Below, piece by piece: positions 1 through 64,000 of a stretch of 64,000 bases of DNA; positions within the stretch are counted from its first letter, which is position 1, and every line of letters begins with the position of its first letter. The position numbers and the translations under genes were made by a program. The notes beneath the pieces were generated by a model. That model made no database searches, had not been told where the DNA came from, and saw nothing but the letters and a program-made list of their open reading frames with translations. Source of the DNA: Bdellovibrio sp. (GTDB lineage: Bacteria > Bdellovibrionota > Bdellovibrionia > Bdellovibrionales > Bdellovibrionaceae); the NCBI GenBank assembly GCA_036676395.1, contig JAKFCY010000002.1, positions 1,216,001 to 1,280,000 on the forward strand, given 5' to 3'.

Positions 1-1
1 T

Positions 2-736
2 TTAATCCAAGGCCGCGGAAAAACTGCAATTGAAGACTTTTTTGATGTTAGCTATGAGCTTGAAGATAGATTAGTTAAAGAGGGCAAAGAAGAGATTTTA
101 AAACAAATTCAATATATTCGTAATAACACTAATATTATCTCAGTTCGCCAAAAAGCAGCGTTAGGCCTAGGACATGCTGTTCGTTGCGCTGAAAGCATTA
201 TTGGCGATGAAGCCTTCGCTGTTTTACTTGGCGATGAAATCACAATTTCAAAAGAACAAAAATATAATATTACCCATCACTTAATTAAAAACTGTGAAGA
301 AAAACAAAACAGCGGTGTATGGGTTTTGCCAGTTGAACCAAATGAAACACATAAATACGGAATCGTTGATTTAACTTCGCAGCATAAGAATTCAAGTCAT
401 AATGATTTAATAGCAGGACTCAAGGTAAAGGGTGTAGTTGAAAAGCCTAAACCAGAAGTTGCTCCATCGCGCTGGGCGTTACCAGGCCGTTATGTATTTC
501 AGGCTGAAATTATGAAATACTTAAGTGATATTAAGCCTGGTTATAACGGCGAATTGCAGCTTTCAGATGCAATGAATTTGATGGCGCAAAAAACTGATTT
601 AATGGCTTATAGTTTTGAATCTCGTCGTTTTGATACAGGAGATAAATTAGGTTTTCTACAAGCGAATATCGAGCTTGCATTAGATCGTCCAGAGCTTAGA
701 GACGATCTTTTAAAGTTCATCAAAGGAAAAGTATAA
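2..736 (+). CDS. galU: UTP-glucose-1-phosphate uridylyltransferase, 5'-truncated by window edge
   Basis: Frame is open from base 2 (LIQGRGKTAIEDFFD...RQKAALGLGHAV...FAVLLGD), then VEKP, ELQLSDA and RFDTGDKLG motifs. The ORF track shows only the part from 326. Confidence 0.92.
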   Translation, partial: LIQGRGKTAIEDFFDVSYELEDRLVKEGKEEILKQIQYIRNNTNIISVRQKAALGLGHAVRCAESIIGDEAFAVLLGDEITISKEQKYNITHHLIKNCEEKQNSGVWVLPVEPNETHKYGIVDLTSQHKNSSHNDLIAGLKVKGVVEKPKPEVAPSRWALPGRYVFQAEIMKYLSDIKPGYNGELQLSDAMNLMAQKTDLMAYSFESRRFDTGDKLGFLQANIELALDRPELRDDLLKFIKGKV

Positions 737-738
737 AA

Positions 739-1350
739 ATGACCTCACTTAAAGATTTATTCAAAAAAGAAGCCACTGAGGCTTTGCAAAATATCCAAGC
801 GATTTTAGACAATGCGAAAATGCTTCAAAGTTTTGAAGAATCAGCGAACATGATCGCGCAAAGCTTAAAAGCGGGCGGTACGCTATATGTAGCGGGTAAT
901 GGTGGTTCAGCCGCAGATGCTCAGCACATGGTCGCAGAGCTAGTAGTGAAGTTAAATAAAAATCGAGATCCACTTCGTGCGGTTGCTTTAACTGTGGATA
1001 CATCAATTATTACAGCCGCTGGAAATGATTTTAGTTATGATGATATTTTCAGTCGCCAAGTTGAAGCCTTAGCTAGGCCAAATGATGTGTTCTTAGGAAT
1101 TACTACTTCAGGTAATTCTAAAAATATTTTGAATTGTTTTAATATTTGCAAAAAGATCGGTGCTAAGTCGATTTGTTTAACTGGTAAAGACGGCGGCAAA
1201 GCCGTTAAAGAAAATATGGCTGATCTAAATGTCGTTATGAATGGCCCTAATACGGCTCGTATTCAGGAAGGTCATGCTATTTGGTACCATACGATGTGCT
1301 ACGCGCTTGAGTTAATCCTGATTGAATCAGGTTCAATTCAGTATCGCTAA
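739..1350 (+). CDS. gmhA: D-sedoheptulose-7-phosphate isomerase (SIS domain)
   Basis: GNGGSAADAQH, GNDFSYDDIFSRQVEAL, TTSGNS and TARIQEGH motifs. Confidence 0.93.
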   Translation: MTSLKDLFKKEATEALQNIQAILDNAKMLQSFEESANMIAQSLKAGGTLYVAGNGGSAADAQHMVAELVVKLNKNRDPLRAVALTVDTSIITAAGNDFSYDDIFSRQVEALARPNDVFLGITTSGNSKNILNCFNICKKIGAKSICLTGKDGGKAVKENMADLNVVMNGPNTARIQEGHAIWYHTMCYALELILIESGSIQYR

Positions 1351-1404
1351 GAATGGCCATTGTGGAGATATTCGATTGATCAACGTGTAATGGGATTTGT
1401 TTGG

Positions 1405-2754
1405 ATGCGTTTTTTTGAGCTGTCTGAAAAAAAAATTAATTTCTACATTTTTTTATTGGCTTTTACTTTTGCAATAACGTGTATGTTTGTAGCACGGGAA
1501 ATTATTATTCCAAATATGGACTGGAACGGCATAGATGGGCACTTGGCAGGAGACCCACAACTTTATCATAAGGCTGCGGCACTTAAAGCCGAGGACATGA
1601 AGAAAAATGGACTCTTAAAATTTGAGTTACGTCCAGATAGCTCTGGCCCAGCAGGGGTAGCTAGTTTAATGTATTTATTTTTTGATTCTGTCGTTGGAGT
1701 CGTAATTTTAAATGCCTTACTTCATGCGCTAAGCGTTTTAATTTGCTATTTGATTCTATCTAACTGGTTTTTGCCGAAATACTCGCTGATAGGGGCCATG
1801 CCGTTATTATTTTCACCGTATTTTATGGTTTGGTTTTCGCAGATCAATAAAGACAGTTATGCCATCGCGGGTGCTTTATTGGTTATATATGGTAGTCTTG
1901 AGCTAATCAAGAAAGCGACTTTGGATTCAAATAAGCATAATTATTTATCAGGTGTTGTAATAATATCTTCTGGGGCTTTTTTGACTAGCTTAGTTAGGCC
2001 ATATATAAATCAAATTCATTTCGTATCGTTGCTGGTTATATTTTTAACTCCTCTTATATTTAGAAGAGTAAAAAAATGGAAAACATTTTTGTTGTCAGTA
2101 TTGTTAGTTTTATTCGTTGTAAGAGTGCAGTCTACTGGCGCGACATCAGATCAAACCATAGATAGCTTCAAAGAATTTATTCAGACTCCAGCACTTAATG
2201 CAAATGAAACTATCGTCGATAAGTGTTTTGCAAAAGTGAGTTCTGAAAATTGGCGAAATGATTTTTCTGTTGGCTATATAAATGAAAAAATAAAAGGAAT
2301 AGTTGGCCAGCGATGTAATATTTTTAGATTATTGTATACTCAAACGAATCCGAATACATTATTTTCGATTGTTGATTATGATATATTGCCAGGGTCGACA
2401 TCTGAAGCATTTGCGTATCTTCCACGCGCAGTAAGTCTTGGAGTTTTTGCGCCATGGCCAAATATGTGGTCGTACATTTTTACGAAAAGATTTTCAATAT
2501 TTTATATGATTGCACCAGTCGAGGCGCTAGTGCTGTATCTTGGTCTATGTTTTTTATTTTATTGGGTATTTAAGACGAAGCAGTTTTTAATTTTAGGTCC
2601 TGTATTTATGTCGTTCTCGGTCATGGGGATTTACGGTTTGTCGACTCCTTTTGTCGGGGTGCTGTATAGGTATCGATACTCATGGTGGATGTTGCTTATT
2701 GGTCTGGGTATAGGTGCTATACTTACTGTGCTACAAAAAAGAAAGATAGAGTAG
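1405..2754 (+). CDS. Polytopic membrane protein, putative Wzy-like polymerase / GT-C (start uncertain: 1360, 1390 or 1405)
   Basis: About 10 hydrophobic segments, a large soluble loop, KD and C-terminal YRYRY motifs; lies in a glycan locus. Confidence 0.5.
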   Translation: MRFFELSEKKINFYIFLLAFTFAITCMFVAREIIIPNMDWNGIDGHLAGDPQLYHKAAALKAEDMKKNGLLKFELRPDSSGPAGVASLMYLFFDSVVGVVILNALLHALSVLICYLILSNWFLPKYSLIGAMPLLFSPYFMVWFSQINKDSYAIAGALLVIYGSLELIKKATLDSNKHNYLSGVVIISSGAFLTSLVRPYINQIHFVSLLVIFLTPLIFRRVKKWKTFLLSVLLVLFVVRVQSTGATSDQTIDSFKEFIQTPALNANETIVDKCFAKVSSENWRNDFSVGYINEKIKGIVGQRCNIFRLLYTQTNPNTLFSIVDYDILPGSTSEAFAYLPRAVSLGVFAPWPNMWSYIFTKRFSIFYMIAPVEALVLYLGLCFLFYWVFKTKQFLILGPVFMSFSVMGIYGLSTPFVGVLYRYRYSWWMLLIGLGIGAILTVLQKRKIE

Positions 2755-2850
2755 TCTTGGGCTGTGGTTACCTCAGAAAATTAAAACGTTTCCATTAGTT
2801 ATATTTTGTGCTGATAATATCCTGTAGTGATTAGAAGGTAGGATTTAAAG

Positions 2851-3480
2851 ATGAGTTCAATCGCAATTTTTGGGGCTGGGGGGCATGCAAAAGTTATAGT
2901 TGATATTGCTGAGCAAGCTGGTATTAAAATCTTTGGTATTTTTGATGATAACTCGAATGCACCTAAGAGTGTATTGTCATACTCTGTTCTGGGTGGCGCT
3001 GAAGAGTTAATTAAAGCGCATGCTGAAAATCCTGATTTAGTTGTTGTTATTGCTATTGGCAACAATACTGCGCGTAAAAGAGTAGTTGATAGCTTCTCTC
3101 AAAAAAAAATTCGCTTTGCGACGTTGATCCATCCAAGTGCTATAATCAGTAAGCACAGTCAAATTGCTGAAGGTGCCGTGGTGATGGCGGGTGTTGTGGT
3201 AAACGCCTCAACTGATGTTGGTGCGCATACCATTCTAAATACCCGATGTTCAGTTGATCATGACTGCAAAATTGGAAGCTTTGTTCATGTTGCTCCGGGC
3301 GCAACATTGTGTGGAAATGTCAAAGTAGACGAGGGTGCACTTGTGGGTGTGGGAGGGCAAATCGCTCCTAATATATCCATAGGATCATGGAGTGTAATCG
3401 GTGCTGGTTCTACGGTGATAAATAATATTTCATGTAATCTCACTGTAGTAGGTTCGCCAGCCCGAATACCTAATAAGTAA
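2851..3480 (+). CDS. pglD: PglD/NeuD-family sugar acetyltransferase
   Basis: IFGAGGHAKV, IAIGNN, IHPSA, VDHDC and hexapeptide repeats ending GSPAR. Confidence 0.85.
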   Translation: MSSIAIFGAGGHAKVIVDIAEQAGIKIFGIFDDNSNAPKSVLSYSVLGGAEELIKAHAENPDLVVVIAIGNNTARKRVVDSFSQKKIRFATLIHPSAIISKHSQIAEGAVVMAGVVVNASTDVGAHTILNTRCSVDHDCKIGSFVHVAPGATLCGNVKVDEGALVGVGGQIAPNISIGSWSVIGAGSTVINNISCNLTVVGSPARIPNK

Positions 3481-4324
3481 TCTTCGTATTGTTAGTAGAG
3501 TTTTTAGATTTCAAGTCGATTAGAACGAAAATCTTTAATTTCTGAATCAGCTTTTTTAATGATAGTTTTAAAAAGTACCCAATTATATATAGCAATAACG
3601 ATGGCGACGTTTTTAGAAAAAACAGGCTAAGTTTAAATAGGTCGTTCAAGTTTATAGTCGCGGAGTCATTGAAATCGTGCTGACGGTAGTACATTAGCGG
3701 TTGAGCGAACCAATAAATAGGACCGAATCTAATCAATTTTACCAAAAAAGAGGCATCTGAATATTTACCTCCATCACATGTCGCGAGGTTGCTATCTTTA
3801 AGTTTGGCGGTTCTATAAATGTAAGATGGAAATGGAGGGTGACTTAATCTTCGGAAGAGATATCTTTTTATCAACTGTGACTGACTAGTTATCACTAAGT
3901 CATATTTGATGTGTGTACTTAAGAGTCTATTTGTATTTGTGCTATTTTTGATGATTAAGGCATTGCATCCCACAGCGACAAGATCGTAGTTACTCGTCAG
4001 CAGCCGCATCATTTCAGAAATAGCTCGCGGCATAAGTACATCATCATCATGAAATAACATTGCAAATTCATACTGCTTTACTTCTTCTAGAATTAGATTG
4101 AAGTGATCAAGTGTAGGCATGCTGGGTAATCTCTTAACGATCTTTATTTGGCTATATTTTTGCTGAGAATTTAGAAAATCAACGATAGAATTGTCTGGTG
4201 AGTTTTCAGAGATAATCACGTCAAACGACTCATAGTCTTGAGTAATGACGGACTCTAGTGAATCTAAAAGATATTCAGGTCTCCGATAGCTTAGAATGTA
4301 AACAACGAGTTTTTTCTTATACAT
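3470..4324 (-). CDS. Glycosyltransferase family 2
   Basis: SYRRPEYL, IISENS, FHDDD (DxD) and YYRQH; paralog of 24570..25364. Confidence 0.85.
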   Translation of the reverse strand: MYKKKLVVYILSYRRPEYLLDSLESVITQDYESFDVIISENSPDNSIVDFLNSQQKYSQIKIVKRLPSMPTLDHFNLILEEVKQYEFAMLFHDDDVLMPRAISEMMRLLTSNYDLVAVGCNALIIKNSTNTNRLLSTHIKYDLVITSQSQLIKRYLFRRLSHPPFPSYIYRTAKLKDSNLATCDGGKYSDASFLVKLIRFGPIYWFAQPLMYYRQHDFNDSATINLNDLFKLSLFFLKTSPSLLLYIIGYFLKLSLKKLIQKLKIFVLIDLKSKNSTNNTKITY

Positions 4325-4389
4325 TTACTTTATATAAATATCGCATTAATATTGTTTTTGTAAGCAAATTGACTATTTGGAATGGTTAA

Positions 4390-5520
4390 ATGTCGAAAAA
4401 AAAGAAAATCTGTTTGGTCACGACGAGTTTGTTAATAGTGAAGTCGTTTCTAAAGCCTCATCTCCATGCTTTAGCGGAACAATATGATATCACTTTAGTG
4501 GTCAATATTGATGACAAAACGTGGGTCGACCAACAAAATTTACCTATTAAATTTGTTCATGTGCCTATTCAGCGAAAAATTAGTCTTTTATACGATTTTT
4601 ATGTTCTGATGTTTTTAATAATCTTTTTTATTAAAGAGCGATTTTCTATAGTACACTCTGTGGCGCCGAAGGCGGGATTACTTTCGATGCTTGCTGCTCG
4701 TATCGCGGGAGTGTCTTCTCGTCTTCATCATTTTCAAGGTGAAGTTTGGTTATCAAAAAAAGGATTTTTTAGATGTCTTCTAAAATTCTTAGATACTGTT
4801 ACGGGGGCGCTTGCGAGCCACATTTTGGTCGTGAGTGACTCAGAACGAAAATTTTTAATTTCAGAAGGTGTAATCTCTAAAAGTAAATCTACGGTTTTGG
4901 GGCAGGGCTCGATTTGTGGTGTGGACTTAAAAAGATTTAAACCTAGCATTGAAGAAAGAACAAAACTTCGTTCTTCAATGGGGATCAACAATGAAGATAT
5001 CATTATTTTGTATATAGGCAGACTTAATCAAGACAAAGGATTGTACGAATTATCTGAAGCTTTTGAGCATTTACGTAACGTAAAGGAATTTAATATTCAT
5101 TTGGTGATCGTAGGGCTTGATGAGGAAGACATTATCTCTTCGCTTAAGTTAGATCAGCGCGATAAAATTCATTTGTTTGATTTTACGTCATCACCTGAAA
5201 AATTTATGGCAGCAGCTGATATTTTGGTGCTGCCAAGCCATCGAGAAGGTTTTGGTCTGGTTATTATTGAGGCGGCTGCAGTTGGTATTCCTGCCGTTGC
5301 ATCAAATATTATTGGTATAGTGGATGCCATTGAAAATGAAGTGACAGGATTGTTATTCGAAGCGCGGAATGTGGAAGCTATGGTCAAAGCATTGAGCCGA
5401 CTTATTTACGATCCAAGTTTGAGAAAAAGCTTGGCCGAGCAAGCAAGGCGGCGATGTACCGATTATTTTTCACAAGAACAAAGTATTGCAGCGACACTAC
5501 AATACTATAAAAGTTTATAG
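4390..5520 (+). CDS. Glycosyltransferase family 4 (PglA/CapM-like)
   Basis: HSVAPKAG, IGRLNQDKG and LPSHREGFGLVIIEA (EX7E). Confidence 0.88.
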   Translation: MSKKKKICLVTTSLLIVKSFLKPHLHALAEQYDITLVVNIDDKTWVDQQNLPIKFVHVPIQRKISLLYDFYVLMFLIIFFIKERFSIVHSVAPKAGLLSMLAARIAGVSSRLHHFQGEVWLSKKGFFRCLLKFLDTVTGALASHILVVSDSERKFLISEGVISKSKSTVLGQGSICGVDLKRFKPSIEERTKLRSSMGINNEDIIILYIGRLNQDKGLYELSEAFEHLRNVKEFNIHLVIVGLDEEDIISSLKLDQRDKIHLFDFTSSPEKFMAAADILVLPSHREGFGLVIIEAAAVGIPAVASNIIGIVDAIENEVTGLLFEARNVEAMVKALSRLIYDPSLRKSLAEQARRRCTDYFSQEQSIAATLQYYKSL

Positions 5521-5530
5521 GAGAATATTT

Positions 5531-6736
5531 ATGTTAGCTTTACACGGTGGAGAGCCAGTAAGAACACAAAAATTGGCACCTTGGCCATTTTTTGCTCCAG
5601 ATGAAGTTGATGCAGCAAAAGACGTTTTAATTTCTGGAAAAGTGAATTATTGGACTGGCGCTATCACCAAACAGTTTGAAGCTGAATTTGCAGCTTATCA
5701 TAGTAGGAAATATGGCATAGCTGTATCTAATGGAACTTTAGCTTTAGAGTTGGCATTGTTTGGACTAGATGTCGGCCCCGGGGATGAAGTTATCACGACT
5801 TGCAAAACATTTATTGCCTCTGCTAGCTGTGTTGTGCAAAGAGGAGCTACACCAATTATTGCTGATATAGACTCTGTTTCTCAAAATATGACTGTTCAAA
5901 CGATTAAGCCACTCATCACATCAAAAACAAAAGCTATTATTGTCGTTCATTTGGGTGGCTATCCTTGTGATATGCCAAGCATTATGAAATTGGCTAAGGA
6001 ACATAAGCTTTTTGTAATCGAAGACTGTGCTCAAGCACATGGAGCTAAAATCAACGGCCAAATCGTCGGATCTTTCGGAGATGTCGCTGCGTTTTCTTTT
6101 TGTCAGGACAAAATTATGACAACGGGTGGTGAGGGTGGCGTTATCGTACTCGATGACGAAAACATATTCAAAAAAATGTGGTCTTTTAAGGATCATGGAA
6201 AGTCTTACGATCTAGCTCATCAAAAAACTAAAGGTTTTGAATTTCGCTACATCCACAATGATTTTGGTTCTAATTGGCGTTTCACTGAATTTCAATCGGC
6301 TATTGCATTAAAGCAATTAGCAAAGCTTGAAGGTTGGGTAAATAAACGACGTGAATTAGCTTTTACGATTACAGAAGGTCTTGAATTATTAGAAAATTTT
6401 AAATTTTATCATGCGCCAAAAAATATTTATCACTGTTACTACCGACTTTATGGTTTTCTAGATACATTGAAGTTCAAAAAAGACTGGAACAAAAGTCTTT
6501 TTATCGAAGCTATCAATGCTGAAGGTACGCCATGCATGGTGGGCTCTTGCTCAGAAATTTATTTAGAAGAAGCGTTTAAGAAAAACAAATTGGGTCCGAA
6601 AGAACGTTTACCAATAGCTAAACAACTTTCAGAATCAAGCGTGGCCTTCCTTGTTCATCCAACATTAGATTTGCAATATGCAAATGATGTAGTGAAAGCT
6701 GTTCGAAAAGTTTACGCGCAGGCATTTGAGTCTTAA
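5531..6736 (+). CDS. DegT/DnrJ/EryC1/StrS sugar aminotransferase (PglE-like)
   Basis: [17 protein letters not shown] and [16 protein letters not shown] with the PLP lysine retained; ATG 5531 follows GGAG. Confidence 0.88.
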
Positions 6737-7332
6737 GATCCTTTAAATTTTTCCATAGTTTCTTGTGCTCCAGAATTTACCTGTGAGCGCTTAAGAACTT
6801 TAACTGCGGTCAAATATAGAATTTTGAAATCTAAAAATATACTCCAGTTATCGACGTACCAAATATCTAGTGCGAACTTTTTCTCCCAGCTAATGGCATT
6901 ACGGCCATTTACTTGCGCCCAGCCGGTGATACCTGGCTTAACTAGATGGCGACGTTGTTGATCTGAGTTATAAAGCGATAAGTACTCAACTAGCAGTGGG
7001 CGCGGTCCGACAAGACTAAGTTCGCCTCGTAAAACATTAAAAAGCTGTGGGAGTTCGTCTAGTGAAGTTTTTCGCATAAAGCTTCCGACTTTGGTCATGC
7101 GTTGAAAATCGGTCAAACCTTCTATGGTTTGGCGGCGCATAGTTCTGAATTTGTAAATTTTGAAAATTTTACCGTTTAAGCCGGGACGATCCTGAGTGAA
7201 TAAGATTGGGCGTCCATCTATCAATAAAATGCAAAGACTGCAGAGTAGGATTAAAGGGCTAAACATAACTAGCAGGATTAGTGCCGTTGAAAAATCGAAG
7301 ATATTTTTGATCAAATGTTGAAAGTTATTCAT
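6733..7332 (-). CDS. pglC: PglC-type monotopic phosphoglycosyl transferase (initiating)
   Basis: [28 protein letters not shown] and [14 protein letters not shown]. Confidence 0.9.
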
Positions 7333-7492
7333 ATCGCGAATTATTTAACTTTTTTTGCGAGGGGCCAGCGGTGATAGTTCCTGAAAAAACGTTGATCATC
7401 TTTAGTATTTTACATTTAAGATCGAGTCGCGTGCAAAGATAAAGAAAGTTAAACTAGCTTGTGTGTTATCATCATTTAATGTAGAAAAAGGC

Positions 7493-9394
7493 ATGAGTAT
7501 ATATTTAGCAAAATTAGCCTATTTACCACGCAGAACAAAGATCATTGTGATGATGTTGGCAGATCTAGCTTTGCTTCCCTTGGCCTTATGGTCTTCTATT
7601 GCTCTTAGATTAGGAACTTTCAATCCGTATGTCTTTGATTATTGGTGGTTATTTTTAATTGTTCCTATTTGTACCGTGCCATTTTTTATTCGCCTAGGAC
7701 TATATCGTTCGGTTATTCGATTTTTAGATATTGAAATTATCAAGACTGTTTTTTATGGCGTAACATTATCGACCTTAACGCTAGTAGCGGTGTTATTAAT
7801 GACTCGTGCGGTAACATTTCCACGTTCATCGATTCTTATCTATTGGGTTATTTCAAGCGGATATATAGCCTTTAGCAGATACTTTGCAAGGGGTGTTTTG
7901 CGGTCGATTGAAAGAAAGCAAAAACGACGACAAAAGGTAGCCATTTATGGAGCTGGGCGTGCAGGCCTGCAAACAGCATTAGCGCTGATGTCTGGCCCCG
8001 AGTATTCACCGGTATTGTTTTTTGATGATAATCCTGAAATGCATGGCGCCCTGGTGGCGGGTATTCGAGTACACGATCCAGCACTCGCCCTTGAGATTAT
8101 GGACCGCGTAGATTGTTATCAGTTGTTATTGGCGCTACCATCGGCATCGCGAGTTCGCAAAAAAGAAATTATTAACAAATTTGAAGGCCAAAGCATTCAG
8201 TTAAAAACAATTCCGGGTCTTGGCGAATTAGTTACTGGAACGGTCATGATCGATGATATTCGCGAAGTCGGTGTTGAGGACTTGTTAGGGCGTGATCCAG
8301 TTCCGCCTTTTCAAGATTTAATCACTAGCTGTATTACCAATAAATCAGTTTTAGTCACGGGTGCTGGTGGTTCGATTGGATCAGAGTTGTGTCGCCAGAT
8401 TTTACTTAACAATCCGACAAAAATTATTCTCTACGAACGTTCTGAATACGCGCTTTATAAAATTGAACAAGAGCTCAAGAGAACCTTTATTGGTTCTGAA
8501 ACCGAAATTGTTCACGTCTTGGGTGACATTCAAGATCAGGCCTATCTTGAAAGTATTTTGGCGCAGTATCAGGTCGAAACAGTCTACCATGCGGCGGCCT
8601 ATAAGCATGTGCCACTGGTTGAGCGCAATATTGTTTCAAGTGTACAAAATAACGTCTTTGGAACTCTAAAAGTAGCACTGGCGTCAAAGCAGCAAAAGGT
8701 AAAAACTTGCGTGCTGATTTCAACTGACAAAGCTGTTCGTCCAACTAACGTAATGGGAGCTACAAAAAGATTAGCCGAGCTACTTTTGCAAGCCATGGCA
8801 AATGAAAAATCATCTACGCTGTATTGTATGGTTCGCTTCGGAAATGTTTTGGGTTCATCTGGTTCAGTTGTACCGCTATTTAAAGACCAAATTAAAATTG
8901 GTGGTCCGATTACAGTTACACATCCCAGCGTAACTCGTTATTTTATGACTATCACAGAAGCATCGCAGTTAGTGATTCAAGCCGGAGCCATGGGTGTGGG
9001 CGGCGATGTATTTGTTCTTGATATGGGTGAGTCTGTAAAAATTTACGATTTAGCCAAAAAGATGATCGAATTAAGCGGTCTTGAAGTTTATGATAAAGTA
9101 ACCGGTAAAGGTGATATTGCCATTGAGTTTACAGGTCTTCGTGCTGGTGAAAAGCTTTATGAAGAATTGTTAATTGGTAATAACGTGAGTAAAACTAATC
9201 ACCCTCGCATTATGCGCGCACAAGAAGATTATATTAGTTGGCCAGAACTTGAGGCTTATCTAGCACGATTAAATACATACTGCGTGCATGGTGATAGTAT
9301 TGCGATTTACTCACTACTACAAGAGATCGTTAAAGAATTTAAATCTCCAAGTTATGAAGCATTGCCATCAGTTAAATCGACAACCGACCATTAA
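7493..9394 (+). CDS. pglF: Membrane-anchored UDP-GlcNAc 4,6-dehydratase (PglF/WbpM/CapD)
   Basis: N-terminal TM helices, EDLLGR, TGAGGSIGSE, HAAAYKHVP, STDKAVRPTNVMGATK, RFGNVLGSSGSV and GEKLYEEL. Confidence 0.92.
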   Translation: MSIYLAKLAYLPRRTKIIVMMLADLALLPLALWSSIALRLGTFNPYVFDYWWLFLIVPICTVPFFIRLGLYRSVIRFLDIEIIKTVFYGVTLSTLTLVAVLLMTRAVTFPRSSILIYWVISSGYIAFSRYFARGVLRSIERKQKRRQKVAIYGAGRAGLQTALALMSGPEYSPVLFFDDNPEMHGALVAGIRVHDPALALEIMDRVDCYQLLLALPSASRVRKKEIINKFEGQSIQLKTIPGLGELVTGTVMIDDIREVGVEDLLGRDPVPPFQDLITSCITNKSVLVTGAGGSIGSELCRQILLNNPTKIILYERSEYALYKIEQELKRTFIGSETEIVHVLGDIQDQAYLESILAQYQVETVYHAAAYKHVPLVERNIVSSVQNNVFGTLKVALASKQQKVKTCVLISTDKAVRPTNVMGATKRLAELLLQAMANEKSSTLYCMVRFGNVLGSSGSVVPLFKDQIKIGGPITVTHPSVTRYFMTITEASQLVIQAGAMGVGGDVFVLDMGESVKIYDLAKKMIELSGLEVYDKVTGKGDIAIEFTGLRAGEKLYEELLIGNNVSKTNHPRIMRAQEDYISWPELEAYLARLNTYCVHGDSIAIYSLLQEIVKEFKSPSYEALPSVKSTTDH

Positions 9395-9400
9395 TTTCAC

Positions 9401-10597
9401 CTAATGTATATGCAAATGCGCAGGACAATCTTCACTTAATGGTATTGTGATCTCTGGCAGAATGTTTTCAAGCAACAAGTCTTGAATTCGATCGCAAGCA
9501 CGGCCATCGCCAAACGGATTTTTTGCTTGGGCCATTTTTGTGTAAACATTTTCGTTGTCTAAAAGTTCAACTACCGTTGCTATAAATAATTCCTTCTGCA
9601 GCGGTACTAGTTTTGAAGTACCAGCGGCGATTGCTTCTGGGCGCTCGGTGTTTTCTCGAGCGATTAATACTGGTTTTCCGAGCGATGGAGCCTCTTCCTG
9701 AATGCCACCAGAGTCCGTAATAATAAAGTGGGCTTTATTCATTAAATAAACAAACGGAATATAATCAACCGGTTCGACTAAGTGGATATTCGCTGGGCAG
9801 TTAGAGAAAATATCTGCAGCTAACTTTCGAACTTCGGGATTTAGATGCAGCGGTATAACAAACTGAATATCACTGCGCTTGGCTAGCTCGAGTATGCTCA
9901 GCATGATGATTTTTATATTTTTTTCGAAAGATTCTCTGCGATGAAGAGTTACGAGAATTAGTTTTTTTGACATATCTAAAAAGCCAAATTGTGTTTGAAA
10001 GCTTTGGCTAAGTTCTGATGAATTTTCAATGCGATTTTTAACTTCAAATAAAGCATCAATTCCGGTGTTGCCAGTCACAAAAATTTTACTGTCGTCAGTA
10101 TGTTCGTGTAAAAGATTCTGCTTGGCTTCAATCGTTGGTGCTAAGTGCATATGTGTTATTAAAGACAAGGTTTTGCGATTGAATTCTTCTGGAAAGGGCG
10201 ACTGAATATCATGCGAGCGAAGGCCTGCTTCTAAGTGAATAATTTTAATTTTATTATAAAAAGCGACCATACCGCCGATGCAGCTGCTGGTGGTGTCGCC
10301 TTGAACGATGATGCTATCTATAGGTTTATTAGTCTGCTTTTGGATGTCGATGATATCCTGAACGCCAGCCATCACTCGCGTTGAAAGTGATGACAAGCTT
10401 TGGCCGGGTCTCATCAAGTCTAAATCAAAATCAGGTGTGATCTTGAAAAAATTTAGTAGTGGCTTAAGCATCTCTCGATGTTGGCCGGTAGAGCAGACTA
10501 AAACATTGTGTTGTAATGACTGCTTTAGTTTTAAGATGAGTGGGGCAACTTTAATAGCTTCTGGGCGAGTACCAAAAATAAATAAAAGTGTTTTCAT
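9401..10597 (-). CDS. wecB: UDP-N-acetylglucosamine 2-epimerase (non-hydrolysing)
   Basis: FGTRPEAIK, TGQHREML, QGDTTS, HLEAGLRS, PFPEEFNR and TDSGGIQEEAPSLGKP. Confidence 0.93.
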   Translation of the reverse strand: MKTLLFIFGTRPEAIKVAPLILKLKQSLQHNVLVCSTGQHREMLKPLLNFFKITPDFDLDLMRPGQSLSSLSTRVMAGVQDIIDIQKQTNKPIDSIIVQGDTTSSCIGGMVAFYNKIKIIHLEAGLRSHDIQSPFPEEFNRKTLSLITHMHLAPTIEAKQNLLHEHTDDSKIFVTGNTGIDALFEVKNRIENSSELSQSFQTQFGFLDMSKKLILVTLHRRESFEKNIKIIMLSILELAKRSDIQFVIPLHLNPEVRKLAADIFSNCPANIHLVEPVDYIPFVYLMNKAHFIITDSGGIQEEAPSLGKPVLIARENTERPEAIAAGTSKLVPLQKELFIATVVELLDNENVYTKMAQAKNPFGDGRACDRIQDLLLENILPEITIPLSEDCPAHLHIH

Positions 10598-10722
10598 GAA
10601 AATAAACACTAGTGAATGAAACAGATCTAATCAAAAATATATTCTAAAGCGGGAAATTTGCTCTTTAACTGCGGCGAGATGACTCGCGAAATGTACCGTT
10701 ACGCTACGGGGCAATAGCCTTG

Positions 10723-11949
10723 TTAGCCCTTTAACATTTTCAGGGTGATTTCTTTGCCAAGAGTTACACCAGGCTGATCAAAAGCGTTGATATTTTCATG
10801 TTCGCCAAGAGTCGCAACAACAAGCTGAAAAAACATAAATAAATAACCTAATGATTTAGCTTTGTTCGAATCATCGACTGTGAAAAATTCGCACGATACG
10901 CCGTTTTGTTTTAGTGCTTCGTAAGTAGCTTTTGATTGGCAGGCAATCAGTTCGCCGTAATTGCGACCTTGCATAAATTTGATTTCGTCAAAAAGAACAC
11001 TTGGAACGGTTACTCCAGAATTTTCAACAGAGTTAAAATTAAAAAAGCAGACGAATTTATTTTTTGGTCCATGTGCTACTTGTTGTAAAATTGAGTGTTG
11101 ATCGCAAGAGCCGATGGCGATCATTGGCGTACTAAAACCAGGTGCTGGTTTTCCATTACGATCAGTTTTTTTACCAAGTGATTCAGCCCAAAGTTGTTGT
11201 AACCAGCTGCCGAACCAACGAAAACTAGAATTGTAAAACCAAAATAGCGTGATATTTTCATCACGTTTAAATGAGTTTAAAAATGAATCGCAAATAGAAG
11301 CAATTTTAAACTTTTCTTCTAAAGCAGCTGCTGCGCCGGCTTGCATCGCTTTAGAGTCTAAGCCGCAAATTTCGGCGATCACCAAGCCAACCGGCGATAG
11401 CACTGAAAAGCGGCCACCAATATCTATAGGAACTTCAAGTAATGGGCGATTGTGCATACGGGCAAAGTTAGCCAATGGGTTTGGGGTTAATTCGCTGATA
11501 AAGTAACTTTGCTGAATGATGTCACACTTCAGCGCTTTTGCTAGATTTTCTAGCTGTGAATAGTTCCATAGAATCTCAATGGTAGAGCCAGATTTTGAAA
11601 TACAGATAAATGCAGTTTTTGATAAATGTGATTTAACGCTGTTCCAAATGGTCGTAAATTCTGCAGAGTCGACATTATCTAAAAAATGCACATTCGTTTT
11701 GCCACTTAGCTCAGTGATGCAGCGTGCGCCCATAGAGCTGCCGCCAATGCCGATAAGAACAAAGTGCGTGTATTTAGCAACTAGTTCAGCGCCTAAGGCC
11801 TTAGAGCTGTTATGATAAACATCAGATGTTGCCAAGCGAGTAAACGCTAAATTTGGCCATATTTGGTCAATTTTGTCAGTGATAGAACGGTTAACAATTT
11901 CTGAATTAGAAGTCGAATTGTCATTGAATTTTAAAATGCTGGAAATCAT
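10723..11949 (-). CDS. pgi: Glucose-6-phosphate isomerase
   Basis: GIGGSSMG, ISKSGSTIE, IGGRFSVLS, QLWAESLGK, DQHS and NAFDQPGV. Confidence 0.9.
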   Translation of the reverse strand: MISSILKFNDNSTSNSEIVNRSITDKIDQIWPNLAFTRLATSDVYHNSSKALGAELVAKYTHFVLIGIGGSSMGARCITELSGKTNVHFLDNVDSAEFTTIWNSVKSHLSKTAFICISKSGSTIEILWNYSQLENLAKALKCDIIQQSYFISELTPNPLANFARMHNRPLLEVPIDIGGRFSVLSPVGLVIAEICGLDSKAMQAGAAAALEEKFKIASICDSFLNSFKRDENITLFWFYNSSFRWFGSWLQQLWAESLGKKTDRNGKPAPGFSTPMIAIGSCDQHSILQQVAHGPKNKFVCFFNFNSVENSGVTVPSVLFDEIKFMQGRNYGELIACQSKATYEALKQNGVSCEFFTVDDSNKAKSLGYLFMFFQLVVATLGEHENINAFDQPGVTLGKEITLKMLKG

Positions 11950-12054
11950 ATGCCATCAGACTAGCAACTTAAAAAAAATGACGCAAGTAAGATAATAAGT
12001 TGATAAAAATGTAATTTAATTTATTATTTTGTCTTCGATAGAATCGAGGTTGTT

Positions 12055-13155
12055 GTGAATAAATCAAATGCCAAAAAAGTTGCATTAATCACTGGAGTTA
12101 CTGGGCAGGATGGGGCTTACCTTTCTGAGCTGTTGTTGTCTAAAAATTATGAAGTTCATGGTATCAAAAGAAGAACGTCTTTGTTTAATACAGACCGTAT
12201 TGATCATCTTTTTGAAAAATCGAACACGGCAGGAATGCCATTTCACCTGCATCACGGCGACATGACTGATTCGTCATCGTTATTGCGCATTATTCAATTA
12301 GTGCAACCTGATGAAATTTACAATTTAGCAGCGCAAAGTCACGTGGCCGTATCTTTTGAAGAACCTGAATACACAGCAAATTCTGATGCTTTGGGCGCAC
12401 TTCGTATTTTAGAAGCTATTCGTATTTTGGGTTTAACTAAAAAAACAAAATTTTACCAAGCTTCAACTTCTGAGTTGTACGGCTTAGTGCAAGAAATTCC
12501 ACAAAAAGAAACTACGCCTTTTTACCCACGGTCTCCGTATGCGGTTGCAAAAATGTATGCCTACTGGATTACGATCAATTACCGTGAAGCTTACGGAATT
12601 TACGGCTGTAACGGTATTCTATTCAATCATGAAAGCCCACTGCGCGGTGAAACTTTCGTGACTCGTAAAATCACGCGTGCATTAGCGCGCATTAAATTAG
12701 GTACCCAAGAGATTTTAACTTTAGGAAACATGGATTCATTACGTGACTGGGGCCATGCAAAAGATTACGTCGAAATGATGTGGTTAATGTTACAACAAGA
12801 TACTCCTGAAGATTTCGTCATCGCAACAGGTCAGCAACAAAGCGTACGTGAGTTCGTGAATTTAGCTGCCCTTGAATTAGGTATCAAAATCAGATGGGAA
12901 GGTTCTGGTGTTGACGAAAAAGGCTACGATGTAGCTACTGGTCGTTGCATTGTGGCTGTTGATAGTAAGTACTTTCGCCCAACTGAAGTTGAAACTTTAT
13001 TAGGTGATGCGACTAAAGCGCGTACCAAATTAAAATGGACACCTAAAATCACTTTTGCTGAGCTAGTTAAAGAAATGGTTAAGTCTGACATGATCGTTGC
13101 TGAAAACGAAGTGAAGCACGGAACTCTTAAAAAAATCATGAGAGTTGAGTTGTAA
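12055..13155 (+). CDS. gmd: GDP-mannose 4,6-dehydratase
   Basis: [39 protein letters not shown] and LFNHESP. Confidence 0.96.
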
Positions 13156-13158
13156 GTT

Positions 13159-14082
13159 ATGAAAATATTGATCACCGGATCTGGTGGTATGGTTGGTCAA
13201 AATTTAGCGTTTCATAGCGGTTTAAGATCGCATGAGCTTCTTACTCCAAAACGTGGCGAACTAGATCTAAAAAATTATGCTGATGTTGCTCATTATCTAA
13301 AAAAAAATCAGCCTGAAATGATTATTCATACGGCGGGTCGTGTTGGTGGTATTCAAGCCAACGTGGCTCACCCGGTAGATTTTTTAATTGAAAATATCGA
13401 TATCAATCGCAATGTTATTTTAGCAGCACAAAAAGCTGAGGTAAAAAAATTGATTAATTTGGGTAGCTCTTGCATGTACCCAAGAAATGCCCACAATCCG
13501 CTGACAGAAGATCTGATTTTAAAGGGTGAACTAGAACCTACCAACGAAGGTTATGCTTTAGCAAAAATCTTTTCGCAAAGATTATGTCAGTACATTCAAA
13601 AAGAACATCCAGAATTTAAATATAAAACTTTAGTGCCTTGTAATTTGTACGGCGAATACGATAAATTTAGTCCCGAGCATTCGCATTTAATTCCGGCAGT
13701 GATTCGTAAACTTCATCTTGCAAAAGAAAATTCAACTTCTGAAGTTGATATTTGGGGCGACGGAACTGCACGCCGCGAATTTATGTATGTCGGAGACCTT
13801 GCTGATTGTATTTGGCAAGCGGTGAACAAATTTGATTCAATGCCAGATTTAATGAACGTCGGCCTTGGTTTTGATTATTCAGTGAATGAGTATTACGAAG
13901 CCGCAAGTAAAGTGATCGGCTATCAAGGCAAATTTGTTCATGATTTAACTAAACCTGTTGGTATGAAGCAAAAATTAGTTTGTACCGCGCGCGCGACTGA
14001 ATGGGGCTGGAAGGCAAGTCATTCGTTACAACAGGGTTTAGAAAAAACTTATAAACATTTTTTAACTTTAACGAATAAATAA
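13159..14082 (+). CDS. fcl: GDP-L-fucose/GDP-L-colitose synthase family epimerase-reductase (Fcl/ColC)
   Basis: GRVGGIQAN, LGSSCMYP, LEPTNEGYALAK, NLYG and WGDGTARREF. Confidence 0.9.
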   Translation: MKILITGSGGMVGQNLAFHSGLRSHELLTPKRGELDLKNYADVAHYLKKNQPEMIIHTAGRVGGIQANVAHPVDFLIENIDINRNVILAAQKAEVKKLINLGSSCMYPRNAHNPLTEDLILKGELEPTNEGYALAKIFSQRLCQYIQKEHPEFKYKTLVPCNLYGEYDKFSPEHSHLIPAVIRKLHLAKENSTSEVDIWGDGTARREFMYVGDLADCIWQAVNKFDSMPDLMNVGLGFDYSVNEYYEAASKVIGYQGKFVHDLTKPVGMKQKLVCTARATEWGWKASHSLQQGLEKTYKHFLTLTNK

Positions 14083-14094
14083 TAAAGGATTGTT

Positions 14095-15255
14095 ATGAAT
14101 TTTTATCCTCTAGCATCTACAACTTGGGATCAGGCTGAACTAGATGCCATTCAAAGCGTAATTTCTAAAGGTATGTACAGCATGAGTACTGCTGTAGCTC
14201 AATGTGAAAAAGATTTCGCAGCTTATGCTAAATCAAAATATTGTGTGATGGTAAGTTCTGGTTCAACAGCGAACCTAATTATGGTTGCCTCTTTATTTTA
14301 CCGTAAAAATAATCCATTAAAACGCGGTGATGAAGTTATCGTGCCGGCAGTTTCTTGGAGTACGACATATTATCCACTGTATCAGTACGGATTAAAATTA
14401 AAATTCGTAGACATCGATCTAGAGACTTTAAACTTTGATCTTAAGGCCTTAGAAGGCGCGATCACTGATAAAACTCGTTTGATCATGGCTGTTAATCTTT
14501 TGGGAAATCCAAATGATTTCGCGCAGATCGAAAAACTAACTCAAGGTAAAAATATTGAATTAATCGAAGACAACTGTGAATCGATGGGCGCAACATTCAA
14601 TGGTAAACAGGCGGGCACTTTCGGTTCTATGGGAACATTCAGTTGTTTCTTCAGTCACCACATCTCAACGATGGAAGGTGGCTTTGTGGTTACTGACGAT
14701 GAAGAGCTTTACCATATTTTATTATGTTTACGCGCGCATGGCTGGACTCGTAATTTACCTAAAGAAAATCATGTGACCGGAACTAAGAGTGATAACGCAT
14801 TTGTTGAATCGTTTAAATTCGTATTACCTGGATACAATGTTCGCCCATTAGAGATGAGTGGCGCCATTGGTAGCCAACAAATTAAAAAATTACCTAATTT
14901 TATTAATGTTCGTCGTGATAATGCCAAGTATTTTCAAGAGCAGTTTGCTAATCACCCAGACTTTATTATTCAAAAAGAAGTGGGCGAAAGTAGCTGGTTT
15001 GGCTTTAGCTTTGTTATTCGTCCAGGTTCAAAAATTAACCGTCTTGAATTTATCGATCATTTAACTAAAAACGGTGTTGAATGTCGTCCGATCGTGACTG
15101 GCAACTTTGCTAAAAATGATGTTTTAAAATGGTTTGATTATGAAATTCATGGTGAACTGAAAAATGCTGATCGTATTGATGAGCATGGGTTCTTTGTTGG
15201 AAATCATCAAAATCCAATGCGTGAGCAAATTAAGCAGCTTAGAAACTTGTTTTAA
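14095..15255 (+). CDS. colD: GDP-4-keto-6-deoxymannose 3-dehydratase (ColD-type)
   Basis: DegT fold with FFSHHISTMEGG (His in place of the PLP Lys), IEDNCES, RAHGWTR and PGYNVRP; follows gmd-fcl. Confidence 0.85.
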   Translation: MNFYPLASTTWDQAELDAIQSVISKGMYSMSTAVAQCEKDFAAYAKSKYCVMVSSGSTANLIMVASLFYRKNNPLKRGDEVIVPAVSWSTTYYPLYQYGLKLKFVDIDLETLNFDLKALEGAITDKTRLIMAVNLLGNPNDFAQIEKLTQGKNIELIEDNCESMGATFNGKQAGTFGSMGTFSCFFSHHISTMEGGFVVTDDEELYHILLCLRAHGWTRNLPKENHVTGTKSDNAFVESFKFVLPGYNVRPLEMSGAIGSQQIKKLPNFINVRRDNAKYFQEQFANHPDFIIQKEVGESSWFGFSFVIRPGSKINRLEFIDHLTKNGVECRPIVTGNFAKNDVLKWFDYEIHGELKNADRIDEHGFFVGNHQNPMREQIKQLRNLF

Positions 15256-16241
15256 TGAAAATACTTTTTGTCGATCTTAAATACGATTATGGTAACCCAA
15301 GACGTGGTATGAATCTTATTGGTGAGATCGGCTATCATCAAGTTTTTAAATCTTTAGGTCATGAAGTAGTGCCTTTTTATTATGACGAATACTTAGGTCA
15401 GGCGCATTTGAAAGCGAAGCTACAAACAGACTTATTAGAATTTGCTGAAGAGCAAAAGCCAGACCTTGTTTATTTTATTTTATTTCAAAATCAGTTTGAA
15501 TTTTCGACTTTAAAAAAACTGAAAGAAAAATACACCACCATGAATTGGTTCGGTGATGATCAATGGCGCTTTGAGATTTTTACGAAAAAATATGCGCCGT
15601 ATTTTACTTTAAATATCACAACTGATTATTTTGCGCTTCCTAAATACAAGGCTTTGGGCTTGCCAGTGGTCTATAGCCAATGGGCAGCATTTAACTATCC
15701 TGTCGAGTACTCAGATCTTGTAGATTATAAATACGATGTCAGTTTTATTGGGGCTAACAATTCTGTGCGCACCTGGATGATTGCTGAATTTAAAAAAGCC
15801 GGCATCAATGTAAATTGTTTTGGCTTTAATTGGCCTCAAGGCTCAGTAAGTCTTGATCAGATGGTTGAAATTTTTAAAACCAGCAAGGTAAATTTAAATT
15901 TATCTAATAGTATGACCTACGATTTGCGCTATTTAACCCATAGCTGGAAAAACCCACTTATCGCCCTTCGTAGTCCAAAAACTGCAAGTCAAATGAAAGC
16001 CCGTAATTTTGAAATTCCTTATTATGGTGGATTTCAGCTGACTGACTATGTGCCGACGTTAGAACATTATTTTCATATTGGCGAAGAAGCCATTTGCTAT
16101 TCGACCTTAAAAGAAGCGATTGATTTAACTAAGTTTTATCTGCAAAACGACGACTTGCGCGAGGCCGTTCGTAAGAAAAGCCATCTTCGTGCCGTCAATG
16201 AGCATACATATCGGCATAGACATGAAAAAATTCTTAAGTAA
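15255..16241 (+). CDS. CgeB-like glycosyltransferase (GT-B)
   Basis: NWFGDD, YDVSFIG, KARNFEIP, GGFQLT and EHTYRHR. Confidence 0.75.
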   Translation: MKILFVDLKYDYGNPRRGMNLIGEIGYHQVFKSLGHEVVPFYYDEYLGQAHLKAKLQTDLLEFAEEQKPDLVYFILFQNQFEFSTLKKLKEKYTTMNWFGDDQWRFEIFTKKYAPYFTLNITTDYFALPKYKALGLPVVYSQWAAFNYPVEYSDLVDYKYDVSFIGANNSVRTWMIAEFKKAGINVNCFGFNWPQGSVSLDQMVEIFKTSKVNLNLSNSMTYDLRYLTHSWKNPLIALRSPKTASQMKARNFEIPYYGGFQLTDYVPTLEHYFHIGEEAICYSTLKEAIDLTKFYLQNDDLREAVRKKSHLRAVNEHTYRHRHEKILK

Positions 16242-17670
16242 AAATTCAGATTTTATTGTTTTATCACTTGGACGTCTACTGCAAGCGGTAGGTGCGGTTA
16301 TCAGCATCAGATTTATGACTGAAGTATTGCCACCAGAGCAGATCGGTCTGCAGTACGTGATTTATGCGGCGATCTTATGGTTTAGCTTAGTGCTGGTTAA
16401 TCCATTTGGCATGTTTATTAATCGCTATCTTTATGAATGGAAAGAAAAAGGTGAATTAGTCACTCACTTAAAAAAAATAAATTATTATTTTTTAGGCGTA
16501 GCCAGCTTGAGTGTGCTTCTTTTTATGTTGAATCGCCAGTTTGCAGTATTAACTATTAACGCTGAAATTCAGAGTTTGAATTTTATAGTTTATGCGTTTG
16601 TATATTTATATTTAAGTACTTGGTATCAAACACTGACTTCATTTTTTAATATCTTCAAAATGCAAAAAGTTTTTGTTTTTTTGACGAACTTATCTCAATA
16701 CCTGGGTTTATTAATCGCTGTTTCATTAGTAACTACAGTCGCGGCATCGGCTCATATGTGGTTGTATGGATTGCTTTCTGGGCAAATTCTATCACTTTGT
16801 TTAGGGCTTTATTTGTTTAATAAATATGTTATTAAGGATTTGCCAGCGCGTGATGTATCTATTGAGACTAAAAGTATTTTTAATCATAAAACATTTCAGT
16901 TTTGTTATCCGGTGGCGATCACCACATTTTCTATTTGGTTTTTAGCTCAGGGGTATCGTTTTATTATTGAAGCCTTTGGTGGGCTTAGTTTGTTGGCTTC
17001 GTTAGGTATCGGGCTTGGTTTGGCGCTAAACTGCGCCGGGGTTGTAGAGGCTATTGTCAGTCAATTTTTATACCCTACTTACTATTCTAGTTTAAAGGTG
17101 GATGATCCGCAGTCCGGCCGTCAGGCTTGGCTTGAATTATGGCAGAAAAGTACAAGTGTTTATATTCCGTTGATCTTTTTTTGTGTCGGGAATGTTTTTT
17201 TAATACTTAGAATTTTAGTTTCTGAAAGCTTCTTATCTATTGAAAATTTCGTGATTTTTGGTTTTTGCGTTGAGCTATTGCGATTGATGTCTAATGTGCT
17301 TTACATATCTTTGCATGGCGAATTGAAAACTAAAATGAGTATTCTACCTTATGGAGCTGCGGCTATATTTTTACTGATTAGTTTACAGCTAAGTCATCGT
17401 TTTTCGTATTTTTCGGTTCAGGCTGTGCTAGCGCTTTTAATTATGGCGCAAGGGTTGGTGCTGTTTTTAATGTTTAGAAATGCGGTTAAGACTTTGCAGT
17501 ATAAAATTCCGCTGAGCCCGTTGTTTAGTCTTGTGGTTAAATCTTTACCGCTGCTTGCGGCAGTTTTTGTTTTTCACCAGACTACACCGCTTTGGATGTT
17601 GCTTGCGTATGCGTGTGTGTCTGGTGCGTATCTTTTGTTTTTATTGCGACGTTTTAATAACTTGTTCTAG
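16222..17670 (+). CDS. wzx: Wzx-type oligosaccharide flippase
   Basis: 12-14 hydrophobic segments and an N-terminal RFMTEVLPPEQIG pattern typical of Wzx; ATG at 16222. Confidence 0.7.
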   Translation: MKKFLSKNSDFIVLSLGRLLQAVGAVISIRFMTEVLPPEQIGLQYVIYAAILWFSLVLVNPFGMFINRYLYEWKEKGELVTHLKKINYYFLGVASLSVLLFMLNRQFAVLTINAEIQSLNFIVYAFVYLYLSTWYQTLTSFFNIFKMQKVFVFLTNLSQYLGLLIAVSLVTTVAASAHMWLYGLLSGQILSLCLGLYLFNKYVIKDLPARDVSIETKSIFNHKTFQFCYPVAITTFSIWFLAQGYRFIIEAFGGLSLLASLGIGLGLALNCAGVVEAIVSQFLYPTYYSSLKVDDPQSGRQAWLELWQKSTSVYIPLIFFCVGNVFLILRILVSESFLSIENFVIFGFCVELLRLMSNVLYISLHGELKTKMSILPYGAAAIFLLISLQLSHRFSYFSVQAVLALLIMAQGLVLFLMFRNAVKTLQYKIPLSPLFSLVVKSLPLLAAVFVFHQTTPLWMLLAYACVSGAYLLFLLRRFNNLF

Positions 17671-18975
17671 TTGCTCTAGCATGTAATTCATTTTTTGTTC
17701 GTTTAAAGCTGGGTGTACGCCAATCCAAAAAAGTTTGTTCATGACTAAATTTGTCGTATCAAGATCGCCATGTACGCGGTAATTTACATTCTTGTAAGCC
17801 GGTTGTTTAATTAGGTTTCCAGCGAAAAACAAACGTGTGCCGATTTTAGCATTTTCAAGATTTGAAACAATTTTTTCGCGATTTAGATTTTCCATACAGT
17901 ACATCGGAAAACCAAACCAGCTTGGGTTAGTGTTTTCTGTTGCTACCACGGGATTAAAATGTTTTGCAAGTATTGGTGATTGTTTAATGCCGTTGTAAAG
18001 GTATTGCCAGTTAGCGCGGCGTTTTTCAATAAAGCCATCTACTTTTTTAAGTTGCGAAATACCAAGGGCTGCTTGCATGTCTGTAACTTTTAAATTGTAA
18101 CCAACATGTGAGTATATGTATTTGTGATCATAACCTTCAGGTAAATCACCTAACTTTTGGCAAAAGCGTTTACCGCAAGTGTTGTCTTTTCCAGGTTCGC
18201 ACCAACAGTCACGGCCCCAGTCACGGTAACTTTCGGCAATTTTTTTAAGACGACCTTCTTTGGAAATAACGGCGCCGCCTTCGCCCATAGTGATGTGATG
18301 GGCGGGGTAAAAACTAGTTGTCGCGTATTCGCCAAAGCTGCCTACAGATTGATTGTTGATCGTCGCGCCTAAGGCATCACAGCAGTCCTCAATTAAAAAT
18401 AAATTTTCTTTTTTGCACCAGTCAGCGATTAAGTCTGCGCGATAAGGGTTACCTAAGCTATGAGCTAAAACGACAGCTCTAGTTTTTGCTGTTTTTGCAG
18501 CAAATATTTTTTCAGGCAAGGCGTTTAGAGTGGCGGCGTCAATATCAACAAAAACAGGTACCCAGCCATTCTGCACAATAGGATTTACTGTGGTCGGAAA
18601 TCCAGCGGCGACAGTAATCACTTCATCACCTGGTTTAAGTGGGGTAAGCCCCATCTTAAGTAAATCTGGAGAACCTAAAGAAGAAATAGCCACTAAATTG
18701 GCACTTGAGCCGCTGTTGACTAAAAGTGATTTAGTGGTGCGACCAAACAATTTGCTAAAGTTTGATTCAAACTCACGAGCGTAGCGTCCTGCAGTTAACC
18801 ACATGTCTAAAGAGGCATCGATAAGGTGTCCTAAATCATCAGCATCGACAACTTTAGCTGTGACGGGGATGTAGGTCTTGCCTGGGATAAATTCAGCTGG
18901 TGTATTTGTCGTATTAAAATACGATTTTGCTGAGTTAATGATTTCTAAACGCTGGTTGTTATTTTCAAGATTCAT
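17641..18975 (-). CDS. rfbH: CDP-4-keto-6-deoxyglucose 3-dehydrase E1 (RfbH/DdhC/AscC)
   Basis: WLTAGR, AAGFPTTVNP, SFYPAHHITMGEGG, RDWGRDCWCEPGKDNTC (Fe-S ligands) and GYDHKY. Confidence 0.93.
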   Translation of the reverse strand: MNLENNNQRLEIINSAKSYFNTTNTPAEFIPGKTYIPVTAKVVDADDLGHLIDASLDMWLTAGRYAREFESNFSKLFGRTTKSLLVNSGSSANLVAISSLGSPDLLKMGLTPLKPGDEVITVAAGFPTTVNPIVQNGWVPVFVDIDAATLNALPEKIFAAKTAKTRAVVLAHSLGNPYRADLIADWCKKENLFLIEDCCDALGATINNQSVGSFGEYATTSFYPAHHITMGEGGAVISKEGRLKKIAESYRDWGRDCWCEPGKDNTCGKRFCQKLGDLPEGYDHKYIYSHVGYNLKVTDMQAALGISQLKKVDGFIEKRRANWQYLYNGIKQSPILAKHFNPVVATENTNPSWFGFPMYCMENLNREKIVSNLENAKIGTRLFFAGNLIKQPAYKNVNYRVHGDLDTTNLVMNKLFWIGVHPALNEQKMNYMLEQLEQVIKTSQ

Positions 18976-19027
18976 TGTTTGCCTTTGTCAATTTGCATAT
19001 ACTTAATGGTTACTGGGAGATAGTCAA

Positions 19028-19798
19028 ATGAAAGTCGTTTTGTTGGCCGGCGGGTTAGGAACTAGAATTAGCGAAGAAAGTCATCTGCGTCCTAAGCCTA
19101 TGATTGAAATCGGCGGTAAGCCTATTTTGTGGCATATTATGAAAACTTATTCGCACTATGGATTAAATGATTTTATCGTGTGCTGTGGTTATAAGGGCTA
19201 CGTCATTAAAGAATATTTTGCGAATTATTTTATGCATTTATCTGACGTTACTTTTGATTTAAAAAATAATAAAATGAAAGTTCATAACAGCACTTCAGAA
19301 CCATGGAGTGTAACGTTGGTTGATACTGGCGAAAGTACGATGACCGGTGGTCGTATCAAGCGCGTTAAAGAATATATCGGGAACGAGCCTTTTTGCCTAA
19401 CTTACGGCGACGGCGTGGCTGATATTGATATAGGTAAACTTTTAGAGTTTCATAAATCTCATGGGCGTTTAGCGACGTTGACAGCAACTCAGCCTCCGGG
19501 TCGTTTTGGTGCTTTAAGTATTGATGGCACGCAGATTAATTCTTTCAAAGAAAAACCAGTCGGCGATGGCAATTGGATTAACGGTGGATTTTTTGTATTA
19601 AGTCCAAAAGTTTTAGACTTAATTGGAAATGACGAAACTATTTGGGAAAAAGAACCTCTAGAAAAATTAGCTGAATCAGGTAATTTACAGTCGTACTTTC
19701 ATGATGGTTTTTGGCAGCCAATGGATACGCTTCGTGATAAAAATCATCTTGAACAGCTTTGGTCATCTGGGAAAGCGCCGTGGAAGCAGTGGAAATAA
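19028..19798 (+). CDS. rfbF: Glucose-1-phosphate cytidylyltransferase
   Basis: [31 protein letters not shown] and [12 protein letters not shown]. Confidence 0.96.
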
Positions 19799-20850
19799 GC
19801 AAAAATTTTTGGAAAAATAAAAAAATCTTTTTAACAGGACATACGGGCTTTAAGGGTTCGTGGATGTCTTTGTGGTTATTGCAGCTTGATGCAAAAGTTG
19901 TTGGTTATGCTAAAGATATTCCAACGACACCGAGTCTTTTTGAAGAACTGAATCTCGAAAAAGACATGCAATCTATTATAGGCGATGTGCGTAATTTAGA
20001 AAATTTAAAAAAACACATCACTCAGGCGAATCCAGATCTTGTGATTCATATGGCTGCGCAGCCGTTGGTGCGTTATTCTTATCAGCACCCCGTAGAAACA
20101 TACATGACGAATGTCATGGGTACAGTGCATGTGTTAGAAAGCGCTCTAGCTTGTGGTAACACGCGCGGTGTTTTAAATGTCACTAGCGATAAGTGTTACG
20201 AAAATTTCGAAAAGCCAGAAGGCTACAGAGAAGACGAACCCATGGGTGGGTATGATCCTTACAGCAATAGTAAGGGATGTTCTGAATTAGTGACTTCAGC
20301 GTATCGTAAATCATTTTATCAAAATCGCAATTTGGGGTTAGCTAGCGGTCGTGCCGGAAACGTGATTGGTGGCGGTGACTGGGCGCAAGATCGTTTAATT
20401 CCTGATATCGTCAGATCAGTAATGAGCAATACTACATTAGAAATTCGCTATCCTCGCGCAATACGCCCATGGCAGCATGTTTTAGAGCCTCTTTCTGGGT
20501 ATTTGAGTTTAGCTGAAAAACTTTACGGTGATGCTAAAACCTTTTCTAAAGGCTATAATTTCGGACCCCTTCAGCATGATCACTGTGATGTTGAAGCAAT
20601 TATTAAAAAAATGAATGTGTCTTGGCAAGACAAGATCAAATATGAAATTAAAGCTTCAGAAAATAACCCGCATGAAGCCCATTATTTAAAACTAGATTGC
20701 GCGCGCGCGATGAGTGAATTAGGGTGGCGTCCACATTGGAGTGTTGACGAAGCCTTGAAGCAAGTCGTGGATTGGAATATTCATCGTATGAGTGGTGGCA
20801 ATGTTCGTGAATTCACAGCAAAACAGATCAATGAGTATGTTGGTCAATAA
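19789..20850 (+). CDS. rfbG: CDP-glucose 4,6-dehydratase
   Basis: [41 protein letters not shown] and [13 protein letters not shown] at 19789 overlaps the rfbF end. Confidence 0.95.
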
Positions 20851-21865
20851 TAGCTTAAGCTTACCTTTGGATGATTTAAATAGTATCGCTGAGGATTTGC
20901 AGACGGTTTGGCCCAAGAATAAGAATTTTTTTATCACTGGAGGCACAGGCTTTTTTGGTCGCTGGTTTGTTGAAAGTGTTTACCTACTTGAATCCAAGCT
21001 TAAAGCCGGGAATCATTTTTACATTCTATCGCGTAAATCGCGCACGGCTATATTAGAAACTTTGCCAGCATTAGATGCTGATTTTTTTACGTTAGTCCAA
21101 GCCGATATTTCTGCTCTTACAGAAAAAGACTTAAATTTTGATATTGATTTTGTGATTCATGGGGCAACCGATGTGTCTGCTTTTAAAAATCAAACATCGC
21201 CTGAGAAAAAATTTGGAGACGCTACTAAAAATTTTTTACAGTTGTTAAAATCAAAAAAAATCCAGAGATTGCTGTATTTAAGTTCTGGAGCTGTTTATGA
21301 AGGGCTAGAGTCGCCGTTTGCCGAATCGTCAATGACTGAACAGCTCTTGCAATCGCATTCAAATAAAGACTACACCAATGAAAAGCGAGCCTCAGAATTA
21401 GCTGTGAAGCGCAGTGATCTTTCCTATCATATCTTGCGCTGTTTTGCTTTTGTCGGTCCTTATTTAGATGAGTCTATGGCTGTGATGGATATGATTAAAC
21501 ATAAACTTAGGGGTCAGGATATCGTTGTTAAGTCGCCAGAGGCGCAGCGTTCGTATTTGTACCCAATTGATTTAGTGATTCAAGTGTTTAGAGTTTTATA
21601 CTTAGATACTTCTTCGACAATATTTAATTTAGGCTCACCCGAGGCCATTACGTTAGAAAATCTAGCCCAAAAAATTTGTGTTTTACATGGCAAATCGACA
21701 CAAGTGAAAATAGATAAAAATGTTGAAGAAAAAGCTTTGGCTAGTAGTATATATATACCGAATATGGAAAAACTGTACACGCAGTTAGGCCTAACTAAAC
21801 CACGTGTTGATTTACAAACAGCACTTAGTAAAACACTAAAGTTCGCAAAGGAAAAAATGGCATGA
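20831..21865 (+). CDS. NAD-dependent epimerase/dehydratase/reductase (extended SDR)
   Basis: ITGGTGFFG, SSGAVY, YxxxK (YTNEK) and RCFAFVGP. Confidence 0.8.
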   Translation: MSMLVNNSLSLPLDDLNSIAEDLQTVWPKNKNFFITGGTGFFGRWFVESVYLLESKLKAGNHFYILSRKSRTAILETLPALDADFFTLVQADISALTEKDLNFDIDFVIHGATDVSAFKNQTSPEKKFGDATKNFLQLLKSKKIQRLLYLSSGAVYEGLESPFAESSMTEQLLQSHSNKDYTNEKRASELAVKRSDLSYHILRCFAFVGPYLDESMAVMDMIKHKLRGQDIVVKSPEAQRSYLYPIDLVIQVFRVLYLDTSSTIFNLGSPEAITLENLAQKICVLHGKSTQVKIDKNVEEKALASSIYIPNMEKLYTQLGLTKPRVDLQTALSKTLKFAKEKMA

Positions 21866-22659
21866 GTAATTTTGCACCTTCTAATTTACGTAAGACCGTA
21901 CTTGATATGGCCTATTACGGCTCGACGGTTCATGTCCCGTGCGCGTTTTCAATTATTGAAATGGTTTCAGTATTATACGGGAAAACTTTAAATTTAGGAA
22001 AATCCTACGACGATCCAAATCGTGACTTTATGGTTTTAAGCAAAGGCCACGGAGTCATGGCTTTGTATGCTTGTTTTAAAGAATTAGGTTGGTTGCAAGA
22101 TAGTGATATTAAAAATTATTTCAAAGACGGCACCAAATTAAAAGGGTTATCTGATTGTCACGTGCCAGGCCTAGAAGCCACATCAGGTTCGCTTGGCCAT
22201 GGTTTATCAGTCGCCGTTGGTTTGGCGCTGGGGTTAAAATTTAAAAAATCTTCGCAAAAAGTTTTTTGTATTGTTGGCGACGGTGAAAGTAATGAAGGCA
22301 CCATTTGGGAAGCGCTGTTGTTTGCGAGTCACTGGCAATTAGATAATTTGGTAGTGATTTTTGACTGCAATGGTTATCAAGCTATGGGTACTACAGATGA
22401 AGTTATGAACTTGCATTCATTTGCCGCGAAAACTAAAGCTTTTAATTTTGAAACACTTGAGATCAATGGCCACAGCGAAAAAGAACTTTCTGAAGCTTTT
22501 GAGACATTTGCAAAAAGCACATCAAAACAACCGAAGGCTTTAGTGGCTAACACGATTAAAGGTTACGGCGTTAGTTTTATGGAAAAAAACAATACCTGGC
22601 ATTACACCAGACTTAGTAATGAGACCTATGCACAGGCATTGAAAGAGTTGGGGTATTAG
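21862..22659 (+). CDS. Transketolase N-terminal (ThDP-binding) subunit
   Basis: LSKGH, SGSLGHGL, GDGESNEG...N ThDP motif and TIKGYG. Confidence 0.9.
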   Translation: MSNFAPSNLRKTVLDMAYYGSTVHVPCAFSIIEMVSVLYGKTLNLGKSYDDPNRDFMVLSKGHGVMALYACFKELGWLQDSDIKNYFKDGTKLKGLSDCHVPGLEATSGSLGHGLSVAVGLALGLKFKKSSQKVFCIVGDGESNEGTIWEALLFASHWQLDNLVVIFDCNGYQAMGTTDEVMNLHSFAAKTKAFNFETLEINGHSEKELSEAFETFAKSTSKQPKALVANTIKGYGVSFMEKNNTWHYTRLSNETYAQALKELGY

Positions 22660-22663
22660 TTTT

Positions 22664-23572
22664 ATGAGAGAAATGTTTTCACACTGTGTCGTGAATCAAG
22701 TTAAGGCCGATGCTAAGACGTATTTACTAAGCGGCGATCATGGCTATGCGTTGTTTGATTCTTTACGTAAAGAAAAACCAGATCATTTTATTAATGCAGG
22801 TGTGGCCGAACAGAATATGGTTGGCGTCGCTGCAGGTCTTGCGAAATTAGGATTTTATCCGATTATTTATGGGTTAAGTGCATTCGTTCCGGTGCGTGTC
22901 TTAGAACAAATTAAAATCGATTTTTGTTATGAAGAACTTCCAGGATTATTTATCGGCGATGGCGCTGGTTTAGTTTACAGTCACTTAGGAACTTCACACC
23001 AATCAACAGAAGATATTTCAAGTTTACGTGCGGTACCGCATATACAGATTTATTCTCCGTCAGATAAATTCGAACTTGAATACTGTTTTAATATGGCGAT
23101 GCAAACTAAAAAAACTGTTTACTTGCGTATGGGTAAAGCTGATGTGGGTACCGTTCATCAAAAAACTCTGCAAACTGCAGATTTTGCATGGAACATGGGG
23201 CCTTTGTCTGTTGTTAAACATTCACAGGCAAAGACCGCTTATTTTGCTACCGGCTCGATGGTTAAAACTGCGCAAATGTTAGCTGAAGCCAAAGGTTATA
23301 AAGTCGATATTTACAGTGTGCCGTTTATTAAACCTTTCGATAACTCGAAGTACGCTGAACTTTTAGGGCGCTATGAGCACGTGGTCAGTTTTGAAGAACA
23401 TTCTATTTATGGTGGTCTTGGTGATTGTTTAGCTGCAGTAATTGCGAATTTACCAAAAACCTCACTTAAAAAAATCGGTATCGAAGATAAATTTTCTAAT
23501 AAATGTGGAACTTACGATTATCTGATGGTCGAACACGGCTTAGATTTAAACACTTTGATTGAGCGGTTATAG
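22664..23572 (+). CDS. Transketolase C-terminal subunit
   Basis: NAGVAEQNMVGVAAGLA, EQIK, GTSHQ, YLRMGK and EEHSIYGGLG. Confidence 0.9.
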   Translation: MREMFSHCVVNQVKADAKTYLLSGDHGYALFDSLRKEKPDHFINAGVAEQNMVGVAAGLAKLGFYPIIYGLSAFVPVRVLEQIKIDFCYEELPGLFIGDGAGLVYSHLGTSHQSTEDISSLRAVPHIQIYSPSDKFELEYCFNMAMQTKKTVYLRMGKADVGTVHQKTLQTADFAWNMGPLSVVKHSQAKTAYFATGSMVKTAQMLAEAKGYKVDIYSVPFIKPFDNSKYAELLGRYEHVVSFEEHSIYGGLGDCLAAVIANLPKTSLKKIGIEDKFSNKCGTYDYLMVEHGLDLNTLIERL

Positions 23573-23577
23573 CAAAA

Positions 23578-24573
23578 ATGAAAAAAGCGTGTTTAGTCGT
23601 TCATCCTGTTTATCAAAAAAACGAAATTTTTAAACCCAACAGTCGCTTAAACCGCGATAATTGTTTAGCATTTTTTCATGAACTTAAAACTGCTTTTGCA
23701 GCGAAAGGTTATGATTTACAAACAGATGACATGATATCAACTGAATCAGCTGATGTAGTTATTTATAATGAAATGCCCAAACACATTTCAATGGTAGATA
23801 AAAACAAATCAGCAGTGTTGTTGTTTGAAAGTGAGCTTATTCGCTCTGATAACTGGGATTTAAATAATCATAAAAAATTTAAATATATTTTTACCTGGAA
23901 CGATGACTTTGTAGATCATAAAAAATATATTAAGTTTAATTTTACTGATTCTAGCCCGATCAAGTTGAAAACTTTTAAAGAAAAGCAAAAACTTTGCGTT
24001 TTGGTTTCTGGTAATAAATACGTTAGTCATCCAAAAGAGCTTTACTCAAAACGTATCGAAGCTATTCGGTGGTTTGAAAAAAATCATCCGAATGATTTAG
24101 ATTTGTATGGGATGGGCTGGAATTTATACACGTTTAAAATCCCATTATTTTCGCGCGTACTTAATAAGCTGACAAAACTGCGTAAAGTCTTAGGTGCAAA
24201 GTGGGTATTATATAAGGGTGCAGTAGATTCAAAAGCGGACCTTATGCAAAATTATAAATTTTCTATTTGCTATGAGAATGCAGCAGGTATTTCTGGTTAT
24301 ATCACTGAGAAAATATTTGATTCGATGGCGGCAGGTTGTATTCCTGTTTATTGGGGTGCACCTAATATTAAACAGTATGTGCCTGAGTTATGCTTTATAG
24401 ATAAAACCCAATTTAAAACTTACGATGAATTGTATCAGTACTTGATGAGTATGACTGAATCTGAATATGCCAAACGACAACAAGCTATCTCGCAGTATCT
24501 TAAAAGTGAACAACATCGTTTGTTCGAGCCAGCTTATAATGCGGCTGTGATTGCAGAAAATTTAGTAAATTAA
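23578..24573 (+). CDS. Glycosyltransferase family 10 (alpha-1,3/4-fucosyltransferase family)
   Basis: YKFSICYEN...GYITEKIFDSMAAGCIPVYWG is the GT10 signature. Confidence 0.88.
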   Translation: MKKACLVVHPVYQKNEIFKPNSRLNRDNCLAFFHELKTAFAAKGYDLQTDDMISTESADVVIYNEMPKHISMVDKNKSAVLLFESELIRSDNWDLNNHKKFKYIFTWNDDFVDHKKYIKFNFTDSSPIKLKTFKEKQKLCVLVSGNKYVSHPKELYSKRIEAIRWFEKNHPNDLDLYGMGWNLYTFKIPLFSRVLNKLTKLRKVLGAKWVLYKGAVDSKADLMQNYKFSICYENAAGISGYITEKIFDSMAAGCIPVYWGAPNIKQYVPELCFIDKTQFKTYDELYQYLMSMTESEYAKRQQAISQYLKSEQHRLFEPAYNAAVIAENLVN

Positions 24574-25364
24574 AAGCCGATAGCCATTTTAATTTTTTTA
24601 GCTACTTTTTTGGCAAAGTAAAACGCCACATAAGCCCCAAGATGCGGGCTAGTTTTTAAAAAGAAAAGTGAAAGTTTAGCAATATGGTTTAAATCGACCA
24701 CGGCCGAATCGTTTTCGCCGTGTAGGCGAGTGTACATATAGGGTTGGGCCAGCCAGAAAAAAGATCCTTTTTTTACTAGCTTAAGTAAAAACGAAACGTC
24801 TGAATGCCTGCCTCCATCTTTTGGATCAAGCTGTGAATCGCCGATAGCAGATGTTTTGTAAATATAAGAAGGAAACGCTGTGTGACTTAGGCGTTTAAAA
24901 ACATAACGTTTAATCAATTGGCTCTGCGAATGAATCACTAAGTTTTCTTTTATATAAGGACTAAGCAGTAAATCGGTCTTAACAGTTGTTTTAATGACAG
25001 TCGCGTTGCAAGCAACAGCGATGCAGCTTGGGTTAAGTTCAAACTGGCGCATCATCTGTGTTATCGCCTGGGGCATTAGAATATCATCATCATGAAAAAG
25101 CATAGCATACTCATAGCTTTGCACTTCTTTAAGTACAGTATTGAAATGCTGAAGCGAAGGCAGACTTGGAGATCTTTTGATTACTTTTATGTTTTTGTAA
25201 CTAGGTTGTGTTTCTAGCAGACGGGTGACTTTATCATTTGTGCTATTTTCAGAGATGATAAGGTCAAAATCTTTGTAGTCTTGCGCCAAAATAGAATCAA
25301 GTGCTTCACCAATGTATTCAGGTCGATTGTAGCTTAGTAAGTAGATAACCAGTTTTTTTTGCAT
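24570..25364 (-). CDS. Glycosyltransferase family 2
   Basis: SYNRPEY, IISENS and FHDDD; paralog of 3470..4324. Confidence 0.85.
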   Translation of the reverse strand: MQKKLVIYLLSYNRPEYIGEALDSILAQDYKDFDLIISENSTNDKVTRLLETQPSYKNIKVIKRSPSLPSLQHFNTVLKEVQSYEYAMLFHDDDILMPQAITQMMRQFELNPSCIAVACNATVIKTTVKTDLLLSPYIKENLVIHSQSQLIKRYVFKRLSHTAFPSYIYKTSAIGDSQLDPKDGGRHSDVSFLLKLVKKGSFFWLAQPYMYTRLHGENDSAVVDLNHIAKLSLFFLKTSPHLGAYVAFYFAKKVAKKIKMAIGF

Positions 25365-25372
25365 GATTTTAA

Positions 25373-26314
25373 TTACATCTTACTTTTCATCAGTCTTACA
25401 AGGTCATTTAATGAATCTGGTGGATACTTTAAAATTTCTAAGTTTGTTTGTGAGGTGTAGCCACAGTCTGGTGCTATTAAATTCAACTTATAGTGTGCGG
25501 CTTCATATAAAGGTAAATATAACGATTCATAAAGACTAGTCGCCACAAAAGTTTCAGATTCAAGAAGTAATGTCGCTAATTCTACGCGCGTGATTTTATA
25601 TTTTATCGTTAGCGTAATGTTTTTAAGATTAACCGGCGTGAATGTTCCAGTGGCAGCTGCATCTAAAATAATAACCACATTAATGTGCTGATTTAAATCT
25701 TGATCTAAGGTTTTCAAAGCATCAACAAAAAGCGATAGTCTTTTATGCTTAGAAAAACTACTAATCGTTATAAATTTGTTTTTCTTCTCTTTAGCTTGGA
25801 CTTCAGGAAATTTTGGCAAGATAAGATGAATTTTAGCTGGTAACTTCGGAAACACTTTTTCACAGATTTGTTTCATCCAAGGTGTTTGCACCCAGATCTC
25901 ATCTACATTTTTTGTAAATGTTCGTAAGATCCATTTTTCTATAGTTAGGCGTAAAGTTTGTTTTAGCGAATCTTTCGGAAGCGGAGCTTCGCCAGTTAAA
26001 TAGCAGTTTTGCAGATACAAAAAAGACTTCAATTTTGAGCGTTTAAATGGAGGAAGGTTGCCAAAGAACAGAACCGAAGAATTTTTTAGATTCAGCTTTT
26101 TGATTAAACTGTGTAATTGCAGCTCGGCAGTGAGCCTGCCCCAGATAGTCGGGCGCACCCTGACGACCATGACCGATTCCGGAAGATTAATTGGCAGAAG
26201 ATAGCGCTCATCAATAAATAGGGCTTCAAGGGGGGCGAAGAGCGATTCGGTCAGAATTGCATCAAGTAATACTTTGCCTCCGCCTGTATGCAGATTTATT
26301 GCGTATATAATCAT
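25373..26314 (-). CDS. Glycosyltransferase (GT4-like)
   Basis: Start MIIYAINLHTGGGKVLL at 26314; VQTPWM, HK and SLYESLYLPLYEA (EX7E). Confidence 0.75.
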   Translation of the reverse strand: MIIYAINLHTGGGKVLLDAILTESLFAPLEALFIDERYLLPINLPESVMVVRVRPTIWGRLTAELQLHSLIKKLNLKNSSVLFFGNLPPFKRSKLKSFLYLQNCYLTGEAPLPKDSLKQTLRLTIEKWILRTFTKNVDEIWVQTPWMKQICEKVFPKLPAKIHLILPKFPEVQAKEKKNKFITISSFSKHKRLSLFVDALKTLDQDLNQHINVVIILDAAATGTFTPVNLKNITLTIKYKITRVELATLLLESETFVATSLYESLYLPLYEAAHYKLNLIAPDCGYTSQTNLEILKYPPDSLNDLVRLMKSKM

Positions 26315-26369
26315 TCTATGAAAATATATTAATAGTTTAAATAATGGAATATTTAATAAGGGCGAATTT

Positions 26370-27584
26370 TTGAAAGTTATCATATTTGCAAACGTATTTT
26401 GGCCAGAACAGTTTCTGATTAATAATCTAGCAACACATCTCGAGGCTCAAGGGCATGTTGTCACTGCCTATACGGGGCTTCCGCATTATCCTGCGGGGCG
26501 ATTTTTTCCGGGCTATTCATTGTTAAATGGCCCGTATGTTCAGAAGACTGAGTTTGGCACAATCATCCGTTACCCGATGATTCCGCGTTTTAAACATTTC
26601 GTTTTTTTAGCTCTTAATTATTTTTCAAATTTGATTTCTGCGATCTTAAACCTTTGGCGTTTACCTAAGGCTGATGTTTATTTTGTTTTCGCAGTTTCAC
26701 CGATTTTTAAGGTGATACCGGCAATAATTTTACGTTTTTTTACGAAAAGACCAGTCGTGGTTTGGTATCAAGATTTGTGGCCAGATAGTTTTTTTGCCGT
26801 GACTAAAATTAGCCAACGCGGAATTTTAGCGTCTGCGCTAAAGTCGATTACTCGGTGGATTTATAAAAAAGTCGATTGCATGCTGATTCAAAGTGAAGCT
26901 TTTCGCTCTGAGTTATTAAAAGCTGGTTATGATAAACCTATATATTACGTACCTAACTGGGCTAGTGCATCAGTTAAGAGTGTCGGCGAACCTGAATGGC
27001 TGAAGCTTATTCCTCCGGGTAAAAAAACTTTAACTTTTGCAGGTAATATCGGTCATGCGCAGGGTTTGGATGTAGTGCTGCGAGTGATGAGTCAGCTAAA
27101 ACAAACTAACCTGCAATTAGTCATTGTCGGCGATGGCAGTGCGAAAACCGAACTTGAAAAAACAGCCCAGAACTTGGGATTAACTAATGTTTTATTTTTA
27201 GGACGCCGACCTTCAGAAGACATGTCTGCATTATTTGCAAAGAGTGATTTTTTATTGGTTTCGTTAAAAAAAGATTATTTATTTTCATTAGTTATTCCAT
27301 CAAAAGTGCAAGCTTATATGCAAGCTGGTAAACCGGTGGTCGCCTTTCTAGATGGTGAAGGTGCTCGCGTTGTTACTGAAGCAAAATGTGGTGTGAGCGC
27401 AGTTGCTGAAGACCCTCATTCTTTAGTAAATGCTTTGAATGCGTTACTTAAGGCCGATACTACGAAGTTAGAAGTTATGGGTTCAGCTGGGCGAGTTTAT
27501 TTTGAAAAGAATTTCACCGAAGCCAAAGTGATGTCTCAGATTGAAGAAATTTTACAAGATTTTAGCCAAAAGGAAGTAAAATGA
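26370..27584 (+). CDS. wbuB: WbuB-like GT4 (L-FucNAc/L-QuiNAc transferase)
   Basis: FWPE, GLPHYP, QDLWPD, FAGNIGHAQ and IPSKVQAYM; adjacent to fnl/qnl genes. Confidence 0.8.
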   Translation: MKVIIFANVFWPEQFLINNLATHLEAQGHVVTAYTGLPHYPAGRFFPGYSLLNGPYVQKTEFGTIIRYPMIPRFKHFVFLALNYFSNLISAILNLWRLPKADVYFVFAVSPIFKVIPAIILRFFTKRPVVVWYQDLWPDSFFAVTKISQRGILASALKSITRWIYKKVDCMLIQSEAFRSELLKAGYDKPIYYVPNWASASVKSVGEPEWLKLIPPGKKTLTFAGNIGHAQGLDVVLRVMSQLKQTNLQLVIVGDGSAKTELEKTAQNLGLTNVLFLGRRPSEDMSALFAKSDFLLVSLKKDYLFSLVIPSKVQAYMQAGKPVVAFLDGEGARVVTEAKCGVSAVAEDPHSLVNALNALLKADTTKLEVMGSAGRVYFEKNFTEAKVMSQIEEILQDFSQKEVK

Positions 27585-28450
27585 AAATTTTAGTGTTCGG
27601 TGCCAGCGGTATGATAGGGCATCAAATGTGGTACAAGCTGAATAAAGAATTTCCTGGTCATGTGTATGGTACAGTTAGGCAGTCTTTGAATCACTATGAA
27701 CAATTTAAAATATTTGATTCTAAGTATTTGATTCCCAATTTGGATGCGACTGATTTTGCCAAAGTCTTACAGGTGCTTGATCAAGTAAAGCCTGATGTGG
27801 TGTTAAATTGCATAGGTATCACTTTGCGAAAGCCTGAGGCCAAAAATTTAGAACTATGTACAGAGGTTAACTCGCTATTTCCCCAGCGCTTAGATAAATG
27901 GGCTGCGCAGCATCAAAAACGTCTTATTCATTTTAGCACCGACTGTGTTTTTGCAGGTAGTGACGGCATGTACTCTGAAACTTCGATTCCGGATGCTCAG
28001 GATATTTACGGAAAGACCAAATTTTTAGGTGAAGTTTCGGGAAGCCATTCGCTGACACTGCGATGTCCGATTATTGGTCGCGAAATCGAAGGAAAAACCG
28101 AGCTTGTCGAGTGGTTTTTGAAACAAAAAAATAACAAAATTAAAGGTTACGCCAATGCCATTTATAGTGGGATCACAAGCGCCGAGATGGCCCGCCAAAT
28201 TATTTTAATTATTCGTAAGTTTTCGAATTTAACAGGTCTTTATCAGATCTCGGCTGCGCCGATCAGTAAGTATGAGCTTTTACAGTTGTTAAATCAAATT
28301 TCTGGCCTTGGTGTAACCATAGATAAAGACGAAGGTTATAGTACTAATAAAAGCTTGGATTCTAAAAAATATCGACAAGTGACTGGTTATGTTCCACCAT
28401 TATGGAGTGCGATGTTAACTGAAATGATGGAAGAGAAGTTTTATGACTAG
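27581..28450 (+). CDS. RmlD-like SDR reductase (QnlA/WbvR-like)
   Basis: GASGMIG, NCIG, HFSTDCVF, YGKTK and LVEWFL; 289 aa with no cupin domain. Confidence 0.8.
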   Translation: MKILVFGASGMIGHQMWYKLNKEFPGHVYGTVRQSLNHYEQFKIFDSKYLIPNLDATDFAKVLQVLDQVKPDVVLNCIGITLRKPEAKNLELCTEVNSLFPQRLDKWAAQHQKRLIHFSTDCVFAGSDGMYSETSIPDAQDIYGKTKFLGEVSGSHSLTLRCPIIGREIEGKTELVEWFLKQKNNKIKGYANAIYSGITSAEMARQIILIIRKFSNLTGLYQISAAPISKYELLQLLNQISGLGVTIDKDEGYSTNKSLDSKKYRQVTGYVPPLWSAMLTEMMEEKFYD

Positions 28451-29522
28451 TAATACATTTTTTAATAATAAAACGATTTTAGTTACTGGTGGCACTGGCT
28501 CAATGGGTAAAACTTTTGTGCGCCGAGTTTTGTCTGGCGAAATGGGCACCCCGAAAAAAATCATCGTCTTATCGCGTGACGAAGGCAAACAGCATAATAT
28601 GCGGTTAAGTTACCTGAATAAACAAAGCTCGACAGATGAGACTGTTTATAACAACTTTAAAAACCTATTAGAATTTCGCATTGGTGATGTTCGTAATTTT
28701 TCTGATGTCGTATCGGCGCTAAAAACTGTAGACATTGTTATCAATGCAGCAGCGTTAAAACAAGTTCCAAGCTGTGAATATTTTCCTGAACAAGCGATGA
28801 TGACAAACTGTCTTGGTGCTTACAACATTGTACGTGCTATTCGCGAGCACGATATTCCGGTTCACACAGTGGTGGGCGTATCTACCGATAAAGCATGCAA
28901 ACCAATTAATGCTATGGGTATGACGAAAGCTTTGCAGGAACGAATTTTTATTTCGGCAAATATTTTAAAACCTTCAACACGTTATTTATGCGTTCGTTAC
29001 GGCAATGTTTTAGCAAGCCGTGGTTCGGTGATTCCGTTGTTTCATGATCAAATTAAAAATGGCGCAGCAGTTACAATCACCGATGTGGGAATGACTCGAT
29101 TTTTATTATCATTAAATCATGCTGTAGATACGGTTTTCAAAGCTTTACTTGATGGTAAGGCTGGTGAAATTATTGTTCCGCGCGCGCCAGCGGCGTTAAT
29201 GACTGATGTGGCTAAAGTTTTAATTGGCGATCGAAAAATTGAAACTAAAATTACAGGGATTCGCCCTGGTGAAAAGCTTCACGAGATTATGGTTTCTGAT
29301 GAAGAAGCGCCCTACGTTGAAGCCCGTGGTGATTATTTTGCAATTCGCCCGATGCTTCCTGAATTAAATCCAGAAGGCGCTAACGCCAAATCGCCATTGA
29401 AAAAGGAATTTTCGTCGGGCGACACCTTGCTGGATACAGCAGGAACAAAAGCGTTATTAACAAAACATAAATTATTGGTCGAAGATCAGCCAGGGTTTTC
29501 TGACGACGAGATGTTGAGGTAG
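28443..29522 (+). CDS. fnlA: UDP-GlcNAc 4,6-dehydratase/5-epimerase (FnlA/WbjB/CapE)
   Basis: TGGTGS, SRDEGKQ, AAALKQVPSCE, STDKACKPINAMG, RYGNVLASRGSV and GIRPGEKLHE. Confidence 0.9.
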   Translation: MTSNTFFNNKTILVTGGTGSMGKTFVRRVLSGEMGTPKKIIVLSRDEGKQHNMRLSYLNKQSSTDETVYNNFKNLLEFRIGDVRNFSDVVSALKTVDIVINAAALKQVPSCEYFPEQAMMTNCLGAYNIVRAIREHDIPVHTVVGVSTDKACKPINAMGMTKALQERIFISANILKPSTRYLCVRYGNVLASRGSVIPLFHDQIKNGAAVTITDVGMTRFLLSLNHAVDTVFKALLDGKAGEIIVPRAPAALMTDVAKVLIGDRKIETKITGIRPGEKLHEIMVSDEEAPYVEARGDYFAIRPMLPELNPEGANAKSPLKKEFSSGDTLLDTAGTKALLTKHKLLVEDQPGFSDDEMLR

Positions 29523-29526
29523 TTTT

Positions 29527-30639
29527 ATGAAAGTAATGACCATTGTAGGCACTAGACCCGAGATTATTAAACTGAGCCGTATTCTGACATTACTTGATAA
29601 ATCAGTAGATCATGTTTTAGTTCATAGCGGACAAAATTATGACTATGAGTTAAATGAAGTTTTTTTTAAAGATTTAGAATTAAGAAAACCAGATTATTTT
29701 TTAAATGCCGCAGGTGAAACTGCCACTGAAACTATCGCTAAAGTTATCGCTGAAAGCGATAAAGTGATGGAAAAAGAAAAGCCAGATGCTATTTTGCTTT
29801 ATGGTGATACAAATTCTTGCTTAAGCGTTATTGCCGCGAAAAAACGTAAGATTCCAATTTTTCATATGGAAGCAGGAAATCGTTGTTTTGATCAACGTGT
29901 GCCTGAAGAAATTAACCGTAAAATTGTAGATCATTTAGCAGATATTAATATGCCGCTTTCAGAACATGCACGCCAATATCTAATTCGTGAAGGTGTGCCA
30001 GCTGACCGGATAATCAAAACGGGCAGCTGTATGCGCGAAATTTTTGAATACTTCGGGCCAAAAATTGAAGCTTCAGGTATTTTTAAGACTTTAAACGTCA
30101 AAGCAAAAGAGTATATTCTAGTCAGTATACACCGTGAAGAAAATGTGGATTACCCAGAGAATTTCACAAACTTGATCGAATCTTTAAATGTTTTAGCTAA
30201 AGAGTTAAATAAAAGAGTTCTGGTTTCAACACATCCAAGAACGAAGAAAAAGCTCGATGCTTTAACTGATGTTAAAATGAATTCACAAGTTGAATTTTTA
30301 AAGCCCTTTGGCTTTTTAGATTACAATAAATTGCAAAAATACGCTTACTGTGTGGTTTCTGATAGCGGAACAATTACTGAAGAAGCGAGTCTTTTAAAAA
30401 TGCCAGCCATCATGATTCGTAATGCTCACGAAAGACCAGAGGGTATGGATGAGGGCATCGTTATCATGTCGGGCACTGACCCAAAAGATATTCTTCAGGC
30501 AGTTAAGGTGGCAGTATCTTGCAAGCTGACGCGCGATATCCCGGATTATGATAATAACAACGTTTCAGAACAAGTCTTAAAAATTATTTTAAGCTATGTT
30601 CATTTTGTAAATCGCGTGGTCTGGCGCAAAACAACATAA
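29527..30639 (+). CDS. UDP-2-acetamido-2,6-dideoxyhexose 2-epimerase (FnlC/QnlB/WbjD/CapG)
   Basis: GTRPEIIK, GQNYDYELN, HMEAGNRCFDQRVPEEINRKIVDH, HREENVD and SDSGTITEE. Confidence 0.9.
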   Translation: MKVMTIVGTRPEIIKLSRILTLLDKSVDHVLVHSGQNYDYELNEVFFKDLELRKPDYFLNAAGETATETIAKVIAESDKVMEKEKPDAILLYGDTNSCLSVIAAKKRKIPIFHMEAGNRCFDQRVPEEINRKIVDHLADINMPLSEHARQYLIREGVPADRIIKTGSCMREIFEYFGPKIEASGIFKTLNVKAKEYILVSIHREENVDYPENFTNLIESLNVLAKELNKRVLVSTHPRTKKKLDALTDVKMNSQVEFLKPFGFLDYNKLQKYAYCVVSDSGTITEEASLLKMPAIMIRNAHERPEGMDEGIVIMSGTDPKDILQAVKVAVSCKLTRDIPDYDNNNVSEQVLKIILSYVHFVNRVVWRKTT

Positions 30640-30642
30640 AGC

Positions 30643-31734
30643 ATGAATTTATATCAATTATTTAATAATTTTTATTTTCTTAACTTTTTCGTTTTCGTCT
30701 TAGCTTTGTCGATCACTTTTTTTGTTATTCCTGCGGTTATTCGCGTGGCTCATTTAAAACACCTTGTTGATGAGCCCGATAAAGACCGAAAAACACACGC
30801 AGGTCGAATTCCAAATCTGGGTGGTATCGCTATTTTTGCAGGTCTTATTATTGCATTTTCAATGTCACGCGATTTGCAGAACTTATTAGATGTAAAATAC
30901 TTAGTGCCGGCACTTATTGTGTTATTTTTTGCTGGCATTATGGATGATATTTTAGATTTAAGCCCACTTAAAAAATTGTTTGCGCAATTAATTAGCGCAT
31001 TTTTAATCGCATTCTTGGGTAATATTAAAATTAACAGTTTTTATGGGATGTTCGGGTTACAAGAAATCCCATCGGCAGTTGCAGTCATTTTTACGATCAT
31101 GGTTATTGTGACAATTATTAACTGTTACAATCTTATTGATGGAATCGACGGTCTTGCCGGAAGCCAAGGCATGTTATCGGCAATCACTTTTGGCACTTGG
31201 TTTTTGCTGACCGGGCATTGGTCATTGGCTTTTTTATCGTTTGCTTTAGCGGGTAGTTTATTAGGCTTTTTATTATTTAACTGGCCTCCGGCAAAGATTT
31301 TTATGGGAGATACCGGAGCCATGCTTATTGGCTTTATTCTTTCAGTGCTTTCTATTCATTTTATTGAATTAAATAAAGCACTAAGCATTACGCGGTTGTA
31401 CTGGGTGCATGCGTCTACAAGTGTTGCGATTGGTATTATGGCTATACCAATTTTTGATATGCTACGGGTGTTTGGCTTGCGGGTTTTACATCGTCGTTCG
31501 CCGTTTAAGCCAGATAGAACTCACTTGCACCATATTTTGATAGATTTAGGTTTAAGTCATCGCCAAGTATCTTCGTTGTTATTTGTTTGGGGTAGTTTGG
31601 TTATTTTATTGTGTATAATATTGCGAGATTTTAAGTCATCTAATCTTTTACTAGTGTTGATCGGGATAGTATTTGTTCCGTCGATGATTTTGTTGAAAAT
31701 TAGAAACAAGAAGATCGTAAAATCACAGACCTAG
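30643..31734 (+). CDS. wecA: Undecaprenyl-phosphate GlcNAc-1-phosphate transferase (WecA/MraY family)
   Basis: PNLGG, GIMDD, NLIDGIDGL, FNWPPAKIFMGDTG and DRTHLHH. Confidence 0.9.
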   Translation: MNLYQLFNNFYFLNFFVFVLALSITFFVIPAVIRVAHLKHLVDEPDKDRKTHAGRIPNLGGIAIFAGLIIAFSMSRDLQNLLDVKYLVPALIVLFFAGIMDDILDLSPLKKLFAQLISAFLIAFLGNIKINSFYGMFGLQEIPSAVAVIFTIMVIVTIINCYNLIDGIDGLAGSQGMLSAITFGTWFLLTGHWSLAFLSFALAGSLLGFLLFNWPPAKIFMGDTGAMLIGFILSVLSIHFIELNKALSITRLYWVHASTSVAIGIMAIPIFDMLRVFGLRVLHRRSPFKPDRTHLHHILIDLGLSHRQVSSLLFVWGSLVILLCIILRDFKSSNLLLVLIGIVFVPSMILLKIRNKKIVKSQT

Positions 31735-31800
31735 ACTAGACCAGGCAAGCTTAAGCAAAATGATGCAAGACCATTTTTTATTGCTTAGACTTTGAAGGGT

Positions 31801-33933
31801 ATGAGCAAAAAACCCTACGTAAAAGCATCTGAGAAAAACTCAAGTAAACATCAAACGATTGAACAGAACGAGCCACTTTCGCCATTGCAATGGATGATTT
31901 GTGTTTTTGTAGTGATCATGCCGCTGTTGTTTTGTAAGTGGAATGATCAATCACCCTTTGAGATGATCAAGGCATATTTTTCGGCAGCTTCAATTACAGT
32001 TATTGCCGGAATATTTTTAGTTTCTCGCCTATTTAAAGAAAAAATCGAAATCAGATACAATATGTGGGTTTGGGGATTATTGATTTATCTTGCCGCCTAT
32101 ATGTTGTCATTTGCATTTGCAGGCCATCATTATAGTTCGCTATGGGGAGTGCTAAATCTTCCTGCCGGGTCAGTGATGACGGTTACAACATTTGTTATTA
32201 TGTCTTTGATATCGGTGCAAATCTTTTCGCACGAACATTCATTAAAAAAACTAGCGGCCTGTTTTGTTTTCTGTGCTTTTTTAATGTCGCTTTATGGAAT
32301 CCTTCAGCATTTTGGCGGTGATCCGATCAAATGGTGGGTCTATGCTTCTATGGAAGAGCGCGCTCTATCAACGATGGGTCAGTCTGTAGGTTATGGTACG
32401 GTGCTTGGCTGTTGTTTACCTTTATGTTTTGCTTTTTTTATTACCGCGCAGAATAGAAAAAAAGCAATTCTATGGGCGATTACATTTATCTGTATGAATC
32501 TTGGAATTTTATATTCAGGTTCACGTTTGCCGATTCTTGCTTATTTTCTTGTGATGGTGATCTTCTTAGGTTTTCTGGCTATTTTTAAAAGAAAACTCGC
32601 TGCTATTAGCTGGAAGCGTATTGCCATTGCCTATGCCATTATTATTTTAGCTAATGTGGCTTACTTTGCAGAACCTGGTCAGAACTCATTGCAGAATAAA
32701 CTTGGCGCTGAAGAAATCAAAAATGGCTATGGTACGCGATTTATTGTTTGGGGCACAGCGTTCGAAATGTGGAAGAAAAATCCATGGCTTGGCGTGGGCC
32801 CAGAGAACTTCGGTGAAGAATTCAACCACTTACAAACTGTTGAACAAAACTATGGTGAAAGCTGGAATCTTATTTGGCATAAGGCGCATAATGAATTTAT
32901 TCATTATTTAGCTACGACCGGGATTATTGGCTTTGCAGCTTACTTTTGGTTAATTATTTTAATGTTTATACCCGTCTTTAAAATTTTATTTCGTAAAGAG
33001 TGGGAAACTGATTACGTTTTTACAGTGGCCCTATTAGGAGGCTTTGGATTTTTATTAGCCACTCATATGACGGCATTTAGTTTTATTCCGACGTTAATGT
33101 TTTTCTATCTTTTTCCAGCGATGAATTTCAGTTTCGCAAATTTAGAAAAAACAAAAACCATTGAAAATAAATTATCAAAAACAGGTCGCTACATTGCAGT
33201 GGGAACAGTTACAGTGTTATTGACGTTTGTTGTTTATAAAGTAAATAACATTTGGCAAGCAGACATGAATTACAATGATTCGCGAAGACAGCTTGTGAAT
33301 TATGGCAATTTTGATAAAGCCAACGAGCTATTAGAAACGGCGATTAAGCAAAATCCGGGCAATGCTGAATATTGGTGTTTTAGAGCCGATATCTATTATA
33401 ACTTTTTAGTGCGTTCGGTGCGTGAACAAGGAGCGGCAGCAGAAGCTAAAAAACGCCAAATGTTTGATGAGGTCGTGAAGTCTTCAGATACGTGTGTGAA
33501 GATGGATGATCGCAAATCAGATCTATGGCGCGCCCGTGGAACGCTATTTATGTCGTTATCACAAATGGTTCCGCAAATGCTTGAAGGAAGCCTTGCCGCA
33601 TTTAAAAAGGCTGTCGAAGTGTATCCGAATAACCCATATAATCATATTTCTGTGGCCGGAGTGTATCGTCGTAAGGGGCGCAATGATTTGGCCATTGAAG
33701 AATTAAATATCGCTATCAGTAAACGCAGAGACATCATTCCGGCATACGTGGATTTGTTAAGTATTTATTATCAGGATAAGCGTTATAAAGATGTTCAAGA
33801 TCTGATAAATTCAGTGCGTGCTTTGAATATTCAAAAATCTGAGTTTCGTGTGCACATGCCAGTTATTATAAAACTAGCACGTGATAACAACGACCCTCAA
33901 ACAGCTCAAGCTTTTGAGTCGATGTTAAAATAA
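31801..33933 (+). CDS. O-antigen ligase/oligosaccharyltransferase-family membrane protein with C-terminal TPR domain
   Basis: About 12 TMs, YGILQ, SGSR, GVGPENF and KAHNEFIHYLATTGIIG (Wzy_C His motif), then TPR-like repeats (AIKQNPGNAEYW, AVEVYPNNPY). Confidence 0.8.
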   Translation: MSKKPYVKASEKNSSKHQTIEQNEPLSPLQWMICVFVVIMPLLFCKWNDQSPFEMIKAYFSAASITVIAGIFLVSRLFKEKIEIRYNMWVWGLLIYLAAYMLSFAFAGHHYSSLWGVLNLPAGSVMTVTTFVIMSLISVQIFSHEHSLKKLAACFVFCAFLMSLYGILQHFGGDPIKWWVYASMEERALSTMGQSVGYGTVLGCCLPLCFAFFITAQNRKKAILWAITFICMNLGILYSGSRLPILAYFLVMVIFLGFLAIFKRKLAAISWKRIAIAYAIIILANVAYFAEPGQNSLQNKLGAEEIKNGYGTRFIVWGTAFEMWKKNPWLGVGPENFGEEFNHLQTVEQNYGESWNLIWHKAHNEFIHYLATTGIIGFAAYFWLIILMFIPVFKILFRKEWETDYVFTVALLGGFGFLLATHMTAFSFIPTLMFFYLFPAMNFSFANLEKTKTIENKLSKTGRYIAVGTVTVLLTFVVYKVNNIWQADMNYNDSRRQLVNYGNFDKANELLETAIKQNPGNAEYWCFRADIYYNFLVRSVREQGAAAEAKKRQMFDEVVKSSDTCVKMDDRKSDLWRARGTLFMSLSQMVPQMLEGSLAAFKKAVEVYPNNPYNHISVAGVYRRKGRNDLAIEELNIAISKRRDIIPAYVDLLSIYYQDKRYKDVQDLINSVRALNIQKSEFRVHMPVIIKLARDNNDPQTAQAFESMLK

Positions 33934-34587
33934 TTATCTAACTAAAGTAATGCCCTCATCAGATACACTGATGAGGCGCTGCTTATACAAGCCGCCCAAA
34001 GCAACTTTGTATTTCTTTTTGCTAGCTCCAAAAATTTCATATATTTTTTCGGGGCTTGTTTTGTCATTTATAGCTAAAAAACCACCAGCTTTTTTAAGCT
34101 GTTCGATGATTTTTTCGCCGATATCTTGAGTTGCATGATGCCCAGGAGCACGTAATAAAAGGTCAATTTTATTATCTTCACGCAGTTTTGAAATAAACCC
34201 CTTAGTATGTTGACCAGTTTGCAGTGGAGTAAATACTTCATTTTTGTAAAGCATGCCGATTTTAGCGCCATCCACGATGCACTTATAACCTAATGGTGTC
34301 TCGTTAATGATAAATAAATCGACCTGTTGGCCAGGCTTTAAACCTTTTAAATCGGCGTTAGCGTGCTTTTCTAAGCGCATAGAAGCTAATAAGTCACGTT
34401 TGCCATTGGGATCCTCGCCCATAAACAACACAGTCATGATCTCGTTACCAACAGAAAGTTTATGCGTTTGTTCGCTCGCGGGCATGAAAAACTGATTTTG
34501 TTCATTGTCTTCTAAGGTGACCTCGTACGAGTTCATATCATTAACAAAAAGATTAAGAAAAGTGCCTGGCTTGTAAGTCATAAACAT
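33934..34587 (-). CDS. cvfB: CvfB-family S1 RNA-binding protein (short form)
   Basis: GMLYKNEVF, REDNKIDL, DKTSPEKIYEIFGASKKKYKVALGGLYK (winged-helix C-terminus). Confidence 0.8.
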   Translation of the reverse strand: MFMTYKPGTFLNLFVNDMNSYEVTLEDNEQNQFFMPASEQTHKLSVGNEIMTVLFMGEDPNGKRDLLASMRLEKHANADLKGLKPGQQVDLFIINETPLGYKCIVDGAKIGMLYKNEVFTPLQTGQHTKGFISKLREDNKIDLLLRAPGHHATQDIGEKIIEQLKKAGGFLAINDKTSPEKIYEIFGASKKKYKVALGGLYKQRLISVSDEGITLVR

Positions 34588-34684
34588 CAGATACAGCGCT
34601 TGCGATAGAAAGTAAAAGACATTATAGTTTAGAGACTCACTTTGTGAAAAATTTTAACTCCACTTTTAAGGAATCGTACGGCCT

Positions 34685-35635
34685 ATGAAAGTTCTAGAAC
34701 ATATCGATCGTGCTGCGGGCAAATCACCTCTTTTTAGCTATGAAATAGTTCCTCCACCAAGAGGCAGTTCTGCTAAAGACATCGTTGACGTCGTAGAAAA
34801 ATTAGCTGTCTTGCAACCGCCATGGATCGATGTGACTTCGCATTCGTCTTCGGCCTTTTATCAAGAAAAACAAGACGGGACGATCCAAAAGCGCACTTTG
34901 CGTAAACGCCCTGGAATGCTTGGTATTTGTGGGATCATTCAAAACCGCTTTAAAATTGATACAGTTGCTCACATGTTATGCCTGGGTTTTTCGAAAGAAG
35001 AAACCGAAGATGCATTAATTGAGTTAAATTTCTTAGGCATTGAAAACATCTTAGCTTTGCGCGGGGATGCGCCTAATTTTTCAAAACCTATTCGTGCTGA
35101 TCGCACGATGAATGCACAAGCTTCGGATTTGGTAAAACAGGTGCGTGAACTTCGTGATGGCCAGTTTTTAGATGATCTAGATAATTCATCGGCTTTAAAC
35201 TTCTGTGTAGGTGTTGCTGGTTATCCTGAAAAACATTTTGAAGCGCCAAGTTTAAAATTAGACATTCAAAATTTAAAGAAAAAAGTTGATGCCGGCGCTG
35301 ACTACATCGTAACGCAAATGTTTTTTGATAATAAAAAATATTTTGAGTTTGTTTCTCAATGCCGCGATGAAGGTATTAAAATACCCATTATTCCTGGTCT
35401 TAAGATGTTAAGATCTGAGCCGCAATTACGGTCTATTCCAAAAAATTTCTATATTGATATTCCTGATGAACTTGTCGATCAAGTGACCACTCACCCTAAA
35501 ATGGCAGCTGAGCATGGTAAAAACTGGATGAAAAAGCAAGTGCAAGGTCTTTTAGACGGCGGTGTGCCTTATGTGCATTTCTATGTTTTAAATAACGTCG
35601 ACGCCGTTTCTGAAGTTGTTAATAGCTTTCGCTAA
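34685..35635 (+). CDS. metF: 5,10-methylenetetrahydrofolate reductase
   Basis: [22 protein letters not shown] and [17 protein letters not shown]. Confidence 0.93.
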
Positions 35636-35646
35636 GGAATAATACT

Positions 35647-38600
35647 TTGAGCACATTACAAGAATTAAAAGATATTTTCAGCTCGCGCGTGGCGTTTATC
35701 GATGGTGCCATGGGCACGATGATTCAGTTAGAAAAATTATCTGAAGCTGATTACCGTGGTGAGCAATTTAAATCTCATGATAAAGACCTTAAGGGTAATA
35801 ACGATTTATTAGTTCTGACTAAGCCAGAAGTAATCTACAAAATTCATAAAGCTTACTTAGATGCCGGTGCTGATATTATTGAGACGAATACGTTCAACTC
35901 AACCAGTGTTGCTCAGGAAGATTACGGCTTAAGCCATATCGCTTTTGAATTAAATAAAGTAGCGGCAGAGGTGGCTAAAAAAGCCTGCGCTGATTTGTTT
36001 AAAGAAACAGGTCGAAAAGGCTACGTGGCAGGAACTCTTGGGCCCACGAATAAGACAGCCTCGCTAAGCCCGGATGTTAATAATCCAGCTTACCGTGCCA
36101 TTAAATTTGATGAGCTAGTTGCAACCTACAAAGAACAAATCGAAGGCTTACTGGCCGGCGGTTGCGATATTATCTTAGTTGAAACTATCTTTGACACGTT
36201 AAATGCGAAAGCGGCTTTATATGCTTTTGCTGATGTGAACGAAAAACATGGCGGAACAATTCCGTTAATGATTTCTGTTACGATCACAGATCTGAGCGGT
36301 CGCACGTTATCAGGCCAAACTGTTGAAGCTTTCTGGAACAGTATTTCGCACGCAAAACCACTAAGCGTTGGCATCAACTGCGCCCTTGGTGCTCGTGAAA
36401 TGCGCCCGTATATTAAAGAATTATCGCGCGTAGCTGATTGTTATATTTCTTGTTATCCGAATGCGGGCCTTCCTAATCCGTTGTCTCCGACAGGGTATGA
36501 TGAAACTCCTGAGTCATTGGCGTTTGATTTAGGTCAGATGATCGATGATGGTGCTGTTAATATTATTGGTGGCTGTTGCGGAACGACGCCAAAGCACATC
36601 GCAGCCCTTGTGGCGAATCACAAAGTTCGCAAAGGTCGCAACGAAACTGAATGGGCAAAGATCAATAAAAGCTGCCTGAACTTATCTGGCTTAGAACCGT
36701 TCAAACATGGCGCAAACTTTACCATGATCGGTGAGCGCACAAACGTAACCGGTTCAAAAAAGTTTGCTAACTTAATTAAAGATAAAAAATTTGACCAGGC
36801 CTTAGAAGTTGCAAAACAACAAGTTGAAAACGGCGCAAATATCATCGATATCAATTTTGATGAAGGTTTGCTGGATTCAAAAAATGTCATGATTCATTTC
36901 TTAAATTTATTAGCGGCAGAACCTGATATTGCTAAAGTTCCGATTATGGTGGATTCATCTAAATGGGAAGTCTTGCACGCCGGTCTTAAATGTTTACAAG
37001 GTAAAGCCGTAGTTAATTCAATCTCGCTTAAAGAGGGTGAAGAAGTTTTCTTAATGCAAGCCCGCGAAGTACAAAAGCTGGGTGCGGCAGTGATCGTTAT
37101 GGCCTTTGATGAAAACGGCCAAGCAGTAACTTGTGAAGAAAAAGTGCGTATTTGTAAACGTGCTTACGCACTATTAACTGAAAAATTAGATTTTAATCCC
37201 TGCGATATTATTTTTGATACCAATATCTTAACCGTAGGTACGGGTTTGGAAGAACATAACAACTACGGTGTTGAATTCATCAATGCCGTTCGTGAAGTTA
37301 AACAGCAATGCCCAGGGGTATGGACAAGTGGCGGTGTATCAAACTTAAGTTTTGCCTTCCGTGGTCAAGATTTCATCCGCGAAACGATGCACTCAGTTTT
37401 CTTATACCACGCCATTCAAAATGGTTTAGACATGGGTATCGTTAATGCCGGGATGATTTCTGTTTATGATGATATTAAACCAGAATTAAGAAATCTTCTT
37501 GAAGACATGGTCTTAAATCGCACTGATGATAGTACTGAGAAATTATTAGAGTATTCAAAAACCATCGGCCATAAAGCTGGAACCAAGATTGATGATTCAA
37601 GTAAATTAGAGTGGCGTAATCTTCCTTTAGAAGAAAGATTAAAACATTCTTTAGTGCTTGGCTTAGATCAGTTTATTAATGAAGACACAGCCGAAGCCCT
37701 AACTTTATTAGGACGCCCGATCAACGTGATCGAAGGCCCGTTAATGTCGGGTATGAAAGTGGTCGGTGATTTATTCGGCGTCGGTAAAATGTTTTTACCT
37801 CAGGTTGTTAAATCAGCGCGTGTAATGAAAAAAGCCGTGGCTTACTTAGAGCCCTTCTTATTAGAAGAAAAACTTAAAAATAAAGACATCACTGCCGGAA
37901 ACAAAAAAACCGTATTGATGGCCACCGTAAAAGGTGACGTACATGATATCGGTAAAAATATCGTAGGCGTTGTGCTTGCCTGTAACGGCTATGAAGTGAT
38001 CGATTTGGGAATCATGACCCCATTTCATAAAATTATCGATGCCATTAAAACGCATAAGCCTGATGTTATTGGCTTCAGTGGATTAATCACTCCATCTCTT
38101 GATGAAATGATTTTCAATTTATCTGAAATGAAAAAACAAGACATTCATCTTCCTGTATTAATCGGTGGGGCAACTACTTCACGCGTGCATACGGCAGTTA
38201 AGATGGATCCAGCGTACCTAGGCCCGGTCGTTCATGTGGCCGATGCTTCGCGCACGACTGAAGTTTTAAATAAACTTTTATCAGATGATCACAAAGTTAA
38301 AAATATTGCTGAGTATAAAGCTAATTCACAAACCGTGCGTCAAAGTTTCTTAGATTCTTACGATGAAAAAGACACTCTGCCTTTAGAAGAAGCCAGAGCT
38401 AAAAAATTTAAAGTCGATTGGTCGCAGGCTGATCTTCCGACACCTAAAACAACGGGGGTTCAGGAGCATCATGTTGAGCTTGCAGAACTTGCAGAATACA
38501 TCGATTGGTCTCCGTTTTTCTGGACTTGGGAATTAAAAGGGACTTACCCGAATATTCTTAAATCAGAAAAATACGGAGTAGAGGCGACAAAACTTTTCGA

Positions 38601-39279
38601 TGATGCGCAAAAGATGCTGAATGACTGGATTAAGAATAATCGCATTCAACCTAAGATTGTAACCGGATTATATGAAGCTGTGGCTACAGATGAAGAAGTT
38701 TCGATTTTTGCTGCTGATGATAAGCTGACACTGACTAAATCTGTATTAGAAAAGTTTCATTTCGAGCGTCAACAAAAAGTAAAAACCGTGAACAGCAATA
38801 TCCATTATTCGTTAGCCGATTTTATTTTAGATCAAAAGTACGCCGAAAGTTCAAAAACTTCGAAAAAAGATTATTTCGGATTTTTTGCGGTCACTGCTTC
38901 TGCAAAAGTCGAAGAAATCGCCAATAAATTTGAAGCTGAACATGATGATTACCATTCGATCTTAGCTAAAGCCATTGGTGACCGTATTGCCGAAGCTTGT
39001 GCTGAGTGGGCACACAAAAAAATGCGCGATAATTTTGGCTTTGGTTTAACCGAGAACTTAACCAAAGAAGAGATCATTAAAGAGAAATACCGTGGTATTC
39101 GCCCGGCCCCGGGCTATCCGTCGTGCCCGAACCATTCGCAAAAAGGCAAGTTCTGGAAGCTTTTAGATGTTGAAAAACGCACCCAAATCCAGTTAACTGA
39201 AACCTATGCTATGTACCCAGGGTCGAGTGTTTGTGGGTACTATTTGATGGGAAGCCATGCAAAATACTTCGCTATTTAA
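35647..39279 (+). CDS. metH: Cobalamin-dependent methionine synthase
   Basis: [37 protein letters not shown] (B12-binding) and [12 protein letters not shown] start after AAGGA. Confidence 0.97.
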
Positions 39280-40549
39280 GCCTAAACTATTTAAGTCTAA
39301 ATTAGAATTAGCCCTTTTGTTGGTGGGTATTGTTTTGAGTTTATTGATGTTTAGAACATTAATGATTCACACAGATAATACCCAGTTGATGGATAAAGTG
39401 ATGCAGGTTAAAACCACGGGCACGTGGGTGCATCATGGTAATGCCGCAACTAAAATGGGATCACTGCCAGGAAGTTTTTTAACTGCCGCTACGGCCCTTC
39501 CGATGATGGTTTGGTTTTCGCCTTATGCCGCCTGCACGATTATTTTACTTTGTCATTTATTGGGTTATTTTTTCTTAAGATATTTAGGTTATAAGATAGA
39601 CCCTAATTTTAATCCGTTGTGGCTTGTGATTTTTTTTTGGTTAAACCCATGGCGGGTAGAGCAGTCTGAATTATATAATCCGGGGTATTTATTCTTATTT
39701 TCAGGCCTGCATTTGTGGAGTCTTTATCAGATGCGTGAACAGAAATCATTCTGGGCCAGCTTTTGGTTAGCGCTTTGTTTGGGTTTTTGTTTTCAGGTGC
39801 ATTTTTCGGTTTTGATTTTAGGAATTAGTTTTGCTTATTTGTTTTTCACAAAGAAAATCAAAGTGAATTATTGGGGAATCGTCGCTGGTTTAGCACTTGT
39901 TGCGCTATCGTTAGTGCCTTGGGCTTTGCAGTTGTTAGCTCAGCAGCAAACAGCTTTGAAGCCAGCCTCTGATACCTATATTGGCAAGAATTTTGTCTTG
40001 GTTTACCCGGTAATTAAAGCTTTGATTTATTTTTTTAGAATGGGATCAGTTTATTTTGGTCGCCATATTTTTTCTGAAATTAATTTTGATTGGGTTACTA
40101 TTGCTTGGCTTAAGTTAACTATTAGCTACATATTTCATACTTTAAAATGGGTATTAGCTTTGGTTACGCTTGTTTTATCTTTTCGGTTTTTTTACAGCCG
40201 TTTTCGCCATTATAAAAAAGAATTTCAACAAAGAAGTTTTATCGATCATTACATGATCTCGCTTTTTATTGGGGTATTCGGCGCAGCCAGCTTATCGCCA
40301 GTTGAATTCAACCACTGGCATTTTGTGTTATGTATGCCGGCGATCTTATTTTATATCACGCTTAAGCCTGAAGGTTATTTTATTAAAATCTGGGATAAGA
40401 AAAAAAATCAGATTTTAGCGACAACGGCCGTGGTTTTTATAGTTTGGAATATCTTTGCTAGTTTTGGCAGTCGTTCGCATTCGATTGAAAACGACTATGA
40501 GCTGGGTTTTAAGAAACACTATAAGCTGATTTCAGCTGAGCAGTTATAA
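39257..40549 (+). CDS. Polytopic membrane protein, possibly GT-C/ArnT-like
   Basis: About 11 TMs, an N-terminal loop with DN and a QVHFS motif; no firm family assignment. Confidence 0.45.
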
Positions 40550-40645
40550 TCAGAATTTAAATCTATTGCCGCCACTGTGATTGCTCCGCAAAGCGGTTGA
40601 CTTTTTTATTAAAAACATGTAAATAATATGTAAATCAATAGTCTT

Positions 40646-40672
40646 AATGAAAATTTCATTGAAAAATTCAAT
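40646..40672. promoter_or_regulatory. Two adjacent inverted repeats (TGAAAATTTCA, TGAAAAATTCA), putative antitoxin operators
   Basis: AATGAAA-A-TTTCATT at 40646-40660 and ATTGAA-AAA-TTCAAT at 40658-40672; they overlap a TTGAAA-N16-TAAAAT promoter-like sequence. Confidence 0.55.
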
Positions 40673-40695
40673 AAAATATGTAAAATGAGGTAATA

Positions 40696-40938
40696 GTGCA
40701 TAATTCTGAAGTTGTCAGAGATCTGATCGCGAATGGTTTTTACTTATTAACAAAACATGCGCGCGAAAGAATGGCTGAGCGGAATATTACTCATATGGAT
40801 ATTCGTCAGTGTGCACGACATGGCATTATTGATTTGAAAGATGACAGGTATGTTATTGTTGGTAGAGATATCGATGCAGAACTATTAAAAATAATCTGTG
40901 TCTATGACGACGATGTATTAATCATTACAGTTTATTAA
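40696..40938 (+). CDS. DUF4258-family putative toxin (RelE-like RNase)
   Basis: TKHARERMAERNIT...YVIVG...LIITVY pattern; 80 aa; GAGG RBS. Confidence 0.75.
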   Translation: MHNSEVVRDLIANGFYLLTKHARERMAERNITHMDIRQCARHGIIDLKDDRYVIVGRDIDAELLKIICVYDDDVLIITVY

Positions 40939-40952
40939 AATCGAGGTTTGAA

Positions 40953-41363
40953 ATGAAAACATGGAAAGAAACATTAAGAAATGTCGTGCCCTTAGAGTAC
41001 ATTGTTTTTGTGGATGTTCCCATGAAAGAATCTAAAAGCGGCGATGTTATTAATTTAGCGCCTGAAGTTTTAGATTTACTAGCAGCTACGGCAGTTTTGC
41101 AGAATAAAATACCATTGCGTGGAAAAGAAGTTTTGTTTTTAAGAAAAGTTTTGGGATTATCTTTAGAAAAATTTGCCAATAAATTAGATTTATCATCAAG
41201 CACGGTTTTTCATTGGGAAAAAGCTGAGACGACCAGAATTTCATTGGTTAGTGAGCTTGCCGTACGAGTTTTTGTTGCTGAACAACTAAATATACCAATT
41301 TCTTATAAATTTTCTGATTTAGTCGGGGACAAGATCTGCGAATTAAAAGTCAAAGCGGTTTAA
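40953..41363 (+). CDS. XRE/Cro HTH protein, putative MqsA-like antitoxin
   Basis: LRGKEVLFLRKVLGLSLEKFANKLDLSSSTVFHWEK HTH; directly downstream of the DUF4258 gene. Confidence 0.75.
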   Translation: MKTWKETLRNVVPLEYIVFVDVPMKESKSGDVINLAPEVLDLLAATAVLQNKIPLRGKEVLFLRKVLGLSLEKFANKLDLSSSTVFHWEKAETTRISLVSELAVRVFVAEQLNIPISYKFSDLVGDKICELKVKAV

Positions 41364-41375
41364 AATAAAATTGTT

Positions 41376-41852
41376 TTAAGAAACGCTATAATTTAAACGT
41401 AGGCCCGTAGCTGCGGCTAGAGCAGCCAGTGAGCCAGCAATCCAAAGCGCAAACTCTATCAAGTGAATATCTGGAGCTTGCATCCAGAAAAAACCTGAAG
41501 TAACAGAAAAAATTATTCCTGAAAAAATAAATTTATTCGCAAACAACCATTCTTTTTCTGTGATTTTGAGCGGAAGCCAAATAGCCAATGCACTTGTTAA
41601 AGTTAAAAAAGCACCGCACGCAGCCTGACAGAATTCGTGTGAAACCTGCATAAATAAACTTGTTAAACCATAATGACCATTTGAAAAAAGTCCTAAGCCA
41701 AACTGCGGACAAATGGCCATAACAAAAGCTGTTGCTAGCATATGTATTACCAGTAGACGGGGCAAAAACTTAAAAGGATTCACTTCAGGAAATAAATCTT
41801 TCTTAATATTTTGGAGAATTTTATTTTTGGTACTAAGATCAAAATTTTCCAT
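41376..41852 (-). CDS. Small membrane protein, putative anti-sigma factor
   Basis: 1 bp downstream of the ECF sigma gene; about 4 TMs with His/Cys residues (CPQFG, HEFCQAACG). Confidence 0.6.
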   Translation of the reverse strand: MENFDLSTKNKILQNIKKDLFPEVNPFKFLPRLLVIHMLATAFVMAICPQFGLGLFSNGHYGLTSLFMQVSHEFCQAACGAFLTLTSALAIWLPLKITEKEWLFANKFIFSGIIFSVTSGFFWMQAPDIHLIEFALWIAGSLAALAAATGLRLNYSVS

Positions 41853-41853
41853 A

Positions 41854-42387
41854 CTATCCTTTTAGCTTTTGTATCGCGCGAGAAATAATTTTTCGCACGT
41901 TAGTTTCAGTTAATCCCAAAGCCTCTGCGATTTCGCTAAATTCTTTTTCAGCAAAATAGCGTAAATCGACTGCCGCTTTTTCTTTGTCATTTAAAGACGA
42001 TAGATCCAGCTCTTTAGCCTCTTGTTGATGAATAGGATTCGTAGTCTTGTTTTGTGACAGATCAGCGAATAATTCATAATCTTTAATATAATCGCCGTAA
42101 ATAGCTGATTTCTTACGATAATCTTTAGCTTCAGATTTTGTAATGATAAATAGCCAGGCCATCGGCGAATAATCTGGGTTGTATTTATCGCGCTTGTTAT
42201 AGATCTGCGAATAAACAATCTGAACAATGTCTTCGCTGTCCTGCGAAGAAAGTCCTTTTTTGCGACAGTACGAAAACACCACATGCGCTGTTTCACGATA
42301 AAACAATTCTAGCGCAGAAGACTGTTCAGTCGAATTGGCTGCATTTTTGAGTGCTAATAAAATATTAGGTCGTAAATCGTTTGTCAC
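41854..42387 (-). CDS. ECF RNA polymerase sigma factor
   Basis: Region 2 (DSEDIVQ, AWLFII, DYRKK) and region 4 (LRYFAEKEFSEIAEALGLTETNVRKIISRA). Confidence 0.88.
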   Translation of the reverse strand: MTNDLRPNILLALKNAANSTEQSSALELFYRETAHVVFSYCRKKGLSSQDSEDIVQIVYSQIYNKRDKYNPDYSPMAWLFIITKSEAKDYRKKSAIYGDYIKDYELFADLSQNKTTNPIHQQEAKELDLSSLNDKEKAAVDLRYFAEKEFSEIAEALGLTETNVRKIISRAIQKLKG

Positions 42388-42437
42388 AAATCATTATTCC
42401 TAAACCTAGTAGATAGTGAACCGACTTAAGGAGTCAA

Positions 42438-43076
42438 ATGTTAACCCATAAAATTAAAATACTTATAGCCTCAATTGTTTTTTCGGCCTTTCAGCTAAAC
42501 GCTCATCCGGTGATTTATAAAGGTGGTTTCGATGTAGAAACTGAATCTAGTCCTATGATGACTAATCTTATGACCGCTTATACTTTTCATTCGCAGGCGT
42601 CGGTGGGCTTTGAATATTTTAAATACTTACCAGTAAGTTTGCCAGGGTCGCGTGAATTTTATTTTGCTAAATTTAATTACCGGCCATTTCGGTTAAATGC
42701 AGACGATAGTCAGGCTAATATTTATTTAAGTGTTGGTTCAGGCCAGCAGCGCAAAGATAACGAACTTACGAGTTCTTCAATTGGTGAGTTTCATGCGGAC
42801 TGGGAAAGTCGTGATTATTACGTTTCCGGTTTTCAAAAATATATTTCTTTAAAAGATGAAGATCCTTTATGGCTTTCGCGAGCACGCCTAGGTTTTTCTC
42901 CGTTTCGTGCAGATTATAATGACGTAAATATTTGGTTTATTACACAGTTTGAAAAAACAAATGGAGAACATTGGGAAACGACGCCTCTAATGCGAACTTT
43001 TTATAAAAATATTTTGTGGGAACTTGGCGCAAGTCTTAACGGAAATTACCTATTAAATTTCATGATTCATTTATAA
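42438..43076 (+). CDS. Exported hypothetical protein, likely outer-membrane beta-barrel
   Basis: Signal peptide ending LNA-HP, amphipathic aromatic strands and C-terminal YLLNFMIHL. Confidence 0.55.
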   Translation: MLTHKIKILIASIVFSAFQLNAHPVIYKGGFDVETESSPMMTNLMTAYTFHSQASVGFEYFKYLPVSLPGSREFYFAKFNYRPFRLNADDSQANIYLSVGSGQQRKDNELTSSSIGEFHADWESRDYYVSGFQKYISLKDEDPLWLSRARLGFSPFRADYNDVNIWFITQFEKTNGEHWETTPLMRTFYKNILWELGASLNGNYLLNFMIHL

Positions 43077-43087
43077 GGAGAAATCAT

Positions 43088-43366
43088 ATGAAACAATTAT
43101 TAATCGCTAGCTTATTTTTTTCGTCTATCGCATTTGCCAAACCACTTACGGGCGAAGTGCATGTGCAAGTTAAAGGTATGGTTTGCGCGTTTTGCGCCCA
43201 GGGTTTAACAAAGTCGTTTAAAAAAATCCCAGAAGTGCAAGATGTGACCGTAAGTCTTGAAGGAAAATTTGTTCACTTGGTCTTAAAGAAAGATAAATCT
43301 TTAGAAGATACAAAAATTCTAGAGACGATTAAAGAAGCGGGCTACGAAGGAACTATCGGCCACTAA
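43088..43366 (+). CDS. Periplasmic heavy-metal-associated (HMA) domain protein, MerP/CopZ-like
   Basis: Signal peptide (AFA), VKGMVCAFCAQG metal motif and IKEAGY. Confidence 0.85.
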   Translation: MKQLLIASLFFSSIAFAKPLTGEVHVQVKGMVCAFCAQGLTKSFKKIPEVQDVTVSLEGKFVHLVLKKDKSLEDTKILETIKEAGYEGTIGH

Positions 43367-43398
43367 CGGTGGTACTAATTTTTAGCAAGAATATTTTC

Positions 43399-43785
43399 AT
43401 GCAAAACTATCAACGAAGTTTTAAAGAAAGTTTAAGTGCCTATTTAGGATTATTTACTTCGGTAGGCACTTTACTTTGTTGCGCTCTTCCAGCTTTATTA
43501 GTGAGCCTAGGATTAGGCGCTTCGATGATTACTTTGACCAAGGCGATTCCCCAAATTACTTGGATCGGAGAACATAAAAACTACGTTTTTAGTTTTGCTT
43601 TTTTAATGTTAATAATAAGTTCTGTTTTAACTTATAAAAATCGCAACGCCCCTTGCCCCATAGATCCAAGACTTCGCGATGCCTGTCTTCGCGGACGTAA
43701 ATACTCAAAAAATGTTCTAATTTTAGGCTGGTTGTTATTGAGTGTGGGCTTTTTCTTTGCATATTTAGCTCAATTATTGACTTAA
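43399..43785 (+). CDS. MerT-like metal transport membrane protein
   Basis: TLLCCALPALL in TM1 and CP...C in the loop; 3 TMs; ATG at 43399. Confidence 0.7.
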   Translation: MQNYQRSFKESLSAYLGLFTSVGTLLCCALPALLVSLGLGASMITLTKAIPQITWIGEHKNYVFSFAFLMLIISSVLTYKNRNAPCPIDPRLRDACLRGRKYSKNVLILGWLLLSVGFFFAYLAQLLT

Positions 43786-43835
43786 CCCATCGAAATTACT
43801 ACTTTTTGTGTATTACAAACAAGGAGTAAAACCAC

Positions 43836-45887
43836 ATGAATTCAACTTACTTGATGTCGCCAGTTATTGCCGGCGTTGTCGGTCTTGTGATTGCCGTTAT
43901 TCTGTATTTCAGAGTTAAAGCGCAACCATCAGGAAATGAAACAATGAACAGAATCGCAGGATACATTCGCGAAGGCGCGATGGCATTCTTAGTTCGCGAA
44001 TACAAAGTATTAGCGGTCTACTGTGTAGTTGTTGGCGCATTATTAATGTACGCTTTAGGAACTACAGCTGCCATTTGGTTTATCATTGGTGCTTTTTTAT
44101 CTTTATTAGCTGGTTTTGTTGGTATGAAAGCTGCGACTTTCGCAAACGTTCGTACAACTCAAGCGGCCGCTTCTTCTACAAAAGGTAATGCCTTACTTGT
44201 AGCTTTAGATGGCGGAGCAGTAATGGGTTTATCTGTTGCTGGTCTTGGATTAATCGGTTTAGGTCTTGTGTATTTCTTCTATCAAGCTGATCCACATATC
44301 GGAACAATCTTGCATTCATTCGCAGTGGGAGCTTCATCGATCGCCTTATTTGCACGTATCGGTGGTGGTATCTACACTAAAGCGGCTGACGTAGGTGCAG
44401 ATATCGCTGGTAAAGTTGTTGAAAATATTCCTGAAGATGATCCTCGTAATCCTGGTGTTATCGCTGATAACGTTGGTGATAATGTGGGTGACGTTGCGGG
44501 TATGGGCGCGGATATTTATGAATCAATGGTTGCAGCTATCGTTTCAGCAATGGCGATCGCATTAACTATCGAAGCTGTAGATCTTCCGAAACTTATGCTT
44601 GATGGTTCTGATTCACGTTTAATGTCTGTGGGTTTACCATTAGTATTATCTGCCATCGGTATGGTTATTTCTATTATCGTTATTTTCTTAGCCCGCGCTT
44701 TGAAAAATTCTAAACCAGCAACGGTATTACGTGCTGCTTTAATGTTACCTCCAGTTATTTTAACTGTTGTGTCTTACATTTTTATGCCGACATTAGGTGT
44801 TTCTCAAAACGTAACTTGGGCTTTAGCTGCGGGTGCGTTTGGTGGAGCATTAATCGGTTTAGTGACTGAGTACTACACAGCGATGAGACCGATTCGTTTA
44901 GTTGCTGAAGCTGCGCAAACGGGTGCTGGTACTGGTGTTATTCGCGGTTTAGCTGTGGGTATGGAATCAGTTGCAATCCCAACTTTAATCGTTGTGATCG
45001 CGGCTTACATTGCAGATCAATGTTTGGGTTTATACGGTATCGCTATGGCAGCCGTTGGTATGTTAGCAGGAACTGCAGTTGTTATGACTGTAGATGCTTA
45101 CGGCCCAATCGCTGATAATGCGGGTGGTATTTCTGAAATGTCAGGTCTTCCATCAAACGTTCGTGATATCACAGATGAATTAGATGCGGTTGGTAACACA
45201 ACAGCAGCTATCGGAAAAGGTTTTGCGATTGGTTCTGCGATTTTAACAGTTGTGGCGTTATTTTCTGCTTTCAATATGGAAGTGAATCACGTGCGCGTTG
45301 CTGCTGGAATGGCGAAAATGCAATTAGACTTAACTTCTTCTGGAGTATTAATCGGTATTCTTTTAGGTTCGATTCTTCCTTTCTTAGTTGGTGCGACAAC
45401 TATGACAGCAGTAGGTCGCGCAGCGGGTAAAATCGTTGTTGAGATCGCTCGTCAGTTCAAAGAAATTCCAGGTTTACGTGAAGGTAAAGCAGAACCACAA
45501 CCTGCAAAAATCGTTGATATCGCAACTTCGGCTGCGTTATGGGAAATGATTTTACCAGGTATGGTAGCCGTAGTTGCTCCGGTACTTTGCGGATTTATCT
45601 TAGGACCTCAAGCTTTAGCAGGAATGTTGGCTGGTGGTTTAGCAGTGGGTGCTTCGATGTCATTATTCATGGCTAACGCTGGTGGCGCTTGGGATAACGC
45701 TAAGAAATTTATCGAAAAAGGCGGACTTCCAGGTCACAAAAAAGGCTCTGACGCTCACAAAGCGGCCGTTGTTGGTGACACTGTTGGTGACCCGTTCAAA
45801 GATACTTCTGGTCCTGGTATCGCTATCTTGATCAAAGTAATGTCAGTTGTTTCTTTATTAATCGCGCAGTTAATTGCTTTAAAGTAA
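43836..45887 (+). CDS. hppA: Membrane-bound Na+/H+-translocating pyrophosphatase, K+-dependent type
   Basis: [48 protein letters not shown] and [11 protein letters not shown]. Confidence 0.95.
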
Positions 45888-45937
45888 TTAGCTCTCAAAG
45901 AGCTAATCGCATTAAAATAATCGACGACTTAAATTCA

Positions 45938-45980
45938 GACTCGTACTTTGGGACTACAATGTAGTCTGAAAGTACGAATA
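45938..45980. repeat. 43-bp palindromic element, copy 1 (imperfect)
   Basis: GACTCGTACTTTGGGACTACA-A-TGTAGTCTGAAAGTACGAATA; the arms pair around base 45959. Confidence 0.7.
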
Positions 45981-46012
45981 AAAAAAGGGAGCCTATAAAG
46001 CTCCCTTTTTTT
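45980..46012. terminator. Bidirectional rho-independent terminator
   Basis: A7-GGGAGC-CTATAAA-GCTCCC-T7 between convergent hppA and parvulin genes. Confidence 0.9.
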
Positions 46013-46067
46013 ATTTGTTAGAATATAAAACATCGACTTATCTTTGGAATTTATAACGCGTTTTCGG

Positions 46068-46110
46068 CGCTCGGGGTTTGGGTTTACACTGTAAACCGAA
46101 ATACAGAGCG
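46068..46110. repeat. 43-bp palindromic element, copy 2 (imperfect)
   Basis: CGCTCGGGGTTTGGGTTTACA-C-TGTAAACCGAAATACAGAGCG. Confidence 0.7.
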
Positions 46111-46118
46111 ATTTTTAA

Positions 46119-46161
46119 CACTCAGGGTTTTAGTCAACAATGTTGACTAAAACCCTGAGTG
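46119..46161. repeat. 43-bp palindromic element, copy 3 (perfect 21-bp arms)
   Basis: CACTCAGGGTTTTAGTCAACA-A-TGTTGACTAAAACCCTGAGTG. Confidence 0.85.
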
Positions 46162-46176
46162 AATTAATTGCGTCAT

Positions 46177-46482
46177 TCAATACCGTTGAATTAAGTGATG
46201 GCCGAAGCGGGTACGGATGATTCCTGAAGTTTGCCCGGGCTTTAAAGCTTCTAAAGCTTCCATGAAATCTGCATCTACATTTTTCTTGCCGAAGAGATTA
46301 CCCAAATCGCCCCCCTGAGGAGCCGAGGGACATTGGCTGTATTTGCGGGCTAGGTCTTGAAAATCTTTGCCGTCTTTTAAGTGGCGGAGCACGTCGTCAG
46401 CGGTAACTCGGTCGGCAAGCAATATATGACGCGCGTTGAGTTTCTTATCGGATGATTGAGATTGTTTATCGGATGCTGACAT
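46177..46482 (-). CDS. Parvulin-type peptidyl-prolyl isomerase
   Basis: [23 protein letters not shown] and [11 protein letters not shown] at 46482. Confidence 0.9.
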
Positions 46483-46569
46483 AATCACATGATATTGCAT
46501 AATAACTGTATAAACAACGTGTCTGCGACACGATATCGAAAAGATGTTATTTATTTAAGGGAGTTAAAT

Positions 46570-47052
46570 ATGGCTAAAAAAAGCACTATTCAAATCGGGA
46601 TTTCAGATAAAGATCGTAAACAAATTACGGATGGTCTTTCGGCTCTGTTAGCAGATAGTTATATGCTTTACATTAAAACGCATAACTTTCACTGGAATGT
46701 CGAAGGTCCGATGTTTAACACGCTTCATGTGATGTTTATGGATCAATACACTGAACTTTGGAATGCCTTAGACACGTTAGCTGAACGCATTAGATCTTTA
46801 GGCGAGTACGCTCCAGGATCTTACAAACAGTTCGCGGCTTTAACTTCAATTGAAGAATCAGATAAAGTGCCAAAAGCTGAAAAAATGATTTCTGAACTTA
46901 TTAAAGGTCATGAGGTCGTGATTCAAACGGCCCGTAAACTTTTACCGGTTTGTGCCGATGCCCATGATGAAGTGACGGCGGGGATTTTAACAGACCGTTT
47001 AGAGATTCATGAAAAAACATCATGGATGTTGCGCTCGCTACTAGCTAAATAG
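46570..47052 (+). CDS. dps: Dps DNA-binding ferritin-like protein
   Basis: [27 protein letters not shown] and [11 protein letters not shown] 46570 follows GGGAG. Confidence 0.95.
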
Positions 47053-47087
47053 TATCATTAATTAACAACTCTTTTTTCACCGCTAGG

Positions 47088-48290
47088 ATGGCCGTGGACG
47101 ATTTAAAATTAATTACTGGAAAACTTTGGTTTAGTTACATTGAAGCCTTGCTTACAAGTTTAGTTGTGGGCTTTGCTGAAAGTTATTTTGCTGCTTTCTC
47201 ATTACACCTTGGTTGTACGCCGCTGCAATCAGGGTTGTTAGTTAGTCTTCCGTTAATCTTTGCTGCCATTTTACAATTCACACTGCAAACAAAAGCAAAA
47301 AGAGTAGGGCTTACTTATTTTGTAAAGCGCGCTCTGGTTATTCAATCGTTAGGATTACTTGGTCTTGGCTGTTTGTCTTTAGCTGAAGTGCCGAATCCGT
47401 TTTATTACCTGATGTTTTACTATTCTATTTATTGGTTAGGTCATTTCAGTATTCAGCCAGCCTGGAATCGTTGGATTTCTGATATTATTCCGGCAGATCA
47501 GGGGCAAAGTTATTTTTCGCTGCGCACGCGATTGTCACAAATTGGCATTATTGCGGGTCTTTTTGGGGGCGGGGCGATGCTGCATATGAACGCCCTAAAT
47601 ATTCCAGAACAATATTTGTTTTTTGGCTTATTCATGGCGTGTTTTGGTTTAAAGATTTCAATCGTGCAATTATTTAGAAAACATCCGCCGTATAATCTTC
47701 CGTTATTCTTAGATTTAAAACATTTTAGAAATTTATTTATCCAAAATATAGATTTTTTTAAGCGCTATGCGACTTTTAATATGTCGATTTTCATTTCTGC
47801 ACCCTTTGTATCGGCGTATTTATTATCGATTCGAAATGTCGGTTATTTAGATTTTATGTGGATTATGGCCTGTTTATTCGTGGGTAAAGTTTTGTCGACT
47901 TATTTGTTAAAACATTCAAGTCGCCAATATGATCCGCACCAAATGTTAATTTGGGGTGGAATGCTTGCGGCACCACTTCCGATGTTATGGCCTATCTGCA
48001 CGACTGTGCCATCGATGATGTTTTTACATTTCTTATCTGGAGTAGGTTGGGCTGGCTGGGAGATGGGCCTATCACTTTATTTTTTCTCGCGCATTCAAGG
48101 AGAGAAAAAAATCGAAGTGATCAGCCTTTATAATTATGTCGGCGTAGTCACGCAAGTCGTCGGCACAGTGCTTGGAGCTATTTTATTTAGAAACTTATTA
48201 AAAGAAAATTTTGATGCGCTCTTTGTCGTATCAGGGATTGTGCGCTTTTTAGCGGTGCTGGGTATGCGTAAGCCGCGACTTGTGGCGTAG
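47088..48290 (+). CDS. MFS-type transporter
   Basis: 12 hydrophobic segments and a PAWNRWISDIIP...YFSLR motif. Confidence 0.7.
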   Translation: MAVDDLKLITGKLWFSYIEALLTSLVVGFAESYFAAFSLHLGCTPLQSGLLVSLPLIFAAILQFTLQTKAKRVGLTYFVKRALVIQSLGLLGLGCLSLAEVPNPFYYLMFYYSIYWLGHFSIQPAWNRWISDIIPADQGQSYFSLRTRLSQIGIIAGLFGGGAMLHMNALNIPEQYLFFGLFMACFGLKISIVQLFRKHPPYNLPLFLDLKHFRNLFIQNIDFFKRYATFNMSIFISAPFVSAYLLSIRNVGYLDFMWIMACLFVGKVLSTYLLKHSSRQYDPHQMLIWGGMLAAPLPMLWPICTTVPSMMFLHFLSGVGWAGWEMGLSLYFFSRIQGEKKIEVISLYNYVGVVTQVVGTVLGAILFRNLLKENFDALFVVSGIVRFLAVLGMRKPRLVA

Positions 48291-48320
48291 CCGCAGGACT
48301 TAGAGTGGCGTAGCCGCAGG
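48282..48320 (+). repeat. 16-bp direct repeat duplicating the MFS gene end
   Basis: GTGGCGTAGCCGCAGG at 48282-48297 and 48305-48320. Confidence 0.85.
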
Positions 48321-48324
48321 GTTA

Positions 48325-49098
48325 TTAGGCGAAATTTTTAATAAATTTACGGTGCAGTTCTTTATCTTGGTATTTATCTTCAGCGGCTGCCAAATCTTCA
48401 TCTGAATAACCAGTTCTAATTCCTAAAATAGCGACGGTCGTGTCTTGCACAATAAAATCAACGCGCCAAGTGCGATAAGCTAAAACCCAGTAAGACTGTA
48501 CAAATTCAACACGTTTTTTTTCTGCGTTGGTTGGATCATACTCAAGCTGACGCGAAATAAATGATCGCAGCTGAGTCATGTCCGCATTTTGATACTCTAA
48601 ATAATCAATTTGTTCGCTCGCTAACGGAGAAAAAGAAAGACTCATTTTTGGTGCAAGTGAAGACTCTAACCATTCGATATGAGCATCTTCGGCTATGTCA
48701 GATTCTGGGTGATAAGGCTTAATATCTAAAATCGGGGTGTCGTTTAAAATATCATTTGGCCCGAGATGAATATTTAATCCATCGACTTTTTCTAATTTAA
48801 CTAATGACATGCCAATAGGGTTTGGACGATACGGAGCACGCGTTGCAAAGACGCCGATTTTTCTGTTCGATCTTGGAGTTTGCACTAGCGGTTTCCAGTT
48901 TTCGTTTTTATGAAAAGTATAGATAATCCAAAGATGACTGCAGCCTGATAAATCAGTCAGCGCTTGCTCAAAGTTTTGTCCTGAATTTAACATGATCACA
49001 GCCTCCGATGATAAACCATCGGGCTGACGAGAAGCTTGATAAGGCTCTATCTGATCTGATTTTAAAACTCCAATGGGATTGAAAGTAATTGGAGTCAT
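48325..49098 (-). CDS. trmO: tRNA m6t6A37 methyltransferase TrmO (TsaA)
   Basis: PIG, SHLWIIYTFH, GVFATRAPYRPNPIGMS and TPILDIKPY. Confidence 0.9.
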   Translation of the reverse strand: MTPITFNPIGVLKSDQIEPYQASRQPDGLSSEAVIMLNSGQNFEQALTDLSGCSHLWIIYTFHKNENWKPLVQTPRSNRKIGVFATRAPYRPNPIGMSLVKLEKVDGLNIHLGPNDILNDTPILDIKPYHPESDIAEDAHIEWLESSLAPKMSLSFSPLASEQIDYLEYQNADMTQLRSFISRQLEYDPTNAEKKRVEFVQSYWVLAYRTWRVDFIVQDTTVAILGIRTGYSDEDLAAAEDKYQDKELHRKFIKNFA

Positions 49099-49103
49099 AT
49101 AGA

Positions 49104-49907
49104 TTAGACTTTGATTTGTTGTTCGTTAAATTGTTTACGCCACTCATAACCGGCAATCGCTGCGGCAACACCTGCGTTGAGTGAATTTTTAATTCCGAAT
49201 GTTGGAATTTTACGAACTTCGTGAGCCAGTTCTAACTGATCTTTATCTAAACCAAAACGCTCATTGCCAATTAAAAAAGCCGTAGGTTTATCGAAATTAA
49301 AATCAGCGGCAATATCAATGGCTTTACTAGAAGTTTCAAGGGCCACGATATAATAGCCTTCTTTGATTAAGTGATTAATGGTTTCAGTAAAACTTTTTTG
49401 TTCCCATTCAACGACGAAGGCTGCGCCCAAAGCTGCACGCTCAACTTGAGGTTGGTGCGGCGTCGGAGTGTAACCGGTCAGCCAAATTTTTTTCGCACCC
49501 AGTGTGTCTGCAGTTCTAAAAATCGAACCCACGTTGAAAGCTGAGCGCATGTTATCGACTATGAAATGCAAAGGAACACGAGGAGTAACTAAATGAGCAC
49601 GATCTGTGTTCATAATTAAAAATTCATCATCAGCCATACCTTTTTTAAGGTAACGCTCAAAAGGAACTGCAATCGTTGATAGATGACGTAAGGTCATCGT
49701 CGGCGTAATTGAATTTTTATATTTTGAAAGCTTCTGTAAAATAGGATCAGAAGATTTTTCAAGTTCTCCGATCATTATAATCAGTTCTTGTAAAAACATC
49801 TGGTCAAATTTGCCATCGCTTGATTCTTGTTCAATGCCGATAAAAAGTTTGTGAATTTCTTCAACTTTTTTCTTGTCGTTTTTTTGCTCGTTTGATTGAT
49901 CTGCCAT
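49104..49907 (-). CDS. TrmH/SpoU-family RNA methyltransferase with N-terminal extension
   Basis: DNMRSAFNVGSIFRTAD, GNERFG and IPTFGIKNSLN. Confidence 0.88.
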   Translation of the reverse strand: MADQSNEQKNDKKKVEEIHKLFIGIEQESSDGKFDQMFLQELIIMIGELEKSSDPILQKLSKYKNSITPTMTLRHLSTIAVPFERYLKKGMADDEFLIMNTDRAHLVTPRVPLHFIVDNMRSAFNVGSIFRTADTLGAKKIWLTGYTPTPHQPQVERAALGAAFVVEWEQKSFTETINHLIKEGYYIVALETSSKAIDIAADFNFDKPTAFLIGNERFGLDKDQLELAHEVRKIPTFGIKNSLNAGVAAAIAGYEWRKQFNEQQIKV

Positions 49908-49908
49908 A

Positions 49909-51951
49909 TTACTTTACTTTTTGTCCGGTTTTAGCGCCGCTATCAGGTGATAACACGAATAAATCTGATCCACCTTCGCCAGCGCAAAGAACCATGCCTT
50001 CAGACATGCCGAATTTCATTTTGCGTGGTGCAAGGTTAGCGCAAATTAAAACGTGACGGCCGATCAGTTTTTCAGGCGCGTACGCAAGCTTAATGCCTGC
50101 GATAATTTGGCGGGTTTGGCCATTGTCGATTTCAACTTTAAGTTTTAATAATTTATCTGCGTCTGGAATACTTTCAGCTTCTAAGACTTTTGCCACACGC
50201 AGATCGACCTTATTAAAATCTTCGATACCGATAACACCAACTGGCGCTTCAGCTGCTGGAGTAGCGGCTGTTGCAGTTTTTTTCGGTTTTAACGCCTCGA
50301 TCGCCGCAAAGTGGGCTTTTTGCTCTTCGACCATCATTTTAACTTTATCTGCATCAACACGTGAAACCAAATGCACATAAGCATTGATTGGTTGGTTAGA
50401 TAAAACTTTAGCACTGTCAGCCCACTGGTATTCAGGCTCGTTTAAAAGCTGACTTACTTTGGTGGCTAACATTGGAAGAACTGGTTTTAAATAAATACTT
50501 AAAATTCTGAATGCATTTAGCGTCGTAGTTAAGACGCGTTTAACTTCTTCTTCGTCTGTTGACTTCCACGGAGCACGTTCGTCGAAGTACTTATTCACAG
50601 AATCTGCTAATTCACGAATCATTGTTGTCGCTTTTGCGAAATCACGCTCGTCATAGAATTTAGAGATCTGTGCTTGTTTGCTTTGTAATTCTTTTAAGAC
50701 TTCAGTGCTTGTGTCTAACGAATACAAGGCCGATCCGAATTTCTTATTTAACATCTGGGCGCCGCGCGAACCAAGGTTTACGATCTTACCCACAAGATCA
50801 GAATTCACACGCGATTGAAAATCGTCTAAATTGAGATCCATATCATCGACAGAACCATTAATTTTAGTGGCATAGTAATAACGTAAAAATTGCGGGTCTA
50901 AATGATTTAAATAAGTACGGGCATTGATGAAGGTGCCTTTAGACTTTGACATCTTTTCGCCATTCACCATCACATGACCATGAACATTCACAGCAGTCGG
51001 AGTTCTGAAATCAGCACCTGATAAAAGTGCTGGCCAAAATAGAGTGTGAAAATACACGATATCTTTTCCGATAAAGTGGTAACATTCAGCTTTTGAATCT
51101 TTACCCCAGAATTCTTCAAGGCTTCTGCCATTTTTTGTTAAATACTGTTCAGCCGCAGAGACATACCCCATCGGAGCATCCACCCAGACGTAAAAGTATT
51201 TGCCTGGCTCATTAGGAATTTGAAATCCAAAGTAGGGCTCATCACGCGAGATATCCCAGTCGCGCAGATCTTCTTTAAACCACTCCATCATTTTTTTAGA
51301 AATTTCTGGAACAGTGTGGTTTGGAAGCCATTTTTCTAATTCAGCTTTAAAATTATTTAATCTAAAGAAAATATGATCAGATTCTTTTTTTATCGGAGCT
51401 GTTCCGCAAATTGAACAGCCTGGGTTGATCAAATCACTCGGAGAATAAGTGGCAGCACACACATCACACGAATCACCGTACTGGCCAGGCGATTTACACT
51501 TAGGGCATGTGCCTTTAACAAAACGATCGGGTAAGAACATTTTATCGTGCGTGCAGAATAACTGTTCAATCGGTTTTTTATGGATGTGGCCTTTGGCTTT
51601 TAAACGTTCATAGAAAATTTCAGATAACTTTTTATTTTCTTCAGAGTGGGTTGACCCATAATGATCAAAGCCAATAGCGAAATCTTTAAAATCAGCAGTG
51701 TGATCTTTGAAACTTTGCGCGACGTAATCTTCAGGTTTAATACCCAATTCGCGCGCTTTGATCATGATCGGTGTGCCGTGTGTGTCATCGGCACATAAGA
51801 AAATACATTCATGCCCGCTCATCTTTTGAAAACGCGCATAAATATCGGCTTCAATGTGTTCTAACATATGGCCCAAGTGGATCGGCCCATTGGCGTAGGG
51901 TAGAGCACAGGTCATGATTATTTTTCGTTTTGGATTTTCTGTGTGTAGCAT
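49909..51951 (-). CDS. metG: Methionyl-tRNA synthetase with C-terminal tRNA-binding domain
   Basis: ALPYANGPIHLGH (HIGH-like), zinc-knuckle Cys residues, KMSKS and C-terminal DLRVA...NLAPRKMKFGMSEGM. Confidence 0.97.
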   Translation of the reverse strand: MLHTENPKRKIIMTCALPYANGPIHLGHMLEHIEADIYARFQKMSGHECIFLCADDTHGTPIMIKARELGIKPEDYVAQSFKDHTADFKDFAIGFDHYGSTHSEENKKLSEIFYERLKAKGHIHKKPIEQLFCTHDKMFLPDRFVKGTCPKCKSPGQYGDSCDVCAATYSPSDLINPGCSICGTAPIKKESDHIFFRLNNFKAELEKWLPNHTVPEISKKMMEWFKEDLRDWDISRDEPYFGFQIPNEPGKYFYVWVDAPMGYVSAAEQYLTKNGRSLEEFWGKDSKAECYHFIGKDIVYFHTLFWPALLSGADFRTPTAVNVHGHVMVNGEKMSKSKGTFINARTYLNHLDPQFLRYYYATKINGSVDDMDLNLDDFQSRVNSDLVGKIVNLGSRGAQMLNKKFGSALYSLDTSTEVLKELQSKQAQISKFYDERDFAKATTMIRELADSVNKYFDERAPWKSTDEEEVKRVLTTTLNAFRILSIYLKPVLPMLATKVSQLLNEPEYQWADSAKVLSNQPINAYVHLVSRVDADKVKMMVEEQKAHFAAIEALKPKKTATAATPAAEAPVGVIGIEDFNKVDLRVAKVLEAESIPDADKLLKLKVEIDNGQTRQIIAGIKLAYAPEKLIGRHVLICANLAPRKMKFGMSEGMVLCAGEGGSDLFVLSPDSGAKTGQKVK

Positions 51952-51952
51952 A

Positions 51953-52993
51953 TTAAACCTGCAGTTGAATTTTTTCTAATAGATCTGGATCTGATAAAAC
52001 CATTTCGCCACCTACTGCGATTGCAGTTAATGGGTTTTCGGCCACGCGCACCGGAATGCGAACTTCGGCTTCGATTTTATTTGCTAATTCTCTGATTAAG
52101 GCGCCACCGCCGGCAAGCGTGATTCCTGTTTCGATAACATCTGAAACTAATTCTGGCGGAGTTTTTTCTAAAGCATTAAGAATACCGTGAATAATTAATT
52201 GAATCGAATCAGATAGGGCATTGCCGATATCTTCTGAAGTGATTGTTTCAGTGCGCATAAAGCCTGAATCTAAATCACGCGCTTCGATTTCAAGTTTTTG
52301 AATATTCTTTTTTGGTAACGCTGTGCCAAGGCTAACTTTTAGAAATTCAGCTTGTTGATCGGTAACCACTAATTTTTTAGTGTCTTTTAAATAACGAATC
52401 ACATCTTCATCGAATTTGTGCCCGCCTAAACGAAGGGGTTCGCAATAAACGATATCAGCTAAAGCGATAACGGCGATCTCGGTTGATCCTCCGCCAATAT
52501 CAATCACCATGTGGCCACGCGCTTCGCGCACGTTAATGCCGGCACCAATTGCTGCGGCCATGGGTTCATCGATTAATAAAGTTTTTGAGGCTCCCGCAGA
52601 GCGACAGGCTTCAACGATGGCTTTTTTCTCAACTTCAGTCACGCCGTAAGGAAGTGAAACCACAACCTTTGGGCGTTGTTTGCCAGAAATTTTGATCGCC
52701 TTCATTAAAAAATGACGAAGCATCACGCGAGCGGCATCGAAATCGGCAATCACGCCGTCTTTAACTGGTTTGATGACCATGATGTGGCCGGGATTTTTTT
52801 TAAGAATTTCTAAGCCCTCAAGACCGATGCCTAAAATTTTTCTTTTTTTCGGATCAATGCTAGAAACCATAACTTGGCTTGGTTCATTTAAAACCATGCC
52901 TTTGTTCTGGATAGAGATCAGCGTATTCGCTGTTCCTAAGTCAACATAGATGTCTGCGCCTGCTGTAGTGGAACCAAATAGCCATTCTAACAT
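51953..52993 (-). CDS. mreB: Rod-shape-determining actin homolog (orphan MreB paralog)
   Basis: DLGTANT, DGVIADF, EPMAAAIG, DIGGGSTE, PPELVSD and GGGAL; ATG at 52993. Confidence 0.9.
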   Translation of the reverse strand: MLEWLFGSTTAGADIYVDLGTANTLISIQNKGMVLNEPSQVMVSSIDPKKRKILGIGLEGLEILKKNPGHIMVIKPVKDGVIADFDAARVMLRHFLMKAIKISGKQRPKVVVSLPYGVTEVEKKAIVEACRSAGASKTLLIDEPMAAAIGAGINVREARGHMVIDIGGGSTEIAVIALADIVYCEPLRLGGHKFDEDVIRYLKDTKKLVVTDQQAEFLKVSLGTALPKKNIQKLEIEARDLDSGFMRTETITSEDIGNALSDSIQLIIHGILNALEKTPPELVSDVIETGITLAGGGALIRELANKIEAEVRIPVRVAENPLTAIAVGGEMVLSDPDLLEKIQLQV

Positions 52994-52994
52994 A

Positions 52995-53633
52995 CTAGTA
53001 CTTTTTATACCCAGTGTTGGCTTCAAATGGAAAACTGAAATACACAGATACACTTGAAAGCGCGTTGTCTAAATTTAAATTGAATTCGCCACCAATGTGT
53101 TTGTCTTCTTCTGGAAACCATTCAGCACCCACTGTAAATTGGGCGGCTGTGTAGGTTTTATGTTTACCAGAAAGCCAAGTGATCGGAAGAGCCGCGTACG
53201 GAATCATGTTGCCATAACGAGTGTCGGCTTTTTTTGAAAAGATCGGAGTTAACTGAACGCCTGTGTAGTTATGATCTTCATCGCGAACAAAAATGACTCC
53301 GGCGCGTCCACCCATTGCAGGTTGTTTATCAACATCTGGAAACGGAACCCATTTTACTGAAGCTTGTGTCCAGAAATCTGTTTCGCCGCCACCTGCAGTA
53401 ATTCGACCATCAAGATCATCATCAAGATGAGCATCAGCAAAAAATCCAGCATTAAAGCCGCCGCCATCAGAGACGATCAGCTGCGGAGCAACACCCAAGC
53501 GGTAGTAGTTCTCGGGTAAAATCTCGGCTGTCTCGTTAACGGTAAGAAATGCGTGGCTATAGCGTGAAAGCATAAAAGCTGTAGCAAAAATAGAAATGAT
53601 CTGGACCCATTTGAAGAATTTGTTTTTTGTCAT
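52995..53633 (-). CDS. Exported hypothetical protein, probable beta-barrel
   Basis: Signal peptide (SHA) and alternating aromatic/Gly strands. Confidence 0.55.
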   Translation of the reverse strand: MTKNKFFKWVQIISIFATAFMLSRYSHAFLTVNETAEILPENYYRLGVAPQLIVSDGGGFNAGFFADAHLDDDLDGRITAGGGETDFWTQASVKWVPFPDVDKQPAMGGRAGVIFVRDEDHNYTGVQLTPIFSKKADTRYGNMIPYAALPITWLSGKHKTYTAAQFTVGAEWFPEEDKHIGGEFNLNLDNALSSVSVYFSFPFEANTGYKKY

Positions 53634-53739
53634 AAATTCTATGGTAACCAGCAGGACTTTAGGTTGGCAAGCGTTACACTGCTGTTAACCCGCAAAGCTA
53701 CGCTTTGACAATGGTCAGAAAAAACGGTGACATGAACCA

Positions 53740-54501
53740 GTGCCTATTTCAGCTGTGATTATCTGCAAAAATGAAGAAGCCAATATCGGGCGATGTTTAA
53801 AATCCCTAGCCTGGGTTGATGAAGTCGTCGTTTATGACTCGGGGTCTATAGATAACACTGTTAACATTGCGCAGAAAATGGGCGCAAAAGTTTATCAAGG
53901 AACCTGGTTGGGTTTCGGCGCAACAAAGCATGCGGCTACAAAACGTGCATCGCATGATTGGATACTTTCTTTAGATTCTGATGAAGAAGTGCCCGATAAA
54001 TTAAAACAAGAAATTCAAGAAAAGCTAAGCACACTTGATCCTGATTATATCTATAAAATTCCACGTTTATCGCATTATCTTGGAAGCTGGATTAAGTATG
54101 GTGGCTGGTATCCTGATTTTCAAATCAGACTATTCAACCGTAAAACGCATCAATGGAATCAGGCAGAAATTCATGAACGTGTTGAGCCTATAGCAGGCGA
54201 GCTTGAGCATATCGCGCAGTTAGATAATCATTTACATCATTACGTCTTTAAAAACATCGAACATCAGGTGCAAACAAACAATCGTTATTCGACTCTGCAA
54301 GCGCAGACTATGTTCGCTAACGGTAAATCATTTAGTTATTTTCACTTATTCACAAAGCCGTACGTAAAATTCATCGAATGTTATATCGTAAAATTAGGGT
54401 TTTTAGACGGCTGGGCGGGGTATGTGATTGCCAGAAATGCGGCCTATTCAGCTTTGTTAAAGTGGCTAAAACTTAAGGAATTATATGCGCACAAAAAATA
54501 A
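53740..54501 (+). CDS. GT2 glycosyltransferase (WaaE/KdtX/LgtF-like, LPS core)
   Basis: KNEEANI, DSGSID, LDSDE, GWYPD, IHE and GFLDG. Confidence 0.88.
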   Translation: MPISAVIICKNEEANIGRCLKSLAWVDEVVVYDSGSIDNTVNIAQKMGAKVYQGTWLGFGATKHAATKRASHDWILSLDSDEEVPDKLKQEIQEKLSTLDPDYIYKIPRLSHYLGSWIKYGGWYPDFQIRLFNRKTHQWNQAEIHERVEPIAGELEHIAQLDNHLHHYVFKNIEHQVQTNNRYSTLQAQTMFANGKSFSYFHLFTKPYVKFIECYIVKLGFLDGWAGYVIARNAAYSALLKWLKLKELYAHKK

Positions 54502-55423
54502 TTTCTTAATGTTATCGTTATTGTTTTTTTCTAAAGCAGTGATGGCTGATGTGCCCGTGCTTAAAAGTTTTGTAGGTCGGCCGTTGATTCAATTAGTTGA
54601 TGGAAATGTAAAAGTCGAGCCGGTTAAAGGTAAATTAATTGAACAAAGTTTTACGGTAAAAACATCGACCAACGAGCAAATTAAAATTGAACTGGGTAAA
54701 GATTTTTATTTAATCGTGTTTCCAGAATCTTCGGTTAAAATTGAAGGTTTTTATGTCACCAAAAAAGATTATAAAGTTAGAGCTGTGAATTTTGATTCAG
54801 GCCGTTTTTATTTAAAAAACGGTTCGAATATAACTGACGATTTAACGGTAATTTACCAATCTGACTTTTTCGTCTGGAGAAACACTGAAAAAAACAACCA
54901 GCGCGAATTTTTCGTTGAGTTAAATCCGGCGATCGCGCAAGTGCGCTTCTGCGCGGGGGCTCAGGGAATTTCAGCTTCTCTGTTCGATCATGAGACAGTC
55001 AAGAATTTGAAATACCAAGAAGGAGCCTCGTATCAAGGGGTTCTTAAAAACGGTGAATTAGAATTTGATCTGTTATTAGAAGGTCGAAAAGTGCCAAAAG
55101 GTGAATGGAAAGATAAGTTCACTTGTGATTTTAAACAAATTTTAAAAGAAATGAATGATTTAGAAGCTTCTGAAATTGCTAAAATCAAAAAGAACGAACA
55201 ACAGAAAAAAGCCGCTGAAAGAAAACGTAAAGCTGATTATGAAAAATCCCTCTGTCACGAGCCCAATGGGCAGTTCAACGAATGTTTGTGGAAGTGGGAA
55301 GATAAACTTTGCATTCGTTATCGCTGCGATGGCCAAGGTCAGTGGAAAGATCGCCACCAATTACCGAAAAATCACAGTTATCAATGTGAGACAAAACCAC
55401 ACGTGACGAAGTGCGATTACTAG
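54485..55423 (+). CDS. Exported hypothetical protein with Cys-rich C-terminal domain
   Basis: Signal peptide, beta-rich FecR-like region, charged coiled segment and six C-terminal Cys. Confidence 0.6.
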   Translation: MRTKNNFLMLSLLFFSKAVMADVPVLKSFVGRPLIQLVDGNVKVEPVKGKLIEQSFTVKTSTNEQIKIELGKDFYLIVFPESSVKIEGFYVTKKDYKVRAVNFDSGRFYLKNGSNITDDLTVIYQSDFFVWRNTEKNNQREFFVELNPAIAQVRFCAGAQGISASLFDHETVKNLKYQEGASYQGVLKNGELEFDLLLEGRKVPKGEWKDKFTCDFKQILKEMNDLEASEIAKIKKNEQQKKAAERKRKADYEKSLCHEPNGQFNECLWKWEDKLCIRYRCDGQGQWKDRHQLPKNHSYQCETKPHVTKCDY

Positions 55424-55445
55424 CAAAGACGAAGTGCGATTACTA
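55405..55445 (+). repeat. 18-bp direct repeat duplicating the gene end
   Basis: GACGAAGTGCGATTACTA at 55405-55422 and 55428-55445. Confidence 0.85.
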
Positions 55446-55545
55446 ACAACTGTTAGCACTTAACGTCACTGGGCGGTAAGTTGTTACTCTATTCGCTATG
55501 AGCAGCGTCTCAATCTGAAGCTAAAAACCACCAAAAAGCACCTGT

Positions 55546-55591
55546 TTTCAATAAGTTACCTAGATTTCACAATTTAGGCACACGCCTTGTA
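55546..55591 (+). promoter_or_regulatory. Putative sigma-54 promoter with upstream IHF-like site
   Basis: TAGGCACACGCCTTGTA at 55575-55591 has -24/-12 spacing (GT instead of GC at -12). TTTCAATAAGTTA at 55546-55558 is one mismatch from WATCAANNNNTTR. Confidence 0.5.
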
Positions 55592-55649
55592 TATACATAA
55601 TAGTAACAAGCACACCTGATTTAAGATGGCTCTTTAAGGAAGGTTTTTT

Positions 55650-56456
55650 ATGAAAACAGGAATTATGAAAACAAACGCTCTCTTCTTATTAACTGCTACA
55701 GTATTATTTGCTGTAGGTTGTTCGAATTCAAATTCGAGTGATTCAGTTAATAACACATTACCAGTAATTAACGGTGCCGTCCCTTCGCCAATAATTATTG
55801 ATCCAACAGCGCCAACAGACCCAGGAACTACAACTCCTGTGTTTAGCGGTGGATCACAAGTTGCGTTTGTACCTGTAAATCTGGCGCAAATGAATAAGTA
55901 TGTTGCGACTCATCCATTAAATAATCCAAGTGATTTTAAAATTAGCGTAAACTTAGCTTCTGTTGGGTCTGGTCGTTACGGCGGAACAGTAGCCATTTCT
56001 TACTTAGACAATAACATTCGTTATAACGGTGAATTTAAATCTGGAATGGGTGCCAACCAATCATTTAGTGGTATGTACGATAACGGTAAGTTAGAATCAG
56101 AATTTAATTACTGGTTTAACTATAACGGTAAATTAGTATTTACAGCTTATTTCGAAGATCAATACGGCGCGATCACAATCACTTTAGAACCAACAACGAC
56201 GACTTCTGGTGGTAATGATGCTGAGCCGGTACTTTCTGGTCCATATAAAGGCACAGTTTACTTTAAAAACTTTACGACAACGTTTGCGCAACATTCACCA
56301 TACCGCGCTTGTTGGCACACCTACATGGGTCCATATGACTGTCGTTCAAATGTGATCAGCACGAAATGTGGATTATACCCAGGGGCTGAAGCTGGTTACG
56401 AGAAGTTAGGAACTTTCTCTGGCCTTGATGTAAAAAAAGCTTTCGCCATCGACTAA
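55650..56456 (+). CDS. Lipoprotein of unknown function
   Basis: Lipobox AVG-C, Ser/Pro/Thr linker and a beta-rich domain. Confidence 0.75.
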   Translation: MKTGIMKTNALFLLTATVLFAVGCSNSNSSDSVNNTLPVINGAVPSPIIIDPTAPTDPGTTTPVFSGGSQVAFVPVNLAQMNKYVATHPLNNPSDFKISVNLASVGSGRYGGTVAISYLDNNIRYNGEFKSGMGANQSFSGMYDNGKLESEFNYWFNYNGKLVFTAYFEDQYGAITITLEPTTTTSGGNDAEPVLSGPYKGTVYFKNFTTTFAQHSPYRACWHTYMGPYDCRSNVISTKCGLYPGAEAGYEKLGTFSGLDVKKAFAID

Positions 56457-56484
56457 TAAAATATTAACGAAGAGTAGGTAAACA

Positions 56485-57090
56485 ATGAAAACTCTAAGTC
56501 AAATTATCTCAATCATCACAGTAACAATGGCTACCGCTTACATGGTAGCTTGTGATCAAAAAAACAAAAACTCTACGGCTGCAGCATTACCGGTTTATCA
56601 AAACTGTGTAAATTGCGGCGGAGTGATCAGCGGCTCTGAGTTCTTTCGCTCAGAATCTAAAAACTACGATCAAACCGTATTATTAAATTTAAGTTTCGTA
56701 GGTTCTACAAACGTAGCAACGCCTTATTACGCAAATTTAAACTACGGATCACCGGTGATTAATTACATCGGCCCAGTGGCCGTGACTGGAACAATGAACA
56801 TCAACATGGGTACAAATGCTGGTGGATGTTTAATTCAGCCAGGGCAGTACACTTTATCAACTTTACAAGCCGGTACATGGTCAAATGCCATTGTGCAAAA
56901 TTTAAGAGTTCAAGCTTATGGCCCGTCGAACATGATTATTTCTATCCCGTTGGCTCAGGTTTCGGCAAAACGCTATGACCAAATGGGCAGATTGTGGTCT
57001 GAAATTCCGCAAGTGGGTCGAATTTTTGGTAACGTGATCATCGAAAATGTGAACGGATACCGTTGTTACACTGATATTCTAGTCGATTAG
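56485..57090 (+). CDS. Lipoprotein of unknown function
   Basis: Lipobox MVA-C, CxxC and a beta-rich domain. Confidence 0.75.
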   Translation: MKTLSQIISIITVTMATAYMVACDQKNKNSTAAALPVYQNCVNCGGVISGSEFFRSESKNYDQTVLLNLSFVGSTNVATPYYANLNYGSPVINYIGPVAVTGTMNINMGTNAGGCLIQPGQYTLSTLQAGTWSNAIVQNLRVQAYGPSNMIISIPLAQVSAKRYDQMGRLWSEIPQVGRIFGNVIIENVNGYRCYTDILVD

Positions 57091-57150
57091 TTAAAGTAGT
57101 TTCTTAAGATTTAAGATCAGCAAAGATTTTAGTAAAATATAAATTTTTTT

Positions 57151-57195
57151 AAAGGGCGATTTTGTGAGGAGCCATCTCACGAAGTCGCCTTTTTT
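57151..57195 (+). terminator. Rho-independent terminator
   Basis: GGCGATTTTGTGAG / CTCACGAAGTCGCC stem (with G-U pairs) followed by T6. Confidence 0.8.
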
Positions 57196-57237
57196 ATTTT
57201 CTTGCTTAATTTCTAAATCGGGTTTGAAATTGTATAT

Positions 57238-58125
57238 ATGAGTTTATTACCTCTTTGGATAGAGTTCTTCGATGATTTGCAACATGTAAGAGGGCGTTCA
57301 CTAAATACCGTGATGGCCTATAGAAGAGATTTGGAATTATACCAAGCTTTTCAAACTAAAAGCCGTCGTTTAGCTGAATTCTACGATTTCATGAAAGATG
57401 AAGGTTTATCAACCCGCTCACAAGCGCGCGTGATTTCTTCGTTACGTACTTATTTTAAATTTTGTGAAACTCGCGGAATCAAATCTGAAGAGTTACGTGA
57501 ATTACGCCCACCAAAAGTAAAATCAACACTTCCTAAATCGATCACATTTCAAGAATTTGAACGCTTATTTGCTTCGTGCGAAGTGGCAGATCCTGCAAAA
57601 AAATACCGTAATCAATTAACGTTATTATTTTTATATGGTTTAGGTTGTCGTGTATCAGAATTAATTTCTTTAAACTTAAACGATTTTTCAGCCACAGAAC
57701 GTTGGGTGAAAGTTTTAGGTAAGGCTCGCAAAGAAAGACTGATTCCTTTAACAGAGACTTTATTTGAAGCTTTAGATAAATATTTAAAACATTCACGTCA
57801 TTTATTAGCTTACGATGAATCTGGGCAGAATTCTTTATTACTTAATGATCGTGGACACCGTCCGTCGCGCATTGATGTGTGGAGATGGTTAGCTTCTTGG
57901 TCGGTTAAAGCGGGTTTTGATACTCCGGTACATCCGCACAGATTCAGACATGGTTGTGCGACAGCATTGTTAGAAGGTGGAGCAGATCTGCGTTCAATCC
58001 AAATGTTATTAGGTCACGCTAGTATTCAAACGACGCAAGTTTACACGGCGGTTTCTACGGCTACGGCTGCAAAAGCTGTGGATGAACATCATCCGATGTC
58101 TAAAATGAAAGACGTGGCGATTTAA
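57238..58125 (+). CDS. xerD: XerD-type tyrosine recombinase
   Basis: NTVMAYRRDL, GCRVSEL, HRFRH and GADLRSIQMLLGHASIQTTQVYT. Confidence 0.85.
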   Translation: MSLLPLWIEFFDDLQHVRGRSLNTVMAYRRDLELYQAFQTKSRRLAEFYDFMKDEGLSTRSQARVISSLRTYFKFCETRGIKSEELRELRPPKVKSTLPKSITFQEFERLFASCEVADPAKKYRNQLTLLFLYGLGCRVSELISLNLNDFSATERWVKVLGKARKERLIPLTETLFEALDKYLKHSRHLLAYDESGQNSLLLNDRGHRPSRIDVWRWLASWSVKAGFDTPVHPHRFRHGCATALLEGGADLRSIQMLLGHASIQTTQVYTAVSTATAAKAVDEHHPMSKMKDVAI

Positions 58126-58127
58126 TT

Positions 58128-58148
58128 CGCTCCGGATTTCGGTTTACA
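58128..58148. repeat. Single arm of the 43-bp palindrome family
   Basis: CGCTCCGGATTTCGGTTTACA matches the reverse complement of 46090-46110 at 19/21 positions. Confidence 0.7.
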
Positions 58149-58180
58149 AAAGTTCGTAGTCAAATTCTATAGATCACTAG

Positions 58181-58212
58181 TAAAGCCCAAGTTTTGCAAA
58201 ACTTGGGCTTTA
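58181..58212. repeat. Perfect 32-bp palindrome with no spacer
   Basis: TAAAGCCCAAGTTTTG|CAAAACTTGGGCTTTA. Confidence 0.9.
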
Positions 58213-59558
58213 TGATTTTAAATACCCTGATTGAAAACCAAAACCGTCTTGTGCCTGCTGTCGTAGAAATTCAACTTATTCCTGGAATCCCGCAGATTCA
58301 TTTTTTAGGATTGCCTGACAAGGTGATTAAAGAAAGTTTTTTTCGTATTAAAGCGGCGTTGAAATCTTCGGGTTTTAAATTTCCGATATCACAACAAGTG
58401 ATTGTGAATATTCGGCCAAGCTCGTTAAAAAAATCTTCAATGGGGTTAGAGTTAGCGGTAGCTCTTGGCATCTTACATTTAACCGGACAAAAAGAATTAA
58501 GCGACCGCGCACAACAACATCTTATTTATGGCGAGCTTGATTTAGACGGGGGCGTGCGCGAACCCGAAGATTTGATTTACTTTAAAAATGTGAATCAAGA
58601 TTATGTCTTAACTGGGCGAGCAAAAAAGCAGAGCTTGGAATATTCGCGGCTTGAGCATTTAAAAGAAGACGTTGAGCTTAATGAACATAGCCGGGTGTTA
58701 AAAAAATCTTTGGTGCGACCGTTGATAGGGTTAAAAAATAAGTTTTCGGCTGATGAAGCCGAGTTGATTTTTTTACTGGCGACTACGGGATTACACGCAC
58801 TGGTGGCGGGGCAGTCAGGGGCTGGAAAATCTTTTTTAGCTAAAAATTTTATTACTTTTTATAAACCTAAAAATGAAGATTCACAAACTCCGCATGATTG
58901 GTACCCAGTTCTAGCGCCACATCATTCGTTAACTCCGGCAGCTTTTTTAGGAGGTGGGGCGCAGCTTTATGAAGGTGAAATTGAAAAAGTTGAAAATGGG
59001 GTTTTGATTTTAGATGAATTATTAGAATTTCATTCGCAAATTTTAGAATCTTTACGCGAGCCCATGACCGGAGAACCTTTGCGAATTGCAAGAGCGGGGC
59101 GGGTGAAAGAAATTAAACCTTCGTTTCAGGTGATTGCTACAAGTAATTTTTGTCCGTGTGGAAAATGGGTTCCGGGTTTTGATTTAGATGGTTGTAGATT
59201 TTCTGCGGTGAAATGCAGAAGCCATTTAAATCGATTAACGGGGCCCTTAGTAGACCGCTTTGGTTTAATCTATTTTCATAAACTGCGCAGACCGAAACGC
59301 GATATCACAGGCCAGGAAATTTTAAAACGTATTGAAAAGTGGTGTGATTTAGCTGAGCAAAACTTGGTAAAAGTTGATCTAGACTTTATCGATTCGATCT
59401 ACGGCGAACTTTCTGGTCGGCGCCAGCAAGCGTTAGCTAAGGTGGCTGAAATCTATGCTATCGAAGAAAAAGCCTCAGAAATAACGGTTAAACATTTAAA
59501 AAAGAGCGAATCTTGGACAATTTCTGGGTTTGTGCAGTTAGAAAAAGGTATGGCTTAA
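58212..59558 (+). CDS. comM: ComM/YifB Mg-chelatase-like AAA+ helicase
   Basis: GLPDKVIKES, Walker A GQSGAGKS, PHHS, LILDELLEF, LREPM, CPCG and GPLVDRF. Confidence 0.85.
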   Translation: MILNTLIENQNRLVPAVVEIQLIPGIPQIHFLGLPDKVIKESFFRIKAALKSSGFKFPISQQVIVNIRPSSLKKSSMGLELAVALGILHLTGQKELSDRAQQHLIYGELDLDGGVREPEDLIYFKNVNQDYVLTGRAKKQSLEYSRLEHLKEDVELNEHSRVLKKSLVRPLIGLKNKFSADEAELIFLLATTGLHALVAGQSGAGKSFLAKNFITFYKPKNEDSQTPHDWYPVLAPHHSLTPAAFLGGGAQLYEGEIEKVENGVLILDELLEFHSQILESLREPMTGEPLRIARAGRVKEIKPSFQVIATSNFCPCGKWVPGFDLDGCRFSAVKCRSHLNRLTGPLVDRFGLIYFHKLRRPKRDITGQEILKRIEKWCDLAEQNLVKVDLDFIDSIYGELSGRRQQALAKVAEIYAIEEKASEITVKHLKKSESWTISGFVQLEKGMA

Positions 59559-59566
59559 GGCATTTC

Positions 59567-59595
59567 TTGACAAAAATGCCGCCCAAATTTAACTT
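59567..59595 (+). promoter_or_regulatory. Sigma-70 promoter of tRNA-Cys
   Basis: TTGACA (59567-72), 17-bp spacer, TAACTT (59590-95). Confidence 0.6.
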
Positions 59596-59611
59596 GGAGC
59601 TTCCTTCGATT

Positions 59612-59685
59612 GGTGACGTGGCCGAGGGGTTAGGCACGGCTCTGCAAAAGCTGTTACGGGGGTTCAAGTCCCTCCGTCACCTCCA
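59612..59685 (+). tRNA. tRNA-Cys(GCA)
   Basis: Acceptor stem GGTGACG/CGTCACC, anticodon arm CGGCT-CTGCAAA-AGCTG, GGTTCAAGTCC T-loop, U73 discriminator and encoded CCA. Confidence 0.96.
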
Positions 59686-59955
59686 GATTAACTCCGTAAA
59701 AAAATCTTATAAATAGTTATCTATCGAAAATCACACGAGTGTGGTTTCGCATGCTTAGCAATGCTCGTGGGCTTAAAAAATAACGAGATATAACGATTCA
59801 TAATGAAAACTGGTGGGTGTCAGGTGGGTTTTTGGTGGAACTAGAATTAGTACCCCAAACCGTTCACCCAACTGTCAGGAACATTTAACAGATACCAAGG
59901 TCGTATAAAGAAAATTATATTTAGACGACTGAGGGTTTTATGATTTAATACATTA

Positions 59956-60672
59956 ATGCGTGATCATAGTTTTTTAAAGTTCGAAAAGTTTGCTACTAGA
60001 AATCTAAGTCATTACTTGCCGCATCCAGTTAAGCTTAAGTCAAACGATGGTGTTCTTTTGAAAATATTCTTATGCCGCATTGAAATCATTTTTTCCGAGA
60101 GGAGAGATTCGATACTTCTTTTTAGAGCGGTATTGTTTGTAATATTTTGGGGTGTTATTTCGTCTGTTCTCCTGATCATAATAACAGACCAGACGAGCTT
60201 TTTGATGGCGCTCAATAATTTATATAGTTATATAAAATTAAATACTGCTCAAACTTTATTTGTGATGGCGGCCTCAATTTCAGCAGTATATTGGAATTTA
60301 AGTTCAAGGTATGGGTCGCAATGGCAATACCTTGCCGAGCTATATAATAATATTTTTATAGAAAAAGTAGGCGAAAAAGATAAATTTGAAATCTTATATC
60401 AAAAAACGACTTTGTGCTTAGACTTAATCGATTTGGATTTCTGGCATCACAAATCGTTTAGCAAGATGTTCGCATTTATCTTAGAAGATGCATTGGAGTA
60501 TTGTTACGAAAATTATCCAAAGGAAGAATTTGGTGTTTTTAAATTGAATCGCTCTGCTTTTAGCCATGTTCAAGATATTAAAAAAGGTCGTTTGGATGTT
60601 GTATCGGCGAAACTGATGATTTCTCGATTGCAAAATGATCTTGAGATGCAAATCGCAAACAGTGAAGTCTAA
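59956..60672 (+). CDS. Hypothetical membrane protein (2 TMs plus helical C-terminal domain)
   Basis: 238-aa ORF with two hydrophobic segments and no recognised motif; start uncertain. Confidence 0.55.
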   Translation: MRDHSFLKFEKFATRNLSHYLPHPVKLKSNDGVLLKIFLCRIEIIFSERRDSILLFRAVLFVIFWGVISSVLLIIITDQTSFLMALNNLYSYIKLNTAQTLFVMAASISAVYWNLSSRYGSQWQYLAELYNNIFIEKVGEKDKFEILYQKTTLCLDLIDLDFWHHKSFSKMFAFILEDALEYCYENYPKEEFGVFKLNRSAFSHVQDIKKGRLDVVSAKLMISRLQNDLEMQIANSEV

Positions 60673-60973
60673 GCGAACTGACGAGCTTTACTTTTTTTTC
60701 ATTTTCAAAACTTTAGCATTTGTAAAGATGTTGTTCGGATTAGTCATAATTAAATGTCTACTTGTTAAAAAATAATATAAATAGTTTAAATAATTTATAT
60801 TTATTCAAACCAATTGTAGCGGCCAATTTGGCTTTGCTTGAATCAAGCGGTCATATAAATGCTTATTTATTTACCAAAAAACGTATTAAAATATGAATAA
60901 ATAAAATATTATTTGCAACCCTCTCTTTTGTTTGTCTAAAGTTTATCTAGTTTTATAAAAGCGGGGAGTATTC

Positions 60974-63900
60974 GTGAAAATAGTTATAATTTTTATTTTA
61001 TTATTTAGTGCAACTGTAAAGGCGCAAAGTCCGGCTGCTTATTTAAGTATGTATCCTGATGATGAACTTTGGCAGGATTGTATTTCAACTTTTATGGATA
61101 ACTGGGTTCCAACGACCGATCCAAACAGCGATCAGCACTACATCACACCTCGCGCCAGAAGAAATACGGTATGGGAGCCCGAAATTTTTGCGATAGAATT
61201 AGGTAGCCAATATATGACTCCGAAAGGCGAAGACCCAGATAACTACTCTATGTTTGGCCAGCTTTGTTGGCATGATAAAACTAATTACCCAACAAGTGCA
61301 GATTATAGCAGCTCAAGTATAAAGCCAAAAGATTTACGACCTAATGCCTGCAACAAGGTTCCTGGTAGCGTCATTGATATTGAGAAAAGAACAGTTTCGG
61401 AAAACGTTCCAATCGAGGGTACGTCTTACTTCTTAAATTATAGCTCTGAGTATAATCCCAATATCAACTTCAATCGTACATACAAAGATCAGTTCAATTT
61501 TCACAAAAATATCTATTCGGGATATAAATTTGAAATTACAAATTCCTCTAGTCAGACTTTACAGTCTGTTAGTTATACTGCAATTGCACCATTTGCTTTT
61601 AGTCCTAAGCATGTAATCCCATTGAACGATTTCACATCTGGAACTTATACATCCAAGGTCGTAGTATATGCTTCTCTCATGACTAACATCATTGATGCTG
61701 TTGCAGGATATTGCTATTTAGAATACGAGTATATTGATGAAGAATTAGTTGTGACTGAGAATTGCAGTCGAAAAAATGGTCGTACTGCATACTTCAATAT
61801 GCCTTTAGAATTTAGAAGTGAAACTCTAGTGCTTTATAAACCCGAGGTTTGGGGACTTCATGGATGGACTGTTTCTGTCCATCATTACTTTGATCGTGAA
61901 ACTAAATCACTTTTCACAGGTGATGGTGAAAAAATCCAGTATACAACCTTTAAAACTATTAGTGATGCGACTTTGGGTACAGTCGATGTTCTAATCAATA
62001 AAAATGACGAAGATGAATTATTTATCTTTGATTCTAATGGTCGTCATTTAGAAACTCGTCATGTAGTTTTCGGATATATAATTCATAAATTCGCATATGA
62101 CGGAAATAGCAGACTTACATCTATAACAGATCGATTTAATTCTTCTACAACATTTACGTACAGTGGTTCTAACTTGCAGAAAATAACTTCCCCTTATGGG
62201 GTTGAAACTAATTTTACTGTTAGTTCGAATCGTATTACAAAAGCCACTGATCCAGAGAATTTTGATTACGATATGTCGTATGATAGTGGAACTTCTTTAC
62301 TTCTTGCTTACACACCCCCAACAGGGGTAGTAACCACATTTTCGTATAACAGCGACGGCGAGTTCTTGCAAGAATCTAAAAGTAGTGGATTGTTACAATC
62401 GATTGCGCAAAGTATCGCAAATGGATTTTTAGAGTTAACGAACAGTCTAAATTTTGGAGTTGATCGGCATGTTCAAGTTATTCCGACTGCAACTGGTGTA
62501 AAAACTAACTTAGTATCAAATGACAATCTAATTTCACAAGTCGAAAAGTCATACAGTGATAACATCACTCAATTTAAATACAATCAAGACATAACAACAC
62601 AGTATTTTACGCCTAGTGCTGAATGGGGAAGTGATAGATTGCTCATTGATCAAAGTGTCCAGGCAGTTACTGAATCTGGTCAAAACGTAAGTGATTCAAC
62701 CCAATATAGTGAAGCTAGAACCTACACTTCGAGTAATGTTTTAAAGCCTGTAAACTATAGTAATTCAATTACAACAGGTGCTGGTGGGATATTATCCAAC
62801 GCTTACACGAAATCTAATACGACACTAGTATCGACGGATATTCTAGGGAACGTAACAACTACAAAATTTAGTGCATCAGGGGTGATTACTCGAATCAGTG
62901 GAACGGACAAATATCCTGTTGATTTTGAGTACGATACTGCAGGACGTTTAACTAAGGCGAAAAAAACAAGCACTTATTACGAAACCTACACATACGATAC
63001 GTATGGGTACTTAGCGACGATCAATAATAGTAAAAGTCAGTTGACTCAATTTGTTCGAAATAAAAAAGGACAACTTTTACAAAAAATACTTCCGAATTCA
63101 GAGGCGATTAATTATGAATATACTGACGGTGGAGAAGTTAAAAAGATCACGGCTCCAAATGGTCAGGTTCATCAATTTTCGATGAGCTTAGGAGATTACA
63201 TCACTCAAATGATTTCTCCCGCAAGCAAAACGATAACGTATGGCTATGATAGTGATAAAAGACTTTCTACGGTAACGAAGCCCAGCGGAAAAGCCTTAAC
63301 TTTCAATTACGAAACTGATAGAAACGTTTTAGCTGATGTCACAACAGCGAGCGGAACTGTAACTATATCACACGATATTCGGTCGCGAGTTGCTTCCGCA
63401 ACATCAATTGATGATATTCAAACAGATATCACGTGGGCCGCAGACCAAGTGCAATCACAGACTTGGTATGACAACGGAACTTTGATTGCGACGCTTTCAA
63501 ATACTTTCGCAACAGACCAGTTTAAGCTTAAAGAAATATATTTAGATAACTTCCTAATTGCAGACTACACATATTCAAGTGGAGTATTGGCAGGTATTTA
63601 TAATCTTGGCATTTCATATAGTCATAGTTTTTCAACTTACAATCACACCCAAACTGTAAACGGAAGCGGAATTTCTATTTCATATTCGCAAATAGATGGA
63701 TCTAGTCAACCGGCACAAGTGGTTAACGGCACTTATTACGATAGCTCATCAAATCAGATCGATGTATCAATACGTCGTAATTATGATAATTTTGGTCAGG
63801 CCACTTCTTTAATATCTACAAAATTAAACCAAAGCACTGGCTTGTATGATGGTTACTACACACTTACAACGGTATATGATTCGAATAACAGGCTAACGCA

Positions 63901-64000
63901 AGTTACTCGTGTTAGAAAAAAATATGTTAGTGGTGTTCTAACGAATTCTACAGATTTTGTTAATAAGTATACATTTCCTTCTAACTCAAATAACAATATA
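60974..64000 (+). CDS. Secreted teneurin-like YD/RHS-repeat protein, 3'-truncated by window edge
   Basis: GTG after GGGGAG; signal peptide MKIVIIFILLFSATVKA; open for 1009 codons to the edge. Contains ENVPIEGTSYFLNYSS, GLHGWTVSVHHYFD...LFTGDG, ELFIFDSNGRHLET and YD repeats (YDTAGRLT, YDTYGYL, YDSDKRLS, YDSNNRLT). Confidence 0.85.
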   Translation, partial: MKIVIIFILLFSATVKAQSPAAYLSMYPDDELWQDCISTFMDNWVPTTDPNSDQHYITPRARRNTVWEPEIFAIELGSQYMTPKGEDPDNYSMFGQLCWHDKTNYPTSADYSSSSIKPKDLRPNACNKVPGSVIDIEKRTVSENVPIEGTSYFLNYSSEYNPNINFNRTYKDQFNFHKNIYSGYKFEITNSSSQTLQSVSYTAIAPFAFSPKHVIPLNDFTSGTYTSKVVVYASLMTNIIDAVAGYCYLEYEYIDEELVVTENCSRKNGRTAYFNMPLEFRSETLVLYKPEVWGLHGWTVSVHHYFDRETKSLFTGDGEKIQYTTFKTISDATLGTVDVLINKNDEDELFIFDSNGRHLETRHVVFGYIIHKFAYDGNSRLTSITDRFNSSTTFTYSGSNLQKITSPYGVETNFTVSSNRITKATDPENFDYDMSYDSGTSLLLAYTPPTGVVTTFSYNSDGEFLQESKSSGLLQSIAQSIANGFLELTNSLNFGVDRHVQVIPTATGVKTNLVSNDNLISQVEKSYSDNITQFKYNQDITTQYFTPSAEWGSDRLLIDQSVQAVTESGQNVSDSTQYSEARTYTSSNVLKPVNYSNSITTGAGGILSNAYTKSNTTLVSTDILGNVTTTKFSASGVITRISGTDKYPVDFEYDTAGRLTKAKKTSTYYETYTYDTYGYLATINNSKSQLTQFVRNKKGQLLQKILPNSEAINYEYTDGGEVKKITAPNGQVHQFSMSLGDYITQMISPASKTITYGYDSDKRLSTVTKPSGKALTFNYETDRNVLADVTTASGTVTISHDIRSRVASATSIDDIQTDITWAADQVQSQTWYDNGTLIATLSNTFATDQFKLKEIYLDNFLIADYTYSSGVLAGIYNLGISYSHSFSTYNHTQTVNGSGISISYSQIDGSSQPAQVVNGTYYDSSSNQIDVSIRRNYDNFGQATSLISTKLNQSTGLYDGYYTLTTVYDSNNRLTQVTRVRKKYVSGVLTNSTDFVNKYTFPSNSNNNI

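Follow-up and report, generated by a model that had tools for sequence, protein, structure and literature searches.

Organisation of the P0001 locus

The window (the whole 64,000-nucleotide stretch of Bdellovibrio DNA that was analysed) ends inside a long reading frame, P0001, which opens at a GTG at position 60974 of the forward strand, with GGGAG a few bases 5' of it, and continues for 1,009 codons up to the window end. The same contig carries the frame 1,002 bases further, to a stop at extended coordinate 65002 (L001:1974-6002), giving a protein of 1,342 aa with a calculated size of 147 kDa, against 2,237 aa for the teneurin-like protein (TLP) of Bacillus inaquosorum, BiTLP. An ORF of more than 1000 codons absent from the ORF track had been predicted here; its length is borne out, and its absence from the track is likely explained by its being open at the 3' end of the window. 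In order, P0001 comprises a signal peptide, an N-domain of ~110 aa, an FN-plug, a YD shell, an RHS core and an 86-aa tail, and it holds six cysteines in all (C36, C98, C126, C247, C264 and C1288). The features of the locus, all on the forward strand, are:

59612..59685, +: tRNA-Cys upstream of the locus, a possible insertion site (ARAGORN)
60974..64000, +: in-window part of the teneurin-like gene P0001, codons 1-1009 of 1,342 (ORF call)
60974..61024, +: predicted Sec signal peptide, residues 1-17 (sequence by eye, hydropathy)
61025..61363, +: N-fragment, residues 18-130, a variable alpha/beta domain with C36, C98 and C126 (alignments, model, accessible part of PMC13018210)
61364..61933, +: FN-plug, residues 131-320 (profile search, models)
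61928..62014, +: 29-residue link, residues 319-347, where an NHL propeller would be (alignments, motif spacing)
62015..64000, +: YD/RHS shell, residues 348-1009 in the window (Pfam PF05593 and PF25023, model, fold searches)
up to 64507, +, beyond the window: rest of the shell, to residue 1178 (genome contig)
64508-64741, +, beyond the window: RHS core, residues 1179-1256, with R1215, D1228, D1252 and L1256 (TIGR03696)
64742-64999, +, beyond the window: 86-aa tail, residues 1257-1342, with a single Cys, C1288, and a basic module at 1303-1334 (sequence)
65002-65805 (L001:6002-6805), +, beyond the window: Sel1-repeat gene P0002, candidate immunity gene (Pfam)

The predicted Sec signal peptide is supported by eye and by hydropathy: the N-terminus reads MK, a hydrophobic run, and A-T-V-K-A followed across the predicted boundary by Q, and a hydrophobic N-terminal stretch is present in 38 of 41 full-length relatives. 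The N-fragment also holds the predicted first FN strand (about residues 111-114) and ends at a predicted cleavage site between G130 and S131. Behind it, the FN-plug consists of plug motif 1, an FN3-type sandwich at about 166-289 that contains C247 and C264, and the GW..HH..GDG plug motif. Domain searches (Pfam and NCBIfam) returned RHS/YD repeats, TEN_YD-shell and an Rhs-associated core, the last at 1179-1256 with E 1e-21; the YD repeats that had been proposed are thus confirmed by PF05593 and PF25023. The core is bipartite and has the conserved Arg (R1215), with D1228 in DPID, not DPxG, and D1252 in DPDG-L. Extending the contig, the check that had been suggested, placed an RHS core, a C-terminal extension and a downstream candidate immunity gene beyond the window.

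Contigs from runs X1 and X3, which belong to two studies (both possibly the source DNA), cross the whole locus without gaps and an X4 contig spans the junction between plug and shell; given these contigs and the same short junction in relatives, the junction is not an assembly artefact. The locus has a lower GC content, but its GC3 is like that of neighbouring genes. A search for signs of an integrated island found no att repeat, nor a second copy of the tRNA-Cys 3' end in the genome.

A teneurin-like shell without a propeller

The closest solved sequence to P0001 is BiTLP (9PT5/9IFO; E 1e-51). In the phmmer alignment, residues 122-159, 279-336 and 330-1265 correspond to BiTLP 715-751, 877-933 and 1258-2153, the first block scoring below zero by itself, and BiTLP 934-1257 is jumped. 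Since the accessible part of PMC13018210 places the BiTLP FN-plug at 673-928, the NHL propeller at 929-1255 and the shell at 1256-2139, the propeller is what P0001 skips. A profile built from 10 relatives without NHL matched BiTLP 716-929 continuously (E 1.9e-26) and picked up again at BiTLP 1268 (to 1345) only 8 profile positions on; it also matched the FN-plug of Drosophila Ten-m (E 4.7e-7).

Structure prediction gave the same picture. AlphaFold model 1 (residues 110-1309, 29 sequences; pLDDT 83.1, pTM 0.79) matched 9IFO in Foldseek with E 8e-61 and TM 0.77, as compared with TM 0.69-0.74 for teneurins and 0.36-0.50 for T6SS Rhs proteins, and the VIA structure search likewise placed BiTLP nearest (Z 35.2, rmsd 2.5 Å over 950 residues). 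Residues 1228-1309 have pLDDT below 50, which accounts for the absence of a C126-C1288 disulfide from the model. Residues 166-287 superimpose on the fibronectin FN3 domain 3T1W with rmsd 2.2 over 78 residues, at a Z of 7.7 that is middling by itself. Model 2 (residues 18-420, pLDDT 84.0), for which the listed fold matches cover residues 91-403 only, aligned with 9IFO at Z 20.5 over 257 residues and with T6SS Rhs proteins at Z 9.6-11.5 over 154-161. In this model the first FN strand precedes the predicted cleavage site, in agreement with the FN-plug topology of teneurins (PMC5851990, in part).

The three sequence motifs on which the original prediction was built can all be found, with a spacing of exactly 29 residues from GDG (316-318) to ELFIFD (348), and the phmmer and profile alignments to BiTLP raise the resemblance above chance. 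As a signature of an FN-plug, however, the plug motifs are not diagnostic alone, since the same strands align in T6SS Rhs proteins; the comparison of Z 20.5 with 9.6-11.5 marks the short plug motifs as general RHS features and the FN sandwich as TLP-specific. Together, the modelled FN sandwich and shell geometry make P0001 TLP-type. Where a generic RHS protein would have no FN-plug, P0001 shows an FN3-type sandwich in both models, at about residues 166-287, and neither a Pfam NHL family match nor a modelled propeller occurs anywhere in the chain; the two ORFs of the host genome with TEN_NHL matches both lie far from P0001. With profile, phmmer and AlphaFold comparisons in agreement, a teneurin-like RHS shell with an FN-plug but without an NHL propeller is confirmed at the level of sequence and predicted fold. 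Taken alone, the FN segment has no significant Pfam hit (PF24329 unmatched), and the ~110 residues between signal peptide and plug match no Pfam family, PF25020 included, and contain no TTR or TIP domain. P0001 consequently falls outside the TLP definition on NHL and on TTR/TIP, yet it likely works like a TLP. The description of its Cys-containing N-terminal region as unique does not hold, as every one of the 32 rows in an alignment of relatives (A3) has C36, and "minimal" was too strong a term for the capsule, given that relatives without both FN and NHL exist.

NHL-less relatives

P0001 has relatives of 1,320-1,410 aa that are 33-70% identical to it, and 12 of 41 related genomes contain a match; a search of genome contigs with the single P0001 protein gave no relatives, but an alignment query did find them. 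Those with names belong mostly to Pseudobdellovibrio, Bdellovibrio and Bacteriovoracaceae, that is, to Bdellovibrionota, outside the six phyla of the TLP survey (PMC13018210, in part). In a draw from the phylum, 38 of 301 genomes have a match with E no higher than 1e-15, among them 26 of the 37 that belong to the host's own family; the matches are mostly ORFs of 1,200-1,400 aa that cross the junction and in a few cases full TLPs.

Sorting 291 entries by sub-profiles for FN and NHL yielded 56 FN+/NHL- proteins (49 after removal of 7 duplicates), 7 FN-/NHL-, 18 FN+/NHL+, 2 intermediate and 208 other; many of the 49 come from Bdellovibrionota, with thin sampling outside that phylum. Measured relative to the profile, the gap at the junction spans 15-36 residues in the classes without NHL and 343-398 in TLPs. 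In shell-only, unrooted FastTree trees, shells with and without NHL are mixed. To explain the NHL label takes at least 3-4 changes at well-supported branches, and some of the FN-/NHL- forms fall among the TLPs. The published survey required FN, NHL and shell, and reported an invariant organisation (accessible part of PMC13018210); since all three domains were required, NHL-less forms would be invisible to it. We found no published description of NHL-less TLPs in the literature covered, which lay mostly outside subscription journals and included the available text of PMC5851990 and PMC6425310.

A cysteine rule for interchangeable tails

BiTLP is cut between G723 and S724 and after L2144, and its solved structure has a disulfide between C719 and C2216 of the tail (PMC13018210, in part). 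The P0001 counterparts are C126 for C719, G130-S131 for the first site and R1215/D1228/D1252/L1256 for the core, with identical spacing. In each of the 49 FN+/NHL- proteins, a Cys precedes the plug's [G/A/N]-S site by no more than 9 residues. Tails could be called in 39 of them (the other 10 are truncated), and all 39, from 29 unrelated tail families, have an odd number of cysteines (1, 3 or 5). Among 61 Rhs proteins flagged for DUF6531, 38 tails were callable and 21 were odd (Fisher p 9e-6 against 39/39, with kin counted as independent). Odd counts were also found in all FN-/NHL- tails (6/6 in the first set, 13/13 held out) and in 6 of 7 canonical TLPs, the seventh tail, from the first set, being without Cys.

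The held-out set comprised 40 loci from the phylum search, of which 4 were dropped as more than 95% identical to earlier proteins and 2 lacked an automatic tail call (one has one Cys by eye, the other stops inside the core). Among the rest, 33 of 34 tails were odd, two of the 34 being identical to each other; the exception, L148, has a 20-aa stub tail without Cys. A few held-out proteins, L161 among them, show no plug Cys close to the called site. Several tails terminate in a short appended Cys motif. An underpowered control restricted to the same toxin gave 3/3 versus 10/20 odd tails (p 0.23), 57 of the 80 listed loci being untypable, and among 14 typable proteins a Cys before the DUF6531 D-P-V motif gave no signal as a predictor of an odd tail.

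The simplest reading of this parity is that each tail carries a spare Cys reserved for the plug, although parity cannot name the pairing partners. By analogy with BiTLP, the pattern suggests that the single disulfide known from BiTLP tethers the toxin to the cleaved N-fragment throughout the family. In the literature search, a general plug-tail tether was matched only by the BiTLP paper (PMC13018210, accessible part) and one CDI redox preprint. What is new here is the cysteine rule and the view of cargo release that it suggests.

The tail module and its Sel1 partner

The 86-aa tail (9.3 kDa, pI 9.9) consists of a Gly-rich hydrophobic stretch, C1288 and the basic module, whose pattern is H-x6-S-x4-H...D-x-GGEK-x-D. 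A metagenome scan found at least 85 module relatives among at least 597 pattern matches; 80 were kept, with the module in 80/80. Among the matches listed, all 81 rows have H1317 and 78 have S1312, while D1327, GGEK and D1334 occur in 79, partly selected through the search pattern; P0001 itself deviates from the consensus at two near-invariant positions, 1320 and 1323. The module is about 32-45 aa long, has no known fold match and, in many of the listed cases, sits at the end of an RHS protein, downstream of the RHS core. Searches of Pfam, NCBIfam and the PDB gave no match, those of the ESM Atlas and plasmids no usable hit, and a full-text literature search for GGEKGD no paper, which does not by itself make the module new. 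Lacking a Pfam, NCBIfam or PDB match, the activity of the tail is a matter of guesswork; our guess, from its charge and its His, Asp and Glu residues, is that the module acts on nucleic acid.

P0002 (267 aa; Sel1 repeats, E 2e-40) overlaps the stop of P0001. A downstream ORF was called in 77 of the listed module loci, and in 43 of these it resembles P0002 by BLAST; some of the loci are near-duplicates. Smaller unrelated partner families make up most of the remaining listed loci, and about a third of the loci listed have non-Sel1 neighbours, as is also the case for L047. No signal peptide is visible by eye in P0002, implying that the target is cytoplasmic. The available text of PMC3482391 mentions Sel1 merely as repeats.

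The tails are highly polymorphic. The core of P0001 is 66-87% identical to those of six relatives and the tail 12-22%, and L147 and P0015 carry different tails on 1,149 residues that are 99% identical. Tail swapping, an overlapping Sel1 gene and recurrent tail-Sel1 pairs are, at the sequence level, the pattern of polymorphic toxins, so that the P0001 tail is likely a small antibacterial toxin and P0002 its candidate immunity protein.

Discussion

Several features of P0001 have counterparts in known systems. With BiTLP (9IFO/9PT5; PMC13018210, in part) it shares the FN-plug, YD shell, signal peptide and small variable tail, the R/D/D/L spacing of the core, the Ser at the N-terminal cleavage site, the counterpart of C719 and a downstream candidate immunity gene. 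It differs in having a 29-residue link in place of a propeller of about 330 residues, and a predicted Cys-paired domain of ~110 aa in place of TTR, TIP and an Ig adhesin array; TIP was reported in 96% of the surveyed TLPs. The fold of FN-plug and YD shell is also that of metazoan teneurins (6FB3, 6FAY, 8FIA; PMC5851990, in part), as their TM scores indicate, but P0001 lacks their NHL, TTR, EGF repeats, TM helix, ABD and Tox-GHH, and unlike mammalian teneurins it keeps the autoproteolytic motif. The T6SS Rhs effectors (RhsA 7Q97, Tse5 8CP6, Tse15 8UY4, RhsP 8H8A) have in common with P0001 the YD shell, RHS core and plug strands, a variable tail that is predicted to be encapsulated and an adjacent candidate immunity gene. 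They are set apart by the signal peptide of P0001, in place of PAAR/VgrG adaptors, by its FN3 sandwich and by TM scores of just 0.36-0.50.

Export by a T6SS finds no counterpart in the host: neither PAAR nor DUF6531 gave a Pfam hit in P0001, and TssC (PF05943), the sole T6SS marker tested, gave no match in genome G000, which is 99.3% complete. Three secretins are present, making a type II or pilus route possible. In comparison with P0006 the shell is 77% identical, the N-domain 26% and the FN region 21%. The N-domain and FN sandwich thus diverge much faster than the shell, as expected for exposed recognition parts.

We propose, with a probability of about 0.7, that P0001 is a Sec-exported antibacterial polymorphic toxin whose cargo, once cleaved as predicted, stays disulfide-tied to the cleaved N-fragment. 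The proposal is founded on sequence and models, namely the domain order, the absent propeller, the intact RHS catalytic spacing, tails that are interchangeable and a Sel1 gene next door. On export by Sec and oxidative folding, C36 would pair with C98, C247 with C264 and C126 with C1288. Self-cleavage after L1256 and between G130 and S131, as in BiTLP, would then leave three pieces, with the 13-kDa N-fragment remaining docked via the first FN strand. The N-domain and FN sandwich, the most variable of the exposed parts, would likely bind the target, and a pull on the N-fragment would break the seal of the plug and bring the tethered tail of 9 kDa out with it, to be freed by reduction. The basic module likely works inside the target cell's cytoplasm, with nucleic acid its most probable substrate; in the producer, P0002, being cytoplasmic, would neutralise the tail.

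The same capsule and toxin could use the plug-tail disulfide for storage or folding only, with release by opening of the shell or by proteolysis and no pulling involved. The parity data give a spare Cys, not a pulling mechanism, and T6SS Rhs proteins have the same plug strands and tails of the DUF6531 type are free of parity bias, which makes a tether-free release conceivable; we nonetheless regard a storage-only role as unlikely, given that the odd tail count persists in proteins without FN and NHL (6/6; 13/13). Considerably less probable is that P0001 is a surface adhesin or signalling capsule for predator-prey or kin contact, with a tail that is a non-toxic peptide or a decayed toxin. Teneurins are adhesion receptors, the Bdellovibrio RHS protein Bd0109 has been linked to pilus regulation (PMC3818213, in part), and the module is small, matches no known fold and is off consensus in P0001. 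Against a non-toxic tail stand the swapping of tails on a conserved core, the tight coupling of the downstream gene and the recurrence, among the matches listed, of the same tail and Sel1 partners on unrelated RHS carriers, and several TLP tails inhibited E. coli (PMC13018210, accessible part).

That P0001 is a generic Rhs protein whose Ig-like insert is unrelated, and that it resembles teneurins only through shared plug strands, is largely refuted and has very little probability left. This view could draw on the 154-161 residues of the plug and entry region over which T6SS Rhs structures align, and on the FN segment, PF24329 included, having no significant Pfam match of its own. The family profile, however, matches the FN-plugs of both BiTLP and Ten-m, the whole shell is closer to the TLP (TM 0.77) than to any T6SS Rhs protein (at most 0.50), and NHL-less and NHL-bearing shells are mixed in the tree.

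If the tether of the preferred reading is real, it would offer a testable answer to how teneurin-like shells release their cargo. The 2026 TLP paper describes the mechanism of toxin delivery and release as unknown and notes, as a surprise, the C719-C2216 disulfide of a single protein (accessible part of PMC13018210). A spare Cys in nearly every swapped tail turns that one-off disulfide into a family-wide, testable release hypothesis, for which P0001 is a simpler construct than BiTLP. Natural forms without NHL or without FN indicate that propeller and FN domain are apparently dispensable for a toxin capsule.

At roughly even odds, a broader view can be put forward. The teneurin superfold may not be invariant but a plug-sealed shell to which NHL and FN have been repeatedly gained and lost as optional modules, the fixed element of the bacterial TLP lineage being a disulfide rip-cord. 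Each toxin tail would have been selected for one spare Cys bonded to the cleaved N-fragment, making these proteins AB-type toxins released by a pull on a variable receptor-binding N-domain. Predatory Bdellovibrionaceae would then make wide use of the stripped-down form, here with a previously unnamed toxin module of ~35 residues and Sel1 immunity. The locus contributes a candidate toxin-immunity family as well as a likely means of competition in predatory bacteria. The host genome encodes a second paralogue that lacks NHL, with an orphan core-tail module (L025).

Possible split capsules and reduced forms

In the subclade closest to P0001, the 1,342-aa teneurin-like (TLP-type) capsule, a separate Ig-rich gene ending C-terminally in W-x-Y-x-E-C lies immediately 5' of the capsule gene, and the capsules carry one additional cysteine in the shell, within a TNC/SNC motif (L017:3-2762, L019:2-2188, L021:927-2264, L032:4986-6602, L035:4225-6582, L031:1-1911). 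The upstream gene was present in all five loci that have both the motif and sequenced context. Neither feature occurs in P0001 or at locus L129; the extra shell cysteine is also absent from the related capsules P0005 and P0006 (proteins seen without gene context), and no Ig-rich gene of the W-x-Y-x-E-C type was found in the host genome. The Ig-rich gene and capsule may together form a split TLP, with an adhesin stalk disulfide-linked to the shell.

Forms further reduced than P0001, missing both FN and NHL (P0014, P0015, P0024, P0026, P0029, L022, L143-L145, L150-L156), still have the plug motifs, and their tails carry an odd number of cysteines; in some, other domains lie upstream.

The tail module of P0001 also precedes two further, non-Sel1 families, mostly of 160-200 aa, at nine loci (L049, L053, L059, L062, L097, L099-L101, L106) and seven loci (L068-L070, L084, L102, L111, L116) respectively. 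Both are candidate alternative immunity proteins.

Genomic surroundings and other large proteins

The host genome encodes a second NHL-less capsule, followed by an orphan module and small genes; the capsule tail and the orphan tail each contain one cysteine.

L025:10198-14175 (-), contig C3: FN-plug capsule without NHL, 1,325 aa
L025:6253-7305 (-), contig C3: orphan RHS core-tail module
L030:2537-11179, contig C2: Ig-rich YD protein, 2,880 aa, TEN_NHL match
Extended window 71086-76137 (+), contig C2: very large protein, 1,683 aa, signal-peptide-like start
Extended window 81329-88516 (+), contig C2: very large protein, 2,395 aa, signal-peptide-like start
Window 59956-60672 (+): predicted membrane protein, 238 aa, no family match

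A sub-profile search found no TLP plug motifs in the 2,880-aa protein, which has an RHS architecture distinct from the TLP type. The C-termini of the 1,683-aa and 2,395-aa proteins presumably resemble intramolecular-chaperone tail-fibre domains. The membrane protein gene, between tRNA-Cys and the capsule gene, sits in a stretch of low GC (31%); just 5' of the tRNA are genes that we take to be xerD-like and comM-like.
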